A stretch of 64,000 bases of DNA from an uncultured Anaerolineae bacterium (GTDB taxonomy: Bacteria > Chloroflexota > Anaerolineae > Fen-1058). Position numbers and translations under genes: made by a program. Positions within the stretch are counted from its first letter, which is position 1. Every line of letters begins with the position of its first letter. The notes beneath the pieces are model-generated. The model saw only the letters and a list, made by a program, of their open reading frames with translations, ran no database searches and was not told the DNA's origin. Positions 1 through 64,000 of the stretch are shown piece by piece. The stretch lies in assembly GCA_964398185.1 (NCBI GenBank), contig CAYNML010000022.1, positions 6,877 through 70,876 on the forward strand, read 5' to 3'.

Positions 1-208
1 AATCTTCCACCTCGACATCAGCCCAGATGTTTTTGTGCAGGCCGCGCATCACTTGCGCAAAGCTGGCCGGACGTGAGCGCACGACGATTTCCCCGTCGCG
101 AATAATGAAGAGCAGTTCGTCGCCGCTCTTGACGCCCAGCTCGTCACGCACTTCACGCGGGAGCACAATTTGATTCTTGCTGCTCACCCTGGCCGTCACT
201 GTTAGCAT
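1..208 (-). CDS. AbrB/MazE/SpoVT-type DNA-binding domain protein (antitoxin-like); C-terminus lies beyond window start
   Basis: Minus-strand translation from ATG at 206-208 reads MLTVTARVSSKNQIVLPREVRDELGVKSGDELLFIIRDGEIVV..., the swapped-hairpin AbrB/SpoVT pattern. The ORF runs off the window edge. Confidence 0.6.
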   Translation of the reverse strand, partial: MLTVTARVSSKNQIVLPREVRDELGVKSGDELLFIIRDGEIVVRSRPASFAQVMRGLHKNIWADVEVED

Positions 209-271
209 TTGACTTACTCCGTGATAGTTTGTAAGGCAAGTATACAATACGCCTTACTTTCTGTCAATGCA

Positions 272-1213
272 TCACTCTGCCCGCTGCTCCGCCGGAATCT
301 TCAACTTGGAATTGATGAAGGCCTTGCGCGGTACGTATAAAAACGAAGCGATGGACCCAATCTCGTTGAGTTCGGCCTGCGACACAAAGCCATCGGCGGC
401 CGCCACCACAAAGAGCGCGTCAATCAAGTGTGCCCGCTCGTCTTCATCGGTGATGTCCAGCAATTCCTGCGCCAGCCGCAGCGGATCGGTATCGAGGCTG
501 ATACCGGACAGCGTCGCTTCGGCGGCGATGCGCGCCACCTCGGCGGAAATCGGCCAGTGGGATTGCAGGGCCTGCGCGATAGCCGCATGCTCTTCTGCGC
601 TAGATGAAGGATCAGTGCGGCTGACGCGGGCCATGAGACCCGCCACGGTGCCAAGTTTGCGCAGCTCGGTCTCGGAAATCCCCGCCTCCACGCCCGCCTC
701 GGTTAAGCGCGTGCGGATCATGTAGTAGGATTTGTTCTTCATGAACTCTTCCAGATCGCGCTCGCGATTGGGCGCGCCCGCCGAGGCGACTTGCTTGACC
801 GATCGGCCAAACAGCCGTCCCAACGCTTTCACATTGCCGCCTGCCGCCGCGTCGATGGCCGCCGTCACCTCGGCGATGACGGCCTGCTCGTCGGCGGTGA
901 CGGAGCCGTCGGCCTGCACCAGCCTGGTCAGCGTCTCGATCGCCAACTGGCGATCGGCCGGCGTCCATTTGGCGGCCTGCAATTCCTCCAGCAAGCGCGC
1001 GCGCTCGTCGGCTGCCACGGGCAGGCGGGCATACATTTCCAGCATGGCAAATTCACGCGCCGTCAACTGCGGGCCGCTCTTGCCGCCGGAGTTGGGCAGG
1101 CGCATCAGAACTTCTTTGACGCTGTTGATTTCCTTTGGCGTAATCTCGCCGTCGGCCCAGGCCGTGGCGATGGCAACTTTGGCTAATGCGAGTATCAAAT
1201 TTCGATCGGGCAT
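272..1213 (-). CDS. TerB-like (tellurite-resistance TerB/DjlA-N family) tandem-domain protein
   Basis: 313-aa ORF with two repeated acidic helical TerB-like modules (ADGEITPKEINSV..., AADGFVSQAELNEIGSIASFL). Confidence 0.55.
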   Translation of the reverse strand: MPDRNLILALAKVAIATAWADGEITPKEINSVKEVLMRLPNSGGKSGPQLTAREFAMLEMYARLPVAADERARLLEELQAAKWTPADRQLAIETLTRLVQADGSVTADEQAVIAEVTAAIDAAAGGNVKALGRLFGRSVKQVASAGAPNRERDLEEFMKNKSYYMIRTRLTEAGVEAGISETELRKLGTVAGLMARVSRTDPSSSAEEHAAIAQALQSHWPISAEVARIAAEATLSGISLDTDPLRLAQELLDITDEDERAHLIDALFVVAAADGFVSQAELNEIGSIASFLYVPRKAFINSKLKIPAEQRAE

Positions 1214-1472
1214 GTCTTTTCCTTGCTTTGTGGAAGAAACCGGGGTTCTTCAGTCCGAATGGAACTGTGCGCTCGGTCAGAGAAACCCGGTTTCTGATTT
1301 TCATCGATTATAGCACGCGCGTTCGCGCCTCTCGCGCCAGGCGCACCATCTCTAATGGAACGCTAACAGTCCACATGCATCCATCTAACACGTTTCAGGT
1401 ATCCTGAGCGCAGTTCTGAGGAAAACATCAGACAACAAACTCAAATTTCAAAAAGGATTGGGGAGGTTTCAC

Positions 1473-1937
1473 ATGGCTCGCAATATGATTGTCCGCACGA
1501 ATGATCCGTTTTTCATGCCGTTGAGCGCCGCGGTGAATGCGCTGTTCAATGACGCGCAGGTCAGCCCGCGCGCGGCTGAATGGGCCACCGCCTGGGGCGT
1601 GGGTTCGCGCCTGCCGCTGAACATCTACGCCGATGCCGAGGGGTACACCTTTGTGGCGCTGGTGCCCGGTGTCAAGGCCGATGAGTTGAACATCGAGACG
1701 GAGGGCAACACCGTCAAGATCAGCGGCGAATTGATCGCGCCCGCGCTGTCGGCCGACGAGCACGTCCGCACGCTGCGCAGCGAGATCGGCTTTGGCAAGT
1801 TCAACCGCGCGTTTGAGATGCCGGAAGAGATCGACGCCGACAAGATCGAAGCGAACCTGGACAACGGCGTGTTGACCGTCCGCGTGCCCAAGGCCGAGGC
1901 TGTCAAGCCGCGCACGATCAAGGTGCAGGCGAAGTAA
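1473..1937 (+). CDS. Hsp20/alpha-crystallin family small heat-shock protein
   Basis: GGAGG 6 nt upstream of ATG 1473. Alpha-crystallin domain ends in GVLTVRVPK. The longer track ORF from 1458 lacks an RBS. Confidence 0.9.
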   Translation: MARNMIVRTNDPFFMPLSAAVNALFNDAQVSPRAAEWATAWGVGSRLPLNIYADAEGYTFVALVPGVKADELNIETEGNTVKISGELIAPALSADEHVRTLRSEIGFGKFNRAFEMPEEIDADKIEANLDNGVLTVRVPKAEAVKPRTIKVQAK

Positions 1938-1972
1938 GATTGACTGTTAGAAGTTAGCATGCAGAAGTGGAA

Positions 1973-2008
1973 GAGCCGCTCCGCTGTGAGGCGTGAGCGG
2001 CTTTTTGA
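1973..2008. terminator. Bidirectional rho-independent terminator between hsp20 and the convergent SARP gene
   Basis: Stem agccgctc...gagcggct followed by TTTTT. Confidence 0.55.
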
Positions 2009-2044
2009 TTGATGGCCAATCGGCTCAGCCAGGTTCGCCGGCGT

Positions 2045-5000
2045 TTAACTGTTACCGGATTCTGTAGTCAAGCTGAGCGCCAGCGCGATCGCTTTGTCCA
2101 GCGTTAGCGTCTGCCCATTTTCCCAGGCGGCCGCATAGGCGCTTGCGTCGAATTGCGCGCGCGCCCGATCGTGATAAGGCGCGAGTTGAGCGACTTCATC
2201 CGGCGACAACGGCGAACCGATCGCTTCCCGCCCAGCTTCGGCCGCTCCGAGGATGGTGATCGCCTCGACGTACCGGCCGCGAATGATCGCAACCTCGGCC
2301 AGCCCTTCGACGTTGGAAAGGATGCCAGACTTGTCGCCTTGCTCACGCGCCAGGGCAAGACTCTCTCGAAAAGCTGCGACTGCGCGCGCCGCGTCGTGTT
2401 GTTCCACCCACGCCAGGCCCAGGTTATTGAGTGACGAGGCGATCCCGCGCGCGGCGCCGATCTCGCGCTGCAGTTGCAAACTGCTTTCGTGCAGAGCGAC
2501 CGCTTGCGTATAATCCCCTTGCAGCCGCGCCACAATCCCGAGGCTGTTGAGCGCATTGGCTACGCTGGCCACGTCACCGATTTCGCGGTACAGCGTCAGG
2601 CTCTGCTCGTAAAACGCGTGCGCTTGCGCCAGGTCATTCTGATGGCGGGCCACATTGCCCAGATTTTGCAGCGAGTCGGCAATATCATGTGGATCGCGCA
2701 GCTTCTGCCGAATGGCCAAGCTCTCCTCAAATAATGCCCGGGCGCGCTGATAGTCACCTCGCCGTCGAGCGATAATGCCCAGGCTGTTCAGTCCCCGGGA
2801 AATGCCCCTTTGATCTCCCGACTCGCGCCACAAGGTCAAACTCTCTTCCAGCAACCTGCTGGCCTGTTCCAGATCACCTTGATCCCTGACGATCAGGCTC
2901 AGGCTATTCAGCGCCATCGCCACGCCCGGTTTGTTGCCCAACTCCCGCTGCAACGCGAGCGCCTGCTGCGCCAATGCAGCCGCGCGCGGCAAATCGGCCT
3001 GGGCGCGCGCCAGCCGACACGCGCCATCGATCAGTTCCGCCCGCACCGCCGTCGATAAGCCTGCGCCGTGCGTCAACACGCGCTCCAGCCACTGACGGCC
3101 TTCGGCATAATGGCCGCGCAAATGCCAGAAACGCTGCAGCGCCGCGCCGAGCCGCGCCGCACTTTCGATCTGCTGATGCTCCAGCGCCCACTGCAGCGCC
3201 GTGCGCAAGTTGTCATTCTCAACCTCAAGTTGCCGCAGCCAGCGCGCCTGCTCCTGGCCCAGCAGCTGCGCTTCGGCCTCGGCAGCGAGTTGCACAAACC
3301 ACGCCAGCTGCCGCTCTTGAGCGCGATCGATCTCGCCCGCTTCGATCAGCTTCTCGCGCCCGTATTGGAGCAGGAGTTCATGTAGATCGTAACGTCCATC
3401 GCCTTCGCGCTGCACCAGCGATTTGTCGATCAACGCCGCCAGCAACGCGGGGGTAGCGGCGGCGACATATTGCGCCGCTTCGATCTGAAAACCGCCGCGA
3501 AAAACGGCCAGGCCACGAAACGCCGCCCGTTCGTCGCTTGTGAGCAGCTGCCACGAATGCTCGAACACTGCCCACAGGCTGCGATGCCGCTCGGGGACAT
3601 CACGCAGCCGGGTCGAGAGCGCGCGCAAACTGCCGGCGATTTCGGCGGCGATGGCGTCGCACGACTGGGCGGTTACGGTGGCTGCCGCCAACTCGATCGC
3701 CAGCGGCAGCCCCTCGACCAGGCGGCAGATGCGGGCGATGGCGGCGGCGTTGTCCGCCGCGAGGTGAAACTTGCGCTGCACGCGCTGCGCCCGCTCGACG
3801 AAGAGCTGCACCGCCTGATACCGCGCCATGTCCGGGGCTGACTCAGCGAGAGGGTAATCAAGTCCACCGACTTCAAACACTTGCTCAACCTGCAGCGCCA
3901 ACCGCTCGCGCGAGGTGATCAACAGCGTAAGGCGCGGCGCTTGCTGAATCAAGCGAATGAGCAGCTCGACGCCGGTCAGCAGATGCTCCACATTGTCCAA
4001 CACTAGCAGCAGTTCGCGCGGCCGCAGATAGGCCATGAGCTGTTGTTCAGGATCGGTGTGTTTCTCCCGCGTCACACCCAACGCGGACAAGATCGTGGCT
4101 GGTAGAAGATCAGCGGAAGCAAGCGCGGCCAGCGAGACAAAGGCTGCACCATCCTCAAAGATCGGCGCATTGGCCGTTAAAGCCGCGAGAGCTAAGCGGG
4201 TCTTGCCGATGCCGCCCGGCCCGACGATCGTGATCAACCGCTGGGCGGGATCGGACAACAGATCGGTCAAATCCGCCAGTTCGGTCTCGCGTCCGATCAA
4301 TTTCGTCGTCGCGATCGGCAGCTCGATCGATCGGGTGAGGGCGGTATCCTCGATCGGTGCTCCCGCGCGAATCTGTTCGACCAGGTGCTGCGTGGCGGCG
4401 ATCGGTTCCACGTTGAATTGATCGGCCAGGATGCGGCGGCAGGCTTCATACTGCGCCAGCGCCGCGCCGCGCTGCCCGGCGCGATACAGCAGACGCATCA
4501 GGCGAGCGTGCGCCATTTCGTCCCACGGCTCCAGCTCGATCAACCGCGTCAGCAGTTCGCGCGCGCGCGCTGCAGCGCCCCAGCGTTCATGATACTGCGC
4601 CAGGTGCGTCAGCGCTTCCACCGCGCGTTGATGCAGCGCTTCACGTTTCAACACCAGCCATTCTTCAAAGGGCGCGCTGTCAACCGAGGGCAGCTGAGCC
4701 AGAAAGTCGCCGCGATACAACTGCGCTGCTTCTGCCAGGCGCGCGGCGCAGATTGGACAACGCGCGATGTGCCGATGACGATGTCGCGCGCACTCGTCCA
4801 GCAATGCCGTGAAGCGTGTCACGTCGAGGGTGTAATCGCTGGCGGGGTTCAACTGCACGGTATCGCGCGTGGTGATGAGAAACGGCGCGGCGGGATCACC
4901 GGGGCCGATCGTGTCCCGCAAGCTCGTCAAGACTTGCCGCAGGTTGGTGCGCGCCGCGGCATCGGGCATATCGGGCCACAATAGACCGACGATGGCATCC

Positions 5001-5137
5001 CGTTGCTGCGGACGATCCGCTTCCACGGCAAGGTAGGTCAACAGGGCACGCGCTTTGTTGTAGGCAAAACCGCTCAACACCTGCCCGTCCAGGCTGACTT
5101 GCACGGGACCGAGAAGAGAAATTGACAGATGCGGCAT
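2045..5137 (-). CDS. SARP/AfsR-family regulator: OmpR-type winged helix + BTAD + NB-ARC ATPase + TPR repeats
   Basis: 1030 aa. N-terminus LLGPVQVSLDG...AYLAVE (winged helix/BTAD), Walker A GPGGIGKTRLA, C-terminal array of TPR-like repeats (ALNSLG..., LNNLG...). Confidence 0.85.
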   Translation of the reverse strand: MPHLSISLLGPVQVSLDGQVLSGFAYNKARALLTYLAVEADRPQQRDAIVGLLWPDMPDAAARTNLRQVLTSLRDTIGPGDPAAPFLITTRDTVQLNPASDYTLDVTRFTALLDECARHRHRHIARCPICAARLAEAAQLYRGDFLAQLPSVDSAPFEEWLVLKREALHQRAVEALTHLAQYHERWGAAARARELLTRLIELEPWDEMAHARLMRLLYRAGQRGAALAQYEACRRILADQFNVEPIAATQHLVEQIRAGAPIEDTALTRSIELPIATTKLIGRETELADLTDLLSDPAQRLITIVGPGGIGKTRLALAALTANAPIFEDGAAFVSLAALASADLLPATILSALGVTREKHTDPEQQLMAYLRPRELLLVLDNVEHLLTGVELLIRLIQQAPRLTLLITSRERLALQVEQVFEVGGLDYPLAESAPDMARYQAVQLFVERAQRVQRKFHLAADNAAAIARICRLVEGLPLAIELAAATVTAQSCDAIAAEIAGSLRALSTRLRDVPERHRSLWAVFEHSWQLLTSDERAAFRGLAVFRGGFQIEAAQYVAAATPALLAALIDKSLVQREGDGRYDLHELLLQYGREKLIEAGEIDRAQERQLAWFVQLAAEAEAQLLGQEQARWLRQLEVENDNLRTALQWALEHQQIESAARLGAALQRFWHLRGHYAEGRQWLERVLTHGAGLSTAVRAELIDGACRLARAQADLPRAAALAQQALALQRELGNKPGVAMALNSLSLIVRDQGDLEQASRLLEESLTLWRESGDQRGISRGLNSLGIIARRRGDYQRARALFEESLAIRQKLRDPHDIADSLQNLGNVARHQNDLAQAHAFYEQSLTLYREIGDVASVANALNSLGIVARLQGDYTQAVALHESSLQLQREIGAARGIASSLNNLGLAWVEQHDAARAVAAFRESLALAREQGDKSGILSNVEGLAEVAIIRGRYVEAITILGAAEAGREAIGSPLSPDEVAQLAPYHDRARAQFDASAYAAAWENGQTLTLDKAIALALSLTTESGNS

Positions 5138-5249
5138 AGCTCGCTGCGTGAAAGATGTTACAAGCTGGAATTACTCTAAATTGTATCACTATCACGTTTT
5201 TATCACGTTGGTTTGGTAAAGTAACTTCATCCTTCGGCGGGGGATGTGA

Positions 5250-5465
5250 GTGAATTCAGCTGCGGAGACACGCCACTATCACGCTTATCTGCTGCGCCTC
5301 TGGCAAGCCAGTGAGGGCGAAGCCGTCATGTGGCGCGCGCTGCTGGAAGATCCGCGCACCGGCGAGCGGCGCGGCTTTGCTGATCTCGACAGTCTGTTTG
5401 CTTTTCTGTTGGCCACGTGCCGCGAAGGCCCTTCGGGTGATGAAGCAATTCCTACAACACACTGA
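5250..5465 (+). CDS. small conserved hypothetical protein (71 aa), divergent from the SARP regulator
   Basis: GTG start preceded by GGGGGAT. Coding-like codon usage. Motif YLLRLWQ...WRALLEDPRTGERRGFADLDSLFAFL, which I recall from small actinobacterial/Chloroflexi hypotheticals. Confidence 0.45.
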   Translation: MNSAAETRHYHAYLLRLWQASEGEAVMWRALLEDPRTGERRGFADLDSLFAFLLATCREGPSGDEAIPTTH

Positions 5466-5488
5466 ACCATTTTAGGGAGGAAACACGC

Positions 5489-7474
5489 ATGACGCACAAA
5501 TCAAAGTCTACCTTGATGATCGTATTGATCGCAGCGCTGATGTTCAGCACGGCCTGCGGCAGCCCGGCGGCAACGAGTACGCCTGCCGCGCCGACGACCG
5601 CACTAACGACTGCGCCCGTCCAGTCGGCCACGGCGACGCCGGACACACCGCCCACCGCGGCGCCCACGCCAACGCCCGACGTTCCGGCTGAGCGCAGCGT
5701 GCAGCTGGACGCGCTGTATTATCAACAGACCGCCGATGGCGCACAGGGCGGCACCAGCCCCATTCAAGTCCGCATTCAGCCAGCCGCTCAACCGGGCCAG
5801 CTGCGCGTGGGCTTCTTTCAAGAAGAAGTGCAGGGCACCGGCAATCAATGGCAGAGCTCCGGCTGGATCGCGGTGCTGTTGGCCTCGCTGCTGGAAGGCA
5901 TCGATCCCACCAATTACGAGTACAGCTTCAGCAGCGGCGGCTGGATCGATGGGCCTAGCGCGGGCGGCCTGATGACCGTGGGCGTGCTGGCGGCGCTGCG
6001 CAATGAACAGGTGCGCGACGACGCGTCGATGACGGGCACGATCAATCCTGACGGCACCATCGGGCCGGTGGGCGGCATCCCACACAAGATCGACGGGGCC
6101 GCGAAAGCCGGCAAGAAGCTGATCCTGGTCCCAATCGGCCAGCGCTACGACTTCGATTCCAATCAACAGCAATTGGTCGATCTCGTCGAGGCCGGCCAGA
6201 AGGTGGGCGTGGAAGTGCGCGAAGTCGGCACGATCTTCGACGCGTACGAGCTGCTCACCGGCGAGACGCTGCCGCGCCCCGCGGCCGGCAGTGCGCCGCA
6301 GCTGCCGCCGCGCGCGTTCGATCGGATGCGGGCCAAGACGCTGGAGTGGATCGGCCGCTATCAGAAGACCCGCAACGAGTTCAACGCGCTGGTGCAGGAA
6401 GTGCAGGACCTCGTCGCTGATTACGCCTTATTGGCCGACGGCAAAGCCGCCGACGCGGACAAAGCGCTCAAGCAGGGGCTGGTAGCGGTCGCCTATGCCG
6501 ACGCTTCAGAAGCCGCCATCTACGCCCAGCTGGCTACCATGATGGGGCAGATCGTGCAAAACTATCTGATTGGCGGGCTGCAAAAAGCAGTCGACCAGTA
6601 CCAGGCCTCCAGCGCGGCGCAGACGGAACTGAAAGCAGTGATTGCCGCGTTGAAAGCGGAAGATCCCAAAACCGTCAGCGACATCCTGGCGCTAGCTGAC
6701 GCTTACAGCAACGTCGGCACAGCGGAAGGGCTGCTGATGATGGCCGACGGTGAAATCGCCAACATGGTGCAGAATGCCGATTCGCTGAGCGAGGAAGAAA
6801 TCTTGCAGGGCTTCACCGTGGCATCGCTGGAACAGGCGTTGGCCAGCGTCGTCATCCAGTACGCGCGCGATGCGGCGGACATCGGGCTGGGGTTTGGCAA
6901 GGCGCCCGTGCCCGATGCGGCGCGCGTGCAGCAGATCGCCGAAACGCTGCGCCGCGCCGCCGATTCCAACCTGGCTTTGTTTGATGCGATCATCGTCGAC
7001 GCCTACGCGCGGCAGACCGGTATGCATCCCGATGTCATCAAGAACATCCTGATGTCCAAAGAGACGAATTATCTCCTCGCCGTTGCGGCGCGGCAGGGCA
7101 TCGATGTCTTGAAGGATGAAGTCGGTCAGGGGCAGCCGCTCGCGGCCTTGACGTTCGGTCAATCGAATAACGCCTATGCGTTGTCGGCGGGGCTGTTGGC
7201 CAAGCATTACTCGCTGGGGGCGCAGGTCGACGAAAATCTCGACGTCGTCTCGTTCCAGCGCGAGAAGGCGCTGGGCGAGATGCTGGACTTTGCCGATCAA
7301 CGCGCGCGCGAATTGATCAACGCTGCCGGGGAAGATGCTTCGATCGCGGCGTTGTACTACTACGAACTGGGCCGCTCGCAGCGCCAGGGTGATCCGCAAG
7401 AGCAGCTGGATGCGCTGGGCTACTACTGGCAGGCGGCCATGCTGGCCCAGGCGGGCGCGTATCTGAGCAAGTAA
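5489..7474 (+). CDS. lipoprotein with Lon-like (peptidase S16) proteolytic domain plus large helical C-terminal domain
   Basis: Strong RBS AGGGAGG. Signal peptide with lipobox FSTAC. DGPSAGG...GGIPHKIDGAAKAGKK matches the Lon Ser-Lys dyad context. Confidence 0.7.
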   Translation: MTHKSKSTLMIVLIAALMFSTACGSPAATSTPAAPTTALTTAPVQSATATPDTPPTAAPTPTPDVPAERSVQLDALYYQQTADGAQGGTSPIQVRIQPAAQPGQLRVGFFQEEVQGTGNQWQSSGWIAVLLASLLEGIDPTNYEYSFSSGGWIDGPSAGGLMTVGVLAALRNEQVRDDASMTGTINPDGTIGPVGGIPHKIDGAAKAGKKLILVPIGQRYDFDSNQQQLVDLVEAGQKVGVEVREVGTIFDAYELLTGETLPRPAAGSAPQLPPRAFDRMRAKTLEWIGRYQKTRNEFNALVQEVQDLVADYALLADGKAADADKALKQGLVAVAYADASEAAIYAQLATMMGQIVQNYLIGGLQKAVDQYQASSAAQTELKAVIAALKAEDPKTVSDILALADAYSNVGTAEGLLMMADGEIANMVQNADSLSEEEILQGFTVASLEQALASVVIQYARDAADIGLGFGKAPVPDAARVQQIAETLRRAADSNLALFDAIIVDAYARQTGMHPDVIKNILMSKETNYLLAVAARQGIDVLKDEVGQGQPLAALTFGQSNNAYALSAGLLAKHYSLGAQVDENLDVVSFQREKALGEMLDFADQRARELINAAGEDASIAALYYYELGRSQRQGDPQEQLDALGYYWQAAMLAQAGAYLSK

Positions 7475-7589
7475 ATCACGTTCCCGCCAAACGCGTGAAA
7501 CCGGGTTTCGACAGGCATCTGCATTTCCAGGCGCAGGCAGCACAGGAGCCCGGTTTTTTCAATTGAGCTGCAAGTCAAAGGAGGAGACC

Positions 7590-9767
7590 ATGTTCAACAG
7601 CAATCGATCGATACGTTGGTTATTCGTTGCAGCGCTTAGCGCGGCGGCGCTGTTGATCAGCTTCGCCTCGATCAATCGAGCGTCGGCGCAGGACGCCGGG
7701 CCGCAAGCGCCGCAAGCTGCGGCGGGATCATCTTTCACATACCAAGGCCGCCTGATCAAAAACGGCCAACCCATCAGCGATGTCTGCGCGCTGAGCTTCT
7801 CGCTGTATGATGCTGCATCCGGCGGCAGTTTCCTCAACAGCAACACCTTCAACACCGTGCCCATCAGCAACGGGCTGTTCACCGTGCAGCTCGATTACGG
7901 GTCTGCCACCTTCAACGGCGACGAGCGCTGGATCGAAACGGCGGTGAAATGCACGGGCGATGCGAACTACATCACACTCAGCCCGCGCACCAGGTTGACC
8001 GCCGCGCCGTATGCCATCTATGCGTTGAACAATTGGGCGCTGAACGGCAACAGCGGCACGGGCGGCAGCGGCTTCATGGGCACCACCGATAACACCGCGT
8101 TAACGATCGGCGTGAACGGCCAGGCCGCGCTGCGCCTCTATCCGCAGCCGCAAAGTCCCAACATCATCGGCGGCTACAGCGGCAACGCCATCTCGCCGAC
8201 GACCTACGGCCAGACTATTGCGGGCGGCGGCGCGTTCTTTTACGAGAATCGCACGCTTAACACCTATGCCACGGTGGGCGGCGGGCGCAAGAATCAATCC
8301 GATGGGTACGGCGCGACCATTGCAGGCGGCATCGATAACCGCGCGAGCAACGATTACGCGGTCGTGGCGGGCGGGCTGAATAATCAGGCCACGGGCAGCT
8401 CGTCGGCCATCGGCGGCGGCTTCTACAACGTGGCCGCCGGTTACGTGTCTTACGTCGGCGGCGGCGATCTCAACCTAGCCATGACGCAGAATGCCACTAT
8501 CGGCGGCGGGTACAGCAACACCATCACGGGTGGTCAGCTGATCGCCAACAACACCATCGGCGGCGGTGTGTTCAATTTCAACTCCGGCTTTGCGGCGACG
8601 ATCGCGGGCGGGCACGGCAATCAAGCGACGGGCGAATGGGCGTCGCTGGGCGGCGGCGGCTTCAACACCGCGTCGAATCGTAGCGCCACGGTCAGCGGCG
8701 GCGAATACAACAACGCAGGTGGAGCGCGCGCCACCATCGGCGGCGGCGCGTACAACGTGGCCGCCGGGAGTGGATCGACGATCGGGGGTGGCGGCTATAA
8801 CGGCAGCGGCATCTTCGGCGGCAATCGCGCCAGCGGCACCGCGTCCACCATCGGCGGCGGCTATGGCAACGTCACCAGCATCGATGCGGGCTATGGCGCC
8901 ATTGGCGGCGGACAGCAAAATCAGATCAGCGCCACGGTCGGTACCAATCTCAACATCGCCACTATCGGCGGCGGCTTCAACAACAAGATTTCGCTGGGTG
9001 GCGGAACGATCGCGGGCGGCAACAGTAACACGGCCAGCGGCTTCGACGCGACCGTGGGCGGTGGCATCAATAACACGGCCAGTGGCGGAGCCTCGGTGGT
9101 GCCTGGCGGCTCCAGCAACCTGGCGCAGGGCAACACCAGTTTCGCCGCGGGCTATCGCGCCAAGTCCTACAACAACGGCTGCTTCACGTGGGCCGACTCC
9201 AACGATTTCGATTACGGCTGCACGCTCAACAATGCGTTCACGGCGCGCGCCACGGGCGGTGTGTACTTCGTCACGGGCATTAACGGTTCCGGCGGAACCA
9301 CGGCGGGCGTCACGGTGCCGGCCGGCGGCAATGCGTGGTCGGCCCTCAGCGATCGTAACAGCAAGGCCAACTTCGCGGCGGTAGATCCGCGCGCGGTGGT
9401 GGAAAAACTCGCGCAGATGCCGATCAGCACGTGGAACTACAAGACGCAGGCTGCGAGCATTCGCCATATCGGTCCGATGGCCCAGGACTTTGCCGCAGCC
9501 TTTGGCGTGGGCGAAGATGATACGCACATCAGCACCATCGATGCGGATGGCGTCTCACTGGCCGCGATTCAGGGACTTTATCAACTCTCGCTGGAAAAGG
9601 ATCAGCAGATCGCGCAGTTGCAAACGCGACTTGAAGCGCTGGAGAATCATGCCAACCCGATCGGTTCGGCGAGACCCCCCGGATTGATCGGGTTCATTGC
9701 CGGCGCCATGATCGGCCTGGGCGCCTTCTGGTTGGGAACTCGTCGAACACAAGGTGGTGTGCGATGA
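7590..9767 (+). CDS. secreted fibre-like protein: signal peptide, Hep_Hag-like Gly-rich beta-helix repeats, C-terminal peptidase S74 intramolecular chaperone domain
   Basis: AAAGGAGGAG RBS before ATG 7590. Signal peptide ...INRASA/QD. About 30 repeats of the xIGGGxxNxAxG type. C-terminus SDRNSKANFAAVDP...WNYK...GPMAQDF matches the S74 auto-cleaving chaperone (SDxxxK Ser-Lys). Confidence 0.7.
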   Translation: MFNSNRSIRWLFVAALSAAALLISFASINRASAQDAGPQAPQAAAGSSFTYQGRLIKNGQPISDVCALSFSLYDAASGGSFLNSNTFNTVPISNGLFTVQLDYGSATFNGDERWIETAVKCTGDANYITLSPRTRLTAAPYAIYALNNWALNGNSGTGGSGFMGTTDNTALTIGVNGQAALRLYPQPQSPNIIGGYSGNAISPTTYGQTIAGGGAFFYENRTLNTYATVGGGRKNQSDGYGATIAGGIDNRASNDYAVVAGGLNNQATGSSSAIGGGFYNVAAGYVSYVGGGDLNLAMTQNATIGGGYSNTITGGQLIANNTIGGGVFNFNSGFAATIAGGHGNQATGEWASLGGGGFNTASNRSATVSGGEYNNAGGARATIGGGAYNVAAGSGSTIGGGGYNGSGIFGGNRASGTASTIGGGYGNVTSIDAGYGAIGGGQQNQISATVGTNLNIATIGGGFNNKISLGGGTIAGGNSNTASGFDATVGGGINNTASGGASVVPGGSSNLAQGNTSFAAGYRAKSYNNGCFTWADSNDFDYGCTLNNAFTARATGGVYFVTGINGSGGTTAGVTVPAGGNAWSALSDRNSKANFAAVDPRAVVEKLAQMPISTWNYKTQAASIRHIGPMAQDFAAAFGVGEDDTHISTIDADGVSLAAIQGLYQLSLEKDQQIAQLQTRLEALENHANPIGSARPPGLIGFIAGAMIGLGAFWLGTRRTQGGVR

Positions 9768-10042
9768 AACGCAACCGCAGCATGGTGATCGCCCTGCTCT
9801 TGCTGGCGCTGACCGTATCGGCGGCGGCGGCGCAGACCGGCGGCGGTTACGATTTGACGTGGAGCACCAGCGACAGCGGCGGCGGCACGGCGAGCGGCGG
9901 ATCGTTCACGCTCGACGGCACAATCGGTCAATTCGATGCGAATGTAATGAGCGGCGGCGGCTACACGTTGGCCGGCGGATTCTGGACCAGCCTGACGGCG
10001 GTGGCGGCGTTCAAAGTCTACTTGCCGTTGATTCTGCGGTAA
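9764..10042 (+). CDS. small secreted protein with duplicated GGGY(D/T)L...GG motif
   Basis: ATGA overlap with the upstream stop (translational coupling). Signal peptide MKRNRSMVIALLLLALTVSAAAA. Motif GGGYDLTWS...GGGYTLAGGFW present twice. Hydrophobic C-terminus. Confidence 0.55.
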   Translation: MKRNRSMVIALLLLALTVSAAAAQTGGGYDLTWSTSDSGGGTASGGSFTLDGTIGQFDANVMSGGGYTLAGGFWTSLTAVAAFKVYLPLILR

Positions 10043-10155
10043 CTCAAACCAGCGATTTAGCGGCGCACGAGCCGCTCGTTGCTGAGCGGCTTTTGTGTCG
10101 CCGGGCGTGAAGATCGATCGGGCGGCGCCGCATCGCCGAAGCCGCGCGTGATCTC

Positions 10156-10809
10156 TTGCAGACCGATCGGAAGATCATCGAGATCACGTTCGATTACCAG
10201 TTCAATAACCCAGAGACATTCGCGCGGGCTTTCAAGCGTGTATTTGACATGCAGCCCACGCAGTGGCGCAAGCAGGGACGCTTGGATCGACGGTTGATCA
10301 TGCCGCGCCTGACGCTAGCGCATCTAGCGCACCTGGCGCAGGGATCATATTTGCAGCCGGTCTTGATCGAACGGCCTGAGCTGCACCTGGCGGGATGGAT
10401 GACGCTGGTGCAAGGTGATCTGGCGGCGATGGAAACACTCTGGGGTTGGTTCACCCGCCCGATCGAATCACGCGGCGATCCGATCGAGCGCGATGTGTAC
10501 GGCATCTTGCACTATGCCGTAGAGGATGAACCCGCTGGTTACTTCTACTTGCTCGGCGTGCCCGTCGATGATGAGACACTGCCGGCGCCGACGTGGGTCA
10601 CGCAGATGTTGCCCGCGCAATCATGCGCGCGTTTCATTCACAAGGGTCTGCGTTGTGACTTGCAACTTACTCTCGACTACATCTACTACACGTGGTTGCC
10701 ACAAGCGAATGTGCAACTCCGCCCATCGACCATCTTGTTGCACTATGGGCCTGGCTTTGCAGATTCACCACAGGCTGAAACAGAGGTGTGGGTGGAACTC
10801 GGCGGATGA
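10156..10809 (+). CDS. AraC-family C-terminal HTH fragment fused to GyrI-like effector-binding domain (N-terminally truncated, possible pseudogene)
   Basis: The in-frame ORF opens after a stop at 10108. Only the second AraC HTH (IIEITFDYQFNNPETFARAFKRVFDMQPTQWR) is present, then a GyrI-like domain. The only available start is TTG. Confidence 0.55.
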   Translation: MQTDRKIIEITFDYQFNNPETFARAFKRVFDMQPTQWRKQGRLDRRLIMPRLTLAHLAHLAQGSYLQPVLIERPELHLAGWMTLVQGDLAAMETLWGWFTRPIESRGDPIERDVYGILHYAVEDEPAGYFYLLGVPVDDETLPAPTWVTQMLPAQSCARFIHKGLRCDLQLTLDYIYYTWLPQANVQLRPSTILLHYGPGFADSPQAETEVWVELGG

Positions 10810-10812
10810 TGG

Positions 10813-11190
10813 CTACATCCGTTCCACCCACTGGGCGCGCCACTCCGGCGCGGCGTAGGGTTCAGGCCAGTAATCGATCTCGTGATGAATCCTGTCATCG
10901 CGAATTTCGTAGAACGACACGACCACGACGATCTGCTCTTCCCACGTCAGCGCCACTTCCGACGCAACTTGATCGCCCTGCCCGATCACGCGTTTGACCT
11001 CGGCCGCCCAGCGACCAGGATAGTTGGCATTCAACGCCACGAAGTTCTCACGCCCGCGAATGCGCTCGTTCGATTGCGGCCATTCGCCGATGTAGTCGTC
11101 GTGCAGCAACTCGCCCGCGCCCGCAAAATCAAAACGCCCCAGTCGCTGCCATAACTCGACGACCAGTTGACGATGAATCTCTTCGCTCAT
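10813..11190 (-). CDS. NTF2-like/SnoaL-like (ketosteroid-isomerase fold) protein
   Basis: 125 aa. LVVELWQRLGRFDFAGAGELLHDDY...IDYWPEPY is the typical SnoaL_2 pattern. Confidence 0.6.
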   Translation of the reverse strand: MSEEIHRQLVVELWQRLGRFDFAGAGELLHDDYIGEWPQSNERIRGRENFVALNANYPGRWAAEVKRVIGQGDQVASEVALTWEEQIVVVVSFYEIRDDRIHHEIDYWPEPYAAPEWRAQWVERM

Positions 11191-12467
11191 GCTTGTGCTC
11201 CATGTGCCAGACGCGTCTTCAGTTGCTGTGCCAGTTTAACTTCGGCTTTGGCGGCTTTGATGGCCGACAGATCGATCGTTGGCGCGTTGATAAACCGCAT
11301 GAAACGCTGCAAACCGCGTGTCAACGCCGTGACAAACTGCGGCTCTTCGGCCAGGACGGCTGTTTCCAGCCACAGGCCGTTGATCACCAGGGTGTTCGTG
11401 CTGCGATCAAGCTTGGGATCGAACCGCGCCACTAATCGATCGCCGTACAGGATGGGCAGCGTGTAATAACCCCAGCGGCGCTGCTGAGCAGGTTTGTACA
11501 CTTCCCACACGTACTCGAAATCGAACCAGACCTTCGCTCGCCCGCGCGCGCTGACGATGTCGAGCGGCGCGAGAAAGGTGGCCTCTTCTTCAGTGGTCGT
11601 AGCGAGCGGCTGCCACTCCGCGGGAACGCCGCCCGCTTCAAGCGCGATCAACGCCGGAGCATCGGCGGCCAGGGCATACAACGGCTCTTTCCAATCCTCT
11701 GCTTGCAGCGACACGACCTCGCCGTGGTCAATCATCTTATTCAAGCGCCGCTGCCCTTCGTCGAGACTGACGCGCCGTTCGATGAAGCCCGCCCACGAAT
11801 TGGTAAATGTGCGCGCCCGGCTCAGCCCCATGAAGGCCAGCGCTTTGCGCGCAAAGAAATCCTCGGATTGCGCCACCGTAGCTGTGCGCTTCAAGCCGTC
11901 GGGCACGATATTCTGGCGGAAGTCAAACACCCGATCGAAGTTGCGGCGATGGTGCGTCATCAACTCGCCGGTGAGCCAGAGGAAATACATGGCAATCCCG
12001 CTGTCCTTGCTGGAGCGGTAATTGTCACCGTACGCCCGCCCCTCGAATTCGCGATTGCTCAGCGGGCCGCGCCGGCGCAGCTCGGTTTTCACTTCCTTGA
12101 TCAAATCCGGTTGCTGCGCGGCGAATCTGGCCCAACGCGGCTCCTGCCCCTTGCGCTGCATGACGCTGCGCCAGTAGGGCAGCTCGTCGATCGGGTAGAT
12201 GAAGATCGTACCGCCGTAGTCGAAGAACAGCCGATCGGCGTACAACAGCCGATCGAGCTGCTCCGGTTGATAGTCGATCACGCGGCTGTGCAGCGTCAAG
12301 TCGTGATTGCGCGCGATCGCGATCAGCGGATCGACCTGCACAGCTTCACACGCGCGCAGGGCCTGCGCCGTGCCAGCCAATCCCTGCCAACGCCGACCGG
12401 GCCACAAGCCCTGGCGGCCCAGCAGAAACCGTCGGGCGGTGGTACGACTGATCGTGAGATCAGACAT
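11187..12467 (-). CDS. winged-helix DNA-binding protein, YcaQ/AlkZ-like (DUF1006) putative crosslink-repair DNA glycosylase
   Basis: 426 aa. N-terminus RFLLGRQGLWPGRRW...QVDPL matches the YcaQ/HTH_42 family. Confidence 0.7.
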   Translation of the reverse strand: MSDLTISRTTARRFLLGRQGLWPGRRWQGLAGTAQALRACEAVQVDPLIAIARNHDLTLHSRVIDYQPEQLDRLLYADRLFFDYGGTIFIYPIDELPYWRSVMQRKGQEPRWARFAAQQPDLIKEVKTELRRRGPLSNREFEGRAYGDNYRSSKDSGIAMYFLWLTGELMTHHRRNFDRVFDFRQNIVPDGLKRTATVAQSEDFFARKALAFMGLSRARTFTNSWAGFIERRVSLDEGQRRLNKMIDHGEVVSLQAEDWKEPLYALAADAPALIALEAGGVPAEWQPLATTTEEEATFLAPLDIVSARGRAKVWFDFEYVWEVYKPAQQRRWGYYTLPILYGDRLVARFDPKLDRSTNTLVINGLWLETAVLAEEPQFVTALTRGLQRFMRFINAPTIDLSAIKAAKAEVKLAQQLKTRLAHGAQA

Positions 12468-12777
12468 CGGTGCTGATCTTTCCGGCCAGCGCGATGCGAA
12501 ACGGGAATAACTCCGCGTGCATGACGCCTTTTCGTACGGCCGGATCGCTGTTCATGATCGCTCGTGCCTGTTCCTCTGATTCAGTCTGAAAGATTGCGAT
12601 GCCAAACGTCCGCGGCGAGTCATCCTGCGTGCGCCCGACGAGCAGCATCACACCCTGCTCGGTCAACGCTGCCAGATGCGCCAAGTGCTCGCTCACGATG
12701 GCCTGTTCTTCCGGCGTCGGCCCGGCCGTGACCATTTCACTGCGTGCGGGTGTCAAACGATATAGAAACTGCAGCAT
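12460..12777 (-). CDS. YciI-like (Dabb) stress-responsive protein
   Basis: 105 aa. MLLVGRTQDDSPRTFGIAIF...AELFPF is the YciI fold signature. Confidence 0.65.
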   Translation of the reverse strand: MLQFLYRLTPARSEMVTAGPTPEEQAIVSEHLAHLAALTEQGVMLLVGRTQDDSPRTFGIAIFQTESEEQARAIMNSDPAVRKGVMHAELFPFRIALAGKISTDV

Positions 12778-12795
12778 GTCTTCCTCCCGAATCTT

Positions 12796-13299
12796 TCACG
12801 TGCGCTGCTGGTAGAGTTGGCTCACGGCATCGATCTGCCGATGGTGAAACGCCTCATGTCCGCCATAACTCAGTAACCATTCTGCACCGTTCATGGCTTC
12901 CTCGAAACCACCCTGATGACGCAGCGCAAGGTTGGCGTCGGCTGGCCAGTTCTCCAGCAATCGGCGTGTGAGCAGGCGCGTGCGCTCGAACCAGAAGAGG
13001 ATGGCGTCTTTGGGCAGGCCGTGCGGCGGAGGCGGCGGCAGAAATTCGATGCTCTCTGGCGGCTTGACGCCTTCCAGCAGCGGCCGCGCGATGTTCTCGC
13101 GCAGATGGTGTTCGTCAATGGCGATGTGCATGAAAATCTCGCCCAGCGACCATTCGTCGGCGCCGGTGTCGGCACGTTTGACACCGGGACGCCAATCGAG
13201 TTCTTCCTGCGTCAAGTTACGCAGTCGTCCCAATGTTTCAGTGCGGACTTCTTCGAGCCTGACTAGTATCGCGTGTGGATCGATCGGGTTGCCAGACAT
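12796..13299 (-). CDS. DinB/YfiT-like (DinB_2) metal-dependent four-helix-bundle protein
   Basis: His-rich motifs FMHIAIDEHHLRENI and GGHEAFHHRQID. Confidence 0.65.
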   Translation of the reverse strand: MSGNPIDPHAILVRLEEVRTETLGRLRNLTQEELDWRPGVKRADTGADEWSLGEIFMHIAIDEHHLRENIARPLLEGVKPPESIEFLPPPPPHGLPKDAILFWFERTRLLTRRLLENWPADANLALRHQGGFEEAMNGAEWLLSYGGHEAFHHRQIDAVSQLYQQRT

Positions 13300-13550
13300 G
13301 TTGTCCTCCTCGCATGGGTCTCAGTTGCAGAGTGTAACACACCACGCCCCGTCAAAAAAGGGACAGCGGTCAATGATCATCTTGATCATCGACCGCTGTT
13401 CGTGTTGACACCCGGTTCATGCGCTGTAGCGCACCCCACCGCTGCGGTTTCCCCAGAGAGTACGATCCGGTCTCAACCGGTCATGGAAAGTGCAGTGGAC
13501 GCGTGAGCGATGCGGCCCGCCAGCGCAGCGGCAGCGTTACCGGGGTCAAC

Positions 13551-13838
13551 CTATCCGGCGATATGCCATGTGTTGTGGCGCAAATCCTGATAGATGTTGT
13601 ACGTCCCTTCGGCGCACCGCACCTGAAAGTAGTGACGATCCAGCTGGCCGCCGTTGCGGCGCGAAGCCGTGGTCCAGCAGCGCTCCACGGCCTCCACCTG
13701 AAACTCGCGGCCGCGCCACACAAAGGTGCGCGGGAAATAGCCGAAGCGCCGCGAGCGCATGTCAATGGCCTCGGTTCCCCGGCGCTTCATGATCGGTTTC
13801 ACTTCCGTTTTGGCATTACCAAACAGACTCAGGCTCAT
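13551..13838 (-). CDS. hypothetical small protein (start uncertain; alternatives at 13790 and 13901)
   Basis: GAGGAG about 10 nt upstream of ATG 13838, inside the 3' end of the upstream membrane gene (coupling). Cys/Trp-containing C-terminal motif ERCW...RHYFQVRCAEGTYNIYQDL. No family recognised. Confidence 0.4.
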   Translation of the reverse strand: MSLSLFGNAKTEVKPIMKRRGTEAIDMRSRRFGYFPRTFVWRGREFQVEAVERCWTTASRRNGGQLDRHYFQVRCAEGTYNIYQDLRHNTWHIAG

Positions 13839-14202
13839 GGTAGACGATCTCCTCTTCACCAATGGTGGTAAATTCACGCTGCGCCGCAGGTGCACGGCCA
13901 CCTGGCGCCGCCGACACGACTTGCAGCGCGGCCGGATACGTTACGGCTCCCGTTAGACCTTGATAGGCGGGTGACGGCATGACTACGGTGGGCGGCGGCG
14001 AGGTGTACGCCCGATCGGAATGGCGCTGCGCCTTCACGGCCCAGCCGATCACCAATCCGATCGGGAACGCGGCCATGCCGCCGAAGATCACACCCGCCAT
14101 GAACGCCAGCGTCTGTTCGCTCAAGCGGCTGCCGATCACGCCCCCGGCCACCAGAATGAAAGTCACCAATCCTAACGCAACGTACCACGGCCAATATTTC
14201 AT
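13816..14202 (-). CDS. small membrane protein (two predicted TM helices)
   Basis: N-terminal hydrophobic segments WYVALGLVTFILVAGGVIG and FMAGVIFGGMAAFPIGLVIGW. Begins 4 nt after the FtsK-like gene stop. Confidence 0.5.
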   Translation of the reverse strand: MKYWPWYVALGLVTFILVAGGVIGSRLSEQTLAFMAGVIFGGMAAFPIGLVIGWAVKAQRHSDRAYTSPPPTVVMPSPAYQGLTGAVTYPAALQVVSAAPGGRAPAAQREFTTIGEEEIVYHEPESVW

Positions 14203-14205
14203 GAC

Positions 14206-15360
14206 TTATCGATCGATACCCGGCAGCGCGAAGACGGCGCTATCCAGCACAGAATTCCTGGTGCGCGCTACGGAGGTCACGGTACTCGGCCTGCCCGATT
14301 GAATGATCTCGTCCCCGCGGATGCCTTGCGCCAGTTGTTGCACGCTCGCTTCAATTTCATTCGCCGAAGTGTAGGCTGCTTGAAACCGGATCAAGCCCGG
14401 TCCATACACCGCCACAAAGTCACCGCGCCCCGTCAACTTCTCTGCCCCCGTGCCGCCTACTCCGGCGGCGACGCGTGCGTCCTCGGCGCTAACGACATGC
14501 CCCACCAACCTCACCGGGAAGTTGGCTTTCACCAGCGGGCCAATGATGGAACTCGACGGTTTCTGCGTTGCGCCGATGACGTGGATGCCGGCCTCGCGTC
14601 CGCGCTGTACCAGCCGTCCCAGGCCCTCGAGAATCGCCGGGCCGCCCGTCTGCACCAGATCGGCCAACTCGTCGATCGCTACAACGATGCGCGGATCAGT
14701 CACCCGCGATCGATCGCGCTGTTCCATCAGGTTCACCAGATCGCCGAGGGCCTGCACCGCCTGATCGGGTTGTGTCACGATGCCCGATGATAGTGCGGGG
14801 CACGCTGTCGGGCGCAGGAGGTGCGGCAGGCGGGCCATCGGCTCGAAGGCGCGGCCCTTCGGATCGATCAGCACGAACTGCAGCTGGCGGCGGTGATTCA
14901 ACAGCGCCAGCGACAGGATGATGGTCTGCATCAGCGCGGTCTTGCCGGAGCCCGTCGTGCCCGCCACCAACACGTGCGCCACTTCCGGCGAAGGCAGGCG
15001 GATCAGCAGCGGCGCACCATCGTCGGCCAGGCCCAGCACCGCCGTGCCAAACGGGATGCGCGAGGGCGGAATGCGGGCGCAGAGCGGCAGCAGTTTCAGC
15101 GGCTGTGGATCGCTGCGCGGCACTTCGATGCGCACGGCATTGCCCTGTGTGGTCACGCGCGCGCTCGGCGCACCCAGCGCCACGGCGATTTCGCGCGACA
15201 ACGACTCCACGCGGCTGATCTTCACTCCGGGGTTGGTCTGCAATAGGAACTGCACCCAGCGCGGCGTGACGTGGCCGCCGGTCACACGGGCCGGAGCCTT
15301 GTGTTCGTGAAGCACCATTTCGATGGCATCTGCTTTCGCTTCCAGTTCACGCCGCTGCAT
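14206..15360 (-). CDS. FtsK/SpoIIIE-family DNA-translocase motor domain protein (no TM anchor, no gamma domain)
   Basis: Alpha/beta motor (PGVKISRVESLSREIAVALGAPSARV), Walker A VAGTTGSGKT, Walker B IVVAIDELADL. 384 aa only. Confidence 0.8.
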   Translation of the reverse strand: MQRRELEAKADAIEMVLHEHKAPARVTGGHVTPRWVQFLLQTNPGVKISRVESLSREIAVALGAPSARVTTQGNAVRIEVPRSDPQPLKLLPLCARIPPSRIPFGTAVLGLADDGAPLLIRLPSPEVAHVLVAGTTGSGKTALMQTIILSLALLNHRRQLQFVLIDPKGRAFEPMARLPHLLRPTACPALSSGIVTQPDQAVQALGDLVNLMEQRDRSRVTDPRIVVAIDELADLVQTGGPAILEGLGRLVQRGREAGIHVIGATQKPSSSIIGPLVKANFPVRLVGHVVSAEDARVAAGVGGTGAEKLTGRGDFVAVYGPGLIRFQAAYTSANEIEASVQQLAQGIRGDEIIQSGRPSTVTSVARTRNSVLDSAVFALPGIDR

Positions 15361-15488
15361 GGGATCGTCTCCTCGAAGGTTGTGCCAGGCGTTCTGCGCG
15401 GAATGAAGTGCAGTCGAAGAACGCGGCTGTGATGGTGGGCATCCTTCGACTTCGCTGTGCTCCGCTCTGGATGCCTGCTGATGTCAGG

Positions 15489-16097
15489 CTAGTGTACGCG
15501 CCGAATGACGGCGACAACACGGCCTTGAATTTCGAGATTTTCCGGATGGGTGTAGATCGGGCCAAGCGAGGGATTGGCCGGCTGCAGTCGCACGCGATTC
15601 GGTTCGCGGAAGAAATACTTCAACGTTGTCTCATCGCGATCGATCAAGCGGGCGGCCACCATGTCGCCGTTCTTCGCTTCGGCCTGTTTTTTCATCACGA
15701 CGATGTCGCCGTCGTCCACCATCGCGTCGATCATCGATGTGCCGCGCACCTTGAGCGCGAACAGACCGTCTTGCTCCGGCACGATGTCGCGCGTCAGCAC
15801 CAGCGCTTCGTTGGCTAAATCCGCGAAGGACATCGTCGGCAAGCTGGCGCCGATCGAGCCGACGTAGGGCACGCTAAAGGCTTCGGCCTGCACCAGGCGC
15901 AGACCGCGCGGTGTGGCGCGATCGCGGCTGATAAAGCCGGCTTCCTCCAGCGCGGTCAGGTGATAATCCACCAGCGATTTGGTGGACAGTCCCAGTCCGC
16001 TGCGGATTTCTTCATAGGTGGGCGGGTAATGCTGCCGCGCCATGAAGTCTTCAATAAAGGTGAGAATCTGCTGTTGTTTGACGGTCAGGGGTTTCAT
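15489..16097 (-). CDS. lexA: LexA repressor (paralog 1)
   Basis: LexA winged-HTH LTVKQQQILTFIEDF...PPTYEEI. S24 peptidase with AlaGly-like cleavage region and Ser/Lys (GTSM...KK). Start set at MKPLTV, which has an upstream RBS. Confidence 0.88.
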   Translation of the reverse strand: MKPLTVKQQQILTFIEDFMARQHYPPTYEEIRSGLGLSTKSLVDYHLTALEEAGFISRDRATPRGLRLVQAEAFSVPYVGSIGASLPTMSFADLANEALVLTRDIVPEQDGLFALKVRGTSMIDAMVDDGDIVVMKKQAEAKNGDMVAARLIDRDETTLKYFFREPNRVRLQPANPSLGPIYTHPENLEIQGRVVAVIRRVH

Positions 16098-16148
16098 TTC
16101 TGTCCTTTCGACGAGCGGCTGCGAGTTGGAATGTTGTTGGGAGAAATA

Positions 16149-16160
16149 GAACGCTCGTTC
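16149..16160. promoter_or_regulatory. Cheo-type SOS box GAACGCTCGTTC upstream of lexA paralog 1
   Basis: GAAC-N4-GTTC 52 bp upstream of the lexA1 start. A weaker half-site repeat GCACGTTTGTTC lies at 16172-16185. Confidence 0.6.
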
Positions 16161-16253
16161 GAGTCTATTATAGCACGTTTGTTCTAGTGTCAATAGAACA
16201 AATCCTTAAAAAAACGCGGGTCTTCCGACTTTGGCGGGAAACCGTCGGTGCAT

Positions 16254-16399
16254 CGTCATTGCGAGCGCTTTCGCCAGGCGCGCCCCCGCGCATAGCGCGG
16301 ACAGGGCGTGCGAAGCAATCTCCTTTCGACCGGTACTGAGATTGCTTCGTCGCGAACAGCGCTCACCTGCCCCGCGCCGTTGGCGGGGTCGCAATGACG
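16254..16399. repeat. nested-palindrome REP-like element, family A copy 1 (CGTCATTGCGAG...CTCGCAATGACG with inner GAAGCAATCTC...GAGATTGCTTC)
   Basis: Outer and inner inverted repeats read directly. Related copies at 27296-27372 and 57037-57123. Confidence 0.7.
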
Positions 16400-16508
16400 C
16401 ACGTTGGTGACAATAATCCCGCTGAACCCGGAAGAGCCAAAAACGCGAAAACGCCCGATCGGGCTGAGCTGACCGATCGGGCGTTGGCAGGAACGCAGAG
16501 AAGAAGCG

Positions 16509-17159
16509 TTACGCGGGTTTGTTGGGATGCCGGATCACGAGAACGACGCGGCCCTGTACTTCAACGTTTTTGGGATCGGCAAAGATGGGCGACATCGTCG
16601 GGTTGGCAGGCTGCAAGCGCACCCTGCCCTTTTCGAGATAGAAGCGCTTGAGGGTGGTTTCTTCGCGGTCTTTCAGCCACACAGCCACCAGCTCGCCATT
16701 GTCGGCCTTCTGACGCTGCTGCATGACCACGATGTCGCCGTCGCCGATCATCGCGTCGACCATCGAGTCGCCGCGCACCTGCAGGGCGAACAGGCCCTTG
16801 TCGTCCAGCGGCAGCAGTTCGCGCGTCAGTTCGATCATCTCGTCGCCAAGGAGAGCGAAATCAGAATTGGGTACGGGCATTGGTTCGCCAGCGGCGATGC
16901 GGCCCAGCACCGGAATCCGGATTGTCTCGATGGGCGCGGCTTCGGCCTCATCAGTCACCAGCTTGATGCCGCGCGAAATGGTCTTGTCGCGTGCAATGTG
17001 CCCCTGCTTTTCCAGGACGTTCAGGTTGTAGTTGACCACCGAGGTTGACGAAATCCCCACGGATTTTCCGATTTCGCGGATGGTGGGCGGGTACTTGGTG
17101 CGGCCGGAAAAATCGCGGATGAAGTCCAAAATGGCTTGCTGGCGATCGGTGAGTGTCAT
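16509..17159 (-). CDS. lexA: LexA repressor (paralog 2)
   Basis: LTDRQQAILDFIRDF...PPTIREI wHTH plus S24 peptidase domain. 216 aa. Confidence 0.88.
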   Translation of the reverse strand: MTLTDRQQAILDFIRDFSGRTKYPPTIREIGKSVGISSTSVVNYNLNVLEKQGHIARDKTISRGIKLVTDEAEAAPIETIRIPVLGRIAAGEPMPVPNSDFALLGDEMIELTRELLPLDDKGLFALQVRGDSMVDAMIGDGDIVVMQQRQKADNGELVAVWLKDREETTLKRFYLEKGRVRLQPANPTMSPIFADPKNVEVQGRVVLVIRHPNKPA

Positions 17160-17170
17160 AATTCCTCCGA

Positions 17171-17290
17171 AGATAACCCCAACTTATCCCAAGAATTACC
17201 CAATGATAACCCAAATTTTCACTGCGCTGGGCAAATTGACTTGGTTATCCCAAGTTTATCCAAAGGATTTCCCAAGTCTGCTGGCATTAT
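17171..17290. repeat. array of six to seven imperfect direct/inverted copies of TTATCCCAAG / GATAACCCA in the lexA2 leader
   Basis: gataaccccaac ttatcccaag aattacccaa tgataacccaaa ... cttggttatcccaag tttatccaaag gatttcccaag. Confidence 0.6.
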
Positions 17291-17294
17291 AAAC

Positions 17295-17306
17295 GAACAA
17301 TTGTTC
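17295..17306. promoter_or_regulatory. perfect palindromic SOS box GAACAATTGTTC upstream of lexA paralog 2
   Basis: GAAC-N4-GTTC perfect palindrome, 136 bp upstream of the lexA2 start. Confidence 0.65.
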
Positions 17307-17355
17307 TGTGTCAATAGGCTACGGTGATTTTGGGGTGTTTTCGGGGGTGGACAGA

Positions 17356-19050
17356 TCAGGTGGGCAGCGGGGTAGTGCACGGCACGGTAAACTGCACGGT
17401 TGTGCCCTTGCCGACTTCACTGGTGGCCCAGATTCTGCCGCCGTTGCGCTGCACCATTTCCTGGCAGATGATCAAGCCCAGACCGGTGCCGGGCTCGTTC
17501 TCGGTGCCGACCGTGCTGTGCTGGGTATCAATGCGGAACAGATTCGCCAGGACGGCGTCGGTCATGCCCACGCCCGTGTCCTGCACGGCGATGGTGACAA
17601 AGCCGGGCAGCCGATACGCGCTGCCGGTATGTGCGCTGAGCGTGACTTGTCCGCCGCGCGGGGTGAACTTCAGCGCATTGCCGGCGAGGTTGCGCATGAC
17701 GGTTTCCAGCATGTTCCGATCGGCGTGTACCCACAACCCCGGCTCGATGGTGTGGCTGAGTGCGATCTCTTTCTGGGCAGCGACCGGGTCTAAGACGCGA
17801 TGCACGGTGCGCACGACCTCGATCAACTCAAGCGGTTCAGGGTTGTACGCGAGGCCGCCTTCACGCTGCAAGCGTGACCACGTCAACAGGTTCTCCAGCA
17901 GGTTGTAGACCGCGCGCGCGCCGTGATGTATGCTCTGGGCGATGTTCTTGAGTTCGGCCGGGCTGGCCGTATCGACGGACTTGAGCAGGAACTTGGCGTT
18001 GCCCAGCACAATGTTGAACGGGCTGCGCAGATCGTGCGAGATGATCGAGAAGAATTTGTCCTTGTCGGCGTTCAGCCGCGCCAGGGCCTGGGCTTTTTCC
18101 TCTTCCGCGCCGCGCAGATCTTTTTCGAGTTTGTAGACCAGCGCATTGCCGATGGCGATGGTGATCTGGTTGGCCAGCATCTGCAGGACCTGCTGATCTT
18201 CGGCGTCGAAAGCGGCCGGCTGCTCGCTCCAAATGTCCAGCGCGCCGATGGTCTGCTGCCCCACGCGCAGCGGCAGCACAATTTGGGAGCGCATCTGCGG
18301 CGGGCCTTCGGGGCGCAGCGATTCCGGCACGTCGGCGACGTTGCCGATGAGCACCGCTTCGCCGCTGCGGCAGACGCACGCTACGACGCTGGCGGCGCCG
18401 TCGAGCGGGATCGAAAAATCGGGGCTGGAGAGCTGGCCGTTGAAATCGATCCCTGCGCGCAGCAGGACCTTGTCGTGGCGATCGCTCAACAGCCAGATGC
18501 CGACGAAGTAATAGCCAAACCGGGATTGAATGGACTTGACCACCGCCGTCAGCAGTTCGTTCATATCGAGGATGGACGTCACCTGCTGGCTGATCTGACT
18601 GCTGGCCTCCAATTCGTTCGCGCGCTTGGACAACACGGCGTTCGCCTGCTGCACGGCCCGGCGCTGCTGGTACAACTCGACGAAGATCTTCAGCTTGCTG
18701 AGCAGAATCTCTGGCACGAAAGGCTTGCTCATGAAGTCGACCGCGCCCGCTTCGTAGCCCTTGCGGTGGTGATACTCGTCGGAAAAAATGGCGCTGACGA
18801 AGATGACGGGCAGGGTGGCCGTGCCTTCATTGCTGCGCAGCAGCTCGACCAGTTCATAACCGTCCATGCCCGGCATCTGAATGTCCACCACAGCCACGCA
18901 GAAATCGTGCTCCAGCACCAATCCCAGCGCTTCCGGCCCGGAGAGCGCCTCAAGCACGTCGACGTCCAGGCTCTTGAGCAGCTTGTTCAGCGCGAACAAG
19001 TTCTCCGGCTTGTCATCCACGATGAGGATTTTGGGGCGATCGAGTTTCAT
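17356..19050 (-). CDS. response-regulator receiver + GAF + histidine kinase (HisKA/HATPase_c)
   Basis: REC (ILIVDD...DVLEALSG...D), GAF region, H-box SIISHDLRSP, HATPase G-boxes (GTGLGL). Confidence 0.85.
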   Translation of the reverse strand: MKLDRPKILIVDDKPENLFALNKLLKSLDVDVLEALSGPEALGLVLEHDFCVAVVDIQMPGMDGYELVELLRSNEGTATLPVIFVSAIFSDEYHHRKGYEAGAVDFMSKPFVPEILLSKLKIFVELYQQRRAVQQANAVLSKRANELEASSQISQQVTSILDMNELLTAVVKSIQSRFGYYFVGIWLLSDRHDKVLLRAGIDFNGQLSSPDFSIPLDGAASVVACVCRSGEAVLIGNVADVPESLRPEGPPQMRSQIVLPLRVGQQTIGALDIWSEQPAAFDAEDQQVLQMLANQITIAIGNALVYKLEKDLRGAEEEKAQALARLNADKDKFFSIISHDLRSPFNIVLGNAKFLLKSVDTASPAELKNIAQSIHHGARAVYNLLENLLTWSRLQREGGLAYNPEPLELIEVVRTVHRVLDPVAAQKEIALSHTIEPGLWVHADRNMLETVMRNLAGNALKFTPRGGQVTLSAHTGSAYRLPGFVTIAVQDTGVGMTDAVLANLFRIDTQHSTVGTENEPGTGLGLIICQEMVQRNGGRIWATSEVGKGTTVQFTVPCTTPLPT

Positions 19051-19071
19051 CTAAGTCACACGGCAACAACT

Positions 19072-24360
<5,289 letters not shown>

Positions 24361-24400
24361 TCACCGCGTCCTCGCGGACGGCGAGCAGGATAATAAAAAT

Positions 24401-24979
24401 CTACTGAACGATCTTCACGAACAACTTGCCGATTTCCGGCACGGCTAAGATGTGATCAACCGGCGCGGCTTCCAGCGCAGCTTGCGGCATGTACGTGCTC
24501 TCGGCCGTGCGCGGATCCTGCACCACCGCCAAGCCGCCGCGTTCCTTGATTTTTCGCAAGCCCGCGGCCCCATCGTTATTCGCACCCGTCAGCACCACGC
24601 CCACGACGTGCGCGCCATAAGCCTGCACTGCGCTCTCGAACAGCACGTCGATGGCGGGCCGGCAGAAGTTCACGCGCTCGTCGATGGACAACGAGAAGGT
24701 GTGATCCTTTTCGATCAGCAGATGATAATTCGGCGGGGCCAGATAGATCGTGCCTGGCTGAATCGCTTCTTTCTCATCGGCCTCTTTTACTCGTAGCGCG
24801 CACAGGCTGTCCAGTCGTGCCACGTGCGAACTATCCTGCCGCGGATGCAGATGCACCACAATCGCGATCGGGAGCGGGTATCCCGCCGGGAGCGTGGGCA
24901 GCAGTTCGGTCAGCGCCGTCAGCGCGCCGGCCGATCCACCGATGACGATAATCTGATTGAACCTGTCAGGCGAGGTCAT
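24401..24979 (-). CDS. cheB: CheB-type chemotaxis protein-glutamate methylesterase catalytic domain (no receiver domain)
   Basis: IVIGGSAGALTAL...VVLTGANNDGAAGL matches the CheB_methylest catalytic domain. Confidence 0.85.
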   Translation of the reverse strand: MTSPDRFNQIIVIGGSAGALTALTELLPTLPAGYPLPIAIVVHLHPRQDSSHVARLDSLCALRVKEADEKEAIQPGTIYLAPPNYHLLIEKDHTFSLSIDERVNFCRPAIDVLFESAVQAYGAHVVGVVLTGANNDGAAGLRKIKERGGLAVVQDPRTAESTYMPQAALEAAPVDHILAVPEIGKLFVKIVQ

Positions 24980-25859
24980 GGGTCTGTCGCTGGCCGCGCT
25001 TCTGATAGATGCTGGCGCGCTCGTCGATGGTCTTGAATTGATCGATCGCCGCAGAATACTGCAGCGATTCCTTGCTGCCCAGACAGAGGAACCCGCCCGG
25101 CGCTAGGCTCGCGGCGAACAGCCCCAGCACGCGCTGCTGCAAGTCCTTGTCGAAATAGATCAGCACGTTGCGGCAGAAGATCACTTGCACTTCGCTGAAG
25201 ACGCCGTCGGTGGCCAGGTTGTGACTGGCGAAAGTGATGCGGCGCTTCAACGCCGGATCCATGATGGCCAGTTCGTACTTGGCGTGGTAGTAGTCAGCGA
25301 ACGATCGAATGCCGCCGGCGCTGAGGTAGTTCAGCGAATATTGGCGCATGTCCTTCAGCGAGTAGATCCCCTCACGCGCTTTGTCCAGCACCGCGTCGTT
25401 GTAGTCCGTGGCGAAAATCGTCGCGCGCTCGTACAACCCCTCTTCCTGGAGCACGATGGCCAGCGAGTATACCTCTTCGCCCATGGCGCAGCCGGCATGC
25501 CACACGCGGAGGTAGGGATAGGTCTTCAAGTAGGGGACGACGGTCTGGCGGAAGGCGCGGTAGAAATCGGGGTCGCGGAACATCTCGGTGACGGCGATCG
25601 AGAAACCCTGAATGGCGGTCTGCGAAAAACCTTCATCGTACAGCAGGCGGGGGATCATCTCCGTGACGCGGGTGCAGCCGGTGATTTCCAACAGGCGCTG
25701 CACCCGGCGCTTGACCGAGGCGCGGGCATAATGCCGGAAGTCGTAGCCGTAGCGCTGAAAGATCGCCTCTAAAAACAGATTGATTTCGATGTCTTCAATA
25801 TCGTCTGGTTCCGTCACGGACATGGGCGGTCGCTCTCGGCGCCAATCAGCGAGCCTCAA
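24966..25859 (-). CDS. cheR: CheR-type protein-glutamate O-methyltransferase
   Basis: CheR N-terminal helical region and SAM-MTase core (RVWHAGCAMGEEVYSLAI...IFCRNVLIYF). An alternative internal start lies at MSVTEP (25823). Confidence 0.85.
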   Translation of the reverse strand: MRLADWRRERPPMSVTEPDDIEDIEINLFLEAIFQRYGYDFRHYARASVKRRVQRLLEITGCTRVTEMIPRLLYDEGFSQTAIQGFSIAVTEMFRDPDFYRAFRQTVVPYLKTYPYLRVWHAGCAMGEEVYSLAIVLQEEGLYERATIFATDYNDAVLDKAREGIYSLKDMRQYSLNYLSAGGIRSFADYYHAKYELAIMDPALKRRITFASHNLATDGVFSEVQVIFCRNVLIYFDKDLQQRVLGLFAASLAPGGFLCLGSKESLQYSAAIDQFKTIDERASIYQKRGQRQTHDLA

Positions 25860-26118
25860 TTTCTTTGATTAAGAATCTTTAATACAAAAAAGTATAGTCG
25901 AATTTTGTCCCCGCAATGTTGCACTTCCATTTCAGAACCATTTCAGTTTGGCCCTGCGCGCGGGTGAGGATTGCACGACCGGGCATTGGCGGAACAAGAG
26001 TTTGCGCGAGGTTGGGCACGCGGCAGAAAGCGCGTCCGCGGTCTAGCCGGCATTCGTCAGGCCTGCGGTTTCACGTTATAATGAGCTTACCCCCACCCTT
26101 TTCAACAGGAGCATAGCC

Positions 26119-27285
26119 ATGCCGGGCCCTAACCTCGATCTCACCGAAGAGCATCAGATGATTCGTGACACCGCGCGCGATTTTGCGCAGAACGAAATCG
26201 CGCCCATCGCCGCACACTTCGACGAAACCGGCGAGTTCCCGCGCGAGACGATCAAGAAGATGGGCGCGCTGGGCTTGATGGGTATCGAAGTGCCCGAAGA
26301 GTACGGCGGCGCGGGCCTGGACACGCTGGCCTACGTGCTGGCGATGATCGAAATCGCCAGGGCCGACGTGAGCCACAGCACCATCATGTCGGTGAACAAT
26401 TCGCTGTACTGCCACGGCATTCTGAAGTTCGGCACGGAAGCGCAGAAAAAGAAGTACGTCGTGCCGATTGCCACCGGCCAGAAGATCGGCGCGTATTCGC
26501 TGACGGAGCCGATGAGCGGATCGGATGCGGGCACGATGAAGAGCCGCGCCGTGCGCGACGGTGATCACTACATCGTCAATGGCCGCAAGAGTTGGGTCAC
26601 GTCCGGCCCGGTGGCCGATTACATCGTGTTATTCACGATGACGGCGCCGGAGTTGAAGCACAAGGGTATCACCGCGTTCATCGTGGAAGCCGATCAGCCG
26701 GGGTTCATTCGCGGCAAGAAGGAACCGAAGTTGGGCATTCGCGCCTCGGCCACGTCCGAGATTGTGTTCGAGGACTATCGGGTGCCGGTGGAAAACCGCC
26801 TGGGTGAAGAAGGCGAAGGCTTCAAGATCGCGATGACGGTGCTGGATGCGGGCCGTATTGGCATTGCGAGTCAGGCGCTGGGTGTGGCCGAGGCCGCGTT
26901 TGAAGCGGCGGTGAGTTACGCGAAAGAGCGTGAAGCGTTCGGCCAGCCGATCGGACAGTTTCAGGGCATTCAGTGGATGCTGGCCGATATGAAGACGCGC
27001 CTCGAGGCGGCACGCTTGTTGATCTGGAATGCGGCATTGGCGAAGGAACGATCGAAGCACGATGGCGGACGTTATACGCTGGAAGCCAGCATGGCGAAGT
27101 TGTTCGCCAGCGAAACCGCGATGTGGGTCACCGAGAAAGCCGTGCAGATTCACGGCGGCATGGGCTACAGCAAGGAACTGCCGCTGGAGCGCTATTTCCG
27201 CGATGCGAAGATCACCGAGATCTACGAAGGCACCAGCGAGATTCAACGGCTGGTCATCGCGCGGAATGTGCTGGGAATGAAGTAA
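26119..27285 (+). CDS. acyl-CoA dehydrogenase (short/branched-chain, butyryl-CoA dehydrogenase-like)
   Basis: AGGAG RBS. 388 aa with canonical ACAD N/M/C domains ending YEGTSEIQRLVIAR. Confidence 0.9.
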   Translation: MPGPNLDLTEEHQMIRDTARDFAQNEIAPIAAHFDETGEFPRETIKKMGALGLMGIEVPEEYGGAGLDTLAYVLAMIEIARADVSHSTIMSVNNSLYCHGILKFGTEAQKKKYVVPIATGQKIGAYSLTEPMSGSDAGTMKSRAVRDGDHYIVNGRKSWVTSGPVADYIVLFTMTAPELKHKGITAFIVEADQPGFIRGKKEPKLGIRASATSEIVFEDYRVPVENRLGEEGEGFKIAMTVLDAGRIGIASQALGVAEAAFEAAVSYAKEREAFGQPIGQFQGIQWMLADMKTRLEAARLLIWNAALAKERSKHDGGRYTLEASMAKLFASETAMWVTEKAVQIHGGMGYSKELPLERYFRDAKITEIYEGTSEIQRLVIARNVLGMK

Positions 27286-27295
27286 CTACTGGGAA

Positions 27296-27372
27296 CGTCA
27301 TTGCGAGCGAAGCGAAGCAATCTCGGTTTGACCGAGGCGGAGACTGCTTCGCTGCGAAGCGCTCGCAGTGAC
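27296..27372. repeat. REP-like nested palindrome, family A copy 2
   Basis: acgtcattgcgagcgaagcgaagcaatctc...gagactgcttcgc...cgctcgcagtgacg. Confidence 0.7.
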
Positions 27373-27386
27373 GCAGATAGGCGATC

Positions 27387-27791
27387 ATGAAACGTCCGTT
27401 CGTCGTAACTCTGTTCAGCCTGTTGGTGTTATTACTCGCGGCCTGGAATGTCTTTCAGATCATCAGCGTGTGGCAGCGCTACGATCTGATGCGCGTGCTG
27501 AATGTGACGACCCCGGCAAATCTCTTGATCGTGATGGGAGCGACCTGGGCGATCGGGTTTGGGTTGGCCGCGTGGGGGTTGTGGCGGCTGCGCTCGTGGG
27601 GACGCACGTGGATGCTGATCGCCATTGTCGCGTATCAAGCCCAGCAATGGATTATGCGCTTCACGCTGGTACGCTCATCCGATGAAGTCGTTCGCCGCCC
27701 GGCGGATTTGTTCCTGTCACTGTTGAGCATCGCCGTGGTGTGGGGCTTTTTGTTCATTCCGAAGATTCGCAGACTGTATCGTAACGAGTAA
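27387..27791 (+). CDS. hypothetical membrane protein (4 TM)
   Basis: 134 aa with hydrophobic helices. No family recognised. Confidence 0.5.
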   Translation: MKRPFVVTLFSLLVLLLAAWNVFQIISVWQRYDLMRVLNVTTPANLLIVMGATWAIGFGLAAWGLWRLRSWGRTWMLIAIVAYQAQQWIMRFTLVRSSDEVVRRPADLFLSLLSIAVVWGFLFIPKIRRLYRNE

Positions 27792-27838
27792 CGAGTAACC
27801 AGTAACGAGCAAAAATTACGTGTTACTCGTTACTCATT
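27781..27838. repeat. hairpin repeat family C (GTAACGAGTAAC units; arms gtaacgagtaacgagtaacc / ggttactcgttactc)
   Basis: Palindrome starts in the stop codon of the membrane gene. Related copies at 48728-48754 (half) and 59812-59866. Confidence 0.65.
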
Positions 27839-27853
27839 ATCAGCGGGGTATTC

Positions 27854-29407
27854 ATGTCCACAATTGATCCCAAGATTCAACGCCTTTACAATCTGCGCGA
27901 ACAGGCCCGGCAGGGCGGCGGAGCCGATCGGGTGGAGAAGCAGCACGCGCAGGGCAAGCTCACCGCGCGCGAACGGATCGACCTGCTGCTCGACAGCGGC
28001 TCGTTCCGCGAACTCGATATGTTCGTCCAGCATCGCGCCACTGATTTCGGCATGGGCGACAAGAAATATCTGGGTGACAGCGTCGTCACCGGCTGGGGCA
28101 CCATCGAGGGCCGGCTGGTCTACATTTTCTCGCAGGATTTCACGGTGTTCGGCGGCAGCCTCAGCCAGGTGCACGCGCAGAAGATTTGCAAGGTCATGGA
28201 CCTGGCGCTGAAAAACGGCGCGCCCCTCATCGGCCTCAACGATTCCGGCGGGGCGCGCATTCAAGAGGGCGTGGTCTCGTTGGGCGGTTACGCCGATATT
28301 TTTCTACGCAACACGCTGGCGTCAGGCGTGGTGCCGCAGATCAGCGCCATCATGGGGCCATGTGCGGGCGGTGCGGTTTATTCGCCGGCGCTGACCGATT
28401 TCATCTTCATGGTGAAGAATACGTCGTACATGTTCATCACCGGGCCGGATGTGGTGAAGGCCGTGACGCACGAAGATGTAACCTTTGAAGAACTGGGCGG
28501 CGCGATCGTGCACAACAGCAAGAGCGGCGTCGCGCATTTTGCGTCGGACAGCGAAGCCGATTGCCTGTACATGATCCGGCAGCTGCTGGCTTATCTGCCG
28601 CAGAACAACCTGGAGGATCCGCCGTTCGTGCCGACGCAGGACGATCCGCTGCGGATGGAAGAGGCCCTCAACTCGATCGTGCCCGACAATCCCAACAAGC
28701 CGTACGACATGAAGGAAGTGATCCGCCTCATTGTGGATGAAGGAACGTTCTTTGAAGTGCAGGAACATTTCGCCATGAACATCGTGGTGGGCTTTGCGCG
28801 GCTGGGCGGGCACTCGATCGGCATTGTGGCGCAGCAGCCGCAAGTGCTGGCCGGCGTGCTCGACATCGATTCCAGTGAGAAGGCAGCGCGCTTCATCCGC
28901 TTCTGCGATTCGTTCAACATCCCGCTGATCACCTTTGAAGATGTACCCGGCTTTTTGCCCGGCCTCAGCCAGGAACATGGCGGCATCATTCGATCGGGCG
29001 CGAAACTACTGTATGCGTACTGCGAAGCGACTGTGCCCAAGATCACCGTCATCACACGCAAGGCCTATGGCGGCGCGTACGACGTGATGAACAGCAAGCA
29101 CGTGCGCGGCGATCTGAACCTGGCGTGGCCCACCGCCGAGATCGCGGTGATGGGGCCGGACGGCGCGGTGAACATCATCTTCCGCGATGAACTGCGCAAA
29201 GCCGCAGACCCGGTGGCGAAGAAGGCCGAATTGGTAGCAATGTACCGCGAGAAGTTCGCCAATCCGTATGTGGCGGCGGAGTGGGGCTACATCGACGACG
29301 TGATCGAGCCGAAGGAAACGCGCCCGCGCCTGATCAACGCGCTGGAAATGTTGCAAAACAAGCGCGATTCCAATCCGCCCAAGAAGCACGGGAATATTCC
29401 GTTGTAG
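27854..29407 (+). CDS. pccB: acyl-CoA carboxylase carboxyltransferase (beta) subunit, propionyl-CoA carboxylase PccB-like
   Basis: 517 aa. N- and C-terminal carboxyltransferase halves with the typical methylmalonyl-CoA decarboxylase/PccB motifs. Confidence 0.9.
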
Positions 29408-29424
29408 ACAGCGGAGGTTTGAAT

Positions 29425-29847
29425 ATGGGCATTGCTCGCACCTCACCCCCAGCATCTGCCATTAAACCCTTCCGCGTGCGGCGCAGCACGCAGGTGGCGC
29501 CGGCCTCGTTTTACTGGTGGCCGATCACCGAAGCCAAGATCCGGCGCGCGGCGCAGAAACTGGTCGATGAATTACAGCCGGAGAAGATCATTCTCTTTGG
29601 GTCGTTCGCTTACGGCCATCCGACCATTGATAGCGACGTCGATCTGTTGATCGTCATGCGCAGCAAGGCCCGGCCAGTCGATCGAATCCGACAAGCTTCA
29701 GCCGTGCTTGATCCGCGGCCGTTCCCAGTAGACATCATTGTGCGGACGCCGGCTGAAATTGCGGAGCGGCTTCGCGTCAAAGACTGCTTTATCGAAGAAA
29801 TTGTAACCAAAGGCAAAGTGCTTTATGAGCGCTCATCCCAGCGTTGA
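29425..29847 (+). CDS. nucleotidyltransferase-domain protein (MNT-type antitoxin)
   Basis: GGAGG RBS then ATG 29425. GSFAYG...DSDVDLLIV nucleotidyltransferase motif. The longer track ORF overlaps pccB and lacks an RBS. Confidence 0.75.
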   Translation: MGIARTSPPASAIKPFRVRRSTQVAPASFYWWPITEAKIRRAAQKLVDELQPEKIILFGSFAYGHPTIDSDVDLLIVMRSKARPVDRIRQASAVLDPRPFPVDIIVRTPAEIAERLRVKDCFIEEIVTKGKVLYERSSQR

Positions 29848-30214
29848 GTGGATTGAAAAGGCTGAGGGCAATTACGACAGTGCGCGGGTTTTGATGCGCC
29901 AGCGCAAGCACCTCGTGCCTGACGTCGTGTGCAATCAGTGTCAGCAGTGTGCGGAGAAATATCTCAAGGCGCTGTTGGTCAGACACGGCTTGAGCTTTCC
30001 CAAAACACATGATCTAACCCAACTCAAAAACCTGATTAAATCAATTGACGCCGACATACTCCTGATCGCGCCTGCGCTAGAGACACTGAATCCATACGGC
30101 ATCGATGTGCGTTATCCAGGATTGCAGGCAACCGCTGGCGATGCGCGTGAGGCCGTCGTTGCGATGAAGGCGGTGCGCAAATTCGCGCGCGCCAAACTGG
30201 GTCTCAAGCCGTAA
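29825..30214 (+). CDS. HEPN-domain protein (toxin partner of the MNT)
   Basis: Overlaps the MNT gene by 23 nt. HEPN helices with R...H motif region (...FPKTHDLTQL). Confidence 0.7.
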   Translation: MSAHPSVEWIEKAEGNYDSARVLMRQRKHLVPDVVCNQCQQCAEKYLKALLVRHGLSFPKTHDLTQLKNLIKSIDADILLIAPALETLNPYGIDVRYPGLQATAGDAREAVVAMKAVRKFARAKLGLKP

Positions 30215-30236
30215 TTGCAGTCAGGGGAATTCATTC

Positions 30237-31739
30237 ATGTTCCAAAAAATCCTCATCGCCAATCGCGGCGAGATCGCCTTACGCATTCAGCGGGCCTGCC
30301 GCGAGTTGGGCATCCACACCGTCGCGGTCTATTCCGATGTCGATCGCAATGCGCTGCACGTGCGCTACGCCGACGAGGCGTACCTCATCGGACCGGCGCC
30401 GTCGCGCGAATCGTATCTGCGCGCCGACAAGATTCTGGAGGTGGCGCGGAAGTCCGGTGCGGATGCGATCCATCCCGGTTACGGTTTTCTCGCCGAGCGG
30501 GAAGACTTTGCGCAGGCGTGCGCCGACGAGGGGATCAAATTCATCGGGCCTAAGCCGTCCGCCATCGCTGCGATGGGCGATAAGGCCGTGGCGCGCGCGA
30601 CCGTGCAGAAAGCGGGTGTGCCTGTGGTGCCCGGCACCGAGGGGGAGGGCGGTCTGCGCGACGAAGAGATCATCGCCATCGCGCCGCAGATCGGTTTTCC
30701 ATTGCTGATCAAGGCGACGGCGGGGGGCGGGGGCAAAGGGATGCGGCGGGTCGATCGGATGGAGGATCTGCCCGGCGCACTGGCCTCCGCACGGCGTGAA
30801 GCGGAAGCGGCCTTCGGCGATGGATCGGTCTATCTCGAAAAACTGGTGCAGGGTGCGCGTCACATCGAGATTCAACTGCTGGCCGACGAGCACGGCAATG
30901 TCATCCATCTGGGCGAGCGCGAATGCTCGATCCAACGCCGGCATCAGAAGATCATCGAAGAGTCGCCGTCCCCCGCGATCGATGCGGAGTTGCGCGAGCG
31001 GATGGGCAGCATCGCCGTGAAAGCCGCGCAGGCGGTGGACTATCACAACGCCGGCACGATCGAATTCCTGCTCGACAAAGACAAGAACTTCTACTTCCTC
31101 GAAATGAACACGCGCCTGCAGGTGGAGCATCCCATCACCGAGATCGTCACCGGCACGGACATCGTGAAAGAGCAGATTCGCATCGCGCGCGGACGACCGC
31201 TGCGCTTGAAGCAGCGCAACATCAAGCAGCGCGGCTGGGCGATCGAGTGCCGCCTCAACGCCGAAGATCCGTTCAACAATTTCATGCCGTCGACGGGCAC
31301 CATCACGCGCATCGAGCGCCCGACCGGCCCCGGTGTGCGCATCGACAGCAGCATGTACGAAGGCGTCGAAGTCACGCCGTATTACGATTCGTTGATCGGC
31401 AAATTGATCTGCTGGGGCGAATCGCGCGCCGAGGCCATCATCCGCATGCGCCGCGCGCTGAACGAATATCGCATCATCGGCGTGCGCACCAACATCCCGT
31501 TCCACCAGGCGATGATGGACAGCCATCGCTTCATTGGCGGCTCGTTCGATACGACGTTCGTCGAAGAACGCTTTGCGCTGGAACACGACGAGCGCCCGGA
31601 CGATGAACGCATCGCGGCGGTGATCGCCACGCTGGTGGAGCATCGCTACGAGCAGCACGCCGCGCAGGTGGTGCGCCGCAACGAGCGCGACACCAGCAAC
31701 TGGAAGTGGATCGCGCGCTGGGAGAGGATGCAGCGATGA
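30237..31739 (+). CDS. accC: biotin carboxylase subunit of acetyl/propionyl-CoA carboxylase
   Basis: MFQKILIANRGEIALRI... ATP-grasp. 500 aa. Confidence 0.9.
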   Translation: MFQKILIANRGEIALRIQRACRELGIHTVAVYSDVDRNALHVRYADEAYLIGPAPSRESYLRADKILEVARKSGADAIHPGYGFLAEREDFAQACADEGIKFIGPKPSAIAAMGDKAVARATVQKAGVPVVPGTEGEGGLRDEEIIAIAPQIGFPLLIKATAGGGGKGMRRVDRMEDLPGALASARREAEAAFGDGSVYLEKLVQGARHIEIQLLADEHGNVIHLGERECSIQRRHQKIIEESPSPAIDAELRERMGSIAVKAAQAVDYHNAGTIEFLLDKDKNFYFLEMNTRLQVEHPITEIVTGTDIVKEQIRIARGRPLRLKQRNIKQRGWAIECRLNAEDPFNNFMPSTGTITRIERPTGPGVRIDSSMYEGVEVTPYYDSLIGKLICWGESRAEAIIRMRRALNEYRIIGVRTNIPFHQAMMDSHRFIGGSFDTTFVEERFALEHDERPDDERIAAVIATLVEHRYEQHAAQVVRRNERDTSNWKWIARWERMQR

Positions 31740-32230
31740 AGTACATCACCACCATCGGCGAGCGGCAGTACACGATCGAGATCAACCGCGACGATCAGAT
31801 CACGATCGACGGCGCGGCCTACCCGATCGATCTGCGCGCCATCGATGAAGCCACCTTTTCGTTGCTGATCGACAACGCCTCGCACGAGGCGCTGGTGGAA
31901 TCGTCGAACGGCGAACTGCACGTGCTGCTGCGCGGGCGCTTATATGCGGTGCGTGTGGAGGATGAACGCGCGAGCCGCCTCAGCCGATCGGGCGGCGGGC
32001 TGCACGCCGCTTCGGGCGAGGTTACGATTAAATCGCCCATGCCCGGTCTCATCGTCGCGATTGCCGTGAGTGAAGGGCAGGCCGTGAAGAAGGGCCAGAC
32101 CGTGGTCGTGCTGGAATCGATGAAGATGGAGAACGAATTGAAAGCCCCGCGTGATGGGACGATCACAGCGATCAAAGTCTCGCCGCGCCAGAGCGTGGAG
32201 CAGGGGCAGCCGCTGGTAGTGCTGACGTAG
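31736..32230 (+). CDS. biotin carboxyl carrier protein (biotinyl domain)
   Basis: ATGA overlap with the accC stop. Biotinylation motif VLESMKMENEL. Confidence 0.85.
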   Translation: MKYITTIGERQYTIEINRDDQITIDGAAYPIDLRAIDEATFSLLIDNASHEALVESSNGELHVLLRGRLYAVRVEDERASRLSRSGGGLHAASGEVTIKSPMPGLIVAIAVSEGQAVKKGQTVVVLESMKMENELKAPRDGTITAIKVSPRQSVEQGQPLVVLT

Positions 32231-32277
32231 CACAACAACAACTTGCGTTATATCTCATTTTGAGATACACTTAAACC

Positions 32278-32565
32278 ATGCACGTCATCTCGCGTAAAGC
32301 CCTGCGCCAGTTCTGGGAACGATACCCGGACAGCAAGACCGCTGTGGCGCGCTGGTTCAAGATTGTGCAGCAGACTAAATTCAGCAACTTTGCCGAGCTG
32401 CGTGCCGCGTTTCCGACGGCAGACAAAGTGGATGATTGGATTGTCTTCAATATTGGCGGCAACAAGTATCGTTTGATCGCGTCGGTGCATTTTAATCGGG
32501 GCAAGGTCTATATCCGCCAAGTTTTGACGCACGCCGAGTATGATCGAGGAGCCTGGAAACAATGA
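32278..32565 (+). CDS. higB: type II toxin HigB (RelE/ParE superfamily)
   Basis: MHVISRKALRQFWERYPDSK...IASVHFNRGKVYIRQVLTHAEYD is the HigB pattern. Toxin-first gene order. Confidence 0.8.
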   Translation: MHVISRKALRQFWERYPDSKTAVARWFKIVQQTKFSNFAELRAAFPTADKVDDWIVFNIGGNKYRLIASVHFNRGKVYIRQVLTHAEYDRGAWKQ

Positions 32566-32963
32566 GCGCTATGCTGACCACCGATCTGAAAACTCATTGG
32601 CCGACCATCCGCCCGTTGCTGACCATCCGCAACGAGCGTGAATACGATCGCGCCGTCAAACTACTGAATGAGCTGCTGGACGAGATCGGCGCGAATGAAC
32701 GCCATCCGCTGTATAGTTTCATGGACACGCTGGGTACACTGATTGAAGCCTACGAAGAAGAGCATCATCCGGTCCCAGCCAGCAGTGGGGCAGAGATGCT
32801 GCGTTACTTTATGGAAGAGCATGGCCTGTCGCAATCTGATCTAGCCGAGATCGGCTCGCAAGGTGTCGTTTCGGAAGTGCTGAATGGCAAGCGCGAACTG
32901 AACGTCCGGCAGGTGCGGGCACTGGCGAAGCGTTTTCACGTATCACCGGCCGTGTTTATTTAA
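32562..32963 (+). CDS. higA: HigA antitoxin (XRE-family HTH)
   Basis: 4-nt overlap with higB. C-terminal HTH LSQSDLAEIGSQGVVSEVLNGKRELNVRQVRALAKRFHVS. Confidence 0.8.
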   Translation: MSAMLTTDLKTHWPTIRPLLTIRNEREYDRAVKLLNELLDEIGANERHPLYSFMDTLGTLIEAYEEEHHPVPASSGAEMLRYFMEEHGLSQSDLAEIGSQGVVSEVLNGKRELNVRQVRALAKRFHVSPAVFI

Positions 32964-33102
32964 GCGGGCGCAGCAAAACCACGCCCGTTTATGATCTCGA
33001 TCACGTAGATCGTAGTCATCCATCACTTGTTGAATTTTCCCCCGCGCGCCACAATTAACCCGAAATTTCCTGCGCTCGATCGAGCGCAAAGAAAGCCGCA
33101 CT

Positions 33103-34719
33103 ATGTCTGAAGAAAAACCTCGCAGAGCAGAGCAGCGTAAGCCTCGTTTTGCCACATCGTCCGACATCGAACTGAAGCCCTACTACACGCCGGGCGATGT
33201 CGCCGCCGATCCCGATCGGGACATTGGCAAGCCCGGCGAATTTCCGTACACACGCGGCGTGCAGCCCACGATGTATCGCGGCCGCTTCTGGACGATGCGC
33301 CAGTATGCGGGCTATGCCAGCGCGGCGGAATCGAATCAGCGGTATCGCTACCTGCTCGATCAGGGGCAGACGGGTCTCTCGGTCGCGTTCGATCTGCCCA
33401 CGCAGATCGGTTACGACGCCGATGATCCCATCGCCGCCGGGGAAGTGGGCAAGGTCGGCGTGAGCATCTCGTCGCTGCGCGATATGGAACTGCTGTTCGA
33501 TCAGATTCCGCTGGACAAGGTCAGCACCAGCATGACGATCAATGCGCCCGCGGCGGTGCTGCTGGCGATGTACATCGCGGTGGGCAAGAAGCAGGGCGTT
33601 GAATCGAAGGACTTGCGCGGCACGATCCAGAACGACATCCTGAAGGAATACATCGCGCGCGGCACGTACATTTTTCCGCCGCAGCCCGCGATGCGGTTGA
33701 TCACCGACATCTTCCAGTATTGCACGCGCGAAGTGCCGCACTGGAATACGATTAGCATCAGCGGTTATCACATCCGCGAAGCCGGATCGACGGCGGTGCA
33801 GGAAGTGGCCTTCACGCTGGCAAATGCGATCGCGTACGTGGAAGCGGCATTGAAGGCCGGCCTCAACATCGACGACTTCGCCGGACAGCTGTCGTTCTTC
33901 TTCAACGCGCACAACAACTTCCTCGAAGAAGTTGCCAAGTTCCGCGCGGCGCGGCGCTTATGGGCGCGCCTGATGCGCGATCGGTTTGGCGCGCAGAAAC
34001 CCAATTCGCTGAAGCTGCGCTTCCACACGCAGACCGGCGGCTCGACGTTGACGGCGCAGCAGCCGGAGAACAACGTGGTGCGCGTGACGCTGCAAGCACT
34101 GGCCGCGGTGCTGGGCGGCACGCAGTCGCTGCACACCAACTCGCGCGACGAGGCGTTGTGGCTGCCCACCGAAGATAGCGTCCGCATTGCGCTGCGCACG
34201 CAGCAGATCATCGCGCACGAATCGGGCGTGGCCGACACGATCGATCCATTGGCGGGATCATACGTCGTCGAGAGCCTGACCGACGAAATTGAAAAGCAGG
34301 CGCGGGCCTACATCGAGCGGATCGATCAGCTGGGCGGGGCGCTGAAGGCGATCGAGGCCGGGTACATTCAGGGCGAGATCGGCGACGCGGCGTATGCGTA
34401 TCAACGCGCCGTTGAGCGCGGCGAGCAGATCGTCGTGGGGATGAATCAATTCCAGGTGCAGGAGGAACTGCACTTGCAGCGCCAGAAGATCAATCCCGAA
34501 ATTGAGTCCGAGCAGAAGCGCCGCCTGGCCGAACTGCGCGCACGGCGCGACAATGCGAGAGCCAGCGAACTGCGTGGACAGTTGGAAAACGCCGCGCGCG
34601 GCACGGACAATTTGATGCCGCACATCCTGGCCTGCGTTGAAAACGATGTGACGTTGGGCGAAGTGTGCAACACGCTGCGCGGCGTGTTCGGCGAGTATCA
34701 CGCGTCGGCGGGAATCTAA
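33103..34719 (+). CDS. methylmalonyl-CoA mutase family catalytic (N-terminal TIM-barrel) subunit, lacking a fused B12-binding domain
   Basis: 538 aa. [25 protein letters not shown]...[18 protein letters not shown] is diagnostic of MCM-family mutases. Confidence 0.85.
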
Positions 34720-34781
34720 AGCGTAAAACGTGAAACGTGAAGCGTAATCGGCCCATTACGTTTTACGCCTTACGTTTTACG
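34720..34781. repeat. hairpin repeat family D (CGTAAAACGTGAAACG ... CGTTTTACG)
   Basis: gcgtaaaacgtgaaacgtgaagcgtaatcggcccattacgttttacgccttacgttttacg. Related copies at 61375-61427 and 62689-62745. Confidence 0.7.
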
Positions 34782-34798
34782 AATTTTCAGGAGCAAGC

Positions 34799-35203
34799 AT
34801 GGCCGTTAAACGAATCGATCACATTGCGGTTGTTGTAGACGACATCGACGCTTCACTCGCTTTCTGGCGTGATGCGCTGGGGATGGACATGACGCACCTC
34901 GAAGAAGTGAAGGAGCAGGAATCCATCGTGGCGTTTCTGCCCACGGGCGGCAGCGAGGTGGAACTGGTGAAGCCGACGACCGAGACCAGCGGCGTCGCCA
35001 AGTACCTGGCCAAGCGCGGCCCCGGCATGCATCACATCTGCCTCGAAGTGGACAACCTCGAAGCGATGCTGGCCGACATGAAGGCCAAAGGCGTGAAGCT
35101 GATCAACGAGACGCCGACCCTCGGCGCGGGCGGGAAGAAGATCGCCTTCATTCATCCGTCCAGCGCGAACGGGGTGCTGGTGGAGTTGTATCAGGACGCG
35201 TGA
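34799..35203 (+). CDS. methylmalonyl-CoA epimerase (VOC/glyoxalase-fold)
   Basis: 134 aa. IDHIAVVVDDID...HHICLEVDN...LVELYQ. Context with PCC and MCM. Confidence 0.8.
   Translation: MAVKRIDHIAVVVDDIDASLAFWRDALGMDMTHLEEVKEQESIVAFLPTGGSEVELVKPTTETSGVAKYLAKRGPGMHHICLEVDNLEAMLADMKAKGVKLINETPTLGAGGKKIAFIHPSSANGVLVELYQDA
35120..35203. repeat. direct repeat DR-L: authentic 3' end of the epimerase gene (84 bp), duplicated at 36252-36335
   Basis: 80/84 identity with 36252-36335. Confidence 0.8.
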
Positions 35204-35251
35204 ACGAAGGATGAGGGCGCGCCAGGCGGCCCACCGCTGCTTTTTCGTTAC

Positions 35252-35281
35252 TTGACGCGAATTGTTAAGCGGCGCTATACT
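35252..35281 (+). promoter_or_regulatory. sigma70-like promoter TTGACG-N18-TATACT for the MNT/HepT cassette
   Basis: Hexamers read directly. About 100 bp upstream of ATG 35380. Confidence 0.5.
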
Positions 35282-35379
35282 TAATTTCAGGCACAGTCCA
35301 TCGGTGAGTTGGCTTCGATTCCCACATCGAAACCTGAGTCCATGATTCATGGATCAAGATCAAGAGCGAGCAGCTGATC

Positions 35380-35742
35380 ATGTCCTGGACAGCCGAAGAA
35401 ATGCACATCTATCAAAAGACGGCGCTAAAACGCCACCAAGCCGCCAGACAGCAGGTGGCACAGCGCCGCGCACGGGCGTGGGAATTGGCACGGCAAGCGG
35501 CCGAGCGCCTGAAGACCGAGTTCGGCGTCGAGCGGGTGATGGCCTTTGGCTCATTGATACACGCCGATCGATTTACGGAATGGTCAGACGTCGATCTGGC
35601 AGTGTGGGGGCTGACCAATCACAATTGGTTACGGGCCTCAGCGGCGGTGGGCTACGGTGACATTGAAATCAACCTGGTTGATGTGCAGAGCTGCCAACCG
35701 GAGTTACTGGCCAGCATTGAGCGCGAAGGAGTGCCGCTATGA
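35380..35742 (+). CDS. nucleotidyltransferase (MNT-type) antitoxin
   Basis: MAFGSLIHADRFTEWSDVDLAVWG nucleotidyltransferase motif. Confidence 0.75.
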   Translation: MSWTAEEMHIYQKTALKRHQAARQQVAQRRARAWELARQAAERLKTEFGVERVMAFGSLIHADRFTEWSDVDLAVWGLTNHNWLRASAAVGYGDIEINLVDVQSCQPELLASIEREGVPL

Positions 35743-36239
35743 TTCCGCGTTATCGCTTGTTGGCGGCTCGCATTCGAGCCGAGTTGCCAACGTTGGAGCG
35801 CAGCGTCGCGCAAACCGAGGGCGCCTTATTGCGCGCCGAACGGCAACCGGCTGATCAATCTTACTTTGTCGCGGCGGTGGCCTTCGAACTACACAGTTTT
35901 TACGCCGGTCTGGAGCGCCTGTTTGAATTGATTGGCAGCGACGTCGAACAAAGCCGCCCCTCCGGCGCGGCGTGGCATCGTAACCTGCTGACGCAAATGG
36001 CGCTGCCCATCACTGACGTGCGCCCCGCCGTCATACAGACCGAGACACAGACTGCTCTATTGGAATATCTGGAATTTCGACATGTGGTGCGGCACATGTA
36101 CACGTTCAATCTGCGGATCGATCGCGTCACCGAGTTGGGGCGGAGCTTACGTCCGGCCTTTGATCTGGCCCGCCGTGATTTGTTGCGGTTCGCAGAATTC
36201 CTCGATGGGTTAGCGACCGCCGATGAGGCTGGCCTGTAA
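35739..36239 (+). CDS. HepT-like (DUF86/HEPN) RNase toxin
   Basis: 4-nt overlap with the MNT gene. R-X4-H-X-Y motif in FRHVVRHMY. Confidence 0.7.
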   Translation: MIPRYRLLAARIRAELPTLERSVAQTEGALLRAERQPADQSYFVAAVAFELHSFYAGLERLFELIGSDVEQSRPSGAAWHRNLLTQMALPITDVRPAVIQTETQTALLEYLEFRHVVRHMYTFNLRIDRVTELGRSLRPAFDLARRDLLRFAEFLDGLATADEAGL

Positions 36240-36251
36240 AGCACACGGTCA

Positions 36252-36335
36252 CTCGGCGCGGGCGGGAAGTAGATCGCGTTCATTCATCCGTCCAGCGCGA
36301 ACGGGGTGCTGGTGGAGTTGTATCAGAACGCTTGA
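36252..36335. repeat. direct repeat DR-R: decayed copy of the epimerase 3' end (contains an in-frame TAG)
   Basis: Four mismatches relative to 35120-35203, including AAG to TAG. Confidence 0.8.
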
Positions 36336-36508
36336 GAATCAGCGAGTCAGCGAATCAGCGAAGGGGAGAGGTTCCCTTTCGCTGATTTTTGTTTTGCTTT
36401 GCGACTCCAGACCGACATTGCCCATGTGCAGCAATTTCACACTGCCAAGAGGTTGAAAGTATAATAATTGCACTCGCTTTGAGCCTTTCGAAAAGGTGAT
36501 GGTTATTC

Positions 36509-37621
36509 ATGTCTACAGATCATTTCTTCGATGAAACCACTGAGCAGTCAACTGTTAAAACCGCGATAGTGTCGAAGTACTTTTGGGCTTGGGCAAAGGT
36601 AATAATGCCGACAGCCAAGAAAGGTCCTGGAAGAATTGCCTACATTGACTTGTTTGCTGGACCCGGTCGCTACAAGGACGGAACAAAATCCACGCCTGTA
36701 CTCATTTTGGAGAAGGCGATACAAGATGCGGATATGCGCCGAATGCTTGTTACGATGTTTAATGACAAAGACGAAGATAACTCACGTTCATTAGAGAAAG
36801 CAATCCGCGAGTTGCCGGGAATTGAAACACTAAAGCACCGGCCTCAAATCAGCACACAGGAAGTCGGTACTGAGCTCGTCAAAATGTTTGAGCGGATGCG
36901 GTTAGTGCCGACCCTGTTCTTTGTTGATCCTTGGGGATACAAGGGTCTGTCGCTTCGGTTGGTCAACTCGGTGTTAAAGGATTGGGGCTGTGACTGCATC
37001 TTTTTCTTTAACTACAATCGCATCAGCATGGGACTCAATAACGATCTGGTGCGCGAACACATGAATGCATTGTTTGGGCAGAAGCGCGCGGATGAATTGC
37101 GGTTAAGAATGGAGCCGCTTCAGCCACACGAACGTGAGCTGGTCATCGTGGAAGAAATCTGTCAAGCACTGAAAGAAATGGGCGGTGCATATGTCTTGCC
37201 GTTTCGCTTCAGGAACTATCTCGGCAGTAGAACAAGTCATCACTTGATATTTGTCAGCAAGCATCCCAAGGGCTACGAAATCATGAAAGAGATTATGGCC
37301 CAACTAAGTTCTTCTAGCGAGCAAGGAGTGCCCTCTTTTGAATATAGCCCTGCGGATAAGCGACAGCCGTTGTTGTTTGAATTGTCCCGCCCGTTGGACG
37401 ATTTGGAGGAAATGCTCGTCTCAGATTTCGCAGGTAAAACGTTGACGATGCAGCAGATCTACGAAAGTCATAACGTCGGTAGACCGTATATCAAACGGAA
37501 TTATAAAGATGTATTGATGAAGTTGGAGGCAAGTGGTACGATTAAAGTAGAACCGCATCGTAAAGGTACTTTTGGCGACAATGTCGTTGTCACATTTCCA
37601 CAAAAACGCGGGGGCAAGTAG
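36509..37621 (+). CDS. tcmP: TcmP-like (three-Cys-motif partner protein) family protein
   Basis: 370 aa. TATAAT and AAAAGGTGA upstream. Motifs DLFAGPGRY and [10 protein letters not shown]. Immediately followed by a three-Cys Gp37/Gp68-family gene, the defining context I recall for the TcmP family. Confidence 0.65.
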
Positions 37622-37623
37622 AA

Positions 37624-38355
37624 GTGGCCACCAAATCCAGCATCGAATGGACTGAATCCACCTGGAATCCATTAACGGGCTGCACCAAGATCAGCCCGGG
37701 CTGCAAGCATTGTTATGCTGAACGCATGGCAAAACGTCTACGCGCCATGGGCCAGCCCAACTACGCCAACGGCTTCAAGTTGACGCTGCATCCGCAAGCG
37801 CTGGAAATTCCGCTGGGCTGGAAGAAGCCGCAGATGATCTTCGTCAACTCCATGAGCGATCTCTTCCACAAAGATGTGCCGGTGGACTTCATTCAGCAAG
37901 TCTTTGATGTGATGCGCCGCGCCGACTGGCACCGGTTTCAAGTTCTCACCAAACGCGCTGAACGCTTGCTTGAAATCGACCCGCAAATTGAGTGGCCGTC
38001 CAACGTGTGGATGGGGGTCAGCGTCGAGAATCAGGACTACAAGTATCGCATCGAGTTGCTGCGGCAGACTCACGCCAAGATCAAGTTCCTCTCGCTGGAA
38101 CCGCTGTTGGGGCCACTGCCTCGCTTGAACTTGAAGGGCATCAACTGGGTCATCGTCGGGGGTGAATCGGGGCCGGGCGCACGGCCTTTGCGGGAAGAAT
38201 GGGTAATCGACATTCGCGATCAATGCAAAGCAAGGCACGTGCCGTTCTTCTTCAAGCAATGGGGCGGCGTGCAAAAGAAACGGGCCGGGCGATTGCTGCA
38301 AGGGGAAATCTACAGCCAGATGCCCGAACAAGATTGGATCGGCGCAACAGCTTGA
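37624..38355 (+). CDS. three-Cys-motif protein, phage Gp37/Gp68 (DUF5131) family
   Basis: 243 aa. N-terminus [20 protein letters not shown] (C-X6-C-X2-C). C-terminus [13 protein letters not shown]...FFFKQWGG. Confidence 0.7.
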
Positions 38356-38541
38356 ACTGCTGATTATCTTTTCTGTTTCGGATCAATAAGCGAGCGAATC
38401 GTGCTGACGATTCGCTCGCTCGTTGATTCATTGATTCGCTGATTTTGACTTCCCCTGTGGTACAATCGCTCCACTCAACTTGCCGCGAATCCTCCCGGAG
38501 GTTCTAAACCTCCGGGAGGCTCCAGGTCTTCAGGTGATTCA

Positions 38542-41403
38542 ATGGATTTGCTGCACGGACTCAATCCCCAGCAGGCGCGGGCAGTGGAAGCGCCCGACGG
38601 GCCGGTGCTGGTTCTCGCCGGACCCGGCTCGGGCAAGACACGCGTGCTCACACATCGCGTGGCGTATCTGGTCGAGGTGCGCAAGGTCTGGCCGCGCCAG
38701 ATCCTGGCGGTGACGTTTACGAACAAGGCCGCGCGCGAGATGCGCGAACGGCTCGCTAAGATCCTCGGCCCAACCCGATCGGGTGAGCTGACCCTCGGCA
38801 CGTTCCACGCCATCTGCGCGCGCTGGCTGCGCCGCGATGCGCCCGAGATTGGCCTGAGCCGCGACTTTGTGATCTTCGACGAGGACGATCAGCAGCAGGT
38901 GGTCAAGCGCGTGCTGGCCGAGTTGAACATCGACGACAAGAAGTACAAGCCCTCGGCGGTGCTCAACGCGATCTCGAATGCGAAAAACGAACTGATCACG
39001 CCCGACATCTATCAGCCTCCGACGTACTGGCACGAGATGATCCGCCGCATCTATCCGCGCTATCAGGAACTGCTGCGCCAGAGCAACGGCCTGGACTTCG
39101 ACGATCTGCTGCTGGAAGTGGTGCGCCTGTTCGATGCGCGCCCTGACATTCTATCGCGCTATCAGGATCGCTACCAGCACATCCTCGTCGACGAATTTCA
39201 AGATACCAACACGGTGCAGTATGCGTTGATCAGTCGCCTAGCGGCGAAGTCGCATAACATCTTCTGCGTGGGGGATGAAGATCAATGTTTGCCAGCGGGT
39301 ACGCTGGTGCAAACGCCCGATGGCGTAAAGCCGATTGAGCGTATTCGAGTAGGTGAGCAGGTCATTGCCGCCAGCGGCGCAGGTGATGTGCAGGCCGCAT
39401 TGGTCACCCATGTGGATAGCCGAGACTACGCTGGATACGCTGTTCGGCTGAAGACGCGCGACGGTTATGCAGTTTGCGCTACGCCCAATCATGTCATGTT
39501 TGCGCGAACCGCGACAGCCGCAAATGAATTGCGGCCTGCTAGGGAAAACAGGCTGAAGCCTGTTGCGGCGGCGGCGTCTGCGTCTGAAATCCGTTTTAAC
39601 GGATTTGATCCTATCAGACGCCGAATTCATTCGGCGGGCTTGCGCTCCTCCATGCTGCTGGACGAGAACGCAGCGAATGGCCAAGCGCTTGAAGTTGCGT
39701 GCGGCCCCTATTTGTGCGATTTTACCGATCAAATTCCAGCCCGGCGTTTCGAGCTGCTCCCCTTAAGCCATTTGCGCACCTCAATGCGCGTGGCTGTTTT
39801 TTACGAAGGGCAGATCGTGGAAGACGAAGTTGCCGAAGTTCAGTGGGAGCACTACCGCGGCAAGGTCTATGACCTTGAAGTAGCCGATGTGCATAACTAC
39901 CTGGCTGGAGGCGTCGTCGTTCATAACTCAATTTACAAGTGGCGCGGCGCGGACTTCCGCAACATCCAGCGTTTCCGCGAGCACAACCCCGGCCTGACGC
40001 AGATCGTCCTCGAAGAGAATTACCGCTCGACGCAGACCATCCTCGATGCGGCGCGCGGCGTGATCGACAAGAACACCCAACGGACGCGCAAGAACCTCTT
40101 CACGCAGCGCTCGGGTGGCACGGCGATCAGCGTCTACGAAGCTTACAATCAGGACGACGAAGCGCAGTACGTCGTCGATACGATTCAGCAGTTGATCAAA
40201 AAGCAGCAGTACAAGCTCTCCGATTTTGCCGTGTTCTATCGCACCAACGCCCAGTCCCGCGCGATTGAAGATACGTTCGTGCGGATGGGCGTGCCGTATC
40301 GGCTGGTGGGCGGCGTGCGCTTCTATTCGCGCCGAGAAATCAAGGACGTGCTGGCGTATCTGCGGCTGGTGCACAATCCGCACGACGCGGTGAGTCTGGC
40401 GCGCGTGATCAACGTGCCCGCGCGCGGCATCGGCGTCAAGACGCTGGAGGTGCTCGACGAAGCGTCACGCCGCAGCGGCCACTCGCCGTATCAACTCATT
40501 CACGACGCACCCAATCTCGATCAGGCCGTGCCGGGTCTCACAACGAAAGCCAGGCAGGCGCTGCTCGGCTTTGCGCAGTTGATCGATCGCTGGATCGATT
40601 CGCCGCAGCGGGCGCGCAGCGTGGCCGAGTTGATGGATCTCGTCCTGCGCGATTCCGGCTACTTCAAGCACGTCAACGACGGCACCGACGAAGGCCGCGA
40701 TCGCTGGGACAACATCAAGGAACTGCGCAACGTCGCCGCCGATTACACACAGGCGCTGGGCGACGATCCGCTGGCGCACTTCCTCGAAGATGTGGCGTTG
40801 GTGGCCGATGTCGATTCGCTGAAGGATCAGGTCGATGCGCCGGTGCTGATGACGCTGCACGCCGCAAAAGGGCTGGAATTCCCGATCGTTTTCATCACCG
40901 GCATGGAAGAAGGGCTGCTGCCGCACTCGCGTTCGCTGGAAGATCCCGAAGAGATGGCCGAGGAGCGCCGCCTGTGTTACGTGGGCATCACGCGCGCCAA
41001 AGATCGCGTCTTCCTGTCGTATGCCTTCCGCCGCACCATGTGGGGCAGCAGCGATGTCAGCACGCCGTCGCGTTTCTTGAGCGACATTCCCAAAGCGCTG
41101 GTCAGCGGATCGGCTTCGTTTGCCGATGTGCGACCGCGCGAGGCCGCCGCGATTCGTGCTTCGACGTGGGAGACGCCGTCCGGCGCGGCCGCCGGGGCCA
41201 AGCCCGCCCGATCGGTTGCCGCACCCTCGCGCGCTTTGCAGTTCCGCGCGGGGCAGCGCGTGAAACACGCCCAGTTCGGCGAAGGCATCGTGATCGAAAG
41301 CAAGCTCGATCGCAACGACGAAGAAGTGACGGTGGCCTTCAAGAAGGCCGGCATCAAGCGTCTGCTGGCGAGCTTTGCGAACTTGCAGAAATTACCTGGC
41401 TAA
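38542..41403 (+). CDS. pcrA: ATP-dependent DNA helicase PcrA/UvrD (SF1), interrupted by an in-frame intein (exteins 38542-39285 and 39928-41403)
   Basis: Motif I GPGSGKT, II HILVDEFQDTN, III VGDEDQ / SIYKWRGAD split by a 214-aa insert. The C-terminal Tudor-like domain is present. Confidence 0.9.
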   Translation: MDLLHGLNPQQARAVEAPDGPVLVLAGPGSGKTRVLTHRVAYLVEVRKVWPRQILAVTFTNKAAREMRERLAKILGPTRSGELTLGTFHAICARWLRRDAPEIGLSRDFVIFDEDDQQQVVKRVLAELNIDDKKYKPSAVLNAISNAKNELITPDIYQPPTYWHEMIRRIYPRYQELLRQSNGLDFDDLLLEVVRLFDARPDILSRYQDRYQHILVDEFQDTNTVQYALISRLAAKSHNIFCVGDEDQCLPAGTLVQTPDGVKPIERIRVGEQVIAASGAGDVQAALVTHVDSRDYAGYAVRLKTRDGYAVCATPNHVMFARTATAANELRPARENRLKPVAAAASASEIRFNGFDPIRRRIHSAGLRSSMLLDENAANGQALEVACGPYLCDFTDQIPARRFELLPLSHLRTSMRVAVFYEGQIVEDEVAEVQWEHYRGKVYDLEVADVHNYLAGGVVVHNSIYKWRGADFRNIQRFREHNPGLTQIVLEENYRSTQTILDAARGVIDKNTQRTRKNLFTQRSGGTAISVYEAYNQDDEAQYVVDTIQQLIKKQQYKLSDFAVFYRTNAQSRAIEDTFVRMGVPYRLVGGVRFYSRREIKDVLAYLRLVHNPHDAVSLARVINVPARGIGVKTLEVLDEASRRSGHSPYQLIHDAPNLDQAVPGLTTKARQALLGFAQLIDRWIDSPQRARSVAELMDLVLRDSGYFKHVNDGTDEGRDRWDNIKELRNVAADYTQALGDDPLAHFLEDVALVADVDSLKDQVDAPVLMTLHAAKGLEFPIVFITGMEEGLLPHSRSLEDPEEMAEERRLCYVGITRAKDRVFLSYAFRRTMWGSSDVSTPSRFLSDIPKALVSGSASFADVRPREAAAIRASTWETPSGAAAGAKPARSVAAPSRALQFRAGQRVKHAQFGEGIVIESKLDRNDEEVTVAFKKAGIKRLLASFANLQKLPG
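39286..39927 (+). mobile_element. mini-intein (214 aa) inserted in helicase motif III of PcrA
   Basis: Begins CLPAGTLVQTPDG (block A). Block B CATPNHVMF (TxxH). Ends VYDLEVADVHNYLAGGVVVHN followed by extein Ser. No LAGLIDADG/HNH endonuclease blocks seen. Confidence 0.8.
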
Positions 41404-41454
41404 AGAAGACCTCGGAGGTTTCGCGAAGCGCCTCCAAGGTCTATTGGTGGCATC

Positions 41455-41937
41455 ATGCAAAAACTTCTCATCGACGGCCATAACCTCATCGGGCAGACGC
41501 CGGGCCTCTCGCTGGCGGATCCCCACGACGAGCAGAAGCTCGTCGTGATGCTGCGCCAGTATGCGGCGCGCAAGAACGCCCGCATCGTGGTCGTCTTTGA
41601 TTCCGGAAATCCCGGCGGGAAGTCGAAGGAACTCTCGGGCGGCAACGTGACCGCCATCTTTGCCGGATCGCACACCATCGCCGATCGCATCCTGATGGAG
41701 CGCATCCGCGAATTGAAGAACTCGGGCGACTGGATCGTAGTGTCGTCCGATCGGGAAGTGCAGCAGGCCGCGCAGCAGCGCAAGATGAACGTGTGGAGCT
41801 CGGCCGACTTCGCCAAAAAACTGGGCGCCGCGCCGCAGCGCGACGCCTCGGCGGAACCGCCTCAGGCGAAAGACAGCGGCCTGACCAAATCCGAAGTAGA
41901 TGAATGGCTGCGTTTGTTCAAACAGGAGCGGAAGTAG
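41455..41937 (+). CDS. NYN/YacP-like PIN-fold RNA-binding domain protein
   Basis: LLIDGHNLIGQ...VVFDSG is the YacP-like NYN pattern. Confidence 0.7.
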   Translation: MQKLLIDGHNLIGQTPGLSLADPHDEQKLVVMLRQYAARKNARIVVVFDSGNPGGKSKELSGGNVTAIFAGSHTIADRILMERIRELKNSGDWIVVSSDREVQQAAQQRKMNVWSSADFAKKLGAAPQRDASAEPPQAKDSGLTKSEVDEWLRLFKQERK

Positions 41938-42783
41938 ATGGACGTCTTCGATCAAATTGAACAACAAGTGAATGAGGCTGCGGCCGCCGCGCCGCTGCTG
42001 GTGCAGCGCCTGCTGATCGGCCTGCTGGTGTTTGCGATCGGCTATGGGGTGACGCGGCTGGTTCAATACTTGATCGTGCGCGCGGCGCGCCGCACCTCTG
42101 GCGGCCTCACCGTGGAACGGGCGCTGTCGCGCGTGATCGAGATCACGGGCATCACCCTGGCCCTGTTGACGGCGCTCTCGACGATGGGCGTGGACATCGG
42201 CGCGCTCGTCGCCGCGCTGGGCCTGACCAGCCTGGCGATCGGTCTGGCCCTGAAGGACACCATCGAGAATGCCATTACCGGCGTGCTGTTGTTGATCCAG
42301 CGTCCCTTCAAAGTGGGCGATGTGATCAAGGTAAGCGAGATCACCGGCACGGTGGCCGATGTTTCCATCCGCACGACGAACATCAAAACCTTCGACGGGC
42401 TGCACGTGTTGATTCCCAACCGGCACGTCTACAACGAGGTCATCACCAACTGGTCGTATTACCCCACGCGCCGCGTGACCATCACCGTCGGCGTGGCCTA
42501 TGACACGGATTTGGCGCAGGCCTATCGCGCCTTGAGTGAAGCCGTGGCGGCCACGCCGGGCGTCCTGTCTGAACCCGCGTCGGCAGTGTCGTTTGAGGGC
42601 TTCGACGAGAGTTCGATCCGCATGGTGTTCCGCTTCTGGATTGAGTGGCAGACCACCAACCCGTTCGCGATTCAAACGCAGTTGACCCAGGTGCTTGTGG
42701 ATGTGGCGCGCCGCGAAGGGATCAATATTCCGTTTCCGATCCGGACGGTGATCCTGCACAACCCGATCGACTCTGCCGGCTAA
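41938..42783 (+). CDS. mechanosensitive ion channel, MscS family
   Basis: TM helices then the conserved beta-domain (FKVGDVIKVSEITGTVADVSIRTTNIKTFDG). Confidence 0.85.
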   Translation: MDVFDQIEQQVNEAAAAAPLLVQRLLIGLLVFAIGYGVTRLVQYLIVRAARRTSGGLTVERALSRVIEITGITLALLTALSTMGVDIGALVAALGLTSLAIGLALKDTIENAITGVLLLIQRPFKVGDVIKVSEITGTVADVSIRTTNIKTFDGLHVLIPNRHVYNEVITNWSYYPTRRVTITVGVAYDTDLAQAYRALSEAVAATPGVLSEPASAVSFEGFDESSIRMVFRFWIEWQTTNPFAIQTQLTQVLVDVARREGINIPFPIRTVILHNPIDSAG

Positions 42784-42823
42784 AACGCAACGACTCGCTG
42801 ACAGACAGCGAGTCGTTTGGCAG

Positions 42824-42896
42824 TGGGCCCAGCTGGGGTCGAACCGGCAACCAACGCTTTATGAGAGCGCTGCTCTAACCTTTGAGCTATGGGCCC
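42824..42896 (-). tRNA. tRNA-Met (anticodon CAT; elongator type, lysidine-Ile2 not excluded)
   Basis: Minus-strand GGGCCCATAGCTCAAAGGTTAGAGCAGCGCTCTCATAAAGCGTTGGTTGCCGGTTCGACCCCAGCTGGGCCCA. 7-bp acceptor stem with G1-C72. CCA not encoded. Confidence 0.85.
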
Positions 42897-42909
42897 GTGG
42901 TCTGCCAGG

Positions 42910-42938
42910 ATTATAAGCAGGAACAGAATCTCCGTCAA
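42910..42938 (-). promoter_or_regulatory. TTGACG-N17-TATAAT promoter driving the tRNA, 11 nt upstream of tRNA +1
   Basis: Reverse complement of attata (42910-42915) and cgtcaa (42933-42938). Confidence 0.55.
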
Positions 42939-42991
42939 ACAAACCCCGCCGCGAGTCAGGTCTCACGGCGGGGTTCCGTTTCAATCTGTTT

Positions 42992-43075
42992 GTCCGTTGT
43001 CAAGTCCGTTGACAGTCGTCCGTTACGATCCGTTTGTCCGCTTTGCCGCAGGCGGTCCGTTGATGGCATCCGTTA
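42992..43075. repeat. six to seven tandemly spaced copies of GTCCGTT (AACGGAC on the transcribed strand) between the tkt stop and the tRNA promoter
   Basis: tgtccgttg, agtccgttg, cgtccgtta, atccgtttgtccgct, ggtccgttg, catccgtta. The last copy overlaps the tkt stop codon. Confidence 0.65.
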
Positions 43076-45139
43076 CAACCGCTGGGTCACATCGCCCCGC
43101 ATCTGGCGGCTCACCGTGACCACCGCGTCCACCGTGAAGCCAAACTTCTCGGCCAGCACACTCGCCGGAGCCGACGCGCCGAAGCGCTCGATACTCATGA
43201 TCTTGCCTTCATCGCCCACGTACTTGTGCCAGCCCTGCGCCACACCCGCTTCGATGGCGAGCCGCGACTTGACGTGCGGCGGCAGCACGCTTTCGCGGTA
43301 ATCGCGCGGCTGCGCGTCGAACAATTCCCACGACGGCAGGCTCACCACGCGGGCGCGCAGCCCGCGCTTGGCCAGTTCGTCGCGCGCGCCCGCCGCCAGC
43401 GCCACTTCCGATCCACTGGCGATGAGGATGATGTCCGGCGGGCCATCGGTGTCGATGAGCACGTAGCCGCCCTGGCGCACGCCTTCCGCCGAAGCGACTA
43501 CCGCTCGATCGAAGGTGGGGACGCTCTGGCGGGAGAAGATCAACGCCGTGGGGCCGTGCGTCCGCTCGACGGCGACCTGCCACGCGACGGCAGTCTCATG
43601 CGCATCGGCGGGACGAATCACCACCAGGTTGGGGATCGACCGCAGGGCCGCCAGATGCTCGATCGGTTGGTGGGTGGGGCCGTCTTCGCCCAGAAAGATG
43701 CTGTCGTGCGTGAAGACGAAGATCACGCGCTGTTCCATCAATGCGGCAAGCCGGATCGCCGGGCGCATGTAGTCGGCAAATTGCAGGAACGTCGCGGTGA
43801 ATGGAATCACGCCGCCGTGCAAGGCGAGGCCGTTGCTGAGACTGCCCATGGCATGTTCGCGCACGCCATACGGAATGTTGCGCCCGGCGTAACTCCACAC
43901 CCCCCCCACAGCGCCTTGCCTGTCGGCGCTGGCGAATGCGGCGCTTTGAAAATCACCCAGCCCCTTCAAAGCCGTGTTAGTCGAGGGGTTCAGATCGGCT
44001 GAGCCGCCGATGATCTGCGGCACCTTGGCCGCGATGGCGTTGAGCACCTGCCCGCTGCTGACGCGCGTGGCCTGACCCTTGCCGGCTGGGAATACGGGCA
44101 GATCGGTATTCCAGCCTTCGGGCAGCGCGCCTTGCAGGGCGCGTGACAGTTCCGCGGCGAGCTCCGGATAAGCTGCGGCATACGCGTCCCACTTCTTCTG
44201 CCACGCGGCCTGCTGCGCTTTGCCCTGCGCGATCGCCTGGCGGAAATGATCGAGCGCGTCGCTGTGAATCCAGAAGGGCGGCTCCACCGGCCAGCCCAGA
44301 TTCTCTTTGGCGGCCTTCACTTCGTCCGGCCCCAGCGGCGAGCCGTGGGCCTCGCAGGTGTTCTGTTTGTGGGGCGCGCCGAAGCCGATGATGGTGCGGA
44401 CGCGAATCAACGTGGGGCGCCGGGTGTCCGATCGGGCGGTGGAGAGCGCCGCTTCGATCGCCGCTACATCATTGCCGTCCTCTACCATCAGCACTTGCCA
44501 GCCATATGCTTCGAAGCGTTTCGTCACGTCTTCGGTGTAGGTGAGATCGGTCGCGCCGGCCAGCGAGATGCGGTTGTCGTCGTACAAGTAGATCAACTTG
44601 CCCAACTGCCAGTGCCCGGCCAGGGAGGCCGCCTCGTGCGAGATGCCTTCCATCAGATCGCCGTCGCTGACGATGCCGTAGGTATAGTGATCGATGATGG
44701 TGTGATCGGGCCGATTGTAGCGCGCGGCCAGATGCGCTTCGGCCATGGCCAGCCCCACGCCCATCGCAAAGCCCTGCCCCAGCGGGCCGGTGGTCACTTC
44801 CACGCCGGGCGCCAGGCCGTACTCGGGATGCCCCGGCGTTTTGCTGCCCCACTGCCGGAAGTTCTTGATCTCATCCAGCGAGAGATCGTAGCCGGTGAGG
44901 TGCAGCAGCGAGTACAGCAGCATGGAACCGTGCCCGCCCGATAGGACGAAGCGGTCCCGATCGGGCCACGCGGGATCGCTCGGGTTGTGGCGCAGGAACC
45001 TGGTCCACAAGACGTACGACATCGCGGCCGCGCCCATCGGCAAACCGGGATGACCGGAGTTGGCTTTCTGCACGCCGTCGACGGATAAGAACCGAATGGT
45101 GTTGATGCAGAGCTGATCGAGGTTGGAAACAGAGGACAT
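43073..45139 (-). CDS. tkt: transketolase
   Basis: ATG 45139 with AGGTGA 6 nt upstream; the track ORF's first M is an in-frame GTG at 45148. TPP-binding GHPG and GDGxxxEG motifs, transketolase C domain. Confidence 0.9.
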
Positions 45140-45271
45140 GATCTTCACCTGTTGGGGCGCGTGATCGCGCCGGATGGATAGGCGTAATTATACGCCAAAA
45201 TCGGCCAACGAATTGGCAAAATATGATATACTCGCTAGCAACTCAATCCTTGCCGGAAAGCAGGTGCGACG

Positions 45272-45829
45272 ATGGGCATCGGAATCATACTCGACCTGAT
45301 CATTCTGTTTGCGCTGGTGGGCGGCGTCTTGTGGAATATGCGGCGCGGCTTCGCGCGCGCGCTCGTGGGCCTGTTCATGTTGTTTCTGGCCATGACGATC
45401 TCGGCGCTGCTCTACAGCGCGCTGTTGGGCTGGTTCGGGCGCGCCGTCAATCCGGCGGCCGCCAATCGCACGTCCGGCCCGTACATCTTCGGCTTCATGA
45501 TCATCGTCTTCTATGCCGGCCTGGAATACATGGTCAGCCGCAATTACCCGGGCATGCGCATCCAGCGGCTGGGCGTATGGGACAACATTCTGGGCGCGGT
45601 CGTGGGTGTGGGCTGGTCGTTCCTGGCCATCAGCCTGTTCCTGGTGACGCTGGAATTCTGGACGTTGACGGTGGGGCGCGGTATGCCGGTGGTCGATCTG
45701 TTCGGTAATCTGCTGGCAACGTCGTTCATGGTGCCGGTGTTCCGCCAGTTCTTTAACCTGCCGCTGATCCCGGTGAAATTGCTGTTCCCGGCCGGCTTGC
45801 CGGAAATTTTTGTGTATTTCACACGTTAA
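45272..45829 (+). CDS. CvpA-family membrane protein
   Basis: Four TM helices. N-terminus ILDLIILFALVGGVLWNMRRGF is typical of CvpA. Confidence 0.65.
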   Translation: MGIGIILDLIILFALVGGVLWNMRRGFARALVGLFMLFLAMTISALLYSALLGWFGRAVNPAAANRTSGPYIFGFMIIVFYAGLEYMVSRNYPGMRIQRLGVWDNILGAVVGVGWSFLAISLFLVTLEFWTLTVGRGMPVVDLFGNLLATSFMVPVFRQFFNLPLIPVKLLFPAGLPEIFVYFTR

Positions 45830-45950
45830 GCCGGCTGCGTTTGTCGAAGTGAGCCAACGGGGGAACAGTCGTCATGTTCCCTCGTTTGTTTTCCCGCTTC
45901 GTTCCTCGCCTGGTCTAGGAGAGGGGACGGGGGGTGAAGTGTAAAGGATC

Positions 45951-48320
45951 ATGCTCGAAGCTCATCATTGGCATACGCTGGAACTACCCAAAGTTCTGGC
46001 AAAACTTGCTCGTTACACCGCGTTCTCGGCCAGCACCGAACTGGCGCTGGCGCTGGAACCTTCAACCTTTGCCGATGTGGTGCAGCAGCGGCTGGCGGAA
46101 ACACGCGAGGCCCGATCGCTCCTCACCACGCGCGGCGATCTGAGCGTGGGCGGCGTGCACGACGTGCGCCCCGTGGCCGAGAATGCCCTGCGCGGCGCGC
46201 GACTCTTAGTGCCCGATCTGCTGGCCGTGCGCAACACGTTGATCGCGGCGCGTGATCTGCGCCGCTCGTTAATCAAACTGGAATCTCAGTACCCCCGCTT
46301 GGCTTCGGCGGCCCAGCGGTTGTACGAATCCACCGGCCTCATCAACGAGATTGGCCGCTGCCTGGACGAGAACACCGGCGAAGTGCGCGACGACGCCACG
46401 CCAGAACTGGCCGACGCGCGCCGCTCACTGCGCGAGGTCTTTGGCCGCGTGCAGGAAAAACTGCGCCGCATCGTGGGCAATGCGCGCAATGCGCCGTATC
46501 TGCAGGAAGCCATCATCACGCAGCGCGGCGGGCGCTACGTCATTCCGATCAAAGCCGATTTCAAAGGCCGCATTCAAGGCATCGTGCACGATCAGTCGGC
46601 CAGCGGCGCGACGCTGTTCATCGAGCCGCTTTCGACGGTGGAACTCAACAATCAGCTGCGCGAGCTGCAACTGACAGAGCAGCACGAAGTGGAACGCGTG
46701 CTGCAGATGTTATCCGCGCTCGTGGCCGCCGACGCGCAGCCCATCATCTACACCGTGGAAGCGCTGGCCGACCTCGACGTGATCTTCGCCAAAGCAAAAT
46801 ACGCCGACGACAGCGACGCGATCGAGCCGGCGCTGGAGAACGGCCCGCGCGCCACGCTGCGCCTGATCCGCGCGCGGCATCCGCTGCTCGATCCGCGCAC
46901 CGTCGTGCCCATCGACATCGATCCTGACCCCAGCACGCACATCATCGTGTTGACAGGGCCAAACACCGGCGGCAAGACGGTCACGTTGAAGACTGCCGGC
47001 CTGCTGGCGTTAATGACGCAATGCGGATTGCACATTCCGTGCAGTGCCGGTTCGGCGCTCAGCGTCTTCGAGGACATCTTCGCCGACATCGGCGACGAGC
47101 AATCGATCGAGCAGAGCCTCTCCACGTTCTCGTCGCACCTGGTCAACATCGGCGGCTTCATCGATCGCATCGGGCCGAAGTCGTTGGTGCTGTTCGACGA
47201 GTTGGGCGCGGGGACCGATCCGGCCGAAGGTTCGGCGCTGGCCCGATCGATCCTCGATCACGTCAAAGAGACCAAAGCGATGACGCTCGTCGCCACGCAC
47301 TATCCCGAGCTCAAGGTGTGGGCGCACACGACGCCGGGCGCGACGAATGCCTCGGTGGAGTTCGATCCGGAAACGCTGCGCCCGACCTTCAAGCTCACGA
47401 TCGGTCTTCCCGGCCGCTCGAATGCCTTTGCCATCGCCACGCGTCTTGGCTTGAAACCAGAGATCGTGGCGCACGCCAAATCGATGGTGGCTGAGGGCGA
47501 TCTGAAGGTGGAAGACCTGCTGGCGGAGATCCATCAGCAGAAGGAAGCGATCACGCAGTCGCGTGAGATCGCCGATCGAGCGCGGCGCGAAGCCGAAACA
47601 ATGTCGCGGCAACTGCGCGAACGGCTCAATAAGATTGAAGACGAACGTGCCGAGATTCTCGATCGGGCGCGCGCGGACGCGCAGGCCCAAGTGGAACTGC
47701 TGCGCGAGGAGATCGATCGGCTGCGGAAGAAACTATCGGATGTGCAGCAGCCGGAAGTGGCTGCGGCTGCCGCCGAGATCATCGCAGAGATCAAGCAGCT
47801 CGAAGAGCAAGCCGAAGCGATTGTGCCGACACCCACGCCCATCGAGAAACCGGCGCTGGGTTCGCGTCGCAAGCCGCGCGTGGGCGATACCGTCTTTGTC
47901 GAGCGCATCGGTTCGACGGCGGAAGTCACCGCGCTCGATCGCGGCCTGATCGAAGTCGCCATCGGCTCGCTGCGCCTGAAGGTCAAGCCCGACGAAGTGG
48001 AATGGCGCGCGTCACCCAAACCCGCCGAAGCGGTTGCTGCTCCCACAAAAGTGAAACTGAGTTCGCAGGCGCGCATGGAGATCGATCTGCGCGGGCTGCG
48101 TGTGGACGACGGCCTGGATGAACTGGCGCGTCAACTCGACGCGGCGTATCTGAACGGCATGCCGTTCGTGCGCATCATTCACGGCAAAGGCACCGGCGCG
48201 ATGAAGAAGGCCGTGCGCGAAGCGCTGCACAGCAATCCGCACGTCAAGCGCTTTGAAGGCGGCAAGGATGAGGAAGGCGGCGAGGGCGTGACGATTGCGT
48301 TTATGATTTCTGATCTGTGA
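45951..48320 (+). CDS. mutS2: endonuclease MutS2 (MutS domain III/V ATPase + C-terminal Smr domain)
   Basis: 789 aa. Walker A GPNTGGKT. C-terminal Smr (IDLRGLRVDDGLDEL...RIIHGKGTG). Confidence 0.9.
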   Translation: MLEAHHWHTLELPKVLAKLARYTAFSASTELALALEPSTFADVVQQRLAETREARSLLTTRGDLSVGGVHDVRPVAENALRGARLLVPDLLAVRNTLIAARDLRRSLIKLESQYPRLASAAQRLYESTGLINEIGRCLDENTGEVRDDATPELADARRSLREVFGRVQEKLRRIVGNARNAPYLQEAIITQRGGRYVIPIKADFKGRIQGIVHDQSASGATLFIEPLSTVELNNQLRELQLTEQHEVERVLQMLSALVAADAQPIIYTVEALADLDVIFAKAKYADDSDAIEPALENGPRATLRLIRARHPLLDPRTVVPIDIDPDPSTHIIVLTGPNTGGKTVTLKTAGLLALMTQCGLHIPCSAGSALSVFEDIFADIGDEQSIEQSLSTFSSHLVNIGGFIDRIGPKSLVLFDELGAGTDPAEGSALARSILDHVKETKAMTLVATHYPELKVWAHTTPGATNASVEFDPETLRPTFKLTIGLPGRSNAFAIATRLGLKPEIVAHAKSMVAEGDLKVEDLLAEIHQQKEAITQSREIADRARREAETMSRQLRERLNKIEDERAEILDRARADAQAQVELLREEIDRLRKKLSDVQQPEVAAAAAEIIAEIKQLEEQAEAIVPTPTPIEKPALGSRRKPRVGDTVFVERIGSTAEVTALDRGLIEVAIGSLRLKVKPDEVEWRASPKPAEAVAAPTKVKLSSQARMEIDLRGLRVDDGLDELARQLDAAYLNGMPFVRIIHGKGTGAMKKAVREALHSNPHVKRFEGGKDEEGGEGVTIAFMISDL

Positions 48321-48346
48321 TCTGCGATCTCGGATTGTGGATTGCT

Positions 48347-48444
48347 AGACCTGGCAGGTTTTCACCAGTTCATCTGGCCGAGTTATTCAACTGGAATTGT
48401 TCGCCGCGAGTGTGTGAGGATGATCAGCAAAAACCTGCCAGGTC
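48347..48444. repeat. inverted-repeat element family B copy 1 (termini TAGACCTGGCAGGT ... AAACCTGCCAGGTCT, ~70 bp non-conserved core)
   Basis: Terminal 13-15-bp inverted repeats identical to those at 56445-56541. Confidence 0.7.
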
Positions 48445-48678
48445 TGTCGAAGTGAGCGGATCGTTAAAGTCGGGGCTGATCCAGATTGAGCCGTTGTGCA
48501 GGCCGGCCACGTGCTGCCTGGCCGCGACATTGAGCGGCGTCAAACGCGCCACCGGCAAGTTGTTCTGGGTGAGGATGACCTCAGCGCCACCGGATACCGT
48601 AGACAGCAGTTCCGTGAAACGGCTCTGGGCTTCGCGTACATCGACCGTTTGAGTTGTCATGGCGTCTCTCCGTTCCAT
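48424..48678 (-). CDS. orphan Phd/YefM-VapB-type antitoxin-like protein
   Basis: TVDVREAQSRFTELL...EVILTQNNLPVARL antitoxin fold. C-terminal IWISPDFNDPL motif typical of antitoxins of PIN toxins. No toxin gene follows; family B repeat instead. Confidence 0.5.
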   Translation of the reverse strand: MERRDAMTTQTVDVREAQSRFTELLSTVSGGAEVILTQNNLPVARLTPLNVAARQHVAGLHNGSIWISPDFNDPLTSTDLAGFC

Positions 48679-48753
48679 ATTTAGCTGTACTACAAGCGGT
48701 AGACGGGCAGTGCGGCAGGCAAGCGTCGAATTACTCGTTACTGGTTACTCGTT

Positions 48754-49647
48754 ATGACCTTCTTCATCGGCTCCGCCGTCTGGGCGCATCAAGGCTGGGT
48801 GGGCAACTTTTTCCCGAAAGGGACGAAGCAGGCCGACTATCTGCGCGAGTATGCCAAGCGCCTCACTACCGTCGAGGGCAACACCACGTTCTGGGCGACG
48901 CCTTCGAGTGAAACCGTTCTGCGCTGGGTGCAGGATACTCCCGCGTATTTTCGCTTTTGCCCCAAACTCCCGCGCGGGATCAGTCACACCGGGCAGTTGA
49001 TGCCACATCTCAGCGAGGCGCAGCGCTTCATCGATCTGATGCGCCACCTCGGCACGCGCCTTGGCCCGCTGTTCCTGCAACTCCCGCCGCGCTACTCACC
49101 GAAACTGATCAACGATCTCACAAAGTTTCTCGCCGCGTGGCCGCGCGAGGTGCAGCTCGCGCTGGAGGTGCGCCATCTCGATTGGTTTAGCGAGCCGCAT
49201 CACTCCGCGCTGAACGATTTGCTGCGAACGCACGATGTGGCGCGCGTGTTGATCGATACGCGGCCGATTCGTAACTTGCCGGATGCAAAGATCGAGGGTG
49301 GCAAGGTGCAGGTGCTGCTGCAGCAGGCGCAAGAGCGCAAACCCGACGTGCCGCTGCTGCCCGAACGGACTGCTTCGTTTGCGTTTGTGCGCTACATCGG
49401 CAATCCCGATGTGATGGCGAATACTGCACTGCTAGATGAATGGGCCGATCGCATGGCGGGTTGGCTGAAAGAAGGTACGACCATCTTCGCGTTCTGTCAC
49501 TGTCCCGACGAAACTTTCTCTCCGCAGATTTGCCGCGAACTCCATCGGCGTGTGGCCGCGCGGGTGCAGATCGATCCGCTGCCGTGGGACAAAGCAGGGC
49601 AAGATGACACGCGAAGCGTGCCCTACACGCAAGCTTCCATGTTCTGA
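48754..49647 (+). CDS. DUF72 (YecE-like) family protein
   Basis: FFIGSAVWAHQGWVGNFFP...VEGNTTFWATP is the DUF72 signature. Confidence 0.75.
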   Translation: MTFFIGSAVWAHQGWVGNFFPKGTKQADYLREYAKRLTTVEGNTTFWATPSSETVLRWVQDTPAYFRFCPKLPRGISHTGQLMPHLSEAQRFIDLMRHLGTRLGPLFLQLPPRYSPKLINDLTKFLAAWPREVQLALEVRHLDWFSEPHHSALNDLLRTHDVARVLIDTRPIRNLPDAKIEGGKVQVLLQQAQERKPDVPLLPERTASFAFVRYIGNPDVMANTALLDEWADRMAGWLKEGTTIFAFCHCPDETFSPQICRELHRRVAARVQIDPLPWDKAGQDDTRSVPYTQASMF

Positions 49648-49757
49648 ATTCAAACAGCCACGGATTACACAGATTTCACGGATGATGGTTCATATCCGTG
49701 TTAATCCGTGTAATCCGTGGTCAGTTAAGAACGCGATTCACGGTATAATGCATCCTC

Positions 49758-51266
49758 GTGAGTCGCTTGAACTGGAAGTTAATCGCGCTGTGCGCCGCCG
49801 CCTTCATTCTCTCCGCTGCCGTGGCGTGGGGCGTGTATGGCTCCATGCCGCACCTGGAAGATGAGCAAGCTAACGTTTTTCAGGCCAGGGTTTTTGCCAG
49901 CGGCAATCTGGCCGTGCGCATGCCCGGCGTGCAGCCCAACTCGTTTTACATCCCTTTCATCCTCAATCAAGCCGGCTGGTTGTTCGGCAAATATCCCCCC
50001 GGCTATTCCTTGCTGCTGCTGCCCGCCGCGTGGACTGATCAATGGTGGTTGATCAACGCCGTGGCCGCCGTGGTCGTCGTGTTGGGCGTCTATCTGCTGG
50101 GGCGCGATCTGTTCGAGGCGCACACGGGCCTGCTGGCCGCCGCGCTGGGCCTGCTCGCGCCGATGTTCATCCTGCTGAGCGGCGCGCTGGTCTCGCACCT
50201 GGTGACGATGGCGCTGTTGACGATCTTCACGTGGGGCTTCATCCGCGCACGCCAATCGGATCACAGACACCCGAGCGGTTTGGCGGCCCTCGCCGGAATC
50301 ACACTCGGTCTGGCCTTCATCACGCGGCCATGGACCACGTTCGCCATCGGCCTGCCGTTTGCCGTGCAGGCGCTGATCGATCTGGCGCGGCGCGGGCGCG
50401 TGGTGTGGCGTCCTTACGGAATCATGCTGATCACCTGTGGCGCGATCGCGGCGCTGCTCCCGCTGTACAACGCCGCGCTCACCGGCTCGCCGTTCACCAA
50501 CACCTATGAACTGTGGTGGCAAATGGATCGCATCGGTTTCGGGCCTGGCATCGGCACCGCGCCCGGCGGGCACAGCCTGTACACGGCCATCATCAATTTC
50601 CGGCTGGATTTTCCGATCTTCGGACAGATGCTGTCCGGCTGGCCGGATGTGATCGGTGTGTCGCTGGTGTGGGCGCCGCTCATCGCCGGGCTGCTGCTGC
50701 CGCCGGTGACCAAGCGCGAGTGGGCGCTGCTGCTGCCGCCCCTCATGCTGGTCGGCGCGCACTTCCTCTACTGGGCGCGCGGCAGCAGTTTCTACGGTCC
50801 GCGCTATTACGCCGAAGCGATGCCGTTTTTGTGGCTCATCATCGCGCGCGGCCTGATCAAAATCTGCGCCATCAAAACTCCGTGGCCGCGCCGCTTCCCC
50901 GCAGCGCCGCGCTACGTGGTGTATGCGGCGCTGCCGCTGCTCATCGCGTGGAACATTGTGTACGTCGTCGAGCCGCGCTTCATGGCCGGCTTCGCGCAGT
51001 ATCGATCGGCGCGGCGGGCCATCAACACCATCGCGCAGGCCGACGTGCATCACGCGCTGATCTTTGTGAAGGCGCAGCAGTGGCAGGACTATGCGGCGCT
51101 GGGCTGGCTCAACACGCCGCGCGTGTCCGACGGCGATCTGATCTTTGCGTACGACTTTGGTCCATGGGGGAATGCGCGTTTGATTGAGGAGTATCCCGAT
51201 CGGGCCGTGTACTACTTTGATCCATCGCAGCCCTATCCGTTGGTGGCCGCGCGCGAGGAGAAATGA
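49758..51266 (+). CDS. integral-membrane glycosyltransferase, family 39/83 (PMT/ArnT-like)
   Basis: 502 aa with about 11 TM helices and an early DE-containing loop (HLEDEQ). Confidence 0.65.
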   Translation: MSRLNWKLIALCAAAFILSAAVAWGVYGSMPHLEDEQANVFQARVFASGNLAVRMPGVQPNSFYIPFILNQAGWLFGKYPPGYSLLLLPAAWTDQWWLINAVAAVVVVLGVYLLGRDLFEAHTGLLAAALGLLAPMFILLSGALVSHLVTMALLTIFTWGFIRARQSDHRHPSGLAALAGITLGLAFITRPWTTFAIGLPFAVQALIDLARRGRVVWRPYGIMLITCGAIAALLPLYNAALTGSPFTNTYELWWQMDRIGFGPGIGTAPGGHSLYTAIINFRLDFPIFGQMLSGWPDVIGVSLVWAPLIAGLLLPPVTKREWALLLPPLMLVGAHFLYWARGSSFYGPRYYAEAMPFLWLIIARGLIKICAIKTPWPRRFPAAPRYVVYAALPLLIAWNIVYVVEPRFMAGFAQYRSARRAINTIAQADVHHALIFVKAQQWQDYAALGWLNTPRVSDGDLIFAYDFGPWGNARLIEEYPDRAVYYFDPSQPYPLVAAREEK

Positions 51267-51326
51267 TCGCCGTTGGGGCAAGCCCGTGGGTTCGCCCCTG
51301 AATCGGGCCGATCCGCGGATCGACCC

Positions 51327-51986
51327 CTACGCCAGAATCTGCTTAATCCACCGCTCGATCTCTTTCATCCCCTGCGCCGAGACCTTGTGCCCCACGCGAT
51401 GCTCGTGATATTCGACGCTGGCTCCCCGGCTTTCTAACACCGATCGCGCTGCCCGCGCCCGATCGATTGGCGCCGCGTCATCGTGTGTGCCGTGGAGGAT
51501 GAGGTAACGTGGTAAAGCCGTCTTCGACTGCGCCGCTGCGCCGTTCCGCTCAGACGGCGAATGCGGCAGAAACCCAGCCAGGGCAATCACTCCGCGCAGC
51601 GACTCCGGGTACCTCAGCGAATACGCATAGCTCAGCGCCGCGCCTTGACTGAACCCCATGAGGATCACACGCTGCGGATCGATCTGATACAGCGCGATTA
51701 CCTCGGCCAGGAAGCGCGCCAACACTTCAAGCGCTGCCTGAAAATCGACGTTGTCCAGATCGCCGCGTACTGCCGATCGGGTCCAGCTAGCGCCGCCGAG
51801 CTCACTGGCGTACAGGGCGCGCGGCGCGATCAGCGTGGCGGCGCGGGGCAGCGCGTGATCGAAAATCCACATCACGTTTTCATCGCCGCCGAGGCCGTGC
51901 AGCATGACGATCAACGGGCCGCGCGGCTGGCCGCGCCGCACGCGATAGCGCAGGCCGCTGGCGGAGTGAATGATGTCCGTGCACAT
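51327..51986 (-). CDS. alpha/beta-hydrolase fold phospholipase/carboxylesterase
   Basis: Start at MCTDII; the longer track ORF overlaps degV. HGLGGD oxyanion region, nucleophile elbow GFSQG, C-terminal HxxGH. Confidence 0.75.
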   Translation of the reverse strand: MCTDIIHSASGLRYRVRRGQPRGPLIVMLHGLGGDENVMWIFDHALPRAATLIAPRALYASELGGASWTRSAVRGDLDNVDFQAALEVLARFLAEVIALYQIDPQRVILMGFSQGAALSYAYSLRYPESLRGVIALAGFLPHSPSERNGAAAQSKTALPRYLILHGTHDDAAPIDRARAARSVLESRGASVEYHEHRVGHKVSAQGMKEIERWIKQILA

Positions 51987-52041
51987 GCGGTTATTGTAGC
52001 AGAATGAGGTACAATGGGCGTACTTTGCCAAGGAGTGTGTC

Positions 52042-52899
52042 ATGAAGATTGTCACCGATAGCGCCGTCGATCTGCCGGAGGAGATGTTCGCGCAGTACGG
52101 GGTGGAACGTATGCCGTTGTTGATCAACTTCGGCACCGAGTCGCTGCGCAGTGGTATCGACATTCAACCCGAAGAGTTCTATCGCCGCCTGGCCGCCGAT
52201 CCCGATCATTTGCCGACGACGGCCCAGCCCTCGGTGGGCGAATTTGTGGAGTTGTACCGGCGCGTTGGACAGCTGGATAAGGACATCGTGTCGCTGCACG
52301 TGTCGTCGGGGTTGAGCGGCACCATCAATTCGGCGGCGCAGGCGGCCAAGCAGTGCCCTGAGTTGAACATCACGCTGATCGATACCAAGACGCTGTCCGC
52401 CGCGGAAGGTTTCCAGATTGTGGCGGCGGCGCAGGCGATCCGGCGCGGTTGGCCGCTGGAGAAATTGAAGCAGCGCGTGCAGGACGTGGCCGATCAGACC
52501 GACATCTTCTTCACGCTGGACACGCTGCACTATCTGCAAAAAGGTGGGCGCATCGGACGCGTGCAGGCCATGGCCGGATCGCTGTTGAACTTGAAGCCGG
52601 TGATCACGGTGGACAAAGGGCCGGGCACCTACATCACCGTGGCGAAGGGACGCAGCATGTCCAAGTCGATCACGCTCATCGCCGATCAGGTGCAGGAGAA
52701 GATGAAGAGTCGCCCCGCGTGGGTGCACGTGCTGCATACTAACTCACCGGTCATGGCGCAGCAGTTGGCCGAATGGGTGACACAGCGCCTGCCCACCGCG
52801 AAGATCACCACCGGCCAGATCGTGCCGGTGCTGGGGGTGCATACCGGGCCGGGCTGCGTGGGCGCGGTGTGCGGACCGCTGGATGTGTTGGACGAGTAG
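52042..52899 (+). CDS. DegV-family fatty-acid-binding protein
   Basis: MKIVTDSAVDLPEE...SLHVSSGLSGT are the DegV motifs. Confidence 0.85.
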   Translation: MKIVTDSAVDLPEEMFAQYGVERMPLLINFGTESLRSGIDIQPEEFYRRLAADPDHLPTTAQPSVGEFVELYRRVGQLDKDIVSLHVSSGLSGTINSAAQAAKQCPELNITLIDTKTLSAAEGFQIVAAAQAIRRGWPLEKLKQRVQDVADQTDIFFTLDTLHYLQKGGRIGRVQAMAGSLLNLKPVITVDKGPGTYITVAKGRSMSKSITLIADQVQEKMKSRPAWVHVLHTNSPVMAQQLAEWVTQRLPTAKITTGQIVPVLGVHTGPGCVGAVCGPLDVLDE

Positions 52900-52908
52900 A
52901 CAAGGAAT

Positions 52909-52958
52909 AGGAAACAAGTAGACAAAGAGGCTTGGTTTTCTTGCTTACTTGTTTCCTT
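52909..52958. repeat. hairpin repeat family E (GGAAACAAGTAG ... CTACTTGTTTCC)
   Basis: Perfect 11-bp arms. A single-arm related copy lies at 63723-63750. Confidence 0.65.
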
Positions 52959-52984
52959 AGCTACTTTTGCGAAAGGAACGACGC

Positions 52985-53446
52985 ATGGCCACCAAGAAGA
53001 CCGTGAAGAAAACTGTTGCGAAGAAAACTACCACGAAGAAAACCGTTGCTGCGCCAAAAGCCACCAAGCGCACCGTCATCAGTACCGAGCTGGCGCCCAA
53101 AGCCATCGGGCCGTATTCGCAGGCGATCCGCGTGAACGGCCTGGTGTTCTGCGCCGGGCAGACGCCGATCGATCCGGCGGTGGGCCAGCTCATCGAGGGT
53201 GATGTGCCTGCCCAGACGCGGCGCGTGCTGGAGAATCTCAGCGCCATTCTGGAGGCGGCGGGCACGTCGCTGGCGAAGGTGGTGAAGACTACCGTGTTCC
53301 TGACCGACATGGCGAACTTCAAGGCGATGAATGAAGTCTACGCCGAGTTTTTCCCGGAGCATCCGCCGGCGCGATCGACCATCGCCGTGGCCGGGCTGCC
53401 GCTGGGCGCGCAAGTGGAAATCGAGTGCATCGCTCTTGGTAGTTAG
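52985..53446 (+). CDS. RidA/YjgF family deaminase with a ~28-aa Lys/Thr-rich N-terminal extension
   Basis: AAAGGA RBS. MATKKTVKKTVAKKTTTKKTVAAPKATKRT then canonical RidA (APKAIGPYSQA...). Confidence 0.8.
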   Translation: MATKKTVKKTVAKKTTTKKTVAAPKATKRTVISTELAPKAIGPYSQAIRVNGLVFCAGQTPIDPAVGQLIEGDVPAQTRRVLENLSAILEAAGTSLAKVVKTTVFLTDMANFKAMNEVYAEFFPEHPPARSTIAVAGLPLGAQVEIECIALGS

Positions 53447-53458
53447 TGGCTAGGGGTT

Positions 53459-53496
53459 GGTCGTTGGTTAGGCAGTGCGAATAACCAACGACCAAC
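53459..53496. repeat. hairpin repeat family F (GGTTGGTCGTTGGTTA ... TAACCAACGACCAACC) plus an extra ACCAACGACCAA copy
   Basis: Read directly between the ridA stop and the response-regulator start. Confidence 0.65.
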
Positions 53497-53508
53497 CACC
53501 AACGACCA

Positions 53509-54192
53509 ATGACTAAAGAAACCATCCTCGTCGTCGACGACGAACAGAACATCATCGAACTGGCGCGGCTGTACCTGGAGCAGGACGGCTTTCGCGTCGA
53601 ACAGGCCAACACCGGCCGGCAGGCGCTGGATAAGATCAAGCAGGTCGATCCGGCGCTGCTGATCCTTGATCTGATGCTGCCCGAGATCGACGGCTGGGAA
53701 GTGTGCCGCCGGGTGCGCGCGGCGAGCGACTTGCCGATTATCATGCTCACCGCGCGCGATGAGGATGTCGATAAGATCGTCGGGCTGGAGTTGGGCGCCG
53801 ACGATTATATGACTAAGCCCTTCAATCCGCGCGAGTTGGTGGCGCGCGTCAAGGCGATCCTGCGCCGATCGGAGCGCGCGGCGTCGCCGCCGAGGACCTA
53901 TCGGATTGGCGATCTCACGATCGATCCGGCGCGGCGCGAGGTGACGGTGGCCGGCCAACCGATCGATCTCCGCACGAAAGAGTTCGACTGCCTGCTCACG
54001 CTGGCCGAGCACAAGGGCATCGTGTTGAGCCGCGAGAAGCTGCTGGAACTGGCGTGGGGCTACGACTTCGCCGGGCAGACGCGCACGGTGGATGTGCACG
54101 TGGCGCACCTGCGCAAGAAGCTCAGCCACAGCGCCGCGCAGATCGAAACGGTGACGGGCGTGGGTTACAAGCTAATTAACAATGATCAATGA
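53509..54192 (+). CDS. OmpR/PhoB-family response regulator (REC + winged helix), no cognate kinase adjacent
   Basis: ILVVDDE...D...LILDLMLP, T/K. C-terminal wHTH ending GVGYKLI. Confidence 0.85.
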   Translation: MTKETILVVDDEQNIIELARLYLEQDGFRVEQANTGRQALDKIKQVDPALLILDLMLPEIDGWEVCRRVRAASDLPIIMLTARDEDVDKIVGLELGADDYMTKPFNPRELVARVKAILRRSERAASPPRTYRIGDLTIDPARREVTVAGQPIDLRTKEFDCLLTLAEHKGIVLSREKLLELAWGYDFAGQTRTVDVHVAHLRKKLSHSAAQIETVTGVGYKLINNDQ

Positions 54193-54236
54193 ACAATGAT
54201 CAATGAACAATGATCAATGAACAATGAGTAATGACA
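54178..54236. repeat. 3.5 tandem copies of a 15-bp unit ACAATGATCAATGA(A) spanning the regulator stop codon and the NUDIX start
   Basis: aacaatgatcaatga x3 then acaatgagtaatgac. Confidence 0.7.
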
Positions 54237-54871
54237 AATGCCCGGTGAAAGAGTGGGGACTCGACGAGATTCGCGCGGCGCTGCATAAGCCGCTGCCCGG
54301 GCTGGCAGCGCAATTAAAGCTGGCGCCGGAGTATCGCGTGGAGAGTCTGCGCGCTACGCCGCCCGCCGATGCACGGGCCGCAGGCGTGTTGATTCTGCTG
54401 TATCAATATGACGGCAGGTGGCACTTCCCGCTGATGAAGCGCGTGGAGGATGGGCTGGTGCACAGCGGGCAAATCTCGCTGCCGGGCGGCTCGCAAGAGC
54501 CGGGCGAGTCGCTGCGTGAGACGGCGCTGCGCGAAGCGTGCGAAGAGATTGGCGCGGCCTGCGCTGAAGTGGAAGTGCTGGGCCAGCTCTCCACGATCTA
54601 CATTCCGCCCAGCAATTTTCTCGTCACCCCCACGGTGGGTTATGCCAGCGAGCGCCCGGACTTCCGCTGCGATCCGCGCGAAGTGGCCGAGCTGATCGAG
54701 GTGCCGTTGCGTGTGTTGTTCGATCGGGATGTGGTGCGCCGCGAGCCGTGGCCTCTGCGCGGCGTGACGGTGGAAGTGCCGTTCTATCAAATCGGCCCGC
54801 ACAAGGTGTGGGGCGCGACGGCGATGATCTTAAGCGAGTTCAGCCTGCTGCTCGCGGAAATGGATGTGTGA
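54224..54871 (+). CDS. NUDIX hydrolase, CoA pyrophosphatase (NudL-like)
   Basis: NUDIX box GGSQEPGESLRETALREACEEIG. NudL-type upstream motif LLYQYDG...PLMKR. Confidence 0.75.
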   Translation: MSNDKCPVKEWGLDEIRAALHKPLPGLAAQLKLAPEYRVESLRATPPADARAAGVLILLYQYDGRWHFPLMKRVEDGLVHSGQISLPGGSQEPGESLRETALREACEEIGAACAEVEVLGQLSTIYIPPSNFLVTPTVGYASERPDFRCDPREVAELIEVPLRVLFDRDVVRREPWPLRGVTVEVPFYQIGPHKVWGATAMILSEFSLLLAEMDV

Positions 54872-55518
54872 TGAAAGAACTCGAAGCACCGGCGGCGGCG
54901 TTCAATCAGCCGCGCGAATGGCTGCGCTGGACAGCGGCAACAGCCGGCGGGTGGGTCCTGGGCTCGGCCATCAGCTACGTCCTGTCGCTGCTGTTCAGCC
55001 TGACCGGGCTGAGCGCCGCGCTGGATGCCAATCCGGCTGATTTGCCACAAGAAACCATGCTGCTGCTGATGGGGGTCTCGGTGCTGATGTTGTTGATCAT
55101 CGGTGTGAGCGTGGGCGCTTTGCAATGGCTGGTGCTGCGGCGGCACGTGCCGGGACTGCAGCGCTGGGCCATCTTCACCGGGTTGGGGTTTGCGTTGGGG
55201 GCGTTTATCTTTCTGGCCTTTATGGGGCTGGGCGTGGGCCTGCTGCAGTGGCTGTTGCTGCGTCGCGATTTAAACAAGACTGGCTGGTGGCCGGTCATGA
55301 GCGCCGTGGCCTGGCCGCTGGGCTATATGCTCGGCGGCGGCCTGGGTGTGACGGTGGGGCAAGCCCTCGGCTCGCCGCTGGTGCTCAACCTGCTGGGCGG
55401 GCTGCTGACCGGCGCCATCATCGGCGCGGTGACGGGCGCGGTGCTGTTGTGGCTGCTGCGCGAGAATCGTGCGCTGCTGGACGGGTTGCGCGCCGAGGCG
55501 GAACAGGCTGGGCAATGA
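54871..55518 (+). CDS. hypothetical polytopic membrane protein
   Basis: TGATG overlap with the NUDIX stop. 215 aa, six hydrophobic helices. The upstream track extension lacks a start context. Confidence 0.5.
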   Translation: MKELEAPAAAFNQPREWLRWTAATAGGWVLGSAISYVLSLLFSLTGLSAALDANPADLPQETMLLLMGVSVLMLLIIGVSVGALQWLVLRRHVPGLQRWAIFTGLGFALGAFIFLAFMGLGVGLLQWLLLRRDLNKTGWWPVMSAVAWPLGYMLGGGLGVTVGQALGSPLVLNLLGGLLTGAIIGAVTGAVLLWLLRENRALLDGLRAEAEQAGQ

Positions 55519-55967
55519 ACAAAACAGAATTGTTGGCCAACATCCGCTCGGGCCGCAAGCAATTGGAAGTCGCCCTGGCGCGCTTCAGCGAGGCAGAACT
55601 GCTGGCGCCCCAGCTGCACGGCGGCTGGTCGCTCAAAGATCTCATCGCGCACTTCGGGTTCTGGGAAGGCCGCATCGTCACGCTGTACGGCCACTTGCTG
55701 CGCGATGAAAAACCGGCCGACGAACCGGCGCTGGACGAACTCAACGCGCAGGCGTTTGCTCACTCGCAAACGCGGTCGCTCGACGAGGTGCGGCGTGACG
55801 AGCGCGCGGCCTACACCCAATTGCTCACCATCGCAGTCGAGGCTTCCGAGGAGACGTTGTTCAATCCGCTGAAATTTGCGTGGACGCAGGGCCGGCCGTT
55901 CGCGGAGTGGATTGAGAACAACACTTACGGTCACTACGAGGAACACGCCGGGGATTTGCGAAGGTAA
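55515..55967 (+). CDS. ClbS/DfsB-family four-helix-bundle protein (DUF1706)
   Basis: ATGA overlap. MNKTELLANIRSGRKQLEVALARFSEAELLAP...WSLKDLIAHFGFWE is the family pattern. Confidence 0.65.
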   Translation: MNKTELLANIRSGRKQLEVALARFSEAELLAPQLHGGWSLKDLIAHFGFWEGRIVTLYGHLLRDEKPADEPALDELNAQAFAHSQTRSLDEVRRDERAAYTQLLTIAVEASEETLFNPLKFAWTQGRPFAEWIENNTYGHYEEHAGDLRR

Positions 55968-55999
55968 TGCGTGCTGCGTCAAGCGCAGGCCGTTACGCA

Positions 56000-56434
56000 T
56001 TACGGATTTTGCAGCACCTCATCCAGAATCGGCTGCAGCACCACGATCACCTGCGCCAGTCGCGCCGCCACCCGATCGACATACGCGGCGTTAAAGGTCT
56101 CCATCGGGATGGTCTCGTAGACCTTGGTCCAGCCGCGATCCCACATCTCCGCTTCGATCCGATCCCCCAGTTCTACTTTGATCTCGAAGAGATGCTGCAT
56201 GAAACCGTTGAGCCAACGTGCATTGGCGGCGGAATTACGGCTCTCAAAATGCAAGCCGATCTCCAGCTCGGCGCGTTTGATGCCGAGGGTCACCACTTCA
56301 TAATGCACGTGCGGATCGGCGTAGTACAACTGCACCAGCCACGATCGTCTGGCGACCTTGAAGTCTTGCAGTGCCGGGGGAAGTTTCGCCTGCGCTGCCG
56401 GGGGAATGGCGCGCATCAGCTCGTCGAGTCGCAT
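56000..56434 (-). CDS. hypothetical protein
   Basis: 144-aa ORF, coding-like. No family recognised. Confidence 0.45.
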   Translation of the reverse strand: MRLDELMRAIPPAAQAKLPPALQDFKVARRSWLVQLYYADPHVHYEVVTLGIKRAELEIGLHFESRNSAANARWLNGFMQHLFEIKVELGDRIEAEMWDRGWTKVYETIPMETFNAAYVDRVAARLAQVIVVLQPILDEVLQNP

Positions 56435-56444
56435 ACGGTGTATA

Positions 56445-56541
56445 GACCTGGCAGGTATTGTACGGCCGCGTTGGCGTGTTTCCAGTCAAGTGGTGCGCGG
56501 TGCTGAAGACCTTACGGGCAGGCGGAAACCTGCCAGGTCTT
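56445..56541. repeat. inverted-repeat element family B copy 2
   Basis: tagacctggcaggt...aaacctgccaggtct. Same termini as copy 1 and a similar length (97 bp) with a different core. Confidence 0.7.
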
Positions 56542-56546
56542 CTGCC

Positions 56547-57020
56547 TCAACGGCGTAAGGTCGCAACCAGCCGCTTCGGATACAGCAGCACCCCAAGCGC
56601 GTCAAAGATGTTGTGCGTCACCACATCGGCGGCGGCCAGCGCCTCGAAGGCCGCGCCCTCGTGGCCGATGACGGCGATGCCCAGCGCGGCGACCTTCAGC
56701 ATGTCCACATCATTTCCCCCGTTGCCGATGGCGACGACTTTGCCGGCGCCCAGCGTGCGGACGTAGTCGGCTTTTTGTTCGCGCTCGTGGCCGCCGGGCT
56801 TCAGCCGATCGGCGCTGAACTTCAACTGGCGATCGATCTCGGCCTGCTTGCCGTGCGTGTCCGCCGTGAGCAGGCGCACCTCCAGCTTGCCGCGCAGCTG
56901 CGCGATGAGCGGCTCCACGCCTTTGATGAGCTGCCCGTCGACGGCCAGCGTGCCGTTCACGTCGAAGACCGCGTATTCCAGTTCGATGATGCCCCGGCCG
57001 GGGATGGCTAGTTCGATCAT
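56547..57020 (-). CDS. HAD-superfamily hydrolase (P-type-ATPase-like soluble HAD domain)
   Basis: DxDGT motif region (FDVNGTL), motif III/IV (GNGGNDVDM). Confidence 0.65.
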   Translation of the reverse strand: MIELAIPGRGIIELEYAVFDVNGTLAVDGQLIKGVEPLIAQLRGKLEVRLLTADTHGKQAEIDRQLKFSADRLKPGGHEREQKADYVRTLGAGKVVAIGNGGNDVDMLKVAALGIAVIGHEGAAFEALAAADVVTHNIFDALGVLLYPKRLVATLRR

Positions 57021-57036
57021 GAGGCCCTCTGAAACA

Positions 57037-57123
57037 CGTCATGGCGAGGAGGCCGCAAACCGACGAGGCAATCTCGTGATCGTTGGAGGAGATTGCTTCG
57101 GCCCTGCGGGCCTCGCAATGACG
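57037..57123. repeat. REP-like nested palindrome, family A copy 3
   Basis: cgtcatggcgagg...gaggcaatctc...gagattgcttc...cctcgcaatgacg. Confidence 0.7.
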
Positions 57124-57127
57124 GAAC

Positions 57128-58012
57128 TCAATAATTCCACACCGTCAATTCCTGCCCGCCGCCGCGCGCGTCCGGCGCGCTGTTGATGTTGCGCGCCGTC
57201 TCAAAGGCCTGCATACGGATCACTACCCCGCGCTCCTCAAAGGCCGATCGGTACAGCTCGCGCACTTGAGGCGTGTCCGCATTGTTGATCAGCACGTAGC
57301 AGCCGCGCCGCGCCGCCCGTGCCAGCCACTTGGCCAGCCGCTGCTGCTCGCTCCAACCAAAGCCGCGTGAAGTGTAGGCGGTGAAATTCGCGGTGCGGCT
57401 CAACGGCTGATACGGCGGATCGACGTAGATAAAGTCGCCCTTGCGCGCCAGCCGCAGCGGCTGGGCGAAATCGCTGCACATTAAATCGACACGCTGCAGA
57501 GCCAGGTGCGCGGCTTTCAAGACATCCCGATCGAGCACGGTGGGATGCTTGTAGCGCCCGAACGGCACATTGAAATAGCCGCTCTGGTTCACGCGATACA
57601 GGCCATTATAGCCGGTCTTGTTCAAGAAGATCGTGCGCGCGGCGCGCACCGGCAGCGGCCACTGCGCAAAGTCCGGTTCGCGATCGAGATTGCGGATGGC
57701 GTAATAGTAATCGGGATCGTTGACGTGCGCCTGATGCCGGGCCAGTTCGTCGATCAACTCGTCGAGATGATCGCGCACCGCCTGATAGACCGACATCAAT
57801 TCACCGTTAAAATCGTTGAGGATGGCGGGCACCACGCGCAGCCGGGGATTCGCACCGATGCGGCCCAGGTTGTACAGCCGGAAGAAAACCGCGCCGGCCC
57901 CGGCGAACGGCTCGATATAGCGGTTGAACCTGGGCGGGAACAGCGGCTGCAAGCGATCGAGCAGCTGCCCTTTGCCCCCGGCCCATTTCAAAATCGGACG
58001 CGCGTCCGGCAT
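57128..58012 (-). CDS. Dam-family (D12 class) N6-adenine DNA methyltransferase, orphan
   Basis: ILKWAGGKGQLL...FAGAGAV (motif I/X) and DPPY. No restriction partner adjacent. Confidence 0.8.
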   Translation of the reverse strand: MPDARPILKWAGGKGQLLDRLQPLFPPRFNRYIEPFAGAGAVFFRLYNLGRIGANPRLRVVPAILNDFNGELMSVYQAVRDHLDELIDELARHQAHVNDPDYYYAIRNLDREPDFAQWPLPVRAARTIFLNKTGYNGLYRVNQSGYFNVPFGRYKHPTVLDRDVLKAAHLALQRVDLMCSDFAQPLRLARKGDFIYVDPPYQPLSRTANFTAYTSRGFGWSEQQRLAKWLARAARRGCYVLINNADTPQVRELYRSAFEERGVVIRMQAFETARNINSAPDARGGGQELTVWNY

Positions 58013-58019
58013 GAGAGAT

Positions 58020-58448
58020 TCACCTGAAGATTAAGCTGTGTCCCCGCGTTGGGCGCGCAGGCGTTGCACGGCGGTCTCGGTCAAGAGGTCGGTTTGTTGT
58101 TGCGGCCCGTCCAGAAAGAGCGTCAGGCGATTCAACACCGCGGCCCAGGATGAGTTCGTCGCCGCTCTCGTCGGCCACGACGTAGAGACCGGGTATGACG
58201 GTTGGGCCGATCTGCAATTCGACCAGGAATTTTTGCGCCTGTTGCCGCTCGCCGAAGTGACTGCGCAGCAGCGCCCAGCCGCTTTCCACGGCGTCGATTT
58301 CTGCCAGCCAGGCGCGCGGGATCAACGTGGCATCAGCGCCGGTATCGATCAGTGCGGATAAGGGGCCGCGCTGCCCGGTCTCACTACGCAGCGTAGCCTG
58401 CAACGCGGGGAAAGGCGGCCGGTAATCGGAGCGATGCGGCGTGTTCAT
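58020..58448 (-). CDS. retropepsin-like (clan AA) aspartic protease; 3' end possibly frameshifted
   Basis: Active-site ALIDTGADATLIP. After ...ELILGRG a +1 frame reads VLNRLTLFLDGPQQ..., the usual C-terminal pattern. Confidence 0.6.
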   Translation of the reverse strand: MNTPHRSDYRPPFPALQATLRSETGQRGPLSALIDTGADATLIPRAWLAEIDAVESGWALLRSHFGERQQAQKFLVELQIGPTVIPGLYVVADESGDELILGRGVESPDALSGRAATTNRPLDRDRRATPARPTRGHSLIFR

Positions 58449-58813
58449 TCAGTCACCAGGCGTGGGCTGCGGATTACAAACTCCTTGATCGGTTCTTCTT
58501 CGACCTGAGTGATCAGCACCGGCGTGTCACCGAAGCGGTCACGGATACGGTGCAGCAGCAGGGTTACATCAGGATCAACATCGACCAGCTGGCCGTCGTG
58601 AATCGCGACATGCTGATTCAGATACTTTGCTTTGAGCTCGGCATGCATGGCCTGATAGTGTACAAACTCAGCGTTGATCTTTTCGTGTCGTGCCTGCCGC
58701 AGGTACTGGCGCGCGAGGTCGTTCATCACGTCCTCAACGCTGGCGCCGCGTTCATCGGCCACGCGCTGTAATGATTGAGCTAACTTAGCATCCATCGGCA
58801 CTTGAGCCAGCAT
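58445..58813 (-). CDS. ribbon-helix-helix-like N-terminus + DUF5678-like C-terminal domain protein
   Basis: 4-nt overlap with the protease gene. HVAIHDGQLVDVDPD...LITQV resembles DUF5678 (recalled; uncertain). Confidence 0.45.
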   Translation of the reverse strand: MLAQVPMDAKLAQSLQRVADERGASVEDVMNDLARQYLRQARHEKINAEFVHYQAMHAELKAKYLNQHVAIHDGQLVDVDPDVTLLLHRIRDRFGDTPVLITQVEEEPIKEFVIRSPRLVTE

Positions 58814-59048
58814 GGCGAACCTCCTTACCGTACTTCACTGCCCAGATTGTAGCACAATCGAATGGGGAATGACGAATGCGGAAGGTGGAATGCCGATCGT
58901 CGAGTGGGTGTCGAGGCACGTCAGTCCCACACTGTAAGCGGGAATCCAGCGTTTGGCCGGGGCAGGTTACTTATCAGAAATTTGGATGTCCGATGAAGGC
59001 CCTCGGGCATGACGGATAAGCGACCGCGTTTTCTCTGGATGCTATTGG

Positions 59049-59804
59049 CTAGAGTTTCGCTCCCCGCGGCGTCATGAATTCTTCGATCACGCGCGTCATG
59101 CGTTGATAGTGCGAGCCTGGCCAGAAGACCTTGCCGCAGGCAGCGCAGCGCCAGAACTCCGTGTAGAAACGCGCAGCGTTTTCTGGCACTTCATCCTTCA
59201 CGTCATCCAATGCTGCGGATTGCAGCGGGCCGTTGCAGCTGAGACAGCGCGTGAAAGGTCTGGCCATGCGTTGAAGATCGAAGCGTGTCATCACTTCGCG
59301 CAGCTGCTCACGCGGCGCAGTGGCGCGCACCCAGTAACCATGGGTCACCGCGCTGCGCTTGAGCAAGCCTTGATCGCGCGTCAGCAAAATGCGCTGCTCA
59401 CTCTTTGAAATCTCAGCCAGCACCGCATCGTCGGCGTGATTCTGATACCATGTGTCGAAGCCCAGCATCCGCAGATACGCCGCCAACCGGCCGAGATGCC
59501 CGTCGAGCACGAAGCGGACTTCGCGCAGCGGCTGCGGGCGCAGACGGATCAGCGGGGTGATGTCCAGCGCCTCGAACACGGGATACACCGCCACCCGATC
59601 GCCCTCCTGCGGCTGATAGGCCCAGTCGACCGAGCGATCGTTGACGAGGATCAGATCGACTTCGGTGTGCGGCACACCCAGCGCTTCGATCAGATGCTTG
59701 ATCGACGGCGTGCCGCGCCATTCGTGCTCGAACGGTACCTGGCGCTGCGCAGGTGGCAGAAAATCGTTGAGCTCTTGGTAGAAGCGAAAGGTGGCGCGCG
59801 GCAT
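59049..59804 (-). CDS. Mut7-C RNase (PIN-like) domain protein with N-terminal ubiquitin-like domain and C-terminal Zn ribbon
   Basis: 251 aa. Two CxxC pairs (CLSCNG, CAACGK) at the C-terminus. DUF82/Mut7-C core. Confidence 0.65.
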   Translation of the reverse strand: MPRATFRFYQELNDFLPPAQRQVPFEHEWRGTPSIKHLIEALGVPHTEVDLILVNDRSVDWAYQPQEGDRVAVYPVFEALDITPLIRLRPQPLREVRFVLDGHLGRLAAYLRMLGFDTWYQNHADDAVLAEISKSEQRILLTRDQGLLKRSAVTHGYWVRATAPREQLREVMTRFDLQRMARPFTRCLSCNGPLQSAALDDVKDEVPENAARFYTEFWRCAACGKVFWPGSHYQRMTRVIEEFMTPRGAKL

Positions 59805-59811
59805 GGGGTGT

Positions 59812-59866
59812 AATGAGTAACGAGTAACGAGTAATGGTTTTACTCGTTACTCGTTACTCGTTTATG
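59812..59866. repeat. hairpin repeat family C copy (GTAACGAGTAACGAGTAATGG / TTACTCGTTACTCGTTAC)
   Basis: Read directly. Same word units as 27781-27838. Confidence 0.65.
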
Positions 59867-59897
59867 GGTTAGATTACCTCGCAATCAACAAGCAAAG

Positions 59898-61358
59898 CTA
59901 CAACAATCCGACCTCGGCGTTGAACTCATCAATCAACACGTCGATCTCGTCGGTCTGGCCGTGCAGGCTGGTCCAGTAATCTGGCTGATACCACTGCGCC
60001 TGAATTTCTTCATAGGTCTTGCCCTGCTGCTCGACCCACGTGTAATACTTCAGGTTGTGGACGCGCTTGCGCGCCGGGTAGGTGAGTTCTTCCATGTAAG
60101 AGACATCCTGCCCCATCAGATATTGATGATAGGACACGGCGGCGTCGCGGGCGGTGTATGCGCCGCGCTCTTCGGTCAGTTCGCGCAGGCGGCTGCCGTA
60201 CAGTTCCATCGAGTCGGTCAGCACGGTGATCACCGCGTCGCCTTCGCCCCACTCGTACCACTTCGCCATCTTGATGGCTGACAGCAAATTGGCTGCGCAG
60301 GAAATGCCCAGCAGATGCAGCTGGCTGATCAGCGCTTCGGGCACGCCCATCTGCGCCAGATACTTCTGGCCTTCCGGCTCGTTGAACAGGCGGATTAGCT
60401 GGATCGGCGCTTCGTCGTCGATGGCCATCACCATGTCGGTATTGGCGATGTTGTGAATCCACGGCACGTGCTTGTCGCCGATGCCTTCGATGCGGTGCGC
60501 GCCGAAACCGTTGATCAATAGCGTGGGGCATTGCAGCGCTTCACTCGCGCCGAGCTTGCTGGTCGGGAAAATTTCTTTCAGGTAGTCACCAGACCCGATC
60601 GTGCCCGCCGATCCCGTCGTGAACACTGCGCCGCGCAGGGTCTCGCCGGGTTTCAGCGCGTGCTGCAAGACTTCTTCCAGCGCATGACCGGTGACATCGT
60701 AGTGCCACAGGTAATTGCCGAACTCTTCGAACTGATTGAAGATCATCAGGTCCTGGCCGGAGCGGCGCAGTTCCCAGCACTTGTCGAAGATTTCCTTGAC
60801 GTTGCTTTCGGTGCCGGGCGTGGCGATGACTTCACCGGCGATCTTCGACAGCCACTCGAAACGCTCGCGGCTCATGCCTTCCGGCAGGATCGCGATCGAC
60901 TGGCAGGCCAGCAGCGCCGAGTCGTACGCGCCGCCGCGGCAGTAGTTGCCGGTGCTGGGCCACACGGCCTTCTGCGTCGTCGGATCGAATTGCCCCGTGA
61001 CCAAGCGCGGCACGAGGCAGCCAAAGGCTGCGCCGACCTTATGCGCGCCGGTGGGGAACCACTTGCCGACGGGCGCGAAGATGCGGGCCTTGACGCCCGT
61101 CAATTCCGGCGGAAATTCCAGGTAATTCACGCCGCCGAAGCCGCCGCCGCTGGCGACGGGTTCGTTGTGCCACGTGATGCGGAACAGGTTCAACGGATTC
61201 ACATCCCACAGGCCGACGTTCTTCAAGCCGGCTTTGATCTTGTCGGGAATCAACGCGGGATTCTTCATCTGCTTGTAGGTGGGGATGATGATGTTGCGCT
61301 CGCGCGCGCGCTGGATCGCGCGTTTACGGCGATCGGGATGGATGGTGAGATCGATCAT
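59898..61358 (-). CDS. PLP-dependent fold-type II (TrpB/Thr-synthase superfamily) enzyme, 486 aa, specific function unclear
   Basis: Putative Lys-PLP site PTGAHKVG. Glycine-rich loop TTGSAGTIGSG. Unusually long for the family. Confidence 0.55.
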   Translation of the reverse strand: MIDLTIHPDRRKRAIQRARERNIIIPTYKQMKNPALIPDKIKAGLKNVGLWDVNPLNLFRITWHNEPVASGGGFGGVNYLEFPPELTGVKARIFAPVGKWFPTGAHKVGAAFGCLVPRLVTGQFDPTTQKAVWPSTGNYCRGGAYDSALLACQSIAILPEGMSRERFEWLSKIAGEVIATPGTESNVKEIFDKCWELRRSGQDLMIFNQFEEFGNYLWHYDVTGHALEEVLQHALKPGETLRGAVFTTGSAGTIGSGDYLKEIFPTSKLGASEALQCPTLLINGFGAHRIEGIGDKHVPWIHNIANTDMVMAIDDEAPIQLIRLFNEPEGQKYLAQMGVPEALISQLHLLGISCAANLLSAIKMAKWYEWGEGDAVITVLTDSMELYGSRLRELTEERGAYTARDAAVSYHQYLMGQDVSYMEELTYPARKRVHNLKYYTWVEQQGKTYEEIQAQWYQPDYWTSLHGQTDEIDVLIDEFNAEVGLL

Positions 61359-61374
61359 GAGAATGTCCTTTGGG

Positions 61375-61427
61375 GTAAAACGTGAAGCGTAAAACGTAAA
61401 AGCCAGTTACGCTTCACGTTTTACGTT
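61375..61427. repeat. hairpin repeat family D copy 2
   Basis: gtaaaacgtgaagcgtaaaacgtaaaagccagttacgcttcacgttttacgttttacg. Confidence 0.7.
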
Positions 61428-62678
61428 TTACGCGGTCAGTTGACTCGCCACTCGCTTCACATCAGCAAGGTCTTTGTTCACGGTAAACGGCTCGCCCACG
61501 GACTTGCGCGCCGAGGCCACATCCTTCAGGCCGTTGCCAGTGACCAGCACGACGATGCGCTCGTCGGGATTCACTAAGCCATCGGCCACGGCTTTCACCA
61601 GACCGGCATACGACGCTGCACCGGCGGGTTCGGCGAACACGCCCGCGCCGCGCCCCAACACCGGGATCGCCGCAAGGATTTCTTCATCGGTCACCTTGAT
61701 GTACGCGCCTTCGGTCTCGCGCACAGCGGCCAGCGCTTTGATGCGATCGCGCGGCAGGCCCGCCGAGATGCTGTCCGCGATGGTCTGCGCCTCGATCGGC
61801 TGCATGTCCAGCGCGTTCATGCCGGTCTTCCACGCCTCGTACAACGCCGCCGATCCGGCTGCTTGCACGCCCATCAATTTCGGCAGCTTGTTGATCCAGC
61901 CGAGCGCCAGCAAATCCTTCAGACCCTTGTGCAAGCCGCCGATGATGCAGCCATCGCCGACGGACACGAAGATCCGATCGGGCGCGTCCCAGCCCAGCTG
62001 TTCGCAGATTTCCAGCGAGGCGGTCTTCTTGCCTTCGGTCATGTACGGGTTGTAGCCGGTGTTGCGGTTGTACCAGCCAAACTCCTTGGCGGCTTGCAGG
62101 CACAACTCGAACGCATCGTCGTAGGTGCCACGCACGAGCAGCACGGTCGATCCGAAGACGAGCAGCTGCGCGATCTTGGCGGGCGGAGCGGACTGTGGCA
62201 CGAAGATCACATTGCGCTGCCCCACGCTGGCACACAAGCCCGATAGAGCGGCGGCGGCGTTGCCGGTACTCGCCGTCGTGATGATCTCTGCTTTGCGTTC
62301 GCGGCCTTTCACCACCGCAATCGCGCTCGCGCGATCTTTGAACGACGCGGTGGGCAAACGGCCATCGTCCTTGACCCACAGGTGTTTCAACTTGAGAGAT
62401 GCCGCCAGCCGATCGGTTTTGTAGAGCGGCGTGCCCCCCACGGTGAGCGGCGGCACGGGACTCTCCGGCTCGATCGGCAGCAGCGGCCGATAACGCCAGA
62501 TCGTCCGATCGGGGTTTTGTTCCAGCACCGAGGGGCTGATCCGCCGCCCGATGAGATCGTAATCGTACTGCACATCGACGATGCCTTCATCGCCGTGAGC
62601 GGGGCAGACGTAGTCGATCTGGTTGGGCGCATACTCTTTGCCGCAGATTAAACACTTAAGTGATTTAACGTGATCCAT
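61428..62678 (-). CDS. thrC: threonine synthase (with N-terminal Cys4 zinc-ribbon)
   Basis: PLP lysine motif PTASFKDR. N-terminus CLICGKEY...CPAHG. 416 aa. Confidence 0.8.
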   Translation of the reverse strand: MDHVKSLKCLICGKEYAPNQIDYVCPAHGDEGIVDVQYDYDLIGRRISPSVLEQNPDRTIWRYRPLLPIEPESPVPPLTVGGTPLYKTDRLAASLKLKHLWVKDDGRLPTASFKDRASAIAVVKGRERKAEIITTASTGNAAAALSGLCASVGQRNVIFVPQSAPPAKIAQLLVFGSTVLLVRGTYDDAFELCLQAAKEFGWYNRNTGYNPYMTEGKKTASLEICEQLGWDAPDRIFVSVGDGCIIGGLHKGLKDLLALGWINKLPKLMGVQAAGSAALYEAWKTGMNALDMQPIEAQTIADSISAGLPRDRIKALAAVRETEGAYIKVTDEEILAAIPVLGRGAGVFAEPAGAASYAGLVKAVADGLVNPDERIVVLVTGNGLKDVASARKSVGEPFTVNKDLADVKRVASQLTA

Positions 62679-62688
62679 AGTTTGCTCC

Positions 62689-62745
62689 GTAAAGCGTGAA
62701 ACGTGAAACGTAAAAGCGCCATTACGTTTTACGCCTTACGTTTTA
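62689..62745. repeat. hairpin repeat family D copy 3
   Basis: gtaaagcgtgaaacgtgaaacgtaaaagcgccattacgttttacgccttacgttttag. Confidence 0.7.
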
Positions 62746-63699
62746 GTCCGGCACAATCCACGTGCCGGTCTGGCCGTTCAACGCGTCGACGATGTGCGGC
62801 GGATCGGTGATGAGGCCCTGGCCGTTGGGATTCGCTTCCAGGAACGCGATGATCGCTTCGATCTTCGGCCCCATGCTGCCCGAGAGGAAGTGTCCCTCTT
62901 TGTAATACTGCTTTGCTTCACTCAGCGTCATCCTGTCCAGCCACTTTTGATCAGGCTTGTTGAAGTTGATGGCGACCTTTTCGACTGCGGTGGAGATCAA
63001 CAGCAGATCGGCCTTCAATTCCGCGGCGAGCAGGCTGCTGGCGCGATCTTTGTCGATGACGGCGAACACGCCTTGCAGATCGCCTTTTTCATTTTCGATC
63101 ACGGGGATGCCGCCGCCGCCCACGCCGACCACGATGAAGCCGTTGTCGATCAGGTTCTTGATCGCATCGAACTCGACGATCTTCAGCGGAATCGGTGAAG
63201 CGATCATGCGCCGCCAGCCGCGTCCGGCGTCTTCCTTGACGATCCAGCCTTCCTGCTTGAAGATCTCGGCTTTGTCTTGCGTGGTGAAGCCGCCGATGCC
63301 CTTGGTGGGATTCTTGAAGCCGGGGTCATCCCGATCAACCAGGACCTGCGTGACGACGGCGGCCACGCTGCGCTGAATGCCGCGCTGCTTGAATTCGTTG
63401 TCCAGCGCGCGAGAGATCATGTAGCCGATGGCGCCCTGCGTGTCTGCGCCGATCACGTCGAGCGGGGTGGAGTGCACTTCGGGATAGGCCAGCTCGTTGC
63501 GGCGCAGAATGAAGCCGACCTGCGGGCCGTTGCCGTGCGTCACGACGACGTTCCAGCCCTGCGCGATCATGGCGGCGATGTGCTTGCAGGTTTCTTCGAC
63601 CGCGCCGACCTGCGAGGCGACATCTTCATGCGCCTTGTCCAGAATCAGCGCATTGCCGCCCACGGCGACGACGGCGGTTTTGTTGGGGGTGGGGGTCAT
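62743..63699 (-). CDS. arcC: carbamate kinase
   Basis: Start at MTPTPNKTAVVAVGGNAL (AAAGGA RBS). The amino-acid kinase fold with VVTHGNGPQVG is typical of ArcC. Confidence 0.85.
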   Translation of the reverse strand: MTPTPNKTAVVAVGGNALILDKAHEDVASQVGAVEETCKHIAAMIAQGWNVVVTHGNGPQVGFILRRNELAYPEVHSTPLDVIGADTQGAIGYMISRALDNEFKQRGIQRSVAAVVTQVLVDRDDPGFKNPTKGIGGFTTQDKAEIFKQEGWIVKEDAGRGWRRMIASPIPLKIVEFDAIKNLIDNGFIVVGVGGGGIPVIENEKGDLQGVFAVIDKDRASSLLAAELKADLLLISTAVEKVAINFNKPDQKWLDRMTLSEAKQYYKEGHFLSGSMGPKIEAIIAFLEANPNGQGLITDPPHIVDALNGQTGTWIVPD

Positions 63700-63756
63700 G
63701 GGTTCAGTCCTTTCTTGGATAGGTAGATAAGGAAACAAGTAGGCAAGTAGACAGGG

Positions 63757-64000
63757 CTAAGCTGCATCCGGCTTGGCGGGCGGCAGCATGTCGCTGGTTG
63801 TATCGGCGATGTAGCGTTCGCCGTAGTGATTGCGGCCTTGCTGCTGCTTCCACGTGAAGTTGATGTAGCCGTTCAGCGTGCGTTCGGCTTCACGACCCAG
63901 ATCGTACAGCGCTTGATGCTGCTCGGCATTGGTGTATTCCAGATCGCGGGCCGTGATGATGTGGCTGATCGTTTCTGTCAACGAGCCGCGCGCGATGTAA
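63757..64000 (-). CDS. hypothetical protein, N-terminus beyond window end
   Basis: The ORF is open to the window edge (no in-frame stop). C-terminus ...ARDLEYTNAEQHQALYDLGREAERTLNGYINFTWKQ. Confidence 0.35.
   Translation of the reverse strand, partial: YIARGSLTETISHIITARDLEYTNAEQHQALYDLGREAERTLNGYINFTWKQQQGRNHYGERYIADTTSDMLPPAKPDAA

Follow-up and report, generated by a model that had tools for sequence, protein, structure and literature searches.

Inteins in UvrD/PcrA helicases

Inteins are established occupants of bacterial UvrD helicases. Novikova et al. 2016 (PMC4760082) catalogued 16 bacterial UvrD inteins in five phyla; these share the host protein family and the general element class with the intein described here, but Chloroflexi is not among the phyla given for UvrD in the table of that paper, whereas our host belongs to the Chloroflexota. 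Two Escherichia phages carry annotated examples: PaulScherrer (MZ501100.1, bas60_0082) has a UvrD/Rep helicase intein, and a similar annotation, "intein-containing UvrD", is found in phage vB_EcoM_ZYD. Endonuclease-free Hint folds, like that predicted for our intein, are represented by the splicing domain of the Mtu RecA intein (3ifj, 2in0) and the Ssp and Npu DnaB mini-inteins. Engineered and natural mini-inteins share the class-1 residues with our intein, but their sequence identity to it is only 13-20% and their host proteins are different. The Mtu RecA and DnaB mini-inteins have a short loop where ours has a 73-residue non-Hint insertion.

Part of that insertion resembles another class of sequence. 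Rickettsia palindromic elements (RPEs) and REP/BIME sequences are multi-copy families of short palindromic DNA with conserved sequence. RPEs are tolerated in frame within coding regions; in BIMEs, hairpins that alternate in orientation are grouped together.

A mini-intein in motif III of PcrA

We analyzed a 64-kb stretch of DNA from an Anaerolineae bacterium (henceforth the window). It contains a single unbroken open frame of 953 codons that encodes a PcrA/UvrD SF1A helicase. Both UvrD helicase domains, motif III and the C-terminal tudor domain are present, with Pfam matches to UvrD-helicase (PF00580, 283.6 bits), UvrD_C (PF13361, 257.8 bits) and PcrA_UvrD_tudor (PF21196, 48.5 bits). The pcrA model TIGR01073 matched in two stretches split at the insert; its score of 850.5 bits falls short of the equivalog cut-off (911.2). 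No second UvrD-like gene was found in the 64-kb window. The features of the gene are as follows.

38542..41403, + strand: PcrA/UvrD precursor, 953 aa, 739 aa once spliced
38542..39285, + strand: N-extein, aa 1-248, ending in the motif III residues ...VGDEDQ (alignment of the spliced junction)
39286..39927, + strand: insert, residues 249-462, very probably a class-1 mini-intein of 214 aa (HMMs, family alignment, AlphaFold2 model, Foldseek)
39286..39519, + strand: N-terminal splicing half, insert aa 1-78, with Cys1 of block A and T66-x-x-H69 of block B (family HMM positions 1-78, 84.2 bits)
39526..39645, + strand: filler, insert aa 81-120, in place of 186 aa of the central domain (low confidence in the structure model)
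39646..39738, + strand: remnant, insert aa 121-151, what is left of the central domain at its C-terminal end (family alignment; BLASTP match with P0153, a full-size relative)
39739..39927, + strand: C-terminal splicing half, insert aa 152-214, with D196 of block F and H213-N214 of block G (family HMM positions 300-362, 84.6 bits)
39928..41403, + strand: C-extein, with the +1 Ser of motif III as its first residue, SIYKWRGA (alignment of the spliced junction)

The original prediction had placed an insert between the Gln and Ser of SF1 motif III, and its coordinates and flanks were exactly right. The insert reads CLPAGTLV...GGVVVHN, with ...FCVGDEDQ upstream and SIYKWRGADF... downstream. It was also correct that the protein without the insert is a normal PcrA of about 739 aa: the spliced product aligns gap-free with E. 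coli UvrD and PcrA, its junction falling within residues 217-300 and 221-303 of the respective structures. Intein-free alleles that are 95-97% identical read GDEDQSIYKWRGA across the insertion site.

Comparison with HMMs of the N- and C-terminal Hint domains had been proposed as a check, and the insert passed the curated cut-offs of Intein_splicing (PF14890, 51.2 bits against 35.8), intein_Cterm (TIGR01443, 27.5 against 15.6) and intein_Nterm (TIGR01445, 26.7 against 24.5). We also built a family HMM from 69 full-size inteins at the same insertion site, which matched both splicing halves. The HMMs, the family alignment, the predicted fold and the intein-free alleles bear out the Cys1, the TxxH block B and the HN/S junction recognized earlier. 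C1, T66-P-N-H69, D196 and H213-N214 are invariant columns in the 27-sequence family alignment, and the residue following the insert is Ser (S463).

An AlphaFold2 model, computed from a shallow alignment of 20 rows, had pLDDT values of 92-98 in the N-terminal half and 84-98 in the C-terminal half, and <50 over most of the insertion between them (aa 79-151). All 50 of the best Foldseek matches of this model in the PDB were inteins or Hint domains; the top match was the Mtu RecA intein (3ifj, E 1.5e-7, TM 0.81), and the TM score to 4o1r was 0.83. The predicted structure thus points to a Hint fold. Because the curated cut-offs, the family HMM and the AlphaFold2 and Foldseek results agree, the resemblance to an intein is not by chance.

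We considered two other explanations of the insert. A sequencing chimera or assembly artefact was excluded because the identical 642-nt intein recurs in an independent sample (L021) and related alleles occupy the same site in other assemblies. An intron was rejected, the reading frame being continuous.

A widespread intein family

A word-seeded search with the intein alone returned only one fragment (P0001), and it was an exhaustive search of cluster representatives that revealed the family. In this search 693 clusters matched at E ≤ 1e-10. Of the 150 best representatives, 106 had a C...HN insert at this position; intein sizes had a mode of ~360 aa, and mini-inteins spanned 167-261 aa. An intein occupies the site in hundreds of UvrD/PcrA clusters, mostly at a size of ~360 aa and with a central domain. 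The window intein shares both the site of the family (GDxDQ followed by (S/C)IYxWRGA) and the similarity of its two halves to the other occupants. The comparison of insertion sites with PcrA/UvrD inteins of other taxa, also proposed earlier, found this site widely occupied, and the rarity implied by the original prediction does not hold. The insert is a genuine intein and an ordinary member of a widespread, already annotated family.

The phage PaulScherrer intein matched the family HMM end to end (223.6 bits). It lies at the same site (VVGDEFQ, then C...SHN, then CIYQFRGS) and belongs to the same splicing-domain family as the window intein. It is full size (346 aa) and keeps its central domain, whereas the window intein has lost 186 aa of it; the +1 residue is Cys in the phage and Ser in the window. 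A separate scan of genome contigs with the intein gave five loci, located in IspG-like and SufB-like genes and a toxin, whose inteins or Hint domains are unrelated to ours. Only PDGVKPIE-type words matched, and these loci were dropped.

Alleles among relatives and mobility of the intein

Empty, mini and full-size alleles coexist in close relatives (94-97% extein identity), so that a homing cycle is seen in progress. One mini-intein allele (P0172) is identical to that of the window. This allele and three other sister minis from Thermoflexales/Anaerolineae PcrA proteins, P0187, P0190 (GCA_905338865.1) and P0271, share the insertion site with the window intein and also its deletion boundaries, the N-terminal half ending at aa 74-78 and the C-terminal half starting at HMM positions 291-300. 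The 62-97 aa between the conserved halves of the sister minis are palindrome-rich like those of the window but almost unalignable.

The base composition of the intein sets it apart from its host gene, with a third-position GC content (GC3) of 0.575 compared to 0.80 in both exteins. Synonymous divergence (dS) is higher in the intein than in the extein, the pattern of divergence is mosaic, and for hosts with an extein identity of 63% the C-terminal halves of the intein reach 71%. Together with the coexisting alleles, these comparisons argue for a foreign origin and mobility of the intein. The last ~180 nt of the N-extein have a GC3 of 0.65-0.72, below that of the whole N-extein, and are 0.83-0.88 identical to an intein-free allele compared to 0.93-0.97 elsewhere; this segment is possibly a co-conversion tract.

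Splicing and its possible regulation

We consider it very probable that PcrA residues 249-462 are a canonical class-1 mini-intein whose ancestor was a full-size, ~360-aa intein directed at the Gln-Ser bond of motif III. The splicing steps would follow the established class-1 pathway. The precursor would be translated whole and would be inactive as a helicase because 214 residues sit in motif III. The Hint domain would convert the Q248-C249 bond to a thioester on Cys1, Ser+1 (S463) would attack this thioester to form a branched intermediate, and cyclization of Asn214 would release the intein. An O-to-N shift would then leave a normal Gln-Ser bond, restoring ...VGDEDQSIYKWRGA.... Judging from the structure model, the 73-residue insertion between the halves could slow or condition splicing.

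A dead intein would make this pcrA allele a pseudogene or a non-functional helicase, with a paralogue elsewhere doing the work. The absent endonuclease domain and the linker that is unstructured in the model would fit such a reading. However, all catalytic residues are intact, the frame of 953 codons is open, and the identical allele occurs in two samples. In addition, dN/dS is 0.06-0.17 in the splicing halves of three mini alleles (0.11-0.17 for the N-terminal half against sister alleles) and 0.03-0.07 in the exteins, the C-extein being 96% identical to its relatives at the amino acid level. We therefore regard a dead intein as highly improbable. The low dN/dS indicates that both splicing halves are under purifying selection and, with the intact reading frame, gives indirect support to the view that the intein is likely splicing-active. 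It is plausible that the host depends on protein splicing of PcrA.

Alternatively, the intein could be a conditional switch that regulates PcrA post-translationally in response to redox state, metals or DNA damage, and not a purely selfish remnant. Novikova et al. (PMC4760082) argued that inteins with a possible regulatory role typically lie in catalytic motifs, as this one does. Cys1 could in principle respond to redox state, and the purifying selection on the splicing halves would also be expected of a switch, although the need to splice at all explains it equally well. Most close relatives are intein-free, and we found neither a second conserved Cys pair nor any other sensor feature. A regulatory role seems improbable to us.

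Loss of the central domain

Family HMM positions 79-299 have no match in the window intein. Here 186 aa of the central domain are replaced by the unrelated 40-aa filler, and ~30 aa of the domain end are kept. It had been suggested that the linker may be a degenerate remnant, which proved right for one part only, residues 121-151, where there is homology to the central-domain end: by BLASTP, window aa 121-214 align gap-free with residues 267-360 of P0153, the closest full-size relative, at 66% identity. Residues 81-120 are unrelated to the central domain of the family in any of the six frames.

The earlier statement that LAGLIDADG and HNH blocks are lacking is correct, as no model of either matched the insert at E values up to 1. 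A search between blocks B and F that included the other frames and the antisense ORF found no LAGLIDADG, HNH or GIY-YIG endonuclease domain. The lost domain was neither LAGLIDADG nor HNH but an unannotated domain that the intein family conserves; it is presumed to be an endonuclease. The ~220-aa central domain of the full-size relatives gave nothing significant in Pfam, NCBIfam, PHROGs, the PDB sequence profile search or the PDB Foldseek search. The GIY-YIG model PF01541 gave sub-threshold matches in 2 of 21 members, with a best E of 0.008, and in L001, at E 0.14; Foldseek against viral models returned GIY-YIG endonucleases at E 9e-4 to 0.07, and the order of secondary structure elements in the central-domain model fits the beta-beta-alpha-beta-alpha core of GIY-YIG. 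An hhalign comparison with T4 SegA, SegF and I-TevII was not significant (1.3% probability). These results suggest, weakly, that the family central domain is GIY-YIG-like. GIY-YIG is not listed as an in-frame intein domain in PMC2677866 or in bioRxiv 10.1101/2025.01.02.630785.

Comparison shows that the element reached the Thermoflexales/Anaerolineae lineage by horizontal exchange and homing; the loss of 186 aa from its central domain came later. The resulting mini-intein is now immobile on its own, and persists because only precise deletion could remove it without killing pcrA. The 40-aa replacement is free of constraint at the protein level and built of short perfect palindromes.

Palindromes in the filler

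The filler overlaps a cluster of four perfect palindromic hairpins identified in a hairpin scan.

39517..39636, no strand assigned: cluster of four hairpins
39517-39535: hairpin 1, stem 7 bp, loop 5 nt
39547-39564: hairpin 2, stem 8 bp, loop 2 nt
39587-39606: hairpin 3, stem 9 bp, loop 2 nt
39619-39636: hairpin 4, stem 8 bp, loop 2 nt

The 64 kb contain 19 hairpins with stems of at least 8 bp, three of which fall within the cluster (Poisson P ~4e-6 per 100 nt). Dinucleotide shuffles of the filler gave an expectation of 0.13 hairpins compared to the 3 observed (P = 0.0005), and the RNA fold z-score was -3.65. The excess was significant in all four related mini alleles with DNA, the window included (3, 2, 4 and 3 hairpins, ~0.1 expected). 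Such palindrome arrays occur in at least four Anaerolineae PcrA mini-intein alleles, whose hosts are as little as 63% identical.

The explanation to which we give somewhat less than an even chance is that the filler is a mutational footprint and not a selected structure. Fold-back or template-switch synthesis during the repair that deleted the domain, or later quasi-palindrome correction, would have produced the palindromes, which would persist only because nothing constrains the linker at the protein level. The linker peptides are indeed not conserved between alleles, and the linker DNA is only ~43-51% identical with many indels. The seed GAAATCCG, common to the window allele and L019, finds its partner arm downstream in one of them and upstream in the other, as expected of templated palindrome formation. 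The 2-nt loops also fit DNA palindromes better than RNA hairpins. However, lack of constraint alone is not enough, because zero hairpins were seen in independent mini-inteins from other lineages, although their linkers are about as long. A footprint is also harder to reconcile with the retention of the trait in four alleles, one with an extein only 63% identical, and with the apex AT-GA-AT or AT-TC-AT shared by many hairpins.

The filler could instead be a heritable in-frame palindrome array and not mere decay: either a small, undescribed palindromic element that stands where the endonuclease domain was, or a DNA or RNA structure kept by selection, with an effect on expression, splicing or recombination of the host gene. 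The significant excess in each of the four alleles speaks for a heritable array. Hairpin 1 keeps its UGAA apex on different stems in the window allele, L020 and L019, the stem ACCGGCGA/TCGCCGGT is common to L019 and L023 despite their distant hosts, and, as in BIMEs, hairpins of both orientations are present. Short palindromic DNA modules are what the filler has in common with RPEs and REP/BIME sequences. Unlike those multi-copy families, it has stems that differ between alleles, and no second palindrome copy or cluster turned up in the 64-kb window or at the other loci retrieved (within the window, the filler and hairpins were searched with up to 3 mismatches and by blastn-short). A metagenome scan for the 20-mer AAATCCGTTTTAACGGATTT of one hairpin retrieved only seven unrelated AT-rich terminator-like hairpins. 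Nothing relevant was detected in Rfam at gathering or E-value thresholds, and neither the filler peptide nor the 164-aa antisense ORF (39238-39732) had a Pfam match. Four distinct alleles are too few for a covariation test. Taken jointly, the two variants of a heritable array appear rather unlikely.

Significance

The intein itself adds little, as motif-III UvrD/PcrA inteins are common and already annotated. In the clade that carries it, the homing cycle and the decay of inteins can be studied on a compact natural series of empty, full-size and several mini alleles at extein identities of mostly 84-98% (72% for two full-size alleles). The ~220-aa central domain, which hundreds of these inteins share (among them the inteins of cultured E. 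coli phages), is without a family match in the databases searched. Finally, the scar of the presumed endonuclease deletion bears a reproducible and puzzling signature, the palindrome-rich filler, which may record how repair or mutation gives rise to mini-inteins.

A mini-intein splits motif III of PcrA

We located the insert in the pcrA gene by script, within a single uninterrupted open reading frame:

38542-41403, + strand: PcrA open reading frame, 953 aa
39286-39927, + strand: insert CLPAGTLV...GGVVVHN, residues 249-462, 214 aa

It is preceded by ...SHNIFCVGDEDQ and followed by SIYKWRGADFRN..., and because the located insert and its flanks agree with them, the coordinates and sequence quoted in the original prediction are exact. 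The predicted spliced PcrA has 739 aa, the approximate size proposed there. An 84-residue peptide across the spliced junction aligned without gaps to E. coli UvrD 217-300 (VGDDDQSIYGWRGA) and to PcrA 221-303. The intein therefore separates the Gln from the Ser of SF1 motif III, again as proposed. This Gln, which we take to be Q254 in PcrA numbering, couples ATP hydrolysis to DNA binding. No second UvrD-like gene was found in the 64-kb window, and a putative reliance of the cell on splicing for PcrA is reasonable.

The insert is an intein. It scored above the cut-offs of Pfam Intein_splicing (51.2 bits, cut-off 35.8) and NCBIfam intein_Cterm (27.5, cut-off 15.6) and intein_Nterm (26.7, cut-off 24.5), with weaker, supporting matches to Hint, PT-HINT and Hint_2. 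Alignment with 26 same-site inteins gave the invariant columns C1, G50, T66, H69, P159, D196, H213 and N214, which include the class-1 catalytic set, and Ser occupies the position after N214. The AlphaFold2 model, whose input alignment was shallow (20 rows), has pLDDT >90 at residues 1-78 and 150-214 and <50 at 79-138. Its top 50 Foldseek matches in the PDB are inteins and Hint domains only, the best being the splicing domain of the Mtu RecA intein (3ifj; E 1.5e-7, target TM 0.81). Profile searches found no LAGLIDADG or HNH model matching the insert, which had been described as an intein lacking both. The original observation and its main interpretation are correct: the insert is an ordinary and probably active intein of a common family, without an endonuclease.

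Anatomy of the mini-intein and its lost central domain

We built a family HMM (362 positions) from 69 full-size UvrD/PcrA inteins of the same site. Positions 1-78 match window intein residues 1-78, positions 300-362 match residues 152-214, and nothing else matches; the other five translated frames of the intein DNA gave no match. The closest full-size relative, P0153 on locus L008, aligns without gaps to residues 1-80 (59% identity) and, through its residues 267-360, to residues 121-214 (66%). Since this alignment sets the breakpoints, 186 central-domain residues have given way to 40 unrelated ones:

39526-39645, + strand: filler, intein aa 81-120, replacing 186 residues of the central domain
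Intein aa 121-151: surviving piece of the central domain's end

The linker had been suggested to be a degenerate remnant, and this holds for half of it, because residues 121-151 survive from the domain while residues 81-120 are unrelated to it.

The central domain, about 220 aa in full-size relatives outside the window (P0002-P0151, P0158, L001, L008, L017), has the invariant residues VYLM..G.R.G, R..E..D..W, G.P..F and PH. It had no significant match in Pfam, NCBIfam, PHROGs or a PDB sequence profile. The P0158 model (pLDDT 82) had no Foldseek match in the PDB. In a viral model library its first matches were three phage proteins that apparently contain inteins (E 1e-16 to 1e-11), namely a helicase, an adenine methyltransferase and a protein without a name; several endonucleases of the GIY-YIG type followed (E 9e-4 to 0.07). 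PF01541 was the sole Pfam family matched by more than one central-domain member, below threshold (best E 0.008), and hhalign gave nothing significant for three GIY-YIG proteins of T4. The domain also occurs in phage UvrD-type helicase inteins and, by Foldseek alone, in the phage adenine methyltransferase. In sequence and predicted fold it may be weakly GIY-YIG-like. This candidate likeness is a worthwhile lead because the endonuclease types that a 2025 survey gives for inteins are LAGLIDADG, HNH, VSR-like and EndoVII-like only (bioRxiv 10.1101/2025.01.02.630785).

Palindromes crowd the filler

Four perfect palindromes lie within 39517-39636:

Hairpin 1: GCCGCAA-ATGAA-TTGCGGC
Hairpin 2: AACAGGCT-GA-AGCCTGTT
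Hairpin 3: AAATCCGTT-TT-AACGGATTT
Hairpin 4: CGCCGAAT-TC-ATTCGGCG

Counting only stems of 8 bp or longer, the 64 kb hold 19 hairpins, and a 90-nt stretch here contains three of them (Poisson P about 4e-6 per 100 nt). The window allele (WIN) and three sister alleles each exceed expectation.

Hairpins in the fillers of mini-intein alleles, with expectations from dinucleotide shuffles (2,000 for the L019 and L023 P values)
Allele; observed; expected; P
WIN; 3; 0.13; 0.0005
L020; 2; 0.09; 0.0025
L019; 4; 0.08; <0.0005 (0/2,000 shuffles)
L023; 3; 0.10; <0.0005 (0/2,000 shuffles)

Control exteins and full-size central domains carry 0-0.15 hairpins per 100 nt, and three independent mini-intein alleles of other lineages (L026, L027 and L024, the last also present as duplicate locus L025) have none. 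Sister fillers are almost unalignable with that of the window (43-51% identity, many gaps) and encode unrelated peptides. Many hairpins have AT-GA-AT or the complementary AT-TC-AT at the apex, and the stem ACCGGCGA/TCGCCGGT is common to L019 and L023. Neither a second filler copy (in the window, other loci or a metagenome scan) nor an Rfam match was found. Templated mutation, in which synthesis folded back or switched template at the scar of the deletion and palindrome self-correction followed, would account for a seed common to WIN and L019 having different pairing partners, and we give it slightly less than an even chance on four alleles in all. An inherited palindromic module or a selected structure would fit hairpins that, in the same four alleles, are clade-specific and kept across distant hosts; we consider this unlikely.

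Alleles, selection and a homing cycle

The nearest relatives of the spliced extein belong to Thermoflexales/Anaerolineae (Chloroflexota), the majority without an intein. Intein-free P0171 and P0173-P0186 are 93-97% identical to it and mostly 735 aa, with the junction GDEDQSIYKWRGA among those checked. Other relatives carry inteins:

Identical mini-intein: P0172 (L021, another sample), 214 aa, 642/642 nt identical
Related mini-inteins: P0187, P0190, P0271 and P0239, 199, 203, 234 and 248 aa, respectively
Full-size inteins: P0202, P0204, P0229, P0230 and P0244, 365 aa

Two further full-size inteins look as if they are in decay. L008 (694-1773) has internal deletions in conserved motifs of the central domain (VWILRVWLCDEAYWE..., NSIPTIVF), and L001 (1066-2170) has a 1-nt frameshift just past block B, possibly a sequencing error in a 4x-coverage assembly.

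The window intein is a compositional alien: its GC3 is 0.575, while each extein has 0.80 and the housekeeping genes nearby have 0.80-0.83. For the three closest mini alleles, dN/dS is 0.06-0.17 in the splicing halves and 0.04-0.07 in the exteins; the low values in the splicing halves argue that these inteins still have to splice. dS is mostly higher in the splicing halves (0.5 to >1.7) than in the exteins on either side (0.37-0.61), and it is mosaic between WIN and L020 (N half 0.51, C half saturated). The C half of WIN is nearer to L023 (71%, exteins 63% identical) than to L020 (68%, exteins 96%). Over the 180 nt that precede the site, identity to the intein-free allele L022 is 0.83-0.88 versus 0.93-0.97, and GC3 at 39100-39285 is 0.65-0.72 versus about 0.85 upstream; both dips are gone at once in the C-extein directly past the site. 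These last ~180 nt of the N-extein (39100-39285) are a possible one-sided co-conversion tract from homing. Taken together, the allele range, composition, selection and dS, incongruence and tract portray a cycle of homing, with horizontal exchange, whose empty, full and decayed stages are all represented.

Genomic surroundings

A run of lower-GC3 genes at 35380-38355, directly upstream of pcrA, probably represents a small island acquired next to the gene that carries the intein. This run and other features of the window are:

35380-38355: MNT-type nucleotidyltransferase and HepT-like toxin-antitoxin pair (GC3 0.67), followed by a GMT-wHTH protein (0.53) and a DUF5131 protein (0.72)
38389-38420 and 38491-38519: long perfect hairpins with stems of 14 bp and 13 bp
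42789-42817: hairpin, 12-bp stem, adjoining the tRNA gene
42824-42896, - strand: tRNA gene, the only Rfam match in the window at the gathering threshold
59815-59859: perfect 20-bp-stem hairpin of GAGTAAC heptamer repeats (GAGTAACGAGTAACGAGTAA / TTACTCGTTACTCGTTACTC), the longest palindrome in the window

The two hairpins upstream of pcrA lie within the 186-nt gap between DUF5131 and its start codon and may be a terminator and/or regulatory structure. In relatives, pcrA is preceded by DUF5131 (L020), a PIN-domain gene (L022) or an esterase (L019).

A large, already known family

We searched 1.84 billion representatives exhaustively with HMMER, taking the intein and 25 residues of each flank as the query, and obtained 693 clusters at E<=1e-10. 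The pattern GDxDQ / C...[H]N / [S/C]IYxWRGA parsed in 106 of the best 150. Intein length has a strong mode at 350-370 aa and a mini tail at 167-261 aa; breakpoints vary among the mini-inteins, which thus decayed independently. A genome scan also returned candidates that we rejected: unrelated LAGLIDADG-type inteins in an IspG-like gene of Rokubacteria MAGs (L003/L004, ~4001-5140) and a SufB-like gene of Chloroflexia/Thermoflexales MAGs (L005/L006, ~4001-5390), and a Hint-domain toxin-like protein of Isoptericola (L007).

By tblastn, 69 phage genome records contain this element. The copy in Escherichia phage PaulScherrer carries the annotation "intein-containing UvrD / Rep family helicase precursor" and a mat_peptide labelled "intein"; this intein shares the insertion site of the window intein and matches the family HMM end to end (223.6 bits). 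The survey by Novikova et al. includes 16 UvrD inteins (PMC4760082). Given these survey entries and the annotated same-site phage intein, the window intein is of an already known kind and of modest interest, raised somewhat by its palindromic filler and the clean allelic series.
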